A stretch of 64,000 nucleotides of DNA from Paramecium tetraurelia (Eukaryota): the NCBI GenBank assembly GCA_000165425.1, contig CT868097.1:192867-256866 (forward strand), in the 5' to 3' direction. This document shows positions 1 through 64,000 of the stretch, one piece after another. Position numbers and translations under genes: made by a program. Each line of letters opens with the position of its first letter. Within the stretch, counting starts at the first letter, position 1. Under the pieces are notes generated by a model. It was not told the DNA's origin, did not search any database, and worked only from the letters and a program-made list of their open reading frames with translations.

Positions 1-152
1 TGCCAAAATCTGATAATGATCTACACCCTTGTGTTCTATTTTATTATGCCTTAGATGAAGTTGAATTTATGTCATCGGATGCAATAAATAAATTGAATCC
101 ATCTGATGCAATAAATATATTGAATCCATCTGATACAATAAATGGATTATGA
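1..152 (+). CDS. 3' end of a gene entering from the left edge (...PKSDNDLHPCVLFYYALDEVEFMSSDAINKLNPSDAINILNPSDTINGL*)
   Basis: Open frame from the window edge to TGA at 150-152, followed by a short AT-rich spacer. Confidence 0.55.
   Translation, partial: PKSDNDLHPCVLFYYALDEVEFMSSDAINKLNPSDAINILNPSDTINGL
75..143 (+). repeat. 27-bp coding tandem repeat, ~2.5 copies (SDAINKLNP / SDAINILNP / SDTIN)
   Basis: tcggatgcaataaataaattgaatcca / tctgatgcaataaatatattgaatcca / tctgatacaataaat. Confidence 0.9.
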
Positions 153-187
153 GTATTGTTTAGATTTTATTATTTATATTTAAAATT

Positions 188-610
188 ATGGATAATCTTT
201 ACGCAGAAGAAATAAGATAGCGATATCATTCTTCCATGACTTACTAAGAATACTTGGACACTTATGATAAAGCTCCACCTAAACCTTAAATTAGGTATTC
301 TGCTGATTAATTAATATTTTAAGACCCAAAGAAACTCCTTAATTACTCGAACCATTAATCTTAGAAGGACACAGAGGCCCTAAAATATAATAATAAAAAT
401 TGACTGTCTATTCTCCTGACGATGTCATTTTTGAAGAATCAGAAACGGATGAGAAACCTAAGGTGCTCACTCATGTTTCATGTTAGAGAGCATTAAAAGA
501 ACATGTATATAAATAATAATCTTAAGAATATTAGAATTAGAAGTTAGAGTGAGAATTTAGGATTTTCAGTATTTCGATTTTTGCAATAAAAGAAAAGTAA
601 ATTCCCATGA
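188..610 (+). CDS. hypothetical protein (MDNLYAEEIRQRYHSSMTYQEYLDTYDKAPPKPQ...)
   Basis: ATG at 188; frame open in the ciliate code with 29-nt and ~22-nt GT-AG introns; 3' end depends on the intron choice. Confidence 0.55.
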
Positions 611-637
611 TTCATGAATCTTATACATTGATCTCTT

Positions 638-900
638 TCAACACTTCTCTAAAATTGATTGCCTACTAACAAAATTATTATAAAGAACTCTCAATGATTT
701 ATTACTTTAGAATTCCTGATCTTTTAGAGATTCTTTGGAGTATATAAATAAATCAGAATAAGAACAAAATGATTCTCCTCTAAACATCTTATATTCACCT
801 TCCAATTTAAACGTTAATATATACATTCATAAATTTTACAATAAATCCATTCCATGTTTTCTTAAATAGAATTATCATATCGAAGTTAAAAGTATCAAGA
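638..900 (-). CDS. small hypothetical protein, 3' part (...GEYKMFRGESFCSYSDLFIYSKESLKDQEFQSNKSLRVLYNNFVSRQSILEKC*)
   Basis: Open minus frame ending at TGA 638-640, convergent with the previous gene; start not resolved. Confidence 0.35.
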
Positions 901-1031
901 GACACTGTTAATTTTATTTTGATATTTAAAATTAAAATTGACAATATTATCTAAAATTTTAATAACATATTTTATATTTAAATTTTAAATAGAGATTCTT
1001 TTATTGTTATTTAAAATCAACTCAATCTCCT

Positions 1032-2094
1032 TCATTTTCTGAGTCTTCTCCTAAGACTCCTATCAAGTTCTGACTTAACTTTCTTTAATTAATGATTCTA
1101 AGGAATGAAAGAATTAACTCTTGCAAGCTTTTTCTCTTTTTCTTTTTCATTCTTCTCCAATTTCTAATTTATCAATTCATTATTATTGATTAATTAAACC
1201 ATAATGTTTATAAATGTTATAGTTAAACCACTGCATGAATAAAATATTTTGCTGATTTTTTTATTTAATCCAAACAATTTTAATCTTCTCAACAACATTA
1301 CAATTCTAAGTGATGTTACTATAAAATTAAGCTGTTTAATTCTTCTTTTCTACCTACTATTAATTAAACTGTTAGCACATTATACTGCGATTGTATCTTC
1401 AAAAATCAATTTATCTGGTATCTCCTTTATCTCATTGACTAATTCCATTTCCTTATCATAAATGATCTTATAATCAAAGAATGATTTTAGTAATTTTAAC
1501 AGTGCCTTTGCTAGTGAAAAAGAGTCTTTATACCCTTTTATGGTTGATTTTGCTTTCAAAGATACGATTTCACTATTTAGATAACGACATTTCTTACTTC
1601 AGAACACCAATATTAATACCCCAAATGATGTGATCCATTATATAATAGAAGAAATTGCATATATGCATAATGGAGGCGGTGATTTTATAGTACTTTGGTT
1701 TATTTTTAGAATGAATGTTGCTTAAGCATCTGATTGAATCAAAAAACTTTAGAAATTTAAATATCTTTCTTCCGTTTTTCATTGACTCTCGAATACGAGA
1801 AGCTATTTTTTAGAAAACATATCAGATGATGCTGCTTGAATTTCAGGAATATTCGAAAATTTAATACAAGCTTCGTATAAATCTGCTAAATACTAAATCA
1901 AACAACAAATCTTATCTCTCCCTTTTGTAGTTTGCATAAATAAGGAAACTATTGAAACCTTATCTAATTAGTTATAAGATCACTACTTTTCTTGCAACAT
2001 ACTATCCAGCCACAATTGTGTTGTTTGCTCTGTGCTAGATTGCTACATTGAAATAATCAGCTAAATCCTTAACAGAGGCAATGCTTCTTTTCAT
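1032..2094 (-). CDS. PEX11: peroxisomal biogenesis factor 11 family protein
   Basis: N-terminal TTKGRDKICCLIQY, amphipathic SMKNGRKIFKFLKF, FFYYIMDHIIWGINIGVL and a hydrophobic C-terminal segment; small introns. Confidence 0.85.
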
Positions 2095-2378
2095 ATAATT
2101 AATAATTTAATATAATTATTTAAATTCTAATTGTTTTCTATTTGTTCCAATTTTTAGTACTCCAATTAATTAATAATTATTATTATATAAATCTATTAAA
2201 TAAAAATTACTTTCTTGTAGAAATTTATCTAAGAAATATAATTTGATCTATATTGATAAAATGAAATATAAAACCATTTTATAAGACTAAAGGATAGAAA
2301 TATGAATCTACTTATAAATATAATTATTCTTAAGAGGTCTAATTCATTTATATCAAAATGTGATTCTAAACTGTGAGT

Positions 2379-3130
2379 ATGAAGTATTTCTCCTCATTGT
2401 GTAATTAATAATTATAAAAATAGGTAGCGTAATTTTACAAATAAAATAATTGATAAATGCACTAATTGGGAAAATCTGAGAATTCCATCAATTTTAAAGA
2501 CTATTCAATTTTAAAAAAAGTGCAATCATTCTCTAGACATGATGATGCAGAGAAAGAAAAAGTTTATATGCTCAAATAGAAAAGCTTTGATTTAACTACT
2601 AGAAGAAGTAGCTCAAATTTAACCTAAGATTTTGCCATTGAATCAATCTTAATTCATAGAATCACAAATATTCAAAAGTATTTGAAATATTTATACTTTC
2701 AGTCCAATTCAATACATAAGAATGAATTTATTACAATAAAAGATTTGGGAGAGGATATAGAAGTTTTCATAAAAATATATTGTATGAAATTTATATCAAT
2801 GTCTTAGGATGATTAAAGCAATTTAATCATTATTGTGTTGAAACCAGATTAAGAATTTGAGTTTAGGTATAACATATCCAATTTATCATGTTTTTCCAAA
2901 ATTAAACAATTAACCAATAGTTTAACTAATCACTTTTATTAACTTACTTAGATTTGTAATTGCTAATCATTAACTTATAGAATTATAAGACCCATATTTA
3001 TCTATGTTGATAGGAAAGATTAAAACATAAAAATTAGACAATGAAATGAGATTATTTGAATTGCTAAATATCATAATGAATGGCAAAAGAATGCTGGTCT
3101 TGTAAAGCCAGATGTATAGTTACGCTTGAA
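2379..3130 (+). CDS. hypothetical protein or decayed gene
   Basis: Long open segments in the ciliate code with intron-like GT..AG pieces, but the frames could not be joined cleanly. Confidence 0.3.
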
Positions 3131-3205
3131 AAATTATATTAAGTTTTTTTACTTTATATTTTTAAATTAATGAGATTTAATATATAAAGTCTTAAATTAC
3201 AAAAG

Positions 3206-3798
3206 TCAGTATTCTTCATCATCAGTTTGAGAATTAGAATCGCAACTCAATGTTTCATTTTCCTAAGGATCAACTTTCTTATGTATAACCTAGGTTGGTT
3301 AAAATCTAGTATGAACTGTCATCACGGCAGAGTTTTGATCAAAATGATAATCATCTCCAAGATTAAAGTATTTTTCAAATTCACACTCTATTTATTCTAT
3401 TTGTGTTGGATTTTGATGATCAAAATTAAAATCCTTATCCTCTAAATCTTCAGTTTCTCTTTCTATAATATGTTATTTTAAATTTTAGTTCTATTTTATG
3501 AGTTACCTCAAGTAACCCATTTTATGATCATATAATTATTCAATAGGTTAAATCTCTTTTGCTTTTCTAATTATTAAATAATACAATACTTTATTAATTA
3601 GCGATAGTCTTCCAATGTTTTTTTAGGAATTCCCACTTCCTCTGCAGCTTATTGTAAGGTAAGCTTTTTTAGATTTCCCTAGCTATCGTACTTGCCATTT
3701 TTAAATAAATTTCTCCATTCCTTCACTTTTTCTACAACAATCTAAACTGAACGTTCTTTTACTCTTTTAAAAACAAAAGATGGATCACTTTATTTCAT
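3206..3798 (-). CDS. ciliate-family putative HTH DNA-binding protein
   Basis: MKQSDPSFVFKRVKERSVQIVVEKVKEWRNLF...TLQQAAEEVGIPKKTLEDY...KMGYLRQLIK: helix-turn-helix-like AAEEVGIPKKTL, acidic tail, one intron. Confidence 0.75.
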
Positions 3799-3906
3799 AT
3801 AATTATTTATTAATTTATATTTATTATTACATTCTAAAGAGAAAGAATGGTTAAATAGCATATAAAAACAAAATTCTATTAAATATTTGGGATTGCTTAA
3901 TATATG

Positions 3907-3960
3907 ATTTATTAATCATTTTGTAATATAATTTATTAATCATTTTGTAATATAATTTAT
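3907..3960. repeat. perfect 24-bp direct tandem duplication (intergenic)
   Basis: atttattaatcattttgtaatata x2 plus atttat. Confidence 0.9.
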
Positions 3961-4237
3961 CCTGAGATCCATGAAAATATTTTTTTGATTAATTATTAAT
4001 CCAATTCATCAATTGGTATATTAGATCTACATTAGATTAAAACTTTTATTTCATTATATAACTATAATCAAGATTTCCAAATACTAGTAGTTTATGTGAG
4101 TACTTATAACATATGATAAAAATGGTGATATGTAGAATAAATTTAAATGGAAAATATATCCATATTAAAGAGAGATATGAGAAATATTAAGATGCAAATA
4201 ATTTCTATTTACAAAATTTACATACTTATAGTAAACA

Positions 4238-4837
4238 TCATTTTTCAACATTTTTATCATCTTCTGATCTTAAATATTCACCTAAATCTGCTTAATTAAA
4301 AACCACAACGGTAGTGGGATCTAAATCTTTGCATTACAATGTTGATCTTGATGCTACTCCAAAACCTAAAGGATTTTCTTATAATGAGAATAAGATGACA
4401 TTTGCATACTAAGGTATGTTTTCAGACATTTTAGCTAAATGAGCTAAAGGAATATTATTGCTATATACCCTTAATCACATGATTTCCATAAAGGTAAGAT
4501 TGTTCTCCACTTGGTTTTAACCAAACTTTATGTTTAGCATATTTGGCCAAAATCTCTAAACATGTGATGTTCAATCTAAATTTTTTGGTTTTTGTGAATT
4601 TTCCAAAATATGTGCCAACACTTTCATAATTTTAATGTCATACTGTAATAATTCGTCTTTTCCAACATTGGTTGCCCAATTAGCAATTTACAATGACATA
4701 TAATAGACTTTATTCTTGATCAACCTGAAAACATGAGGATCATCTTCATTTTCAATTAGCAATTTAATATTTGCTCCAATATATTCTCCCAATTTTTCGA
4801 AAAATATTTTAGTCTCTTCCTCATTTAATTACCTCAT
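4238..4837 (-). CDS. NIP7: 60S ribosome subunit biogenesis protein NIP7
   Basis: [21 protein letters not shown]...[47 protein letters not shown]...[14 protein letters not shown]; short introns. Confidence 0.95.
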
Positions 4838-5077
4838 AATAAATAATTTAATAAATTAATTTTACGAATAATAAATGAATAAGTATTTGGATTATCTGTA
4901 ATTTTAAATCAAATATTTGAAAAAGAGAGAATAATATCAATATTTATCGATTTTTATTAAGTTAATAGATATAGTTATAATTATATAATAATAAATGATA
5001 TCATTTATTTAAAGATTTTCATATTTTAAATTCATTAAACAGTTTATCCAATTCATAGAAATGTCTCTGTATCAAAT

Positions 5078-6409
5078 TCAAGGATTATCTATATCTTCCC
5101 ATATACAATTATTAGTTTATAGAGTCGTATTAGATACATTACTCAACGCATTTTTGATCTTAATCTAAATGCTCATAAAAATATTCTAATTAATTATAAG
5201 ATCATTATTACATTTATATTGATTTTGAATATTCATTAATTGGTTGTTCTCATTATTACTCATTGGCATAAAATTCTTGATTTCTTTAGTTATATCTTCA
5301 ATCTACAACTTGGCACTCAAATAATCTTTTTCTAAACCCTTCTAATTATTTCTAACTATTTCTAATTTCTTCATAATATTTGAGTATTAAATCCCCTTCT
5401 CCTTCTTCTATCTTTAAATTTCTTGAATCTCTCTGTCTAACTCATCCTGATATTTCAATTACGATTCTAATTTATTTTAAATTCTTGAATGTTGAAGTTG
5501 AAGTTCTTCTAAAGTGTTTCTTCTTAATTCTGGAGAGAAGTTCAAACCATTGAAATAGACTTCTGTTGGTTTCTTGTATTATTTAATGTTTTAATCTAAC
5601 ACGTTTACAAGATCATATAATTATTCGTTATGTATTTCTACTGATTTTGTACAAGCTGGTTTAAATAATTCTCTTAGCTTTCTGGCTTGATTTTGATCCT
5701 TCTTATAATATTCACTTAAGTCTTCATCCTCTTCAAGTGATTTTTGATATATTATTTTATCTTTTAAATCTTTAAGCTCTTTATTTGATGAATCAATCAT
5801 GTAATTCAATTTGTTTAAATTGGATATTTTCTTATTTAAAATAATTTATTCTTGATCGTTTACTTCATATTCTATAATCAAGGATTTTAAGGTTCTTTCC
5901 TCATTTTAATAATTTTCTAATTAATTTTTCTTCTCTAAATATAGTTCATGCAATTGATTTCTTGTACTCAACAAATTGTTCACTTAATCTACTATTAAAG
6001 TATCATTATTGGTGGTTGAATTAAATTTATTAAGGAAAATTATGAGATCCTAATTTAATGACAATTAGAGACATTAATCTACTTAAATCTAATATTCATA
6101 ATGTTATTTAATCAGTTTATCCAAGTTTAAACGTTGGAAATAATCCAATGCCAAATTGAGTTGAGCTAATTCAGATTGGATTGGTAACCAATTTTGTACA
6201 GTCTCAATACCGAATTGGTCAGTATCATTGAAGGCAATATCATTCTCTAAGTAGTATTTAACTTCTTATTCAGTCACTTCAACTTCAAATATTTCGAAAG
6301 TATTATTATCTATTTTATTTTATGGGGGAATGAGAGCAATAATGATACAAATCAGCAGAAATAGAATCAGGCAGTATGTCTTGTTAACTAAAGTGTCGGT
6401 TCTTTTCAT
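5078..6409 (-). CDS. secreted or membrane-anchored coiled-coil protein
   Basis: N-terminal hydrophobic segment (YCLILFLLICIIIALIP) followed by a long Q/E/K-rich heptad region; 3' end approximate. Confidence 0.65.
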
Positions 6410-6547
6410 TTTTAAATTTAATATAATATTCCTGTTGTTTAATGAATTTAAGAGAGGGCAACAAAGCATTTTAAAATTTGGATTAATCCGTTAATCGGAT
6501 TTATAAATATATTTAAAAATAAATAGAATTTCATGCAAATTAATTTC

Positions 6548-8537
6548 TCATAAAAATCTGTTTATGTATGCAGTTGTAACATAGTCACAAAATAATCTAG
6601 CTTAATTAGATATCTAAGTTAGACTTATCAAGGGGTCTTTGAATCTATATTTATCAATTTATTTATTTGTCAAGGATAACTAAATTATAGCATGAGTTTT
6701 GTTTTTGTGGACTATAGGATAAATGAAAATAGGTGCAATTGAATACATATCAATTATTTCATTATAATTGAGTTCTTTTGAGATATTTGCAAAATAAGCT
6801 GGTGATTAACTGATAGCCACCTATCCACATACTCCAGCAATGTTTTCTAACTTTTTGATATTTTGGTTGTAGTATTTCCATAAACTATTATCTTCAACAA
6901 AGACTATTTCACTTGTTGATAATTACAAGATCTTATTCTGCATAACTTTCACCAATTCACAAAAGTTAAATTTATCATTTGCCTTCATTAACTTCAAAAA
7001 CTCAGTTTGCAATATATCTATTTATTTTAATAAGAATTTTTAATGAATTTCTTCGTCTATTTTTTGGATTGTCAATTTAACAAATAAACCAAGGATGGAT
7101 GCAAAATATTAGATGTCACTGTAATTATTGCTATGAGTAGGATGACTAAACTCTATTACACCAGCAGGCAATGCTTAATCAGTAATAACAGGAAAGATGT
7201 AAGTATTATCTTAGAACACATCTTCTCCTTTATCGCTTTAATACATCATATGTTTATGAGCTGTTAATTTATTGACTGATTCTCTGGATTCAAGACTATC
7301 TCTAAATGCTCCTTTAGTGCACATGATTTTTCTCTATTTTCCATCGCACATATTAATGAAGAATCCAGTCTAAAAGTCTCTTAGCCATAGATACATATGA
7401 GAAACTTTAAAGAAGCTGGAGAGTGTTGTTATAAAACTATACATTTCATCAAAGTTAGTCAATTAAACTAATTAGCCTAATTTTGTGATAAAATGATTGT
7501 GTGCTAAACTAAATTCTCTATAATTCACCATGTGATTAAATAACCATGTTAATTACATTTTTTTACTCTCTTAATTCAATGAATTGATATGCAGAATGAA
7601 ATCTTCAGTTGAAAATTCCAATGCTGATTAAATAAACTCTATTGTTATTTTTAATTCATTACACTTGCATTCCTGATTTTAAAATACATGACGAAATACA
7701 AAGTTCTTTGGAATTTCTGTGAATGTTATAACCATCTTCTCTTAATCTATGAACTCTTCTTCATTTTATGCCTTTCCGCTTATGTAAAATCGATTATTCA
7801 ATCTTTGTAATTTTTGATTTAATGCATTATTTGCCATTTAAAGTCTTAACTATAATGTTATTTTGATTACTTTTAATAATCCTTCTATTTTTGGATTGCA
7901 TCCTTTTTTATGTGTTCATTTTCTGACAATGCTTCAATTAAGTTATTTTTCAATTGATCTTTTTGTAAAGTTATATTTGACTCTAGAATAATTTATACTC
8001 TTTATTCTGATCTCCTTAATTTCTTTGCTAAATATTTCAATATAGATTTTACAAGTTTCTTCATTTATTTTTTACTCAGCTATAAGCTTTTTATTCAAAT
8101 TATTAATGTCCATCTCCTGCTGTCTAATCTTCTCTAAGAGTACTGAATGTTCTTTTTGCATTTTTTGTATAAGTGAATTGAATTTAAACAATTGAGCTTT
8201 CAAATAAGATTGGTCGTTTTTCAACTTCTCATTCTCTCTTACTAATTAGTTGTACATTATCTCATTATACGAAACCTTTTACAAAGTGCTAACCATGTCT
8301 TATAATGACAAACTAATTGATGATAAATCCTTAGGTGTAAGAGAGGCTGATTGAAGCTATCTAATTTTGCTAGTTAATTATTCATCAAGTCCAACCATGC
8401 TGTTAATCCTAGCATGTAGAGTCTAATTTTCATTTATGATATCTCACTTGATTTAATTCATCCACACTTTTTTAACTTATTCTACGATACTAAGATCGCT
8501 CCGTTAAAGGAGGAGCTTCTATTCTTTTTCTAGACAT
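6548..8537 (-). CDS. coiled-coil protein with tandem GAF-like domains
   Basis: N-terminal coiled coil; C-terminal segments YIFPVITDQALPAGVIEF and GVCGQVAISQSPAYFANISKELNYNEIID...IYPIVHKNKTHAIIQL resemble GAF domains; 25-nt first intron. Confidence 0.7.
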
Positions 8538-8999
8538 TTAAAGATCTTTAATTTTATATTTAATATATTACTATCAAACATCACAATTTGCTATTTTTAT
8601 ATTAATTGTCTTTATCATTTAAACTGTAGATACAACTTGTATAGTTCTAATTGCAGTATCTTTGAGGATTTCAAAATATTAAGAATTTAAAATATTTAAA
8701 AGGAACTTAATAACTTATTGTCAAATACTGGTATCTTCATTTTGGAATGAAAATTACAATCAAAAAACACTCTATTTTAACAACGACTTTGCTTCAAATG
8801 AAGCTGAATTTTATTTATATATCTTACAAATACTTTTTCATTATTTTCTTACTTAATTTTCATTAATTTTATTCTTATTATGTTGTACTCAAATCCCTTT
8901 TCTGTTGTTATACATATACATTCTAGAAATTTAAATAATTTTGAATATTTTATATTGATAAAAAGTGTTATTTAATTTCCTATAATTTTTGATACTATT

Positions 9000-10330
9000 A
9001 TTAGAATGAATAAGAAAAATACATCAAAATGCTAATATGAGCTATTAAGGTCAGAAAATTTGCTTTGAATCTCTCTACAAGTGTGCCTCTAAGATGTTGA
9101 AAAAATGGCTCTAAATCATAATTGAGTGAAACTATCCCTTAGCCATCGTTTTGGGGTGCATTTTGTTTCAAAATACAAGTTATATAGAGAACTTATACGG
9201 AAGTTGACAAATTTAGTAGACATCGAAAAGAAACTCTCCTTCTTCCTACCAAACTGTTGTGAGTAAATGAAGTTCGTGCAAGTAAAATAATTCAAATTTA
9301 TTTTTTCATCCTTAACCTTCTTAAAATAATCTTCAGAGTACAAAACAACATCGTGAGCGAATGATTTTGAAGGCCCATTGAAATCGCCTTGTATTGTAAT
9401 AAAATTCTTAATGTATAAAGAAATGATTTTTTTCTATTCAATTATGAATCTCCAATATGGATAAATATTGCATTCAGAATAGATCCTTCATTTTTAAGGG
9501 TTTTAAATTTGTTGAATGTTAAAAGATACTGTATGATACTTTGGAATGTGGTGAGAATAGCTAATACCTGGTTCCTTCAAATAGTTAATCAGAATATAAA
9601 GAAGAGCTATTAAATATTCTTATATTTACTTACACCGTCCCAATTCAAGACATTCAATCCCTTATCTTAACATCTTATTGTTAATCAGAGGTATCTAAAG
9701 TGATCTTCCTATAATATTGAAATATGAATAATGAGGTCTTGATCGGACATGTCATTATAGTCTAAATTTTTAGCATGTCTAATCATAAGTCCTTTTTTGC
9801 ATCATTAAGTAATCAAGTGATCTTTTTTTCTTACCATCTTGCTTCTTCTTGTCGTTTCATATAAAACACATCATAGTTTTCTTTATTGTTCCATTTGATA
9901 ACTAGGTTAAGATTGCCCTACTATGACTATCATGGTAGATTAGAATTTTAAAAGCATCAACTTTTTTGCTTCTTTGGTAAATTTAAAAAACGTTTTATCT
10001 GTAATCAAGAGAGCATTTTCCATTTCAAATTCAATGTCATCACTTTTATCCATCTCCTTCTTTTTCGAAAGACTTTACTATATAAATTGAATCCTACTTT
10101 AGGTTTAGCACTTTCAATAAAGTTGGCTTCTTAAAGAAGAACAATTTTAGGCTTTCTAAAATTACCCTACTTTCTCTGTGAAAAACCTTTAGTGTTCCAC
10201 GAAAGATTTAGACCTGCTGATATTTCGATATTCTTTATAGTAGTCAGATGGGTTTGTACTGAACCTATCCAAAACAGGTACACTCCTTCCTAATTCATCT
10301 TCTTTCCATCGTACTTCTTTCTATGCCAAA
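9000..10330 (-). mobile_element. degenerate non-LTR retrotransposon-like relic with APE-type endonuclease motifs (two apparent copies)
   Basis: LNLSWNTKGF (SWN 10194-10202), IVLLQEAN (10128-10142), IVIVG/NLN (~9906-9930, frameshifted), DHL, MSDQDLII (~9739-9750), then LNVLNWDG (~9635-9657), CNIYPY, ITIQGDFN (GDFN 9377-9388); in-frame TGAs and frameshifts, no introns. Confidence 0.6.
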
Positions 10331-10559
10331 CAAAGGTCCACAACTCATACCCTACAGGTTAAAGAAGACATGTTTAGAGCCAAGATAAACTTTTTGAATT
10401 CCCTCAAGATGACGGAGGGCTCTCAAAAAAATATGAAAATTCTTCAATTCCTAAAACTCATGTTAAAAATCAGGCTAATGAAATTTAAAAGGGATTTTTT
10501 ATATGTTTCTATTAATTTAAAATACAACTATCTTCTTTTTTAATTTAAAATCAATCAAT

Positions 10560-12192
10560 AAAGATAAAAGGAGTCCTATTCACTTTGTGACCATTAGTTT
10601 GATTACGAAAAGCTTATTTATATAAGTATACAATCTTTAAGACACAAAGATTTACAGTGATTGATATTTCTAAAGATCAACGCTCAATTTGGTTATTCAA
10701 AATTAAGTCCCAATGTATTTTAATACAAATATAACTTATTCTGAATATGTAAATGTGCAAAGTTTTAAGAGTAAACATTATAATAAGATACTCCATTAAA
10801 TTATGCTGATTTGAAAGAAAAATTAATTGATAATAAGAGGATATTCTTCTAAGAAAATCAAATATCAGAGTTGTCTCTTCATAATATTATACTCTCAAAA
10901 GTAGAGTTTGCTAGAAGTATATAAAGAAAATGATAATGTAAACTTTCTAGTTGCCTCTAGTATTATAAAAGATCATATGTCTAAAAATCATAGCCTATGG
11001 TAAAATCTTATTTTGATTCTTAATCATACTATACATAAAAGTGTTGGAACTATGTTTCTAATTTAAAATCAATATCTATTCCTTGTATTAGGAACAGAAA
11101 TAACTGTTTAAGTTGCATTCGGACTTGATGAGAATATAAAATAGACAACTTTAAATTTTGTAATAGAATTATTCCTAAATTCAAACTGAATATCTTCTGA
11201 ATAAATTTTGATTTCTTATCAATTATTTTATTTAATAATATTAACTCTTATATGAAGGGGGCTCAACTTTCACTTCTAAAAATATACAATAGCCATCTCC
11301 AAAATATAAATGGTATTCGTTTTAAGTATTATCTAGTTTCTTCAAATACTACTATTCATATAATATCACCAGAGCCAATATTTTAATCTATAAGCGCTCT
11401 AATTTTGAAAGGAGAATTTACTAATCAATTAGCGCATTGGCTTTGAATAAATTATTTTAAAAAAGAGGTAGTTTCATTTTAGAAAACTAATAGGCTGAAA
11501 GATTGATAAATAAAGGTATAATGAATTTCATTTAGGGGTATGAATATGCACATGGCTTTATCTCCTCATATATACGTGTATTAAGATTATAATTAGAATT
11601 AAAATAAATACGCAATTGAATGTTACGATTAAGCTATTTCCATTATTCCTAGTTATGATAGCGCATGGAATAATAAGGGTAACTAATGTGACATATTACT
11701 ATTGTTNNNNNNNNNNNNNNNNNNNNNNNNNNNNNNNNNNNNNNNNNNNNNNNNNNNNNNNNNNNNNNNNNNNNNNNNNNNNNNNNNNNNNNNNNNNNNN
11801 NNNNNNNNNNNNNNNNNNNNNNNNNNNNNNNNNNNNNNNNNNNNNNNNNNNNNNNNACAAAGCTATTTCCATTAATCCTAAATTTGATATAGCATGGAGT
11901 AATAAAGGTAAATTATTTTATAATTAGGTTTTGCATAAATTCTTCGTAACAACAATTGCTTTTACATAATTTAAAGAAATATCAGGAAGCTGTCGATTGC
12001 TATGATAAAGCTCTGTCTATTTGTATTAATCCTCTTCGTCTAAAAAGAAAAGGTACACCTTTATAAATTAATATAGCTGATTCACTATTTGAGTTGCAGT
12101 AGAAAGAAAAAGCTAAAAAGTTTTATTAGTATGCATTAAACAAAGGATCAAATGAGACGGATTATATACTAAGATAACTAGCCAAATTATGA
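10560..12192 (+). pseudogene. TPR-repeat protein gene, disrupted 5' part, spanning an assembly gap
   Basis: YAIECYDQAISIIPSYDSAWNNKG, KAISINPKFDIAWSNKG, LHNLKKYQEAVDCYDKALSI, ...YILRQLAKL*; introns at the NK/G codon of repeats; upstream frames broken by TGA; 5' boundary approximate. Confidence 0.7.
11707..11856. other. assembly gap (150 N)
   Basis: Run of N inside the TPR repeat array. Confidence 1.
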
Positions 12193-13049
12193 AACACCAT
12201 TATATTAATAGATCAAATCCTTAATTTATTCTTTTTCAAATTACAAATAATATTTCTTAAGAATCCCATCTAATAAACTCATATCAAGTAAGAGTAAGTT
12301 TTCTTTCGTGTTAAATTTTTCAAAGTAAAACTTATTTCCTTTTACGAGAATACCTAATTTTTAAACCTTATGAGTTGTGATTTCTTCATATATTGTTATA
12401 GACCTCTTAAATTTCATTTTACAATGTGAAAGAGCTTCATAAGGATAATTTATGATAAATGCTTCTAGAAAAAAAATTATTATCATAGATTTACCTACAC
12501 TATTTAACATTGCTATTATTCATTTAGAATGTTTTTATAATTAATTTAGAGCTTTTGATCTTTTTCTGTTAAAAATAAGTTCAATAAATATAGTATTTTT
12601 TTTTCCAGATATTGTTTAGAAATGTTCAAAACTCACTAAATCATTAGCTTTAATAGTAGGAGCTTACTACTAACTATTTTATTAATTTGATAATTTATCT
12701 TACAAAAATAAATTATATCTATATACAATAGAGTATATGTATTTGGAAAATAGTCAGAAAATAGTAGAAAAAGTTACTAAAATATATGATCTAAAACAAC
12801 AAAATAAATAATATTGGTTTAAGGAATCAATTTAATAAAACCAATTCATTGGAGTCAGCCAATAAACTTATTCGTATTTAGTTAATAAAAAAGTGTATTC
12901 AAGATTGAACAATGAAACCAAAAACTCTTCTTTTCCTTTACATAGAATTAATATTTCTAAATAGATTTACTCAATATTAAATAGCCACTAAAATTACTGC
13001 TTTTTTATTTACCATTCAAGTTATTCTTTAGCGCATTGAGTATCTCTGT

Positions 13050-13520
13050 ACAATAAATCCTAACTGAGAACATTTGGACACTTTACAATACAATGAGAAA
13101 GATATTACCAATTTATTTTACAAAGATTGATCAAATGAATGTAATCATGTTTAAATATGCTTAGTTCCTATCAATGAAGGCAAACAAAAGGCCTCAAAAA
13201 AAAAATAGCTGCATTCCTGTATAATTCCATAAAATAATTAACAATTTCTGATTCACCAAGATTCATTAGCTGCATTTTTTGTTTAAATTAGTTGTGATAA
13301 CTAAATTGATAGATGGGTTAAAGTGAAAAAATTCAAAATCTAAATATTTTGCATAAGCATTAGAAATAGTTGATCCACAAATTACTTGAACTCATCTATT
13401 TCCATTCGCACATACTTGAAACCATTCGTTATCCCAAATATCAAATTTCAAAAATTATACTTTGACTCTTACTAATTTATGAAAGGAAACATTCTTCCTG
13501 CTAATCCTGTATGTTTTTTT
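13050..13520 (-). pseudogene. decayed fragment of a ciliate extracellular/surface protein family
   Basis: VKVQFLKFDIWDNEWFQV...ICGS and NESW*IRN resemble the (ID)SWDNE...CG...ESWGIR motif set of ciliate cysteine-rich surface proteins; several TGAs and frameshifts. Confidence 0.5.
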
Positions 13521-13600
13521 CAAAATTTTATTCTATTCTGAATAATTTTTATGAATAAATTATAATATTTTGTTATTTATAATTATCACAATATGATTGT

Positions 13601-15728
13601 TCAATGTAAATTGGTACATCCCTCCTTAATAGCTTTAAGTTCAATTTCAGTTGCAGTTGTTTGGGAAATAGTCGATTTCCAATTAGTAGTCAAAACCTGA
13701 GAAGCAAACTATATAAGTAATGCATCTGAGATAATGCAACCATGACTGCAATTGTCAATTCCCTAGAAAAATATAATAAATTACAGTTTATCCATACTTA
13801 CAAGAACATGTTAGACCCAAATAGCCGGATTCAGTGAATTACTTCTATTACTATTCATCTGTTGAATCATAAATTGATGAGACAGCATCGCCACTATATT
13901 ATGAACAATATTCAACTAATTTGGTTGGAATATTAGTTTATCCATTCTTGTGTTCATAAATCCACTTGATGGCTGGTGTCATAGCTGATGAAGCTAGAAC
14001 AGTTGCATCGCCATATGCTTTTTAAATATGATCAGGTAAATAGAAATCATCAGAAGAATCAACAATAGGTTAAGGTTGTTTATCATATTCGAATTGGGCT
14101 GGAGTCAATTGATTAGCTGCATAAATAACTACCATGGGGACTCCTGGATGTTCAAGATTATCAGCCTTGACTCTTTTAGTCTCTTAAACGTACTCTAATA
14201 ATTGTTAAAGAGCATCAGAATTAATATTCTCTGAAAGTGCCTCAATCATAGATTCTTCAGTCGAATAATACAGTTTATCCACAACCCTTAAGAAGTGTTC
14301 ACTCATATCACTCATTAATAATTAACAATGATTTGATCTTTCTTCAAAATCAGCACCACAAATTTAATCAGGTTCAGGGAACCAATTCAAAGGGTTAGGT
14401 CTGGAAGGTCTTTTGCCAGTAGATAGAAATTCTTTATCCCATTTAATTCTATCTAATATTTGTTGCATCCAAGTCTCTGTTCTAAATCTAAAATAAGTAT
14501 CTTTAGGATAGAGATCAACAACACTAGATGAAGTACGTGACATCTTTCTTTGAGCATACCAATTAATGCCAGCATCAATAGATAGAACTTTAAACATGTA
14601 ACTATCATCTCCTCCTACTTATGGCTTGAATGTTTTTGTAGCCCCTAAGAGTGGGCCAGCCATAGTAACAATACCAGCCACTTTTTACTTTTCTTCTGGT
14701 GTCATATTATATATTGCTTCCGTGGCATGCAAAGATCCTAAGGAATGTCCGAATATATATGTAGTTTTGCCAGTTAACTTATAGAAGGTTTCAATTGATT
14801 TCTTGATGTATTTTTGAGATTCTGAAGCTACAATTGATTTTCTAAAATCATAAGGTGCAGCTTGCATAGTCAAACCTGGTATATATCCCATATTTTTTAA
14901 AGTGTCAGAGAATGTATGATATCCCTTAGTGTCACACATAGATGATTTGATGATTGAATCAGTAGAAAGTTCTTAGATAGCTGTGGTTCCACATTCTGCA
15001 TCAGCACTCAAAGGAGTGTTTCCATACCAAGTTATAGATATACCTGGTGCAGCTGAATATCTCTCCTTTGGATCCTTCTTTGATTTATCATAATATAGTT
15101 CAATAAAATCACCAAAACATTTACTTTTCTTATTTGTCATTGCAATTGTAAATGGACTATTTATTGATCCCATCCATAATCTATATTCTTCATTCGGTTT
15201 CTTCAACCAAAACTTAGATGCGCTGCATGTTTACCAACCACAATTTTCGAAGATATCTGGTCTTTTTGCCTACAATGTTTCACAATCAATTTTAACCTGT
15301 ATACATATGGAATTTTATTTTTACTTGTAAAATTGTTGCTATAATACCAGGTACCAAGATAACAGGTTGACATGGACCTGCAATGAATTCGTTAATATAG
15401 TCTTACAAGCTCAATTGACTTGGATCTTTTCCATTTGTACATACATTTGCAGTACTTTCTAAAAGTTCCTTCATTTTTTCTTTTCTCTATCTCTCTTACT
15501 CTTAATAAATTTGTTCGTGGTATTATCTAAAGTGCTCACTTATATTACATACTCAAATTCTGACTAAGGCTTCCAATCTGGATCAGATCTCCTAATTCTA
15601 TTGATTTTTCCCTCGACAGATACAATAAATGTATCATCTTCAAACCAAGAATTTCTATCGGTGTTATCCAAATACGGTGCAATTGAAATTATTCCTATTG
15701 TCACTATAGCAAGCAATTATTTAATCAT
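13601..15728 (-). CDS. lecithin:cholesterol acyltransferase / group XV phospholipase A2 family protein
   Basis: N-terminal hydrophobic leader; PVILVPGI, AAPYDFR, catalytic GHSLG, AGPLLGA, GDATVL and a C-terminal His (HGCII); short introns. Confidence 0.9.
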
Positions 15729-16217
15729 TCAATATTATTGCATTTCCTTATCATATGATATCAATTGAAAATTAGCATCATAATCGACGTAATACGTACA
15801 ATTATTGATACATTATCAAATTAAGCAAAATTTAATTTTAACATTACAGCATTTATTTTATCATTATATTTTTTCTTCAAATTTAACAAACATCAAATTT
15901 CCGATACTATTATCAAATTTTAATTTCATACATCATGTCCACACTAGGTCATCCAAATCTCTTAATTTATATTGTACTCTATTTCACTTTGGAGTAATTA
16001 TACAAGGAATTCTTTACATAAATGAGACATGACTAATAATCAGTTTATAAAATTATAAAAATCAATTTTTAAATACCAAATCAAACAATTAATTAAACAT
16101 GATAATAACAAATTTTCATATCAGTTATATAATTCTCAGTACTGATTTTGAAATTTTAAGGGATCAGATCAATTTATAATATAAAAATCTAACTTTTTAA
16201 AGTCTTATATGAAATTT

Positions 16218-17379
16218 TCAATTTTTCATTGGATTAGACATTTACTATAGATCTTTATTGAGTGCATTTGCTTAACCTTGAGTATTAGATTAGATTATAA
16301 TAGGTTAAAATACTTATGGATTCCAATTTTCAGGTTAGATCAATGGTTGAATATACTCTTTAGGGGGAATAGCCAAAACGGTAATTGGAATCTTCACAGT
16401 GGGTCTAGGTGAACAACAAGAACAACCTAACTAGATTTATACTTACCCTCATAATGTGGCTGAACTTTCAAATAATATATTGAATTCACGCAATTTCCTA
16501 TAATTGATGGAGTTAAGTGCTAAGGAGGATTTTTTAAATTAATCAATTATAATTGGTAATCTTACTTTTAAATAGGTTAAATTTTATTTCCTTTTTAAGG
16601 ACCTTTATGGTGTTAATAATTTAATTGAAATTCAAGAATATGTTCGCTATCTGAATTAGATCTCAATCTTAATCTATTTACAAGTACAGAATCTACTTTA
16701 TCTACGTCAAGTTTACAATTTGAGTTGTCTATATCATAACTAAAGTTTAGAAATTCAGTTGGAAAATAAATATTTTTTTCTACTTTCACTTCAATGGAAG
16801 AAGTCTAAAATATGATTAATTATTCATACTCCTCTTTTAATACAGCATCCACTAACAATCTAAGAAGATTCCCTCTTTTATTTCGACGAAATAATTTCTT
16901 TAATTGGTTCCCTTAAGATTAGTACTTATTTATTTTTAATATCATTTATCGATTTAGATGTTGAGACTACTCTAGCAATTACCTTATATGTTAAGCTTGC
17001 AAGAACGTCATCTTTATAATAAAATGTTCCAGGTAAATTTGCAGAGAGATGGACTTTAAAAGGAAATATAAATGAGCCAACCATAAGATTATCATCTTCA
17101 AATGTATGGGCAACCACTGTGATTTGATGAAAAATATTTTTTCCTTCATGTGTTCTTCTTCGAGTACCTGATCCTGTTTCCCAATTTGTTTTTTCTTTAC
17201 CCAATATAGTAAGCTTGACTTCTTTTCCACAAAATCCTTATTTGATAATATGAAGATATATGTTTCCTAAGTAACTTAAATGTAATCTTCTTACCTTATA
17301 CAATATCTCCAGCAAAATATAACTATTTTTCTGTTCTTATCATAATTCCACCAAATTCAGATCCTGATTTGTTACCCAT
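16218..17379 (-). CDS. arrestin-domain protein (arrestin N and C domains), MG start suggesting myristoylation
   Basis: MGNKSGS...YFAGDIVQG...GKEKTNW...GSFIFPFKVHLSANLPGTF...LTYKVIA...PSIIGNCVNSIYYLKV. Confidence 0.85.
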
Positions 17380-17565
17380 TTGATATTTTATATATAATAA
17401 ATATATAGGTTTGTTATTTGTTGATTGAATCCTAGTATTTCTGATCAATTCTGATTTCAATATGGTAAATTATCAGATAATATTAGATTCAACTTTAAAA
17501 ATGAACAAGCAGATCTAACTAGTTTTGACCTTAATAATTCTATATATAATTATATATTTTATATT

Positions 17566-18973
17566 TCAGAATGATATCACCCCTGATTTCGATCTTATCA
17601 GTGCCTCTTCACATTATTCTAATAATATTGATATAAATACTTTTTCTACAAAAAGTCCATCCATTATTTGGCTGGATCTTTAAAGCCTTCTAGTAACAAA
17701 TAATAGCCTCTTAATATCATTATAACTCTTATAGACACAGACCTTAGCGTAATTGAATGAAAAACCTTTTTGAGAAAGTGAGGCCTCATTAAATTTCCCA
17801 AGCAATCTTTAACTATGAGCTTAGATTATTTTAAATTTGCTAACCTTTACAAAGCAATATATCTATATGATTAGGGAAGATTTCTAGTATCTGATCAGCA
17901 AAAATAATTGCCTTTTCAAAAATACCAAACTTGAATATAGATCTAAGATCGAAATGATTGATAAACTTTACACTAGTATTGTTATAATTTATTCATACCA
18001 AATATCTAAAGAATAAATAAAGTCTGATTGTGTTATTTAAGCATTCTCCTTAAAAATGATATAAACATATTCACCTTTGCATCGCAACGCATTAACATAG
18101 TTTGAATCATATTTTAGGACTTTGTCTACCCATTATTCTGACTCTTTATATTTGTCGAGCATATATATGACTTGTCTTGATCATATTAAAAATTTTAAGC
18201 ACTTAGATAATATTTATATTAAAATCATCTTTGCAGTATAATGATTTAATGTGATTTGGATCAATTTGTAAAGCTTTATCTGCCCATATTATAGCTTCTG
18301 CAAATTGGCCAAGTGATTTTAGATAATGCAGATAAATTTTCAGCATTCAAAACCTAAGATTGATTTAATATCTTAATTGTTGATTCTAACATTTCTTTCT
18401 CATTTAAAATGCCTTGTTATTTGCCTAATTAAATTAAAGTCTACCTCCAATTCCATTCATTTCCAACTGTTTGTTATTGTTTTCATTTTATAAACAATAA
18501 TTCAAATCTTCTATTCTCAACTTAAAAATCAGTTTGGTTAAATAATTTTACAAGTTTTTGACGCAGTTAGTTATAGAATACTATGCTTATACTTTATATT
18601 CTTAGAAATATATCATTTCACCAATTGCTACGTTTAGTTATTAAACGTTCATTCTTCCTACTCTTTCTTTGTTTAGTATATATTTTAATTTAATCCCCTA
18701 CTTGAATTTTTCGAATGAGAGAATGATTGACTCAAATTACTCTGAAATATTATTCAATAATTTCAGACAATCCTACTCTTAATAACTTAGTTGTTCATAA
18801 AATTGAGGCATGTCAATCCATGATTCTAAATGAGCATGATGAAATTTATTTTAAACACATTTCATACAAAATAATCTGAAATCTTTACAAAACTCATTTA
18901 AGCATATCATTTTAATGTTATATTCATGCTCACTATTTTGGCATTTTATCTCTAAACATTTCCCTTTACTCAT
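17566..18973 (-). pseudogene. B-box-like + coiled-coil + TPR protein, 3' half apparently decaying
   Basis: N-terminal C-x4-H-x7-C-x4-C-x6-CxxC-x5-H; TPRs EAIIWADKALQIDPNHIKSLYCK; one expected donor GT reads AT and downstream repeats are frameshifted or truncated. Confidence 0.6.
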
Positions 18974-19322
18974 TTTATTATATAAAAATTTTATATTAAC
19001 CTAGAAAACATTTTATAAACTCTATTACTATCAAATAGGTTTCAACACCCTTAAAATGAATAATTCAAATATGATATTTTCATCAATATAATAGAAAAAT
19101 ATATTCATTTTTGATGTATATATATGAATATTATCTAACAATAATATTCAATATAAAAATTAACAAAATCAATCTCAAATAATTATGGATTTAAGAAATA
19201 TGTAAATAACTATTCATTAGGCTTATCTATGAATAATCAAAGAAAATACAGATCTAACAATATTGACAGAGTAAAATAACTAAATCCTTATTTAAAAATA
19301 AACAATTAAATTTATAGAATAC

Positions 19323-20095
19323 TCATATAATTACATTTGCAACTTTTTCTATAAATCTTTTAGCATAATCATCTGGATTTTGAGCAGAAGTATTTAAGGC
19401 AATATTTACATGAATAGCCTTTTTAGTGTGCTTTTCGATGATTTTTTATGCATTCCACTCTTGTAAATAATCAATTATGGCTAATGTGATAAAAATTCCT
19501 TTTTCAACCGCATTTATGCATGGTATACATAACAGATCAGATGAGAAATAATTAGGAATCTTAGAAATATGAAATTAGATTTACATCTGCTTCTTTAATA
19601 TGTGGGTTATGCCAGCTATATGAATACCAATCCATTTTAATAATCAGGAGGGAATAATCCATCAACTTGATTCTGCTAAAAAAGTTTGCGTCATTAATTA
19701 AACATTTTCTCAATCTTTCTCTATATTGTTAAGGTATATGCAGTTATTATTCTAAATTCTGGAAATCAATGTCTTTTAACGTAATTTTCTTTAATTCAAT
19801 ATCATTGGTTTTTTTGTTTTTCTTTAAGACTTATCTTGAGTGTTCAGATCCTTTGATATCATAAGTTCTGACTCTGTACATAGAAGGTATTTACATAGCA
19901 TTTCTCATCACGACTACATTGATCGATTCTTCAACCTAAATTATTGAATAAATATAATACGTTTTATCTGAATAACTTGTAAATGCCATAGATTGGCGAA
20001 ATGACTGTTTCATTTTCACTTAAATGAAGGAAGTAAGGTATCAGATTTTTTCTAATAACAGCTAATGTTCGTTAACTTCAATAGAAAATAACTTC
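19323..20095 (-). pseudogene. phosphatidylinositol-phosphate kinase (PIP5K family), C-terminal half only
   Basis: SPIYGIY, VVVMRN, TYDIKGS, TLKDIDF, KLMDYSLL, AIIDYLQEW, SAQNPDDYAKRF are present; frameshift near 20050 and no GxSGS/IIKT N-lobe found before the next gene. Confidence 0.7.
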
Positions 20096-20429
20096 CAAAT
20101 AAAAAGAATTTAAAACACAAGTAATCATATCAGTTAATACTTCATCAAAATATAGCAATATCATATGGGAGTAACATTAAGAAATAAATATTTTTCTAAT
20201 TATTGTCTAATTTTAATTTTGAGATTAATTCATTAAGTTAGACAATCAGAAATAGATTTGGTTATTGTTCAAAAAAAGTGAAATGAAATTGGATGAGTTG
20301 AAATTCTAATATGAATATTTGAATACAGTAGAAGATAAAATTGATAAAATATATGTCCATCAAACTCAAATAGGTTTTATGCTTGAATAATTTTATTATC
20401 ATAATATTACATTAAATCCGTTTTATTGA

Positions 20430-21162
20430 ATGGAGAAGTCTGAAAGACGATCATTAGGAGGGACAGTCACAACATTGAGATCATCTAGAGGTGCTGTATT
20501 AGTGAACTAAGATGGATCATATGCATATGGTTCAAGAAATGTTTATATTAGTTTGTCCAATGAAAAATGAATCAATAGTATAAAGTGAAAAGGTAATTCA
20601 AGAGCCACAATAAATTATGTTGCCAGTTTTTGGAGATGATGAACTGGCTTTTTATATCAATCCTTAAGACTTGCCAGATTTGGTTGATGAAGTTTTGGAC
20701 ACATATTTAACACATTCAAGAGTTTTTCTGGTTTTTATGTGCGTTTAGATGGTGGTAGAAATCATATTTGATTCAATGGTTTGGATTAATTAGGACAGAA
20801 TCGAAAAACTAGTAAGTTTATCAGAATTTACATAAGCTAGCTCTAATTTACAACAAGGTGCCTTTAGCTGACATCCATCAAATGATAATTTTATGCTCTT
20901 GCATTAACATTCTATTTTAATGCATCTATTATGCATCTGGAATTACTGGTGCATGGCGTAAATCTTATAAGACACTTAATGTTTTTGGAAATTTATCAAT
21001 TTTAGGAATGTTTTTACAAATATTTCTGTCTTACACTTATCAGTAATTTTGCATATTGAAAATAGATTCAATATATTGATATTTGCATTCAGAGTGTTGT
21101 CGTGTATTTATGCAAAGTTCCTGAGTCACTTGATCCTCAGTTTGATCCTGTTACCTCATTGA
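20430..21162 (+). CDS. multi-pass transmembrane hypothetical protein
   Basis: MEKSERRSLGG...; three 22-25 nt introns restore a continuous frame with ~4 hydrophobic helices ending ...LILSLILLPH*. Confidence 0.8.
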
Positions 21163-21518
21163 CATTTATTATTAATATCATATGCGCTAAAAATAAGAAC
21201 TATTTAAATTTATAACTATTGCTCATCGACTTAAATAGTAAATTGATATCTCAAAGAAGCAATTCCATTAGAAAAAAATATCACTGATATTATCGAAAAT
21301 AAAAATTAATATGTTTGATATAATGAGATGAGACGCATTTTCATAATGTGATAATTTAAGCTAGGTTATTATTCTTTATTTATTTTCATTATTAAAGTGA
21401 TTGATTTTGCTTAAATCAATATTTATTAAATAGTATAGATCTATAATATAAAATAATAAATTATAAAATTTGATTAAAATAGTAGAATTAAATTTGATAT
21501 TTAACAATAATAGATAGA

Positions 21519-22481
21519 TCATTGAGATTCCTCGAATTATTCCAATCCTGCAAGATGAATGTTCTGATCAACATTTATAGCGTCTACTAGTTATATGATA
21601 TTATTATTATAGATCTCTTTCAAAACTAATTAGCCATCTTCTTATGGCATTTCAAAGACCTTTGTATTTGGACACTCTTTGTCATCAACAGTAATTTTAA
21701 ATAAACTATTATGAATATTTATAATATTTACTCATCTTCGTAGAACACTTCTATGTAATACTATTTATCATTAATTGTTTTATTTTATTTATAGAGCATA
21801 ACTTTCTTTGAAGGTTAATTATTCGGTGTTTAATTAGGCTAAGTAGGTAAATAACCGATAAAACTACTCTCTTTAATGATGTATTTTATTTACTTGATAG
21901 ATCAATGCTCTTTTACTTATAGGAACTATGGATTCTAGACCTTTTAAGAGGGTATTCAGCTATCTATTAGACCAACTATTATTGCTTTGAGGTTTGCTTC
22001 AAAATAACTTTAGTATTATAATTGGGTTTTCTGGTTACTAATCTGTTCATTAATCTTTCATTTTCAATTGTGATTCTGACTAACTCTTTCTTCCTTTTTT
22101 CTTTATTGAGTGAATATCTCCTATGGACTGATTAAGATTAATTGAAATTTGCAGCAGGTTGATTGCTAGTTTACCAATTAGAAGTGGCTCTTTTGCGCTC
22201 ATTATCTAGTTAGAGATTGGAAAATTACTCATGATATTTTGAATTTTTTCTAGTAAGATACGATTTTCCCTTTCAATTTCAGTAAATCTCTCTTCTTATA
22301 ATTAGAGTTTCTTATTTTAGTTTTAATATAACCTTTCCATTTAAGTTCTAACTGTTAATTGTTTTTAAGTAATATACTTAAAGGTTGTGCTATCTAAAGA
22401 TTATGTTTATGAATTTATCTTAATCGTTCTTTTTCATAGTTATAACATATTTTATTTCCTTTTAATAAGATCTCTATCCAT
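21519..22481 (-). CDS. CFAP97/Hemingway (KIAA1430)-domain ciliary protein
   Basis: RLRQIHKHNLQIAQPL, ERFTEIERENRILLEKI, SLNKEKRKKELVRITIENERLMNRL; apparent 1-nt frameshift near the start. Confidence 0.7.
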
Positions 22482-22516
22482 TTTAATATTTAAATATTAT
22501 AAATAAATTATTTGTT

Positions 22517-23688
22517 TCACATTATTTTACAAGAACAACATTTTGCGTGTTATTAATCAATGACTTGAAACTGTTCATGTATTCGATATTCTACTTTAAT
22601 AATAGATTACCTTTCATTTTAGAATTATTATAAAACTCTTTGGAATTATTATCAATACTAAAATATTCAGATTCTTTGAGACTTTAAGTACGTTTTGTAA
22701 GAGTATGAGGTCTCTAAATGTGCTGAAACTCATCGTTTGGTTAATTGATTTGAGTTTTAGTATTGATAGGAGGCCAAAAAGTGGTTAGGTTTGGATGTTA
22801 ACCTCCATATTTGATTTCGATCTCTTCTGCTGGAATTAATTCCTATATTTTATAAAAATCAGAAGCCTTGAGGAAATTGATTTTGGCAGCAGTTTCAGGG
22901 TGAATGATTTCTAAAATTATGATTGGAAATACTTTCGATTAATTTCCATGAGGAATTGAAGAAGAAGGAGGGATTCAAAATAAACATTTTATGCAATGAA
23001 CTAGTGTAGTTGATTGAAAAGAATTCGTTAATCATACTGAGAGTGGAGAATGGGAAATCAAATAATCCACTGCCACCGCTATCCAATATGACTATCCAAT
23101 TTTCAACATAACCACGAGCATACATAAACTTAGTTACCATATTTCCAATAGCTGTTGCTGCATTTAAAAGAGTGGGTACATGAACTTTGTTTTTTGAAAT
23201 CATATGCAATTATATATATACTACTGGTCTGTATTAGTGATCTCTTCCAAATTAATAAATGTACCCTTATTTCTAAAATTGAATATTTATTAATTTAAAC
23301 TAAATATTATTCAGCCTCTGCAGACAAGACTTGATAATTTTCATCGTGAATCCATTCCAGATGTTTTTGTAACCTTTAAATGCATCTACTTATTTCGAAA
23401 CCCCCCGAATAACAATATTTAAGAGTCAACTCATGACACCAACTAAACCTTTAAAATGTAATTACTCAAGAGGCAATGTTAATTTATGTTATTGTATACT
23501 TTCTGTCAACTCCTTAATTTTTTATTATTCATATTCATCAAATTCTTAATGGAAAAATATTTTTCTAACATGATTCTTTCCCTCTCCATGTTTTACATAG
23601 AATGCTATTAGATATGACATCTAAACTTACGATCATGTTTGATTTAATACACATCAACTGGAGGTTTTAGATAACTAAAATCGATCAT
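22517..23688 (-). CDS. CRAL-TRIO/Sec14 lipid-binding protein with C-terminal CaaX
   Basis: GRDHQYRPVVYI, GYVENWIVILD, NYTSSLHKMFILNPSFFFNSSWKLI, EIEIKYGG; ends AKCCSCKIM*. Confidence 0.9.
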
Positions 23689-23727
23689 AATATATGTTAA
23701 TTTTTTTATAAAATAAATTCTTAGCAC

Positions 23728-24145
23728 TCAAAGATGTGTATTGTTATATCCATTTCTATATTTTATTACTTTTCTTGCTTACAATTTACCAATATTCTTA
23801 TATACAATGTTATTAAAAATCCTAGAAAGTTCCTTCTCTATTTGTTAATTTTTCTATTAACTTTTCATCTTAGCTTTAAGGAAGAATACGACCAAACATA
23901 TCGTAGTTCAACATTTTGACTTATTTTTTGATCATATCCTTTAAACTTCCTTTTTTTTAGTTTTGATTAAAGGTATAGTTGCATGTGGCAAAATATTATA
24001 AACTTTTTGAATCATTGTCATTTTAAATATTTATTCTATATTTTACAATTGCTCTTGAATCTCCTTTATATTTTTGATCTTTCTTATACTTTGATTCATA
24101 CCTTATGGATGTAGAATTTTCTTAATTTTCCTTTAATGTTGACAT
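23728..24145 (-). CDS. small hypothetical protein
   Basis: MSTLKENQENSTSIRYESKYKKD...; open frame, with one 28-nt intron giving an in-frame stop at 23728. Confidence 0.5.
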
Positions 24146-24472
24146 AAATTATATAATTTTTATTTTAAATGCTAATCAAATTCTAATAGATTTCAGCCTG
24201 TTTGTTCTACTTTATCGATTAATTCAATAAAGGATGTAACAAATCGCCAATTTTTTATTATAACTTATACTAATTAATTCAATTCATTCACATATTCCAA
24301 ATAATACATTATTCTCTTAATTATCATTTCCTTAATAAACATAGCTTCACTCTCTTAGAATATATCATGGTCCTTTTATATATTTGGTTTTAATTGAATA
24401 TTAATTATAAATGACAATAATTCAACATCAATAAACCTCAAATTAATTTTTTAATGATAGTGGTAAAGAAAG

Positions 24473-25057
24473 TCAATTTTCTTACTTAATTTATATATCT
24501 TCAACTCTATTAGCCTTCTCGGATGTGCTTTAGCGATTCGAATATAACAATTTATTGAATCGAAAGCTAAAACCCAGGTCAGCTTTATTTTAAACCAGAA
24601 AGGGCTTAACCCATTTGTATTAAGCAAAAAACAACCGACAAATCCTCCTTCCCTTCTTTGATTTGATCAACAACTCTATGGAATTCCTATTGAATTTTTG
24701 GCTCTCCATTTTTAAGAACTTTTTTATAGCTGGTTCTTAAAGGATCTCTTTATCGTCAGAGAACTCTTAAAGTATAAATTGGGCTATCTTTTACCCCATA
24801 TTCTTGTAATAATTTTTACTCTAACCAGGAAATATGTGGCAGAAGTTATTTTTTTGCGTTATTTCATTTGTAATATTATTCTTATTTATCTTTTGACTTT
24901 CTTTACATACTACTTCCTTCTCCTTTTCCTCATTCTCCTCTAGTTTTATTTCTATTTCACTCTTTATACTATTCATAAATTGAGCAAAATAGAGCATATG
25001 AAGAGGAAATATAAGATTAGTATGAACACATGTATTTTAATCAATTCCTACGTTCAT
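24473..25057 (-). CDS. ciliate-specific hypothetical protein (SKNYYKNMGQKI motif), 194 aa
   Basis: Intronless 585-nt ORF from ATG to TGA in the ciliate code. Confidence 0.7.
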
Positions 25058-25486
25058 TTTTTAATAAATTAGTTATCAAAAATTCAATCCAATTAAAATC
25101 ATCCTTATTTCAGAGATGAATTTGCATAGTTTCAACATATTTTTGATAAACTTCTACACACTTAATTCATTATTTATATTTCTTCATTATAATATATTTG
25201 TATTTCAAAGCCTTCAATATGTAAATATTAAAAATCTAAATTCACTCAAATTTTAACGAAAAAGAATGTTTAAGATTTGCAACAATCCTTAGTATATTAA
25301 ATTAGCAAATCCATACAATAGCAAAGTTATAAGCTAATAGAATAATCTTCTTAATAGTTCTGTTTAATTTTTATAAGATAATTATAATATTAAAATAATG
25401 TATTTACAAAACATAATACATTCTTTTCATCAATCTTCAAAGACTTAGAAAGAGATACAGAAAGATCTAAACTGATATAATATTAT

Positions 25487-27152
25487 TCATTATTATTATG
25501 GTTCATTTAAAAAACTTAATTTAGTTGGGTCAGGTTCAATATCATGACTCTTTAGAATATCTAATAGCTCCTTTTTTTATCTTTCGAGTTCATATATTCT
25601 TTTATTGAAATGCGTGTTGATTTCGAACATATCTTAATACTTTTTCTCCAATATATCTAACTATACTTGGACCTCTTTGACCCTAATTTACTATGATCAT
25701 AATAAAATTACCTCATATTGAACCTTGTCTTTATGAGTATTAATTTCTGCTTTTAAAATTTCGATTTCTTCAACATTCTGTCTTTTAGCTTCCAGGATTT
25801 TGTTAATAATTGATTCCTTTTATTTAATAATTTCCTAGAGTTCTTTATTCTTTAATTAAATTCGACATAAATACCTTTTATTTCGATCTTCCCAACATAT
25901 CAACTAGCTTTTAGACTTAATCATCAGATTAGTCTTTACTTTTCAAGGCTTTTTCTCTAATTTGACTTTCCATTTTAAATAAAGAGCTGTATGTATCGAT
26001 ATCTTTTTTAATTTGTAAGAACTCATCCAATAACTTTGCTGTCTATTGCTCTATATCCTTTTATTTTGGAAAAAATATATTGATGTATCTGTGATTCTCT
26101 TCCTCAACATCTTTGAGTTTTTCTCTGAGATTCTAGATTAAACTGAGACTTCCTTTAGAATTAGCCATAAGTTCATCTATTTCTCGAGTTTTCCTTGATA
26201 AATTAACTTCTAATTCCTCAATTACTTATTATAATCTCTTTATTTCAACAAACTCATTAGACCTTTTGGTAACTTTCAATTCATTCAACTACTTAGTCAA
26301 TTTATCATTCTCATCCACTAAGAATTCAATTTATTGTCTCAAACTTTAAACTTGTTTTGAATTATTTGTAACCTATTTCAATGCAGCAGGATCCATTGAC
26401 AAATTGCAATAATTTAATAAACTTGTAATTAAATCATCATAAGTGTCTTTTAATAAGTTGAGAAATATGCCAATGGAGTAACTTTCTTCTTTAGATTCTA
26501 ATTAATATCTCCAGACTCCTGGAATTGTTTCACTGACAAAATCAATTTCTTTGAATTCCAACTTTTCACTAACGATTTGTCCTTTTGTTTGCTTAGATTC
26601 AATATTATTTAACAAAGCCTTTATCTATGCATGAACAAAAGGTTCATTTCTTATATTCATATCCTTCCATAAGAGCAATTTTCGATGTAATAATGCTTTA
26701 ACAAATTAGATGATGAAATTATCCCTTAAATTTAATGTTTTAAATAGTAATTCAAAATAATTTGTCTCAGGAGTCAGTTGATCCTTGATTGATTCTATAA
26801 ATTTCACTTTTTAATAGAGAATCTTCTCCCAAAAAGGATCTGGATTTGTAATTTTATCATTCAAACCCATTGTATTTCTTGCAATATTTAACAATTCAGT
26901 TAATTCATAATTCATTAAATCTAGAAATCTTAAGAAATATCTTTTCTATTCCTACAATTTCTCAGCTCCATCCTTCACTTGAATTGATGATGGATTCATA
27001 TTTTATATATAGTCTTACTAGTTTCTGATTGCAGGTGCTAATTGATCAAATGCAACCTTCATTTTTTCGATATTCTCCGATATGTTTTTCTTCTCATTTA
27101 TGCCTTATCGGGCATATGAAATTTATTAAACGATTGGTTTAATTGATTGCAT
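25487..27152 (-). CDS. coiled-coil protein
   Basis: MQSIKPIVQQISYARQG...; long open frame with a heptad-rich C-terminal half and small introns. Confidence 0.75.
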
Positions 27153-27178
27153 TATATAATTATTTTATTTATAAAATA

Positions 27179-29604
27179 ATGCAAATTCAATAAAAAAAAG
27201 CACATACATTACTTTAGACAGAAAGACACTTATCGACAAATGAGTTGATTTCACCAAGAGGGGAAATTTAAAAATTACTATCTAAGTCTCCTTTATAGAA
27301 GGATAAATTAAATGAAAACAGAATTAGTAAAACTGCATTACACGATTCAAAAAAGTATTATTATATACTTAACTAGATCTCGAAATATAGCTATGGATTT
27401 ACAAATGAAAAAATTAAATATTTAAAGAAGATTGGCTAAATTATTTAGAAAAGTTTATTTGATTACAATATTTCTATCCATAAATCAATAATATGATAAA
27501 AAGATAGTAAATGTTAGATTCAATTAAAGAAAATATGACTACCTTATTTATCCAGTATTAATGTTTAAGTATTAAAGTCAAGAACGATAATTTCAAAAAG
27601 TTTTGGGACATTTTTATGTTATTCATTTTGATATATTCCTCTATTTATATCCCATATGTAGTAGCTTTTGAGAATAATAGGAAAGCATATGAAGTAACTC
27701 AATATGTTTTTTCTGTTATATTTAGTAAACTTATTAATTAATAAAGGCACGGATTTGATAGTCTTAACTAGAATGTGCTATTACGATAAACATAACAATT
27801 TAGTGTAAGATTAAACCAAGATTTTTTTAAATTATCTGAAAGGATGGCTTATGATTGATGTGATATCAATAATACCAATACCATTCTGCCAATTAATCAA
27901 AGTGATAAGAATTAAAAGAGTTTAAGAGATTATTAGTTCATCATCCTTAAATTAAAATAAACTGTATAATTTTATTCAAAATTATATAGAATAGAATTTT
28001 GGTTCAACTTTTTAGATCTTTAAAAAGCTACTCTATTTTAAATCTTATTTTTTAGTGTAATTGGATTTCATTATGCCACTTGTTTATGGGCAATATCAAT
28101 TCAATATTCATAACAACATGTTCCAAATTATCTAGAAGCTGTGTATTGGGCAATGTAAACATTATCAACCACTGGGTATGGGGATTCGATACCGACTACG
28201 CCCTTTGAATATTTATGTGCAATAATTGGCACATTTAGTGGTGGTATATTCATGAGTTTAATTATTGGGAATTCTAGACGAATTTTAGATGATATGGATA
28301 CTGAAAGTCATTTTAATAAAACTGCTAATTTATATAAGACTCTGTTTAACTAAATCAATATTTTTCCAGAATACAAAGATCGAATTAACAGATTTCTTCT
28401 TGTAAATCATAAATAAAACTTGAGTTGGACTTTAATTTAAGAAGAATGGTTTAACCTTATTCCTAGAGATATCTAGAATAAAATTTTGCTTTTTGTGGCA
28501 AGGAAAGAATTATTAAAAATTTCTTTATTTAGAATTTCTATACCTTTTTCTTTGAAAATTATACGTCACATTAGTTTGATGAAAGCAAAAGCAGGGGAAT
28601 TTATTTGGCTAAAAGGAGACCCTGTTGATGAGATATATTTCCTGATAGAAGGTTTAGTTTAATATAGAAATTAGTTTGGAAAACCCTTATTATAGATTAA
28701 AAAAGGTGTTATATTTGGAGAATAGGAATATTTTCTAAAAAAATAGGTAATCCAAGTATAATAATAACGATAGCATTATGCTATGGCAATATAAGATTGT
28801 TATTATTTGATCATAAATAAATAGAACTTTTTTGTTAATCTTAAGGAATTTTAGGCACTATAATAATATTTATCAATTCTTGCATTGCATAGATTGGATT
28901 AAATGAACATTCAATATAAATAATATGAAATACAAGCTAATAAAATCAGACTGAATTAACAAAAATTAGAACTGATCAAATAAGCAAATAGAATAGAGAT
29001 AAGAAATTGTTTTTTGGTACCAAACCATGATTAAAATATTATCTATGAAACTAGATAAAGCAACACTGAGGGAATTTTGGATAAATTGTTAAATAATAAA
29101 AAGTCTAAAATCTTAATGCTTATGGATAGATTCAGAAAAGTAGTATAAATGATCATTTTTGCAAATAGAACGTTCGAAATGAAGCTAAAAAAATAGAAGG
29201 CAAAATAACTCAAGAGGAAAGTTAAACCTCATTAAATAGTACCAATCGGTGTTCTTATTAAAATTAGATAGAAATTCATACATATATAAAATGTAAAGAA
29301 AATTGCCTTAGAAAAAAAAAATGAATTCAATAAGATAGTTTAAGCACTTTCACTAAGTAAGATTTAGAACTAAGGCTGTTTTAGAAGATTAAGTAGTTCG
29401 AAAAGCGAATAAACTAAGTATGGCATTATTTTGAATCATAACCCCCATAAATTATTAAATGATTTTTTTTAATAAATGGGTGTGTTAGAAAACAGCTTAG
29501 CTTTGTCGTAATGGTTAGTGAGAGAAATATAGAAAGATATAAATAATGAATTGATAGTCATCAATTAGGTGTTTGAAAACAATGATTTGATAAGGAGTCA
29601 ATGA
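27179..29604 (+). CDS. K+ channel with cyclic-nucleotide-binding domain (EAG/CNG-like, 6TM)
   Basis: KKFWDIF..., YLKGWLMIDVISIIP, pore YWAMQTLSTTGYGDSIP, cNMP domain GEFIWLKGDPVDEIYFLIEG...IFGEQE. Confidence 0.9.
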
Positions 29605-29689
29605 GTTACTTATCTATACTAATGATAAAAGCAACTTCTATTAAAAATTGTTATTTTAATTATTTAAAGAATATAAAAATTGTTTGTTG

Positions 29690-30380
29690 GTTTGATACAT
29701 CGAGGACCCAGTCTTATTGGTATTGGAAGATTCAGAAATTGATGAAACTGTTACAGCCTTAACTAAATTAAAACTGAACCGAATAGAACTAGGGCTATAT
29801 CGTTAGAAAGATTCCAGGAACAGGAGAAATAACAACAGCAAAATAATTTTATAATAAATTTAGAATTCAATGGTTTGCTTGTTATTTAAGAATTTAATGT
29901 CAAAATTTAATGGAGAGAATGAGACACTATTTTGCAGATATATTATTGTTAAAAGCTAGGTAGAGAGATAATTTTTATTGTTGAAATAGATACAATTGCA
30001 TTAAAAAAAAGACTCAAAAATTTAAGACACCTCAAAAATAATTGTATCTATTTTCTATGATTATTAGAAAGTATTTGAAATTGTCTTTTATTATGCAGTA
30101 GAAAATAAGATTTTATTACTGCAATATTAAGAAGAATTGATTTTCTGTTAAATTTGGTTTGCCATATCATTAGATAATGACAAGAGACACTTCCAAGGTA
30201 TAGTTAATATATTAGTAACAAAGTGAGAGAAATACATACTCTCAATTGATTTATGGAATGAGTGAAAAAAACATACCATATATTTGCAAAGATGCAGAAT
30301 GTAGACGGCACCAGAGTTAGTTAGAACTGATATTATCGAGTAATTACTTAGATTGACTTAATATAAGGAGACTTTAACAT
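29690..30380 (+). pseudogene. possible decayed protein kinase gene
   Basis: Scattered kinase-like remnants (IVNILV, ILSIDL, TAPELVR) across broken frames with TGAs. Confidence 0.3.
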
Positions 30381-30426
30381 AAAGATTAATTGAGTGTTAG
30401 ATATATAAATATATTTATTATTTATA

Positions 30427-30967
30427 ATGTCTTAAAACAATAATCGTTAATTGTAGGCAAGGCCAAATAGAAAAACCGAACAAACTTTTGATTTCTTCAA
30501 AAACACAAAAGTTTCAACCTGCAGTTATATCAAAAGAAAAGGGGATGATTTCATTGCAGTTCCATTCTATTATAAACCAAATTAGAGAAATTTAGATTAT
30601 TTGAAGTATAACATATATTTGATTTAAGCAAATCAATGTATTCAACATCAACCAACCATGATGCGTATAACAATAAAAGAAGATGCTTTTCAAGTATGAG
30701 AAACAAACCCTTATCTCCATACGATCCTTTAGCTCATCGAAGCAGATTGGCCGATCAAAGTTTAAGGATCTCTTTCAGCAACGTGTGCTAAGTAGAAATA
30801 GGAGATAGGTTATAAAAAATACTAATCTTAGAAATTAGAAAATGACTAAGCATTACATTACTTAATATAAGAATCACTTGGGTAATTTTGGATAAACCAC
30901 TCCTTGTTCAAACCCTTAGATCATGGCTGAGAGAGCCAAATGGAATCACAAACTCAAGGATAAATGA
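30427..30967 (+). CDS. conserved-looking small basic protein, possibly ciliary
   Basis: KGDDFIAVPFYY..., MRNKPLSPYDPLAHRSRL, CSNPQIMAERAKWNH; two short introns. Confidence 0.7.
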
Positions 30968-31153
30968 CTTCATATTAAATTTAACAATAATTTACTATTA
31001 ACTGCTAGACATCTTACCAAATCCTTTTTGTTAACTGAATAATTTGATTAGATTGGATTCTTCATCAATATTTATAAAGGCTTTTGTGAAAGTCATTGGG
31101 TACATAATAAAACATCAATATCCAATAAAAATGAATTTTATTATTTTAATTTG

Positions 31154-31959
31154 ATGCAAAACTCTTAGAAAAATAGAGAAGATAATAATTCTTCTAGAAG
31201 TCGAAGTGAATCTCCTTTAAGTCAAGAAGAGCAAGAAAGAAGAAAGAAACTCCCTGTTTATGAAAGGACATTGGAAGAAAAAATAATGAGTAAAAAAATC
31301 AAGGCTGTTGAGAAGGATAGGCTAATCAAGGTGTTTAATGCCTTGATTCTATTAGAGCCTAAAAGAATTGAATAAGAAATGGATGGGAATAAGACTACAG
31401 AAGGGGATACTAAACTTGGAAAATAAAAAAAGAAGAAGTCTAATGAACCCAAATTTTCAGCCAAAGCCATTTATGCAATGATGAAAAAGTTAAAATACAT
31501 TCCAGTAGGTGAAGAGGTAGAAAGAATGATTTGGGAAATCGATGAAGATTTAGATGAATAAATTAGCTGGTATGAATTTCAATTGATGTTCAAAAGATGC
31601 ATTAAGGATACTTCTTATCTAGAACCAAGGTATTTAATTGATACAATTAAAGAGGTTTGTTTAACTTTGTACAATTTTTAATGTATGCTTATGACAAGGA
31701 AGCCATTAAAAATACTATAACTGTCGAAGACACATTGGAATTATTGTATGTGAGATGTGGGAGATAAAATCTCGATGGAGAAATATTCAAAATATTTGGT
31801 TAAGATGAGAAGACTGCTGATGGATAAGAAAAGGAAATTACATATTCTGAATATTTGGCTTAGATGAAAAAGAAAGACTTCAGCAATTGGACTGAATTGG
31901 AAAATAAAAAAAAGAAATACGATCCTTCAAAAGAACAAAACCTTAATAAAAAAGATTGA
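31154..31959 (+). CDS. EF-hand calmodulin-like protein
   Basis: MIWEIDEDLDEQISWYEFQLMFKRC...EPRGLFNFVQFLMY...ITVEDTLELLYVR...EITYSEYL; one intron. Confidence 0.85.
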
Positions 31960-32057
31960 TATATTTATTATCTAGAAATAACCATTCATTTCTAACAATC
32001 CATATAAAAATTATTTATAAATGGAAAAAATTCCTAATCTTTTATATCTCATATAAA

Positions 32058-33644
32058 TCATTTCTAATAGACTTTGATATTCCCCTAATGTGGTACTATC
32101 AGTTATTTATCAATTTAACAGAGTTCTTGCCATTGTCCATCCTTCTAAATGGCACTTTTGAATATCTTAGTTGACTTCTTTAAATTTATTACACACAAAT
32201 AACCATCTCCAGAATAACAAACGATCTATTTCGTATTCAATGGTAACAATCTATTTATTTATGTTTAACTTCTACCTATAAATTACATCTTCGCTAACTT
32301 TATAATCCCTTGTTTTAGTTCCCTTCAAAATCTTTATGCTTCCATCTCCCATTCCCAAAGCATACTTGCCCTGCTTAATTTATCCTATACAAAATATGGG
32401 AATTTGGAACTAAGTTGATTTTCTTATTGTTTGACTCGCCAAATCAATCTAATCATTACATATATTTATACAAAATTCAATTAACCATCTTAGCCCACTG
32501 AAACCAACTCTTTATCTAACACAAAATCTGAAACAGGACCTTAATGAGCATTAAAAGACTTAAAATATTTCCTTTCTTTCAAATCCCATAATTTAATTGT
32601 ACCATCTTAAGATGACGATATCAAGTTCCTTAAAGAATAAGACTATAATTTAGATATCCTTTATGTGTGGCCGTTAAGATTGTAGATTTTTAATTTAGAC
32701 TACAAGGAGAAAGCAGTTATGATACCTTACCCTCCAGCAAATAAATAATATTAGTCCTATAATTTAGCGACGGCTAGAGCACTTAATCCTTCATTTGCCT
32801 TCATTCTAAAGTCTAAGGAATAGTTTGGTTTTAGCCATCCAACGATATTGCCTGTATCACTTCCAGATATTAAATGTGTAGGACTCTCTGTAATTGATAC
32901 TATGGAAGCTTCGGATTCATGACCTCCATTTAAAGACTTAAATCTATTTTATTTAATCTTATCTTCTATGTCATACACATATTCAGTGTTGGTCTTATTC
33001 AATGTTTTGGTCGCATCATCATATAATTATTGGACATCATATTAAAAATTTTATAATCGAAAGTTTACCAAAATTTATTATAAAACACTTTTGTTCAAAT
33101 GATGAAATTTTTCAAAAACTTACTTGATTTCATTCACAACTGTTTTATCAAAGGATTATTTCTCTTTAAGCATTAGAACAGCTGAATCATATTCTTATTT
33201 ATTCAGATTAAGATTTTTCATATTAATTAATTATTAGGCCCAGCGATTTGATTGATTAGAATTTATAATTATTCCTTACTCTTACAAAATAAATGCTAGT
33301 TGTTTTTGTTCTAAATCCAAAATGTGATGTTTAAACTTATTTTTGGCTTTGTCAAAAGACTCATCTATGTATTTCAATAATTTTGAATGTTCAGGAAAAT
33401 AATGGCAGGTTGCTTTGTGCAATTCAGGATTGAGAATATATGATAATTCATTTTGGAATTGCTTAATTTCCATTTTCATATTACATTTTTGATGTGTGAA
33501 TTAACAATCACTACATAAGATTCTTGAAGAGTATTTACAAACATCTTCTAAACACACTCCAGATATTTATTTCTTATGTAACTCACAAACTTATTAACTT
33601 AAATTTCTAGTTGAGGCTTGTTGTGTCTGTTATTAAATATTCAT
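32058..33644 (-). CDS. B-box-like + coiled-coil + WD40-repeat protein
   Basis: N-terminal CELH-x7-C-x4-C-x7-CxxC-x3-H; WD repeats LISGSDTGNIVGW, NGHTQRISKL...LISSSQDGTIKLWD. Confidence 0.85.
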
Positions 33645-33759
33645 AAAGTATATTGAAATAAACAAAAAATAAAATATATTAATTTATTAAAGATAAAACT
33701 AATTCTTTTAACTTGATAAATATAATGGAATTATAAACACATGTGAATTTATCTTATTC

Positions 33760-34119
33760 TCAAACATAGTTGACTATTCCAATTAAAACTACATCTTAAA
33801 AAATTTAGTGAATTGATTAAAATCCGGTTTGAATTATAATATCTATCGCAAATATACAACTTATAATTAATTTCATCGATGATATCCTAAGTATTTAATA
33901 TTAATTATACTTATTCATTAGACAATATCCTGCAAAAATGTGAGCAAACCCATATAATGATCTAACTTTCAAACCCAATGCCACAAATTATTAAAAGTTT
34001 TTCATTCCTGATTGTCTGACTGATCTGTCGTAATGCAATTATGTCCAAGGGTCTGTCAACAATTATATTCCATAAATTGCTATGTAAATTCCTATCAGAA
34101 AAACTCCTAATCCTTTCAT
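33760..34119 (-). CDS. small multi-pass membrane protein
   Basis: MKGLGVFLIGIYIAIYGIQLL...SLYGFAHIFAGYCLM...LIISCIFAIDIII; one 24-nt intron; the start may lie ~60 nt further upstream. Confidence 0.55.
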
Positions 34120-34320
34120 TCCTTATTAAGAAACTCTAAAAAATTAATAAAATATTTAATATATAATATATAAATACTCCATCCTAAATATTAAATGAAG
34201 TATAAATTAATGTTTAGCTAAATTAACCATCCTTCTCTTAAAGTATGATTAAAGGCAATAATTGTATTTATTACTGAAAATATTTCAAATTCTTTAATAT
34301 TTACATAAATCTTAAATTAG

Positions 34321-34865
34321 TCAATAGTAAGATTAAGGACGCTGTTATTATTATTATGGGTTTTAAGGGATATTTTATATAGGTTTTTTAGATAAATTTT
34401 TTGCATCTAGTACTTAGTGATGAAGTTATTCATTTTCCTTTTTTAATTTTTCATTATCTAACTTAAGTTCTGAAATTTATTTCTCCAAATAATTTATTTG
34501 CACATTCAATGCCTTTACTTCCCCTTCACCTTACGCCCTAATAACTTGTCGATCCCCTTCTGCCTTTGCAATCTTTTCTCTTAAATTCATACATTCCTTA
34601 TTCATATCATCATATTTTAATTAAAAGTGATAAAGCTTTTCTTCAGCTTACCTTCTCTACTTCTAACTGTCTATTTATTAATGTCATCAATACTTTGTTC
34701 TTCCATCTTTGCTTATTCAAGATCTCTTTGTAACTATTCAACCTATTTGAGTGTTCTCTATAAATGGTAATCTTGTATTGCATTTGTATTTTCAACTTTA
34801 TCCTCCTACTTTTTGAACTTCCTATAACTTTATGTAGTATATGTAGTTGAAGATGGGTAATACAT
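34321..34865 (-). CDS. small coiled-coil protein
   Basis: MYYPSSTTYTTQSYRKF...; a 23-nt intron restores the frame to TGA at 34321. Confidence 0.75.
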
Positions 34866-36309
34866 AAGAATCGTTAATTTAATTATTATAATCAAATATT
34901 TATAAGGTTTGAAATTTTATATTATAAACAATTGCCTCATTTAAATATTAATAATCACATAATTATTTCAAAAAATAAAATTCATAAAAACTATTTCAAT
35001 CGGTTTTAAAGGAGTTAAATTATAGCAAAGGTCTTTAATTAACCACTTCTAGATTGAGATTATTTTTTAAATAAATTTATAGATATTTTTTAATAGAATA
35101 AACTTTTTATTAACAATTAAAATTAATAAAATTATTTTGAAAGAATCATCCAAATAATTAAAGATTTTCATCAAAAGAAAATTAGTCCTAACCCACTTCT
35201 TCCCAATTTATTCATTGAAAGTACAGTTGATATTAAATTTGGATAACCGATAAGAATAGGGTTATTGAGTTTAGAACTCATTGATTAATAGAGAAATGGC
35301 ATCTTTATATTCAAATTTTTTCCTTTTATGATTTTTTGTTACTTTCGATTTCATAAATTATTTCTTAAGAATTAAGAAATTGTTTTCAGGCTTTTTGATT
35401 TGCCAAGCATTTTTTTCTTGAAAATTAATTGAAGATTAAAATTTCTTATTTTTGTTATCTTGGAGTTTTTCATTTTCTATAAAGCTTGACTCGTCGCCTT
35501 TTTATCATTTCTCTATATAGACCAATGTAGAAATGATTAATAAAGAATGGTACCACTCCTTTCATAAAGCCATGAGACTTTATTCGATTTTCATAGTTTT
35601 GAGCTAACTTTAGTTTAATACCCTTTAATTACTTAATATTAGTACATTGATTTTAATTATGTATTTAAAAACAATTGAAAATATTTATATTATAATAAAA
35701 AATCTGAAATAAACGAAAATCAAAAAAATTATACTATTTTTTTCTATGCAAAGATAGTATGTCGGGCATTTCGGAACTAAAAAGAATATTATTTTTTATT
35801 TGTGTATTTATTCACTCTTTTTTTTCAGAAGGTGAATTCCTTGACTACGATTAATAGAAGAATAAATTTTTTGATTTTTGTATTAATTCACTCTAAAATC
35901 CAATAAAACATAATTTAATTGAAAAATTAAATAAAATAATTCAAAATAGAAATCTAAAATAAACCTAGTTTCATTTTTTAACTATGCCATAATTTACTAG
36001 GTAATCAATTCTAAAATCGTAACTTAAGATAAATTGTACATTAATTGCTTGAGATGGAAATCATAAAGTCAATGCCAATTTTGATAACTAATTCAAAGAT
36101 ATTAAGGGAAAATCAATTGTTTTATCTTTAATTTCATCACTTTAGAGTCATTATTTAATCCCTTTAAGATTTTTGAAATTCTAAATAAACATATATAGAA
36201 TGTAAATATTTTATAGAAGATCAGTGTGTTTAAATTCTATATTTAATAGTAGATATCAATTAATAATATAGTATTATTATTTTATTTTTCATAACTTAAA
36301 TAAAACTCT

Positions 36310-38055
36310 TCATTCTATAGCAAATAATGCCATTTTATATTCAGTTGTATTGATAAGGGAGGTTTAGTTGCCAATTCTTCGACCCCCTTATGAATGATCC
36401 AACCACATGCTAAACCTGTATGGATCTTCAGGATCAACATTATCAGCTAATTGAAGATTAACATTCTCATTGGGGGCAAATCCAATTGAAATTCTTGGGA
36501 CAAAGTACCAAAATAAATCTTTGCTCGATCTGCTTTTTCTTGCTTTTTCTCGACTTGTTGTGACTGTAAAGATCTCAAATGCATAATCGCAAGCCATCAA
36601 AGCAAAGTGAGTAGGCTTTTAAAGAGAAATGCCACCGAAACAAGCTATTCCAGTTAAACTGAATGAATTGGACAAATTATAAATTTATTCATGAGTTAGA
36701 GATTTATTTAAATATTAATCTAAATATAAAGTAAAGCCCTACAATAATACAATTGGATAATCTTCCTTAATATTTCCTAATAGATACTTTTGAGCATTAA
36801 AGAAGTGCTTATTCAGCAAAATTCGATAATCTACATACTATCTCATTTCGTAAAAGGTGCTATTCAATTTATCATTCATTTCATGATAATAATTATCAAA
36901 TCTATCGATCAATTCTTTATTATCCTGTTTATGATTCAACTCTTTCTGTTAATTGACAAGTTGTATATTTACACCATTAAAATTTTAAATTTAATTTTGA
37001 GTAATAGATACTTATTCTTTCAATAAATTCAATTCTTAAGAAAGTAAGGATATGGTTTGATTTTGAAAGACCAACATCTCTTTAAATTATTTCTATAAAT
37101 CTAACATTTCTACTTTAAGTTTTTAATTGTATAATTTTAAATATTCAATCTCGCTAGTTAATTTATCATCCAAAGTATTTTTAATTTCTTCTATTTTAAT
37201 CATGTTATCTTATTGAAAATCAGACCACTATTCTTTAATTTAACTGATTTCTGATTCTATTAGAATACTCTCTTTTTTCTAATTTTATGTTTAATTTGTT
37301 GATGTCAAAATTGAGAATTAGTTACTTATTATTACAAGGGTAGCAATAATAAGACAAGCTTTAAAGAGTTTATTGGATGCATATGGATTTTCTAACTTTT
37401 TAATTCTTTCCTCGGCCTGTGCTATTTTCTCTTCTTAACTAATAGAATAATATAATTCATACTTTGTAAACATTTTTTAAAAATCAAGACCTTTTTTTGC
37501 AAGATTACTTCTGACCTTATCAAAAACTTACTTTTGCTTGTTAATAATGTCATTGTGGAATTTTTCATCATTCCTTATATAGAGCTCCAAGATAGATTTT
37601 TATGTTAAATTATTGTATTGTTTAGCTTCATTCAGTATTCTTTAATGATAGCCTAATTCATTTGCAAACATCTAAATTAGAGTATCAACTTCTGACTTTG
37701 CTAATTTAATGAAGTTTAAATCATGAAAGGGGAATTTTTCGATTTTTTATATCTACTCTTTTTGAAAATCAAATAATTTTTGTTATACTTCTTGTAGAAA
37801 ATTAAATCTCCCTTGGTATTTTAATTCTAACTGATTTAAAATATCTTTAATTTCTGTAAAATCATCTAAATGACGAACAGTCTTAGTATTTTTCAATTTT
37901 TGAATTCCTTTTTAATTTGTATGTTGCAATGTTAAACATTTGTGGCATTACAATTAAAATCTCTTAGCCTAAATACATTCAATGTTTGTGCAAATAAAAG
38001 TCCTATTGTGATGTGTTAATTTACACATCTCTTATTCCCCATCTTGTGTCTACAT
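36310..38055 (-). CDS. B-box-like + coiled-coil + TM + C-terminal globular domain protein
   Basis: N-terminal C-x3-HH-x5-C-x4-C-x9-CxxC-x4-H; central LFKACLIIATLVIIS; C-terminal WYFVPRISIGFAPNENVNLQLAD...RFSMWLDHSQGGRRIG. Confidence 0.75.
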
Positions 38056-38309
38056 ATTGAAGAATTAAAAATTTTATAAAGTATTGTCAATATAATTATT
38101 TCAAAATTCAAACAAGGCTAGATTCTTTTAATCTATTTGAATCTTTAAATAAAAAATCAAAAGAAATTATTTGCTACTATTCAATAATAAAATATACATT
38201 TTTTACTACAAATGAAACTTACGAATAATAATTAGAATAAATTTTCCTGGATAAATTCTCCTTGAAATAAAGTGCTTTATTTTATTTAAGAATCACTCCC
38301 ACATATTAT

Positions 38310-39619
38310 ATGTACAGAAATTACTCTCTGGATGATAAGTACAATTAAGAGTTGTTGAATGTTGTAGAAGCCTTTGGTGGAGCTAATTGCAAATATTGGA
38401 CTTAGGTTGCAAGATTATTTTATGAAAGAACAGGACTCGCTGAAACTAAAAGTTATAATCTAAAGAAAAGGTTCAAAATATACTTAATTATATATAGATA
38501 TTAAATATTGACAAATTACTCTGATAATATTAATTTGGAGCAGGAATAAATCTTATATGAAACTGGAATCAAATGCAGAGGTTTAACTAAGGCTGGTCTA
38601 CGGGAATTCTAGAATAAAACTGGATGTAAGTAAGTGTACATATCAATTTCAGTTTGTATCTTGGGAGATATACTTAAAAGATTGCAAGATTTCTTTAAAT
38701 CGGGATAAAAATTATCTCTTCTGCTTATATTCATTTGAAGAACATAAAGAAAAAGAGATTTGGATCTCAATTCCCAAGAATCTCATATGTGGATATTAAC
38801 ATAATGTTGAAGGCAGCGGATATAAAGGAGAAGATAGATGATCCCATTTTTGTTGAATTATAAAATAGTGCCATCAAATTAGAATAGTTATTTTATTAAC
38901 ATGTCAAATGTTTTGATAAGAACATGGAAGAGAGATACGATCATTATATGAAAGTGGCTAACAGGTTGCAATTTAAGAAACTGATGTTTTTTTTATATTT
39001 TTGTGGAGAATTAAAAAGAATTAGCTTGAATATTTTTGATAAAACTAGTAGTTTTAAACATCCTTTGATAAAAAATGATATTGAACTAAATAAGCAATCC
39101 ATTTATTATTAATTACTGATATCTTAAAGTGATTGGAAGCAGAAGTATGATCTTTTTTTTAATTGCAATAACCAACTTTAAACTAATGATTAATTTTCAA
39201 TGCTAATTAAATAAGCATAAACAGATGAAATAGATGAATATGATCTAATACCTAGGAATCAAAAATAAATTTCAAACAAAGTAGCTAATGCATAAATAGA
39301 ATGTATTGGCAAATAAAAAAAACTTAGATATTTTAGGGGGCATTACGTTTAGAGGGGTTAAATAAAAACTACTGGTTAAACAACTATCTATTTTGATCAC
39401 GATGTAGACTCTGAAGAAATTGAGAATGAAGATTTTGAAAAAGTATTACAGAAATAAAAGGAGAAAGAGGAATTTGAAAAATAAAAAGAGTAGTTTATCA
39501 AAATTTATAATTAAATGTTTGCTAAGGAGGAAGAGGCTGATAAGTTTAAGGGTTAAAAGGAAAAGGATACTGAAAATCAAAAAAATAACAAGTTAAAAAA
39601 AAAAGCAAGAATACTTTGA
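38310..39619 (+). CDS. Myb-like DNA-binding protein
   Basis: QELLNVVEAFGGANCKYWTQVARLFYERTG...LKKRY resembles a SANT/Myb repeat; acidic and basic C-terminal tail; short introns; start approximate. Confidence 0.65.
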
Positions 39620-39743
39620 AATGTATGTAATTAATATTTAGTTTTATAAATTGTCTATTAATTATATAATTTCATCCTTATTCTCAAAATGTGATAAATG
39701 ATTTAAATATGTATTAGGGATTGTTGAATTTTTAATAACTACT

Positions 39744-40394
39744 ATGAATCCGAGATACAATTACCCAAAAAGATCTGTTTCCAGCATGGATAGATAATAA
39801 ATACTTAAAGCCTTGCGAAGTAATCCATCTGATAAAGAGATTGAATATCTGGCATAAGAATATGATCTGAAACCGCGTACAATCAAGGGTTGGCTAAAGC
39901 AGCAATCTAAAAAGTACAACAAAGCATCTGAATCTGATGAAGATATTCAAAGTAATGGAAGAAAAACTAAAGCAGATAAGGATCTACTAGATTTTGAAAG
40001 AAATTTTAATTAAAATTCAGATGGCTATCACTATGAAATAACAAATATGGATCTCTTGAAGACTGCAAAAAACCTGAATTAATAAGAGTATGAAAAACCT
40101 TAGGTTGTGCAAACGTAGAAGCAACAATCAACTCAACAACAATCTATTAAACCCTTGAGTAGTGAGAATTTTTTTACCATGAAAATTGATAATCAATAAT
40201 AATAATAGTCATAAAAATGTTCACTCTAAAATTTTGATGCCCTTTTATTATTATTAGATTAAGATGATGAAATACACCATATGGTAACCTTACTTAGGAA
40301 TTAGGAGAAACAAATTGAAGAATTGAAAAAAACTCAATCAGATATTCTAGAATATATGTGTTCACATTTGACAAAGAAACCAAAGAAGATTTGA
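39744..40394 (+). CDS. homeodomain-like HTH protein with C-terminal coiled coil, 216 aa
   Basis: Intronless 651-nt ORF; NPSDKEIEYLAQEYDLKPRTIKGWLKQ. Confidence 0.7.
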
Positions 40395-40480
40395 TTTAAA
40401 TATTATAAATTATCACCAATTTTAATAAGTATCAAATAATGTATGAATTTGACAAATACCTTAAAATAAATTGAAAAATT

Positions 40481-40523
40481 CAAAGATACAAAGATACAAA
40501 GGTACAAAGATACAAAGATACAA
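40481..40523. repeat. 8-bp minisatellite (caaagata)x5
   Basis: caaagata caaagata caaaggta caaagata caaagata caa. Confidence 0.9.
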
Positions 40524-40807
40524 TATAGAATTAAAAAGCTAAGATGAATCCCATAAAATGTTCATCGTTTACATTACATCAGATTTGAATTTAATAAGAT
40601 TATATTATTTGGAAATAGTAAAAATGTTTGTATGTCTCTAAACTGATTTAATATAAGTCCTAATCAATAGGAAATTTATGCCCAATTTAGATTTAATTTT
40701 GCCATATATCTTCAACACAAAAATATATGATAATTTCTGCATTGCTTTTTTAATGGCTTAAGTATCCTACATAATGGAAATAGAACATTTAAACAAAAAT
40801 AAACCAA

Positions 40808-41232
40808 GTGATTTGCAAATCATAAGCCCCCTTGTGTTTATAGGTTAGTATAACTAGCTTATATTTATTGGATGTCTTAAGAAAGTCAGGCCATTCTAAT
40901 CAAATTGAAAAAACCGCCAAATATTAGTAATCTAACTCAGATTTAAGAAATTTAACTCCACCCCTAGACATTCTTGTCACCACAACAGTCTTAATCTGAG
41001 GAGTGAACATTTCATTAAACATCAACTACACTCTCTTAGTGCAGTCTGTTAGATTAGAATACTTGATGGAAATCCCAATTCTCTTCTTAGGGCAACAGAC
41101 GATTCTCAGACCAGCATATTATGCCGACACTTTCTGTCCCAAAGGAAAGGAGGACTTTAACCCCAGGGTTTGTTTATGTAATTGCTTACATTCGTGTATA
41201 TGTGCCCCGATGACTAAGCAATTTGCAAAATC
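40808..41232 (-). ncRNA. RNase MRP RNA
   Basis: Minus strand: P1 end pairing (GAUUUUGCAAAUUG / UGAUUUGCAAAUC), P2 UUAGU/ACUAA, P3 CGGGG..CCCUG with UACAC loop and AUGUAA-GCAA-UUACAU, CR-I UAAAGUCCUC, P8 GACA-GAAAG-UGUC (GARAR loop), CR-IV UAGUUA, CR-V ACACAAGGGGGCUUA. Confidence 0.9.
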
Positions 41233-41429
41233 TTTTGTTTATTTTTATTTAAATTATTGAAAAATAATCACAACTTAATTTAGTCAAATAATGGAGATAT
41301 AATTATTTGAATGCTTTTAAAATGAATGTAATGAAAACAATTATTCTTTAAAATACGTGATTATAATATAGGTTTAAATAAAATTATTGGGGGTGATTAT
41401 ATTTATAATTTTTATCATAACAGACAAAT

Positions 41430-42619
41430 ATGTTTAAGGTTCTTATTGCACTTAAATCCTAATAATAATTCAAGTGTTCAGTGACAATGGCAGGGAAGAC
41501 CAAAGTGATAACCCTACCATAATCTGAAGGATTAACATTTAATGTAGAGTATTATAATTAATATATATAATAAGCTAATTAAGCGCAATCTAGTTAAAAT
41601 ACAATGATGAAATCTTTCGAATTCAAATGAATGAGGATATCACTGAGACAACTGGTGAGTATAAATTTACAAATGTTAGCGGCTAATACTTTATTGTGTT
41701 GATATAGGATGTTGAGAAACCATTTAAATTAAACATAAAATAAAATGCCTAAACATCAGAATCGCCTCTGAAGAAAAATGATACAGAAAGGAGTCTGACT
41801 GCGAGCAATAAGAAAATAAGCTTTAAGACTCCGACAAATAGATAGAAATCTGAATCTAATTAAAAATTGATACAATCCTTTGTTTTAGGAGATAATCTTA
41901 TGGAATAATTGAAATAGGAGAATAAAGAACTCAAATAAAGAATAATTGAGCTTGAAAATTAAGTGATGACGTTGTAAGAAAAAAATGAATAAAGAAGTGA
42001 TAAGATTGATTAATCCAAATAGGAAGTTTCAGCAAATGATATAAGAAATGATTTTTAAAATCTGTTAAGGTTACAGTAAAGATAAGCTCAAGAGAACAAA
42101 TAATTACTTAAGCAATTGATGGATTTAGATACTAATTATTAAGAATTGCTAGAAAAAAAATCGTTGGTTGATTAGGAAGTAACAAAATTAAAATAAACTA
42201 TCAGCTAATTTGATTGTCAAATAACTTAATTAAAAAGCAGATTAACATAATTTGAAATAGATGGGTTAAGTCAAAACATTTAATTAAATTTATAAATTGC
42301 ATAACCAATAGAGAATGATGAAATAGTGGACAACTTAATTAAACTCATATTAAAAATGAGAGCAACTGGATCCCAATACATTCCTATTAAGGAAGACAAA
42401 TTGGACTCCAAATTAGCATAGATTATTGCTAAAGATCATACTTAACAATACCAATTTATTCGATTGAAATAAGGTTTATATTTGATAGGAGAGGATTAAT
42501 ATTAATTATTTTTGTAAGATAATAAGATTATGATTACAACTGAAGATGGCGTGTCATAACTTTAAGATTTTATTAAGAGTCGAAAAAGAGTAAAATCAAT
42601 TAATGTTCGTAAAGCTTGA
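41430..42619 (+). CDS. coiled-coil protein with C-terminal GAS2/GAR-like domain
   Basis: YIPIKEDKLDSKLAQII...QFIRLKQGLYLIGE...KIMITTEDGVSQLQDFI after a long coiled coil. Confidence 0.7.
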
Positions 42620-42724
42620 GATTATATTTGTTAGTATATATATTATAATTGAAAAGACATTAATCATTCAGTATTAGTTCAGAATTTCATTTTTTTATTT
42701 ATCTTTTAGTTAACTTTATTGAAG

Positions 42725-43339
42725 ATGCAAAATATAACAGGATCTGGAGTGATGGTCTTTATCAAACACAAAGAAGATACCTTAGTGTTATTATTGCAGA
42801 ACATTAGAAAGAGATAATTGGTTTTGATGGAACCTGGAGGGAATCAAGAAGTAGGTCTTTCGTCAATGAGTAATGCATTGAAGGAATTGTATGAAGAAAC
42901 ATTCGCAGGATTATCAAAGTCAGATTTAGATGAAGAACATAAAGTACTTGTGAATTACTAATACTTGTGCTATGCTGTCTACATTAAAATAGATGATTTA
43001 AATTTTTTTTAAGAAGTTATGGGAATGAACTAGAAAATATTGTAAATGGCAAATAGTCGATCATTGCATTCATTTAATGAGTGCAAAGGATTTAATATAG
43101 CCAATTTAAAAGACTTGATGAACGTGGATTTTCAGTATTATGAAAAAGACAATAATAAAATACCGCTTCATATTCGAACCCAAGCATCATTGAAGGAATT
43201 TCAAGCTAAAAAAATAATTCAAAAGGATTTATCAATATAATTGCCGTTGTTTTAATGTTCCTTAGATAAAATTAGAATAAAGAATCCAAAATCCCCTTTA
43301 CACGTGCTCAATAATTAATATACATATGTTATACATTGA
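42725..43339 (+). CDS. NUDIX hydrolase family protein, 204 aa
   Basis: Intronless 615-nt ORF; GSGVMVF and Nudix-box-like EPGGNQEVGLSSMSNALKELYEETFAGL. Confidence 0.8.
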
Positions 43340-43363
43340 AATATTATTAATATAATTAAAATA

Positions 43364-43705
43364 ATGAAAGTAGCAAAGAATTAAAAGCTAGTGTTAAATA
43401 ATAGGTTTTTGAATTACAAAGCCAAAGAGGATTTGATAAACTTCTTAGAGCAACCCTAGAAAGATGTTGAAATGAGTTAAGCAATTAGAATTAAAAAATC
43501 AACTATGATGAAAAAGATTATCGAAATATTTGAGAAGAATACAGGGATCTTGGAAGTAGAAGCAGAAGATGCCTTGATATCCAGATTGATTTCATCCTAT
43601 GAAGTATATAAGCGAAAGGGTATTCAACACTTTAGTGAGATATCTATTCGAAAGGAAGAAACAAAAGCAATTTTAAGAATAAAAGTTGTATTAAACCAAT
43701 AATGA
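43364..43705 (+). CDS. small hypothetical protein, 113 aa
   Basis: Intronless ORF MKVAKNQKLVLNNRFLNYK...KVVLNQQ*. Confidence 0.65.
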
Positions 43706-43724
43706 TGATTATTAAAATAAGTTT

Positions 43725-46700
43725 TCATTCTTCAATTTATACTCTGTCTATATAATAGCCCTAAATAATCCTATTACGATGTTCAATCTAATTAGCAAAC
43801 ACATAGCTAAATTCTCCAGTGTAAGTGGCATCTAAGAATTTCATAGTATCTTCTGAAACCATGATTCTACCAATTTATGAATTCTATTCCATTTTCTTTG
43901 CTAATGCAACATCCGACCCATAAATATCATATCTCACAATGTCTGTTCCTACTATTCCTCCAATGATATTTCCTGTATGTATTCCAATCCGCATATTGAT
44001 ATCAGGGTATTGAATGTTTTTCTTGAGTAAATTAACAATATCTAGCAATTGAAATCCCAAATTGACGACATTATAAGTTTCTTCCTCTCTGATTCCATTA
44101 TTAGCATCCAAAACTCCCATAACAACATAGCTATCTCCAATTGAATACAATTTATAAACATTGTTCTCAGTGCAAGCCACATCAAATTTATTAAAAAGTG
44201 AACTCAACATTTACAATACTTATTGAGCATCTACACTAGTAGAATATTTTGTAAAGCCAGCTATATCAGCATAGAGGATGGTTGCATTTTCAAAAACGTC
44301 AGGCAGAGTATCTTGTTCTTTAAAATATTATTATAAAATATGTGAAGGCAAGAGATGACTGATAATTTTATTTTATTCTTATTATTGTTACAAGAGTTGA
44401 TCATGAATATTATAATTCTAATAAAGCAAATCCTCATTTTGATTCCTCTAAACAAGAATAAATACCTCTATAGTAAGAATAAATATGATAGTTTCATTCC
44501 ACTAATTAGAAAAAGCTAGTATGAATATGACATTGATATATTTCAAAATGAATAGCAGTTTCCTATGGCGAGAAGTGAAATAAGGTAAGGCTCGTAAAAA
44601 GTATCCCAAACATAAAGTATAAGCTAGGATTAGAGTAATGTATGATCTTTCGATTGGATCATTAATAATGATTGTTATGATGGTGAATAAGATGCAAATG
44701 AAATACCCTATGATCATACTTATTTAGAAGATATATTTGTAGGCATCTCTTAGACAGAAAGGAACAACTATACAGCTCATTAGATAGAATGCAATCTTCA
44801 ATCCTTCGATAGTGAGATTGACTCCCAAATATTGCTGATATTCCATTAAAGCAAATAAAATTGGCAATTAAAAGATCATCAAATAGATAAAGAGAATAAG
44901 ACAATACTAAATCGTATCTTTAAACAATTTATGATTATAAATCCGAATCATTTCTTTATACTTGAATTATCTGAAATAAACTAAGTTTAATATATATTTA
45001 TTTACCTCTTCTAGCTTGATTAGTACCAAAGTCACATTTCACTCGTATCAATTCTTACATAATATCAGTTTCAATCTTCTCTTGATTACCAATAAGTTAT
45101 TATAATTTTGGAATTTCAATCTTTTCTTCTTATTACAAAGTAGAATCAAATAGATGATTGTTATTATTATTTTATAAGGATTTCTAGCTTTTAACATTAT
45201 TCTGGGGGCTCTTTGGCAATAAATCATCAATGTTTTTTTAGGAATCAGCTACTTTCAGATTATCAAATAGATCGCCAAATTGATCACCTAAGGGATCATC
45301 TTTCTTTTATTATTATTATTGTTATTATTATTGCTATTATTGTTATTACTATTAAACTTAATCATGTGATGACATCATTTAAGGATTCACTTCTTTAAAT
45401 CTAGTGACTCTACTCTTTCTATGCATAGTAATACGTCTATTTGATATATCCTCTACAATTCAATAATAAATAATTACATATTAACTTATTTGCTGTGATT
45501 ACATCTTAGATTACTTTACCAAACTATTCAACTGGTAATTAATAAACAGATTTATTTCTCGACATTGACGATTTCCTTGCTATATCGAATTAGAAACCAG
45601 CAGGATTGACAGCATTTGTCATAAGATCATTGATGAGAGGCTTATCATTTTAATCAAGTTTCTTAAATTAAATTGAACTGACTAATTTAATGATGGGTGA
45701 CTTGTCAACCTTTGTTGCAAAAGTACTTTTCTTATTAATGACAAGTGAATAGAGCACATAGATATTTTTGATATTGATTTCCTTAACTTAAAATTAATAC
45801 TTCATTTGTCTGACTCTGATATAGGCAGTTTCAGTCAACGAAATCCTTCCTGGTTCACAGACTGTGCAGGCTCTACTGGTTGTGTTAACAGTGTCTCCTA
45901 TCAATGAGAATTACGGTTTATGTTAGCCAATGACTCCAGCCATCACATTCCCATAATTAATCCCAATCTTTATAACTATCTGTTTATCTTAATATTTTAA
46001 ATTATTAGTTGATTCCATCATGGCTATTGCACATTCAATCATTTTCTATGTTGAGTTTTTTGATTGCTTATCAATTATATCATAGTCTTTTAATCCAGAT
46101 GCACAAACATAAATCTATCCTACTGTCTCGATCTTTTAGATGTTATACTGATTGCATATTGTATCAAAGGTCCTATAAATAGAATCCAGAAAACTTATGA
46201 TTGACACTTTCTCAGATTCAATAATGTCATCGAAGTCGCAGATCTCACAAAAGAGGATTGTGACTGGCCCTTAATCTTCCTATATTTATATATATCCTCT
46301 AGCCATTCGCTCCTTAATAAATCTGGGCATCAATATTCCCAAAGCGTCATTCAATTTCTTCTGTTCCTTCTCCAATTGCTCTTGCAATAGAAAGTTTTGT
46401 CTCCTCAAATACTCATTCACATAGCATAAGTAATATCCACTTACAATTGATAAACTACATATGATTATCAAAGCCAAAACAAACATGATCTATTTCTATG
46501 GGAAGTATTGATATTTAGGTATTATGAATTTCAATACCACTCCCAAGCTAATTAAACTCATAAGGATTATCGTACCTTTAAATTTCAAACTCTGCTTTAT
46601 TGAGTAATTCAGCAGGATTATCATAAATATTGACGTAAATATAATTTAATTCAATATGTAATCCTAATCCAATAAGAATGTTGTTATAAATTAAAATAAA

Positions 46701-49700
46701 AACCTACTTAAGATGCTGATTAATTGTAAATTTTATTAGATTTTATGAGGAGTGATTTCCAAGTATTACAGTATATAAATTGTAATACTGTAGAACAGTT
46801 ACACCCCCCATAAGATGTAGATTGCTATATTCTTTTCAATATAGTTAACTTAGATCAATAGATTAACGAAGATTGTAGCTTCAAAGATGATATACAAGAT
46901 TGAATTCTGACTCATGGATTCTTGGTATCGAATTTCAAATTCCTTTTGATTGAAGGTCAAGTTTTTCTTCAATTCTATTTATTCATCATTATTAATATTG
47001 TTATTCAAGGCCTTATAGATTGAATCGTCCATCTAATTGTTATCTGCCAAAATAGATTTGATGAATTTCTTCCTCTATTAGATAGACAACTGCAAACTTT
47101 GCTTAGTGGTTCTCTACTTCTTTGTCTACTCAATACATTTAAAATTTTATTCATCTGTTATCACAGTATCTTGGAACATCTCCAAATTGTACAATTATAG
47201 TATAGAAGTGACTGCAAATTTAAATACAAAGGCAAATATGTAAACGAAGATTAAACTTCTAATTATATATCCAGGACTATAAAACAAATCTGAGTAAGTT
47301 ACTTTATAATCACTATAATCAGGTATAGTTAGGAATGTCACCAAAGCTACAATGAATACGCTTAAAAATAACAAACCCAAAAGTTGTTTATGTTGTTGCT
47401 AGAATATTTAGAAATACAATTATATTTTAACTATTAATTCTAGAGTAATTATAAAAGCAAATTGGGATATTGGCAAATAATTGGAATCTCCATATAAGTA
47501 TTTTGTGGCATACAAAGGAATGATCACAATTGTTGCATCAATCACTCCAACAAAGAATATTTTAATTAATGAATCCTTGTTAAACAGAGATTTGACTAAG
47601 CATCTTTAAGGTATCAACCCTTTGTAATAGACATCTGAAGTCTTGAATCGTTTATTGTGAGATATCAACTGAATCATCACTGTAAAGGTTTGACTTAATA
47701 GAAGGAGGACGTTACAACTTTAAGTTAAAAACTACCCCTAGTTGATGAGATTGATTAAGACAAATAGAATCATCTCGTAAAGCCAAAAGTAAAGAATCTG
47801 TTAGGCCAGCAAAGACGAACTTATACACTGAATTATTAGGATTGATTCTGCACATCTTAAAGAATTGACTAAATAGCAAGGTTTGGATTGAGTGTAGCAT
47901 TTCGGGTTGATGTCAATTGATATTTAACTCATCTGATAAACCCTTTGAGTGTTAGCACAACTGCCGATGTATCCAATTTACATATTGAGTTTTTTGGCAA
48001 TCTTAAATAATTTAACCTTAGAGATCTCCATACTATCATACAAGGCCAACCCTCTGCTAAACCAAACGATTATGGCAAAATGATTTAAGAGATACTCATC
48101 TTTGATTATAGTTAACAAGGCTTCACAACTCAGGAGAATGTACTTCTTTTCAAAGTCTTGTGCTTCAAATATTCTAATGTTTAATTTCACATTTACCTCT
48201 GTTACTTAATCAGATTTGAACAGGCACTCTAAATAGCGAATTTCAAGGTTCTCTCATCTCCGCAATTAAATTGATTTAAATCGTTTTCATTCTCTATGAA
48301 TTTTGCATCAAACAAAAACCTTAGAACTACGAATTGATTTTCAGCAGAAACCAACCATGTATTTAACTAAATATTGATTTTAAATACATTAGCTTAAGAG
48401 AATGCATCAATGGTCAGAAGAGCACTTTGATCTATCTTTGCATGAGTTCCTATAATCATGAGCAATTCGGCCTAGGATTCTAATTGTAAATACAACAATT
48501 CAAGCTAATCTTCGTCTGCTGTGTATGAATTCATGATGTTCATTTTGTTTAATAGGAATTACTTAGCTTCACTCTTTTTGAGTTGCTTCTTAAAATACAG
48601 AGTTGGCTATTGACCCTATTTCAACATATAATACAAGGTTGAATTAGTTTCTAACACATTGATATTCATGTTAGTGTTTTCATACATTTGAGAAGTTTCA
48701 ATTTTTACATAAAGCAGTGCACCTTCATCCTCATTGAACTCTTCTGGATCTTTTAGGAGTACTGAATAGACTCCGATTCTATTTTTTGTTTGTTTATTTT
48801 CACTCAGGATCTTATATTATTTCAATTTGCCTTATATTTCAATGATTTTGAGTTGACTTTTGAGAATTATGTCATAAATTTAACGCTCAGCTTCAATACT
48901 ACATTTAAGTTTGTATTCTAAGAGATTGCAGAACTCAATTAAAATATAATCTTATGGGTTCTTACAATATGTTTCTATTGTTTTTTTTTATTCGTTGTAT
49001 TTATTCTCAATCTCACATAACAACAAGAGTGCAACAACTTTCTCGTGATATTAATTATCGAAGTCATCAAACAGTTGAGTTATAAATTATTATTCATTCA
49101 ATTATTGCTTTTATAATTGATTAATAGACGAACTCTAGTCACTTCCACTCTTGACAACCTTTGTTCTAAATGATATGGTTTTGCCTAAGGAATTCTTTAG
49201 TTTCTTCTATTGAGATGCATCAATGGTTTTTTTTGAAAGGGAAAATTATAAGTTTGAGCTGATCCCATAATTTTATCTCTCCTCTTAATTATGAGGAGAA
49301 TAAGGATGCGAGTTAATTAATTCGCTGTAATCCTTTTTGTCCTCATCAAATATGTCATTCTCTCTGCCTGTATCTAATAGGGTCTTGTAGTAATTATCCC
49401 CCAATTATATTTGATTGTTATTCATTACTGTCACCAATTATTTATATTTGAATGTGTATTGCTTGTCATCAATATAAATAGACTGGATTTTCCTCTTCCT
49501 TTGGAAATACTATTGATTCAATTCCAAACACACCAAATTTACTTTCGAGCATTTCCAATACTTGGAGAAATTATATTAATGTTTACATTAGTTTATTACA
49601 TCATAACCGAAAAGTCTTTGATGTCATCGTATTTTGATAATTTATTCTAAGAATAGATTTCAGTCATATTCTTTACTCTATTAAATTCAATCCAAATATG

Positions 49701-51010
49701 TTTATCATCTTAGACGACTTAAAATTTTACATAATTATTTACTATCCTTCCCTTAATTATTTCCTTATTCAATGGCATTAATTGGCTTAACCTTCTTTTG
49801 AATGCTCGGCTGTTTGATGTAATTAAAAATCTAAACAAATTCTTTATAGAATATGGAATATAATGGAATTAACATAGAATTGAAACATAAGTGAATCCCA
49901 TAACTCGATTTATAAATCAGATTACCAAGCTAAAATTACCTAATCACATACCAAACTAATAACATATCCAAGAACAATCATGCCAATAAAAAATAATGAC
50001 TTCTATCGTTTGTGTTTGATTGGCTTATAAATGCGTAAACAATTATTGCCAGCCACTAATACTATTCCCAATGCCCAATCTGTATTTAAAAGCTTCTCTC
50101 CACTAAAAATAATGTTATCCTGATTGAATTTAAACACTTTTGGATCATTTTTTAATTTTATCATTCCCATCAAACTGGATTTCTTGCCAAAAGAGTAGGA
50201 ATACTAAATTTGCCCATTTAATGTTAACTTGAATTCAACTAACAACCCTTTTGTGTCTGATTTTGGTTAGACTATGATAAATATGTTACTTACTGAAAGT
50301 GGATTAACAAGGAATGGTTATTTTAGGTGTTGAAATACCAAATTCATTTTAATCTATTTATACAACTGGATGACTTGATTCTAAAAGCAATACATCTGCA
50401 GGGCATTCATGTGTTTTTTATAGGATAACAATGTCACCAACTTTAATCTATTCTCTTAATACTTATTTTTGTGGATAGAAATAAGTATTTATATCCTCGG
50501 ATGAATCTGATGCCAAAGGTTCTTTGGAATGAATAAAGTTCTCCAATATACTATATCTCTATTCATTCAATTAGGATTCGACTATTCTAAAATTACGAAA
50601 TTTAAGAAAGCATTTTGTCACATAGAGAGTGTAATCTAAAAGCAAAACTATGCTTTAAAATAAAACAACCAAATTGCTTTTGAAATATTCATTTCTAATT
50701 ACCTAGCTGCATCATCCTAAAGAACCCAACTAATAATGATGTAGACCATAATCATCAGGATTTCAAATCTCCATAGAAACGATAAGACTTCTAATATGTG
50801 TTATTTAAAAGTAAATGATTGAACTTTGTTGCCAATATAAGATTTGCCATAACCAGTAAGCGACTTGACTTCTCCATTCACAAGTTCAATCTTCACTAAT
50901 CAATAAGTAAACTTACCTTCTTCAAGTTATTCTCTGTCTTCTATTGGATGAGTTTCTAGACCTTTGATGATTATTTCATGTACAGGTACATTATCAAAGA
51001 ATTTAGCCAT
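43725..51010 (-). CDS. bifunctional P-type-ATPase-like / membrane guanylyl cyclase (~2400 aa)
   Basis: A-domain IKVGDIVILQKTHECPADVLLL; two multi-TM cassettes, each followed by a class III cyclase domain: C1 VTILFCEICDF..KIETVG..QFSLIGDTVNTTSR and C2 ATILYADIAGFT..KLYSIGDSY..RYDIYGSDV, the alveolate GC architecture. Confidence 0.92.
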
Positions 51011-51049
51011 CTCATAATTTATTACAGAAAAAAAATAAATTTTTAAATC

Positions 51050-54000
51050 TCATTTGCCCTGCTTACGTAAACTGGGTGAACGAGCTCTTGGAGAAAGAGG
51101 AGGTGAAATTCTGGGTTCATCCATACCAAACCCTGACTTCTTCATTATTCTCAAAATTTGAACAGGACTCTTGGGACTCAGAAGAGTGCTTCTTCTCGGG
51201 GACTATTCGACAAGCAAAAAACCCTTTCTCAAAAAGCTTTAGTAATTGGGATTTAAATACGGCTGCTTGTGCATAGCTTATATTTTATATATAGTGTATT
51301 CATACCACAATACAGTGCCGCATTATAAACAGTCAAAGTGTCTTAGTAATTCAAATATGAAGGTTCTTCCTCTTATTCAGTCTTCTTGCTCACTTTTATT
51401 TTTGGCAACCAATCCTACTTTGAAATATTTGTGAAAAGATCATAAAATACAGTGAATTAAGGAGATCTAAAGTAAATTAAATACACTTACCTTTTTACCA
51501 CATTAAAATAAATGTGTGTTAACAGAGTCTCTAATTTGACATGTAATGGCAAACTATATCTTGAGGATGAAGTAGCTTCAGTGATTTCCCCCACAGGTCC
51601 TGGACTTACATATTCTGCTAATCTTGCTAATGCTTCATAGAATTCTAATTAACTCATTCTAATATGTCGATCCTAAGTTAATTCATCTGCTTATGACATC
51701 ATTGAAAAGTTATAAATAATGACTATCAATTTTTCATTAATGTAATCCATCAATCCCATTTACTTACAAAAATCCTTGAACTCTTTGATTGCTACCCATT
51801 TCATTTTAAAATACCATTTTCTATTATTCAAGTCTGTAACATAATCATACAGCTTCTTTAAGAAAGGAGTCTTAAATTATATTAAGCATTCGCATTCTTT
51901 ATTCCAATACCTCTCATCTCTCCATTTTTAACAAGTATCAAAGTTTTTGAAATGCTCCTTAAATTCTCTAATTAATCTATAAACAGCATCAGCATGATTC
52001 TTAACAATATTGGTTCTTACATATTTATCATTAGCCAAACGGAAAAACATTTCTAAAAATTGAAATCTAATAAGAGCCTTTTCAGGATTATATAAATATT
52101 TTGGATCAATATTATTCTTAATAGATGCTAAGTCAATTTCCACATCCTATAATTTAACTGACTCATTGTCTATTATTCCAATTTGTTATATCATTTTTAT
52201 ATATGATTGGAAGGATATTGAAAAGCATTCTGATTAGAAATATCCATTGCTAGAATAGAACTTATAAATATCCTTGATTAATTGATAATTTTCTCTTAAA
52301 TATTCTTTTAACTTCATTTATTCATAATCATTTTTTACAAATCTATTAATCTTACTACAATTCCAATCAAATTAAAAACATTCATTTAAGATCTCCTCAT
52401 TGTCTTATTAAAATTACTATTTGAATAAGGATTCCTCGATATTCCATTAATGATAATTTAGTTGTTTTCTCTTTAAATTATTCCCCATTCTCCTTAAAAC
52501 ATATTTCTTTTCAGAAGAACGTGGAAACAATCTAATAAGTGGCTTGTAATTGTTTTTATCATCAATAATAAATTCTTATTTTGTGAATAGCTAATTTACA
52601 AAAGCAATCTTTTTAAATTTCAAAACAGTCCCATCCGAAAAATAATGAAATTGATGTTTAGGATCTTTACCCTATAATGTTAGATTATCTTGGGGAGATG
52701 GAATATTATCCTAAGAGGGTTCTATAAAATACTATTCGATCAGAGGATTCGAAAAGAAATACAATATTCGTTGTTTAGGAGGACACATTTAATATGTAGA
52801 GTAACAAAACTTTTACAATTCATCAAGTATTTCTTTTGATAAAATGCTACTTTTTCTCTCTTATGGTTTAGAGACATTTAAAGTAGAAGGGCTGTTCTAT
52901 TGTTTTTATTGAACATCCTTTTTTAATAATTGTTCCTTCTATTACTCAATTAGTTAGGCTTTAAGTTCTGAACTTGATGTCATAGGAATTGGTTTATAAC
53001 TAAATTAAGGAATAAGTGTACTTCAAGAAATCTAAATGAAGAAAGATTGGAGTGTCTGGTTATTCAATATCTGGTGTGTATTGGAATCGATGTTCTACCC
53101 ATCCTTAACAGATCCAGCAACAGTTTTAGGTAGTTATTCTAGTGGATTCAGGTATGTAATTGACACCATCAATTTGGTATTTTATCTAGCTGAACTCTTC
53201 ATTTATTTATTAAAATTAAATGAATCCGTATGGATCGATAAATCCTTCAAATTTATTACCTTCTAGATGGATTCCATAGAGTGAGTTGTTTTTTAATAGT
53301 GCGTCGTTAAGTTAACGTATTTATTTCTCAGATAATTAGTTGTAGGATATATCCAAATGAACTAAACTTAGTTAGGTATTTAATAGTGCTTAACACCAAA
53401 ATGAAATACAATTTGATTTTTCATTTGATCCTATTCGATTGTAACTTAAATCTAATACTTTCAATACTCGATTGACTAACAAAGCCTTGGCTATAAATAT
53501 CCCAGTTGTGGAACCCAATTGATTCCAGTTTATCACTAATACTTCTAATCCAGACGATTTGATTAGTAAATCGTATAGTGATTGTCCTATGGCATCAGAG
53601 AGATTATTCTCTGAGATGATTAATTTACTAAGAAGGGCATTCTTATGCAGATTCTTAAAAAAGTTATTAGCCCCGTGATCGCCTATGAAATTGTTGGCAA
53701 TATTAAGAATCTTGAGACTTTTAATAACAAATTCCATTACTTTTGAAATCGACTCAGATGTTCAGCTAATATATGAACTCCCTTAGATCCAAGCTAATTG
53801 TCCTTCAGATTCAAGTCCTTCATGATGGGTGGGAAGCATTAGACCAAACTCAAAAATAGTTTATCATTAATCTTATTTCCTTAGAAGATGAGTTATTTGA
53901 CATTCTATTGCTTTTGCAACAGAATCTTAATGAGAGGGTAATACTTCTCTCCAACTCCTAAATTTGTTAAATTTATCAATTTATCTTCTTTTAAATGAGA

Positions 54001-54555
54001 GGCATCATCTATTCTTTTTGGAAACAAATTATCATTTTTACAATAAAAATGACCTGGATTTGTGAAATTCTATTCTAGATCTCCGAAATTCTCTGCTATA
54101 TCTCTAAGTTTTTCCTTCTTTTTAATGAAACCAAAGAATGATTCATCAGCATTCAATTTATTATTGATTGACAACATAGCTTGCTTGATAGCCGAAATGT
54201 CAAGGTGCACTTCTTATTAAGAGTCAGGAGATTTGGGAGCTGAATCACTTTCCAAATTAATTGATTCTTCTTCCTTTATAACGATCCTTGGTTTTTAGAA
54301 AACCTACGGCATGACCTTCTTTAGATTGCAACTACGCTTCGTTGCTTTTTTAGGAATTATTATTTCAACTAAATCCCCTTAATACTCAGTAAGCATCTAA
54401 TTTTACTCGTTGCGGTTCTCAGCCCTTCTTGAAAATGTCCTTGTTGATACACTTCTCTCAGGCAAAAAGAAGGTCTTCAACTTATCAAGACGTGATTATG
54501 AACGATCAGTTAATTTTGGGAGAGGAGAATGAGTCTTGCCTTTAAAATAATACAT
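51050..54555 (-). CDS. RNI-like leucine-rich-repeat protein with conserved C-terminal region
   Basis: LKILNIANNFIGDHG, LIISENNLSD, LVINWNQLG, VLDLSYNRIG; C-terminal LIRFQFLEMFFRLA and EFYEALARLA. Confidence 0.85.
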
Positions 54556-56115
54556 TTATTTTATCATTATAAGAATTAGGTATTATTTGTCGATTGCTTA
54601 GTATTTTTATTAATTTTATAGCAAATATGTACTTCTTTTATCATTTAAAGTATCTCAAACTCAGTAAACTCTCATATTTGTAAAACATTTTCAAAACTTC
54701 AAAAACACAGTAGGTTCCAAAGTATTATTAATTCAAAATAAATTAAATTTGGTTCAATTTTTAGACAAATTATGTATAACATTTAATAGATGAAGCTATA
54801 GATGATATAATATGTTTATTCATTTTTCTATTTTTATTTTGTGTTTTCATTATGAAGAAATAGATTTGATAAATCAATATAAAGATTTGTGTATTATGAT
54901 AGTGCATAAAGATAATTGTCTTAACTTCATTTGATTTGATTATTCTTCTTTTTTATTTGTTCTTCATGCAATTCATGAAGATATTTTACAATAAATTTAT
55001 CTCATCGAAAGAAAACTATTGAAGTAAATATTTAATATATCAATTATTAATTAGTAATAAAGTATCTGGATTTCATTTAAAAGTAATTGTAATTAGCGAC
55101 TATGATTTAAATTTGTTAACCAGAAGCAAATGATTGCTCCATAGTATTTAATTAATTAATTTAACAAAATATATATATACACATTAAGCTAAATTATATA
55201 TTACTTAAATAGTACTTATATTAGTTATTTAAAATAATCAAAAAATTTGTCCTTTTTATTAAATTACTCTATAATTTAAGCTGGTAACCATCAAAATAAC
55301 ACCCATATTGGTTTTTTAATGAAGTAATCTAAATAGATTAAAAATTGAGTTCTAATAAATATTGATCCCCTAAATATTATAAACAATATCATCTACTATA
55401 TACTTAATTTAATACTTCTTTGTTATAATTAATTTAGAAATTGAAATGAAAAATTATGATGATTTTGATTTATTATTTAAGACATAATAATAGTCAATTC
55501 TTAATTTAAATCAATAATTATATGAGTGAATGATTGGTTTACTTTTAACTTAATATTCTTATCTTAGCTTTTACTGACTATCATAATTTTCCTTATACTC
55601 TTTATGGAATACTAAAACAATTTACTCCATAATAGAATAATAAAATTAACAAACACTGCTTGTTTTGATGTATAACTATTCAATCTTCATAGGCTGCAGT
55701 CTACCTAGTTATTATTATTTGTTAAATCAGATAATATTGCATTTAATCTTAAATAAATATCTATGAATGAATACTTCAGTAGTTAAGTGTGTCCAGTAAA
55801 TAACAAACATAATTCATGATTCATCTCATCGAATGCATAAAAGTGAGAATTGTTATATTAAGCGTAGAGAGGTCTTAGCATAATTAACCCCCCTCCTAAT
55901 GAATAGTTTTTAAATAATTGGAGTAATTTTCAAATCATTTGAATAAAGGAAACTATGAAAATCAAAAGAATAGTACTTCATAATCCATTCTTTTTGATAT
56001 TTTATAAGATAGCAATATACCATCTCGTTCCAATCTAAATGATTTACTACCATATTAATAAAGATGACTAATTATTTTATCCACAAACAAATATTATTTT
56101 AATTTAATAATTTAT

Positions 56116-58475
56116 TCAAAATCTTGATTGATACAGTAAACTAACAGCCGTAGTAGCTTATTTTGATAGATGAGCCATAGATGATGGTAAGAGTGGTTAG
56201 ATTCGTTGTCTCTTCATTTCTAACATGGCAGATGATTCATTCTTAAATTAATCCAAGACACAATTTCTATCTCCTTATAGTAACTGATCGTGTTGCATTA
56301 ACCAATAAGTGTAAATGTTGGGATCTTTAAGAGTGGCACTAAAATAATAATAAGTTAAATGTTATACTCCTTCCATTTTTCAGTGTCTCTTGTCAATGTT
56401 ATTTCAATCTCATAGACATCTCCTAATTGTTTCATCAATTCTACTAATTTCTCATCTATTGTTTTGAAATTAATGCAATCACACAATAACATCATTGTAC
56501 AAGACAGCCGTTTCTTTCTGTAGAGCCAAAAGTTGCCCATCTGAAACTCTTTATCTAGTTTTGCTTTCTGCCAGAGTTCAAAACTATTCAGATGACTCTT
56601 AATGATCAAATTTTATTCATTCAACAGTGCATTCTTTAAGACTTACTCACCTATGAATTGTTGGATATTGTATTCAAAAATATGCAATAACTCAGTCAAA
56701 AGAGCAATTCCATATTTAAATTCTATTTCACCATCAGGAAAATCAATGTGTTATTGATTCAATACATAATTGAGATAGTTTCTTGTTTTCTCATAATCAA
56801 TTATTAATAAATTATAACTTAACAAATTGATCAAAATAGAAATCACTTTTAATTTAACAGTTAAACCTTTTTTAGGTAAACTCTCCGATTCCTCTTCAAT
56901 TTTAACTATATTTATAATCTTAAATAAATGTTAAAACCATGTATGGCTTTTCGACCCAAATAATTTAATTGAGATTTCTGATTTACTCAAAAAATCAACA
57001 TCAATCCTTTTGTTTGAATGACAATCAAAAACAACATGCAATTCCACTTTCTCTTAAGACCCTTCCAATTGAAATTGAGCAGAAAAAGTACACAAAGACT
57101 GATTTTTCTTCCCCTTAACCTTCCCTATTTCTTAAAACAAATGGTATGCTTTCAAAAACTCTTTGGCAGTCTCCTTTCTAAAACTACCTCTATTCTTCAT
57201 GAATAATACTGCATCCTCAACTTGATGTTCAGGCACTCCCACTGAAATAGCTATATTCTTAGCATGCAAAGACATATGCCCTTTTTGAATGCCTTCCACA
57301 GTCAATGCTCTCAAAGCTGCAAAGTTTTAGGCCAATCCAACACATGCCATAATCTCAGCTAACCTTTAGGAATCAGGATACTCTAGAATCTATAAGACTG
57401 CTTAATACAAAGGGTTTTAAGACATAACTCCTCCCTAAGTGCCAACAGATATTGGAATAGTTAGTTCTCCTATAAACTCATTTCCCTCAACCCAGTATTT
57501 CGATAATGGCTTATACTTACCATTTAAACAAGCATATCCATGCAATGACGCATTCACTGCTCTACCATCTTAGCCAGTTGCATTACAAACTGCCTCAATT
57601 CCATTTAAAATCCCTTTATTATGAGTAACTGCTCTAAAGTAGTCTAATTCAGCAAATTTATATGCATTCAAAATCATTTAGGCAACTTATTGCCCTGTAT
57701 AATTCTTATAATTCATTTTTTCAATGTTTAATCTAAATTATGAAGTGACTTTTCTGTTCAAACATAAATTTGTCAAAATCTTGATCCCCACTTGATGTCC
57801 TGTAATTTCTTCAATCAAAGGAGCCAAATGTTCCAATACTGTATTAACTATGTTGGCTCCCATACTATCGCAAACATTTATAAAAATATCTACAGAAGCT
57901 TGGCCTTCTCCCAATTATCTTAGTTTAACATCCTCAATTCCACCTCCTCTTTTTACCATATTTGCACATGCTTAATTGCCTCTGTTTATTATTGATACTT
58001 TATTTGAATCGATCAGACATTCGGCTTTTGAATAATTTTCAACATTTAGCAATTATATTTAACCCATCATAACTGGTCTAGTTGAATAAGTTTCAAATCC
58101 ATTTCCACAGTCTGCAATAGTTTTGGCTGCTGCACTTGCTGCTGCTATAACAGAGGGTTCTTCAATAGCCATTGGAATTATATAATATTGACCATTTATG
58201 AGAAAATTTAATCCCAATCCTAGAGGCATTCCAATTTTCCCTATACAATTTTCAACCATTAAATTTGCATTTTACAATGACAAACCCCCATCTTTGAAAT
58301 GTTCAACATTTACATTCTAAATTTTGTTCAATTAATCTAATCTTTATTGCAATGTCTTTTTGTAAAAGCCTGCCCACAATTATGCATACTCTAATTTTTA
58401 ATCTTTATCATCAATTTCTTAAACAATCTATTATCTAATTTAACCAATTCTCTATTGAGCTGCTCTATTATCCAT
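56116..58475 (-). CDS. class II (bacterial-type) HMG-CoA reductase fused to a ~340-aa C-terminal domain, 776 aa
   Basis: [78 protein letters not shown]; the frame stays open to TGA at 56116 with a single 29-nt intron (56339-56367); 2331 nt = 777 codons. Confidence 0.92.
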
Positions 58476-58510
58476 ATATATATTAAAATTTATTTATATT
58501 ATATTATCAT

Positions 58511-61194
58511 TCACAATCGATCAAAATTAAAAGTATTGTACATTCTTTTTCCCTAAGGAATCATCTATATTGCTGCATCCTTTACAAAACTTGAAAACGT
58601 GTATTTCTTTAATTATTCATAAATATTCCAAAATTTATTGCTTCTTTTTCTTTAACTTTTGATCCATAATTTAATTTGAGCTTCAATTTAATATTATGGC
58701 ATGTAATACTATGACTTTAATGAAATTGAATCAATATTTAGAGAAGATTTCAAACTCTTTTACAGTGTTGTCTCAATCTCTTCTATCATGTTGTATTGTT
58801 TAGGAATTAGAATTTCATCATTTGACAATACTATCCTACGTTATGATTATTTAGATTCCTGGACAATTGGTATTACCTTGAGATAAGACAATTCTAATTA
58901 ATGGATAAATTACTTTTCAGTCCTTTCCCTTAAAGATTCTAACTTATTCTTCTCTAGTTTTATCTTAAACCGTGTTAATCTGGAATTATATCTTTTTCAC
59001 TTTAGATATACTATGATGATGGAAATTGTTATTCAGAAACTACAGATTTATCATTTTGTAATTCATGATGAGATGTTAAATCTTCATTTAATTGATTCTC
59101 TTCTTAATATAGCTTCAATGATTATTCTATCATTTGATTTTAAGCTAAAGAATTGTGTTTTGATTATCTCCTGGATCTGTATCTGCTTAAGTTGAACTCC
59201 TCATTAAATGCCTCCTTTTTTAATATGCGTTCTAAATCAGGTTTAAATTGAATTAATGGACAATCGATTTCCTGATGAACATATCTGTTACAGAAACTGC
59301 ATTTGTGATCAAATAACACGAAGTTCTGCTTATAAATCATCTTGTCTTTTATGTGATGAAAGATCTCCAAATCCTTTTGATTCTGCCTGATGATATCTAA
59401 GAATTTCTTTCTGCTTATCCTATAAAGCTAACTAGCTCCTTGACTGACTGCTGTTTCTTTGGGAACAAATCCAGTGAAAAAGGAATAGTAACCTAAATAT
59501 TATGAGGTTTTTAGATTCCTCAATTTGAGTTCGGTCTACATTTCTATTTGATTTACATCTCCTTATTAAATAAAATAGCTAAATTAACGTGAATAATACA
59601 GATTATCTTCATGAACGTCTCCCTATTTATATACGATATCTCCAGGCAGAAAGGAAATCAACTCAAGGTTTTTAGCCACTTGTTGTTAAGTATATTTCGA
59701 GAAATGATTGATTATTAACTTCATTTTTTTGAGAACTCTAGTTTAAATATCATTATTTAAATCCTTCTACAAGTTATTTGGCAATAAACCAATGATATTG
59801 TCTATTTCGCTTTGATTTTCTACATTATCCGAAGTCGAATGGATTCTTATGTAATTCCTGATCCTGCCTTGTATGCTCTCATCCACTTGATTCTTATGCA
59901 TATATTGAGTTATTTAGATCAAATTCTTTCTGATTTATTTAATAATTGTTACTTATATGTTTATTTGGCATCATACAGATTTTTTAAAATAATTCCTATT
60001 GAACTCATAGTATAAGCAAAAGCATAACTAGAGAAAAACATGATAACTGATGAAATAAGCATCTCAACTTAATTCGAAGCAGATATATCACCATAACCAA
60101 CTGTTGTCATTGTCATAGTTGCCCAATAAAATGAGGCATTGTATTGGTGCCAAGATGAGTATTCTGTTAAGTTATGTTCTAGCAACCAAGATGTCCCTAA
60201 ATACTTGGTTTTGTCTCCAGTATAATGCCATACACAGGCAATGATATGAGCAAAATAGTATATTTAAATGATTAACTAAATTAGATCTAAAATGGCATTC
60301 TAACCTCCTTTCATATAGAAGTATTGAAAGTATTCAGCAAGATATCTTTCGATGTTTTGATATATCAATATAATTTCTAGTATTATTGTAATTTCCAAAA
60401 TTTCAGCGAATATCAAATCGTGTTTTAGGCAAAACCAAATAAATAGTCTCAGGAAATCCACAAATGCATTTGATTTCAAGTACTCTTTTATTATTGTCAC
60501 TCTGTTGGTAATTAAAATAGCAGAGATAAATATTCCCCTGTTGAATTGAACCAAGAAATCGATAATTTGAAAAATTAAGATGATTTATTAAATAATAGAT
60601 ATGATATCGTTTTGATAATTGTTAAATGACCCTATAAAGGGAGTTAACCATAGCATTAGAAGGTTGTTCAGAAACCCAAAAATATCCCAAATGATAATTG
60701 CGTTAGTGGAAGGTAAAAATATCGGAATCCACGATAAAGTGTCTTGAACTATCACTAATCATAAATTTATCTTACCATTTTCTTTTTTCTGGGAAGCTGA
60801 AGATTTTTCGAATAGTTAATCAGTGATCTTTATTTTCTATTAATTTCTTAAGATATATGAGTTTGTAAAGATATTGTTAATGAATCGATGAACGTGCAAC
60901 TACAATTTAAAATTCTGAATAAAATTTGATTATTTTTATGGTTAAAGAGTCTTTAGAGTTCTTAGTGGATGTTGTCCTTTCCTCCTAAATTCAGACTTCA
61001 ATAACTACAATAATTACTTTACTTTCGAAACGTGACATGTTCATCTCAAAGCTTTTATTTTCATTCATTTCCCTCAAACTTTCCTACTAAATTTCATCTT
61101 CCAACATTATCTAGGATGAGGATTCCTATTTCGAAGTGAGTTATAAAGTTAGAGAGGATGGGCCAATTCTTTACAATCTTAAATGTTATTCCAT
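58511..61194 (-). CDS. K+ channel with cyclic-nucleotide-binding domain
   Basis: IIWDIFGF, YFAHIIACVWH, pore FYWATMTMTTVGYGDISA, cNMP domain LPGDIVY...GYYSFFTG, C-terminal CSFC..HQEIDCP. Confidence 0.92.
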
Positions 61195-61297
61195 TTATCA
61201 AATTTTAATTCTTTAAAATTATACAGTACTTTTGTATGTAAAGAATTTTATCGCTTTAATATTAGATGATAGATAAGTTAAATATAATAATATAAAA

Positions 61298-63145
61298 TCA
61301 TTGTTCATCTATTAAATTTTATGTGAATTTAAGTGGTACATCCAACATTGACGAATCAAAAATTAATTCAAATTTGTTTTCGAATGAGTCATATATGAAT
61401 TTTTTTTAAGTATAAAATTAAGGAGGAGGGTAAAGAGGGTCTAACACTAGTTTGAAGAGATCTTCAATTAATTAAGGTATCAACTTCGTTAAAAGAGGAC
61501 CTGAACATTCCAAACAAGGATTAGTGTTGGTTTCGATCAGCCACACTTTAAATTTGTCATCAATCATAAAGTCTAACCCAAACAATTCAAAACTGTTTTC
61601 TTTTCGTTTAGGATCCAACTTTCCATACGTGGCTTTAAATTGGTGCAATGCTATATTCCTCATTTGATTATAAATAGTTTGATAAAAGTCGATGGGCAAG
61701 AAGTTATTAAACTCTTCAAATGAGACCTTGTTTCCTTTTTCAAATCGACCATAATCCTCCGAGTACTTTTAGACAGCATCATTAGTTAGATGAATCAACT
61801 TATTTGATAAATTCATCAAACTGAACTCCTAACTGGAAGTTCTGATATACCCATCCTTGTACCAATAGCCTTTGTGTTACCCATTGACAGAAGTAAACAA
61901 GATATAACACCTAATATCAAACTTCCTCTGATTATATAATAAGGGGTTTTCAATATATTTTTAAACTATAAAGGTTTTCTAAGCCCCATTTTTATGATGG
62001 TGGATGCTCCTCAAATACTGTTATACTTCATTGATCGTCTAAAAGATATGAATACCATGACCTCTATTAGTAAGTTCGGCTGGTTTAACTATCCAAATAG
62101 ATTAATTTTGATTTTATTGAACAAAGTTTTGGAGATCCTCTTTGTTTTTGATATGATATGTTTAAGGTAAGAAATCAAAAACATTCAATCCCTGCTGTTC
62201 ATAATACTTTTTCATATTGTAAAAGAGATTCTTCTTGCTACCTAAATGAGTATTATTTTAAATGTGATTATGCAATTTAGTATTAGCATTCACTTCAAAA
62301 AGTCTTAAGGTTTAAGAAACCTTCTATGCTTGATCGTAGGATATGATTTTGGAATTCTTCCCTGCTTTTTTTCTCAACTTTTATATTTACAGACCCAATT
62401 GATTTGGCAGTAAGTTTTAATATTAAATATCTTAGATGACTATGTTTTACTCATCATTATTATATTGCTATTAAAGGATCTCTTGATTTGATTCAGGAAT
62501 CGAATCAATATACGAGTTATTCCTCAATTATTGCCAGAGGAAGTTCACTTATTCTTTTTCCTTATCAACAATAGACCACCACCATCTTCTCTTTAAAATC
62601 CATTATACTAATTGCCCATTATTGCCCTTCCCTATATATGCCTTATAGGAGTTGATGGTAGGTTGAACATATAAATTATTAGATAGATTGATTGCATTGT
62701 AATAGGTTCTCAAATTGGCATAGTTCAGTTGAAATTAGGGATCCTAAGAATACCTTTCGTCTTCAAAATAAATTCCATTAAATTTTTATTTTACAATTTT
62801 CTTCTTCAAGGCTTTCAAAGGAAAGATGTCTGGTTGATATGAAATTTTCGGTTTTATAATCTTTTTCGGCATCTGATGCAAGGTGTTGCCAACTAGCACA
62901 CACCTTTCATCTTATTCCTTTTGTATTTTTTTTTCCTTGATTTTAAAATAAATTAAGGGAGGAAGCAGAGATTCACTCGATGAGTCAGATATTAATTCAG
63001 TTTTATTAGAATTCTTAGTGCTTGAGACTACTAATCCATAACAGGAAGGAGGATATTCAAATTCAAACTTAGGCAATTTCATTTCTCTAGGTCCAATAAA
63101 ATAATGATCTGAACTAGGACTGTGAGACGTAAAACTTTTTTTCAT
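61298..63145 (-). CDS. tubulin-tyrosine-ligase-like (TTLL) polyglycylase/polyglutamylase
   Basis: HLGSKKNLFYN, WIVKPAELTNRGHGI, QKYIENPLLY..RKFDIR, IHLTNDAVQK, FELFGLDFMIDDKFKVWLIETNTNPCL. Confidence 0.93.
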
Positions 63146-63444
63146 TGTTTTTTTAAAGTTAAAAAATAATTCTAAATAATATATTAATCTTATAATGGGC
63201 AACTATTATTTAAATTGATTATCTCTGAATAATATCAATGTTTCATTTTATTTACAATATAACACCTATTAATTTAAACTCCATTACCGAAATATATATA
63301 TTATTTCTAGAATTAGAAATTTACAGAAACAAAATTTAATATTTTACTAATTCTTAAGATTATGTAGATTCAGAGAAAATTCTAGAATTGAATTAAAATG
63401 CAAACACAAGCGAAAAGAACATGATAATAAAAAATAATATCTAA

Positions 63445-64000
63445 ATGGCCAAACCCTAAGGAGCTGGATCTATTTGGAACCCCAACAGTTGGCATTGGGA
63501 AGAAAAGAATTATACCACTATTGCAAGACAATTAATCGAATAGAAAATTAAGGCAATCAAAGTTGAATCTGGAGACATCATCTTGACCAATATAGAACTC
63601 AAGTCCATCAGTGGAGACGTACTTGTTCGTTATGACTTTAGGCTTAAGTCAACATTCGAAAAGGAAAGTAAGTACTAGTCTATGATTTCGATATTGAAGT
63701 GGAATGGAGAGGTAATTTGATTAAACTAAGTTTAAAGGCTCAAATGAAAGTGATGAAGCAGAAGGAACTTATAAGATTAAAGATCTAAATTCCTTAGATA
63801 ATGATTTTGAATTGATTCATATCAATAGCAGATCCAAAACTAAAATCTCAGACAAATGCAAGGACATGGTTAAGAGAGACATGCACATGAAGTTAAAAGA
63901 GTCTTTCAAAACTTTGATGTAAGAAATAGGTCAATTTGAATCTGACCCTGAAAAATTGTATAAATTTATTATAATATTTGTAGAAAGAAAGATCAAGAAG
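63445..64000 (+). CDS. AHA1: activator of Hsp90 ATPase (Aha1/Hch1 N-terminal domain), runs off the right edge
   Basis: MAKPQGAGSIWNPNSWHWEEKN...ISGD..VNIRKGKQVLVYDFDIEVEW; short introns. Confidence 0.88.

Follow-up and report, generated by a model that had tools for sequence, protein, structure and literature searches.

The 64-kb stretch of Paramecium DNA analyzed here (hereafter, the window), which is part of contig C114 of assembly G000 and fits a reading in genetic code 6, almost certainly harbors an RNase MRP RNA gene at 40810–41232 of its minus strand, in a gap between two plus-strand protein genes. Directly downstream of the MRP RNA lies what can be identified with good confidence as a box H/ACA snoRNA, overlooked by the first-pass annotation of this DNA, and the MRP RNA is itself enclosed by an external stem (Table 1). 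Taken as a whole, the explanation with the RNase MRP RNA gene as its core is very probably the best one. The annotation of this RNA, whose presence was to be expected, is correct and well supported, and it is extended by the external stem and what is probably an H/ACA snoRNA. The RNA is essential, probably unannotated, and missed by pipelines that apply the Rfam threshold. In additional file 1 of PMC1796607, MRP RNA entries are given for Tetrahymena and Oxytricha and none for Paramecium. No report of a Paramecium MRP RNA was found in the literature searched, and an earlier listing of either RNA in published surveys is possible. None of the four flanking proteins matches a Pfam family.

Table 1. 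Features of the MRP RNA locus and its surroundings, in window coordinates and listed in the order of minus-strand transcription, with the antisense reading frame last.
Feature	Position	Strand	Remarks
Conserved upstream region (promoter or precursor leader)	41255–41329	-	No canonical USE; 66/75 identical between copies vs 52/93 further upstream
External stem, 5' arm	41237–41254	-	Outside Rfam model and outside P1; 18/18 pairs with 40787–40804
RNase MRP RNA core, P1 to P1	40810–41232	-	423 nt; RF00030 match, duplicate with 412/425 identical columns, RNA-run contigs
P1, 5' strand	41221–41232	-	Pairs with 40810–40820; one bulged U
P2, 5' strand (UUAGU)	41213–41217	-	Pairs with ACUAA at 40849–40845
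P3	41164–41209	-	P3a, internal loop with ACAUAUAC, P3b closed by GCAA loop
CR-I, 5' strand of P4 pseudoknot	41150–41158	-	Unchanged in duplicate; no difference listed in relatives
P5 (UCC/GGG), directly after CR-I	41138–41151	-	8-nt loop holds local variation (1-nt deletion, C>U)
P8 with GAAAG (GARAR) pentaloop	41126–41138	-	Loop at 41134–41130
P9 hairpin	41112–41126	-	Pair probabilities 0.75–1.0
Long P10–P12 arm of S-domain	40874–41111	-	~240 nt, branched at far end; fold plus pair-by-pair variant check
Internal T6 run	40908–40913	-	Window copy only; apparently read through
CR-IV (AGUUAU)	40850–40855	-	Six nucleotides
CR-V, 3' strand of P4	40823–40831	-	No clear P19 hairpin before it
External stem, 3' arm	40787–40804	-	Contains T5 (40799–40795), where RNA contig joint ends
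Linker hairpin between external stem and snoRNA	40764–40786	-	Predicted; core kept in duplicate
Box H/ACA snoRNA	40630–40757	-	Hairpin 1 40757–40701; H box AAAUUA 40699–40694; hairpin 2 40691–40637; ACA 40635–40633 plus 3 nt
Spurious antisense 85-aa ORF	41003–41260	+	GTG start; 1-nt indels at 41143 and 41069 in duplicate shift frame between them

The identity of the gene is supported by the RNase_MRP covariance model of Rfam (RF00030) together with a set of family marks. The Infernal search that had been proposed as a check of the first-pass annotation (1401 bases against 4227 families) gave a significant, end-to-end match to this model (positions 1–266; 37.2 bits, E 8.9e-9), albeit below its gathering score of 50 bits, which is a curation threshold rather than a biological feature. 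Both copies of the gene score 37.2 bits, and because this is less than the cut-off, a standard threshold scan misses them; at the gathering score, the scan of the whole window returned zero RNase_MRP matches. The sub-threshold score is probably caused by large insertions in the S-domain, or a lengthened P10–P12 arm, to judge from the insertions in the alignment. A genome-wide search for the family, in which 24 of 182 candidates were scored, recovered at least one further locus, namely the other copy (E 1.1e-7). As a caveat, RF00030 at E ≤ 1 also matched in nine of 14 prokaryotic control genomes, in none of them over the cut-off. The locus has a folding z of -2.69, with 0 of 100 shuffles as good. 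Moreover, a pattern built from CR-I and P8 of the window led to 15 metagenome loci, 14 of which match the MRP model and 12 of which do so over the cut-off. As a separate observation, five loci (L009, L011, L012, L016, and L018) form a group of related MRP RNAs in which the P3 region is much lengthened.

Element by element, the RNA can be followed from one strand of P1 to the other. Four motifs that the first-pass annotation had assigned to the minus strand all lie where it placed them: CR-I (AAAGUCCUC, 41158–41150), P8 (GACA-GAAAG-UGUC, 41138–41126), CR-IV (AGUUA, 40855–40851), and CR-V (GGGGCU, 40830–40825). Its terminal helices P1, P2, and P3 can all form, and its P4 pseudoknot is matched by complementary strands at those positions, with AAGUCC(UC) of CR-I pairing with GGGGGCUU of CR-V; the pairing is unchanged in the duplicate and hence comes without covariation. 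The GC-enriched island that it described is equally real, with values of 0.33–0.40 at the locus versus 0.21–0.23 in the flanks. P3 of the window RNA is presumably the expected Pop6/Pop7-type site. In comparison with RF00030 (human RMRP, yeast NME1), the RNA shares P1–P5, P8 with its GARAR loop, P9, a 6-nt CR-IV, and the CR-I/CR-V pseudoknot, and the genome, as is usual for this family, has a separate RNase P RNA. It differs in length (423 nt against a 266-position model), in its P10–P12 arm of ~240 nt, in its two retained duplicates, in a score below the gathering score, and in having no clear P19, a hairpin that is gapped in the RF00030 alignment and of which none is clear before CR-V. No canonical K-turn was seen by eye in P12 of the predicted fold. 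As far as the sources were available, P19 is described as nearly universal in MRP RNA, a P12 K-turn is reported for the MRP RNA of Tetrahymena, and a long arm of >200 nt is reported for the MRP RNAs of Pezizomycotina and Cryptosporidia.

Functionally, P1–P5, P8, and CR-IV would build a catalytic domain around the P4 pseudoknot, on which the GAAAG loop would dock. As part of a particle with Pop1, Pop4, and further subunits, it would cleave the ITS1 of single-stranded pre-rRNA and thereby help to make 5.8S rRNA, a role suggested by what is known of the family in yeast and human. Neither 5.8S rDNA nor other rDNA of the organism's own was found in the assembly. With regard to protein partners, the genome encodes Pop1 N-terminal and Pop4 domains, both of which are common to RNase P; the best match to the profile of the MRP-specific RMP64/NEPRO (NEPRO_N) is weak (E 0.078 in the genome), and a search of the genome for the POPLD domain returned nothing. 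Since genes of this ciliate are easily silenced by RNAi, the locus makes it possible to test what MRP does in the processing of pre-rRNA in ciliates.

The locus might instead be read as RNase P RNA, either in a divergent form or as a second paralogue, in that the P1–P4 architecture is shared by the two families and both belong to the same Rfam clan. This is very improbable, as no RNase P (RF00009-type) match is listed for the locus at E ≤ 1 in the Rfam scan of 1401 bases, and the true nuclear RNase P RNA gene of this genome sits on contig C113 (L004 1501–1752, or G000:C113:427781–428032, plus strand; 67.9 bits). The available part of PMC13184271 gives three marks that are specific to MRP RNA: P5 has 3 bp and adjoins CR-I, the loop of P8 is of the GARAR type, and CR-IV is 6 nt long. 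All three are present here, as UCC/GGG (a P5 instead of a P7), GAAAG, and AGUUAU, the last of these contrasting with the 8-nt CR-IV, AGUGCAAU, of this genome's RNase P RNA. Because of these marks and the separate RNase P RNA gene, the choice of MRP over RNase P can be regarded as settled, in agreement with the first-pass annotation, which had based it on the P8 loop. The RNase P RNA gene on C113 possesses a canonical USE and a T5 run downstream, and it is represented by one copy among the matches listed.

A second copy of the locus, syntenic with the first, is located on contig C65. Over the MRP RNA, the duplicates are identical in 412 of 425 columns (96.9%), and in the C-domain in 163 of 165 (105/107 and 58/58), while the flanking coding regions are 80.9–84.9% identical and the spacers 43–56%. 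That the RNA is more conserved than the genes on either side of it is taken, from sequence comparison, as a probable sign of selection. Such conservation might be thought the result of a protein-coding ORF, either the 85-aa frame on the plus strand or another under code 6, and several ORFs of at least 50 aa do overlap the MRP region. The idea is scarcely credible: the duplicates differ by 1-nt indels at 41143, 41069, and 40923, identity in the RNA region exceeds that of real coding genes with synonymous drift not apparent, and the substitutions track RNA pairing. The 85-aa antisense ORF, with its frame shifted by the duplicate's indels, had therefore been rightly dismissed as spurious. Almost as hard to sustain is the notion of a non-functional relic or small mobile element, which would have a 34-nt inverted repeat (82% complementary) as its terminal repeats; such a repeat does surround the whole element, and the Rfam score is sub-threshold. 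Against it, the number of copies found by DNA search is at least two, both in syntenic positions and both more conserved than the flanking genes, with compensatory changes, and coverage is present in RNA runs. In the spacer at 40466–40521, an 8-nt repeat (AAAGATAC) occurs five times, an array not seen in the C65 copy.

Covariation within the RNA was judged from the duplicate and from the contig differences of the RNA runs X18 and X20, because the 15 metagenome loci yielded no recognizable ciliate relative; these relatives are few and related, and counts of two-sided changes among them are not independent. For X20, there were two variant contigs at 40877–40992, of which one (depth 11.1) was used along with an upstream contig, possibly of another organism. 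The X18 relative differs by 26 substitutions, 25 of them in the S-domain (40868–41125) and one in the P5 loop. Compensatory changes, which had been named beforehand as a check, are indeed present in the X18 and X20 contigs, and in X18 two-sided changes occur in four helices (at 41077/40906, 41065/40918, 41052/40932, and 41003/40961). One clear pair break was seen in X18, at 41076/40907, and it is compensated in one X20 contig. The helix at 41066–41058 shows two or three breaks near indels, a count that depends on indel placement in an ambiguous alignment. Overall, the variant data favor one long P10–P12 arm. This bears on two S-domain helices proposed in the first-pass annotation, both of which are complementary as claimed, but the first is disfavored by covariation and the second crosses a covarying helix. 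The first (GUCUGUUG/UAACAGAC) shows one one-sided change and excludes the helix 41056–41048/40936–40928, for which two relatives show a two-sided change. The second (CUCAGAUUAAGA/UCUUAAAUCUGAG, 40998–40989/40948–40938) is kept, with G-C turned into G-U in all three other sequences, and it crosses 41007–40999/40965–40957, which has a two-sided change. The crossing helices of the far S-domain (41007–40938, minus strand) may be alternative folds or a pseudoknot.

Six RNA runs on record hold part of the stretch, and four of these were mapped. In all four, the contigs lie within 40795–41246 and coverage is zero in both flanks. The earlier prediction of a stable minus-strand transcript of ~420 nt is consistent with this confinement of the contigs to the gene, with strand, exact length, and true ends lying beyond what such contigs reveal and with depths that are coarse. 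X15 carries alleles of both copies, and the share of the window allele is 46% of depth at 41170 and 44% at 40895, i.e., on either side of the internal T6. Because the allele keeps its share across this run, the T6 is apparently read through. No coverage of the snoRNA region, or of anything beyond 40795, was found in the four runs, which is compatible with the presence of the snoRNA or of a precursor, because contigs drop rare and short RNAs.

Among 634,800 placements tested in the window, the external stem is the sole one with 18 of 18 pairs, and four of 200,000 one-arm shuffles reach 18. In the duplicate, 17 of the 18 pairs are retained; past the T5 run, the stem continues for another 8 bp. 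One X15 contig joins 41246 to 40795 at a depth of 464, as compared with ~100,000–300,000, and these two ends are exactly two paired positions of the stem, with 40795 being the last T of T5. The joint could possibly represent the ends of a molecule, a circle, or a library artifact (fold-back or template switch across the stem), and since an artifact is possible, a 5' end at 41246 is tentative. RNase III leaves a 2-nt 3' overhang, and the joint was rejected as a signature of that enzyme since it is blunt; it was likewise rejected as an excised-IES circle, as TA occurs at one end only. In the available part of PMC3273799, box C/D snoRNA precursors of Tetrahymena are described with a stem of 5–25 bp between the flanks of the mature RNA that is proposed to direct maturation. 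The situation here is similar, except that those stems belong to C/D snoRNAs, whereas the window stem encloses an MRP RNA.

The favored account of how the two RNAs could be made, to which we nevertheless give somewhat less than even chances and which is wholly inferred, has a single precursor, not made by Pol III, from which they are released by cutting and trimming. It is suggested because there is no conserved USE, the T6 is read through, the stem continues 8 bp past T5, and a promoter for the snoRNA would have little space. Such a precursor, not terminated at T runs (and so probably a Pol II product), would start upstream of 41254, fold the 18-bp stem around the MRP RNA, and run on into the snoRNA; it would be cut in or next to the external stem and then trimmed to ~425–450 nt. 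The USE found at the U2, U6, and RNase P genes of this genome is reported for Tetrahymena and Paramecium in the available part of PMC3273799, and its presence, like genetic code 6 and the duplicated syntenic region, agrees with the assignment of the DNA to Paramecium. With a USE profile built from U2, U6, and RNase P sites, which themselves score 16.4–18.9, no conserved USE was found upstream of the MRP RNA, and the best score of 7.9 falls in non-conserved spacer. As a precedent, yeast NME1 and snR66 are reported to be occupied by Pol II. Against the one-precursor reading, the X15 joint ends exactly at T5 and is blunt, and the 12 RNase III domain matches (L035–L046) form six tandem, Dicer-like pairs, with no single-domain, Rnt1-type gene seen among them. 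A fuller scenario is doubtful, namely that the MRP RNA left Pol III control and now heads a precursor that it shares with the H/ACA snoRNA, from which it would be freed by cleavage of the 18-bp stem, possibly by a Dicer-family enzyme since no Rnt1-type gene was seen, and would partly close into a 452-nt circle at the ends of the stem (41246 to 40795).

The MRP RNA could alternatively be encoded by a stand-alone Pol III (or snRNA-type) gene, starting at 41246 or 41232 and ending with T5 at 40795. Leader and trailer would then pair as a longer P1, and the snoRNA would be a separate transcription unit. We consider this a substantial possibility, if one that falls clearly short of even. It accords well with the X15 joint, which runs from 41246 to the last T of T5, and weakly with the X18 and X20 contigs, which stop at 41232 and 41230, respectively (contigs do not mark ends). 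A CCAT is located 62 nt upstream of 41232, at a spacing like the 59–64 nt of U2 and U6, but the site is outside the ten best USE-profile scores of the region. A T5 also follows the RNase P RNA; then again, one follows U2, which is a Pol II RNA. Only tandem RNase III domains were found, which likewise speaks for a Pol III gene, but the internal T6 is read through, the window snoRNA has an internal T5 of its own, and the transcript would not include the outermost 8 bp of the stem. Published work, as far as it was available, describes MRP RNA as probably a Pol III product in most eukaryotes, and Pol III has been implicated for clustered Paramecium snoRNAs (second-hand via PMC3273799, seen in part). 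In the same partial source, however, the USE spacing of Tetrahymena H/ACA genes is 53–179 nt, and the gap between stem and snoRNA here is only 29 nt, which also leaves insufficient length for a tRNA-like spacer. The remaining probability goes to mixed cases, for instance two units each transcribed by Pol II. Since the internal T6 is present in one copy and absent from the other, the pair offers a natural test of the polymerase behind the MRP RNA. Two further observations concern upstream elements. A motif containing TCCATTAT occurs on the minus strand at 41285–41302, upstream of the MRP RNA, and at 40771–40785, in the pre-snoRNA linker; each site lies in a possible small hairpin, is kept in both copies, and is a poor match to the USE. 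Exact 9-nt USE cores occur at 48960 and 34362 (minus strand), with no RNA family at gathering score after either one and no RNA gene evident.

The downstream RNA has the layout of a box H/ACA snoRNA, with a hairpin, an ANANNA box, a second hairpin, and an ACA followed by 3 nt. It starts 52 nt 3' of the MRP RNA, and folding z values are -4.0 and -3.3 in the two copies. The stretch 40630–40758 is identical at 125 of 129 positions in the duplicate, where the first downstream difference is at 40629, right after ACA plus 3 nt. Differences within the RNA include an H-box change at an N position and, in hairpin 1, a G-U turned into G-C. No Rfam match was found for the snoRNA.

Among the known tandems, the snoRNA partners of MRP RNA in yeast and Oxytricha are of the C/D class. 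The window partner is H/ACA, in contrast with both. Otherwise the arrangement is familiar from S. cerevisiae NME1-SNR66, in which the MRP RNA gene adjoins a guide snoRNA gene, and from an Oxytricha nanochromosome that carries RNase MRP and snoZ196 in tandem. The window additionally differs from these in its gap of 52 nt with a small hairpin and in having the MRP RNA inside an 18-bp external stem. It thereby extends the recurring MRP-snoRNA tandem by an example from a ciliate in which the partner is H/ACA, and the gap and marked stem make it a good place to ask whether such tandems form one transcript. At another locus (L021 926–1298, minus strand), a compact MRP RNA is followed 28 nt on by a C/D snoRNA-like sequence (snoR116/snoR41, below the cut-off).

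The probable target of hairpin 2 of the snoRNA, as suggested by its complementarity, is the pseudouridine that corresponds to yeast 25S-2191. In eukaryotic LSU rRNA, the hairpin can form 5+8 pairs on the two sides of a U, at a distance of 14 nt from the ACA. The rRNA loci in this comparison came from other organisms and were fetched with the expected target motif; five were fetched, of which three were dropped as not rRNA. The target score of 12 was also reached by nine of 300 shuffled LSU sequences. When the U is set to yeast 2191, L028 has the expected bases at 2197, 2220, 2256, 2258, 2260, 2266, 2278, 2280, 2281, 2133, and 2142 and mismatches at 2129 and 2264, such that 11 of 13 other positions agree; this register was matched to Cm2197, Am2220, Am2256, psi2258, psi2260, and psi2266. 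For hairpin 1, no target was found in partial LSU, U2, and U6. According to sources available in part, yeast snR32 guides 25S psi2191, which equals human 28S psi3674, and the Entamoeba counterpart is ACA-Eh-LSU2268. The window snoRNA has its predicted target position in common with these two RNAs and would be a functional counterpart by position only, as sequence homology to them was not found by Rfam. Lastly, L029 (3–188) is a short piece of eukaryotic LSU rRNA in a contig of a viral collection that ends shortly before helix 69, possibly at an insertion site.
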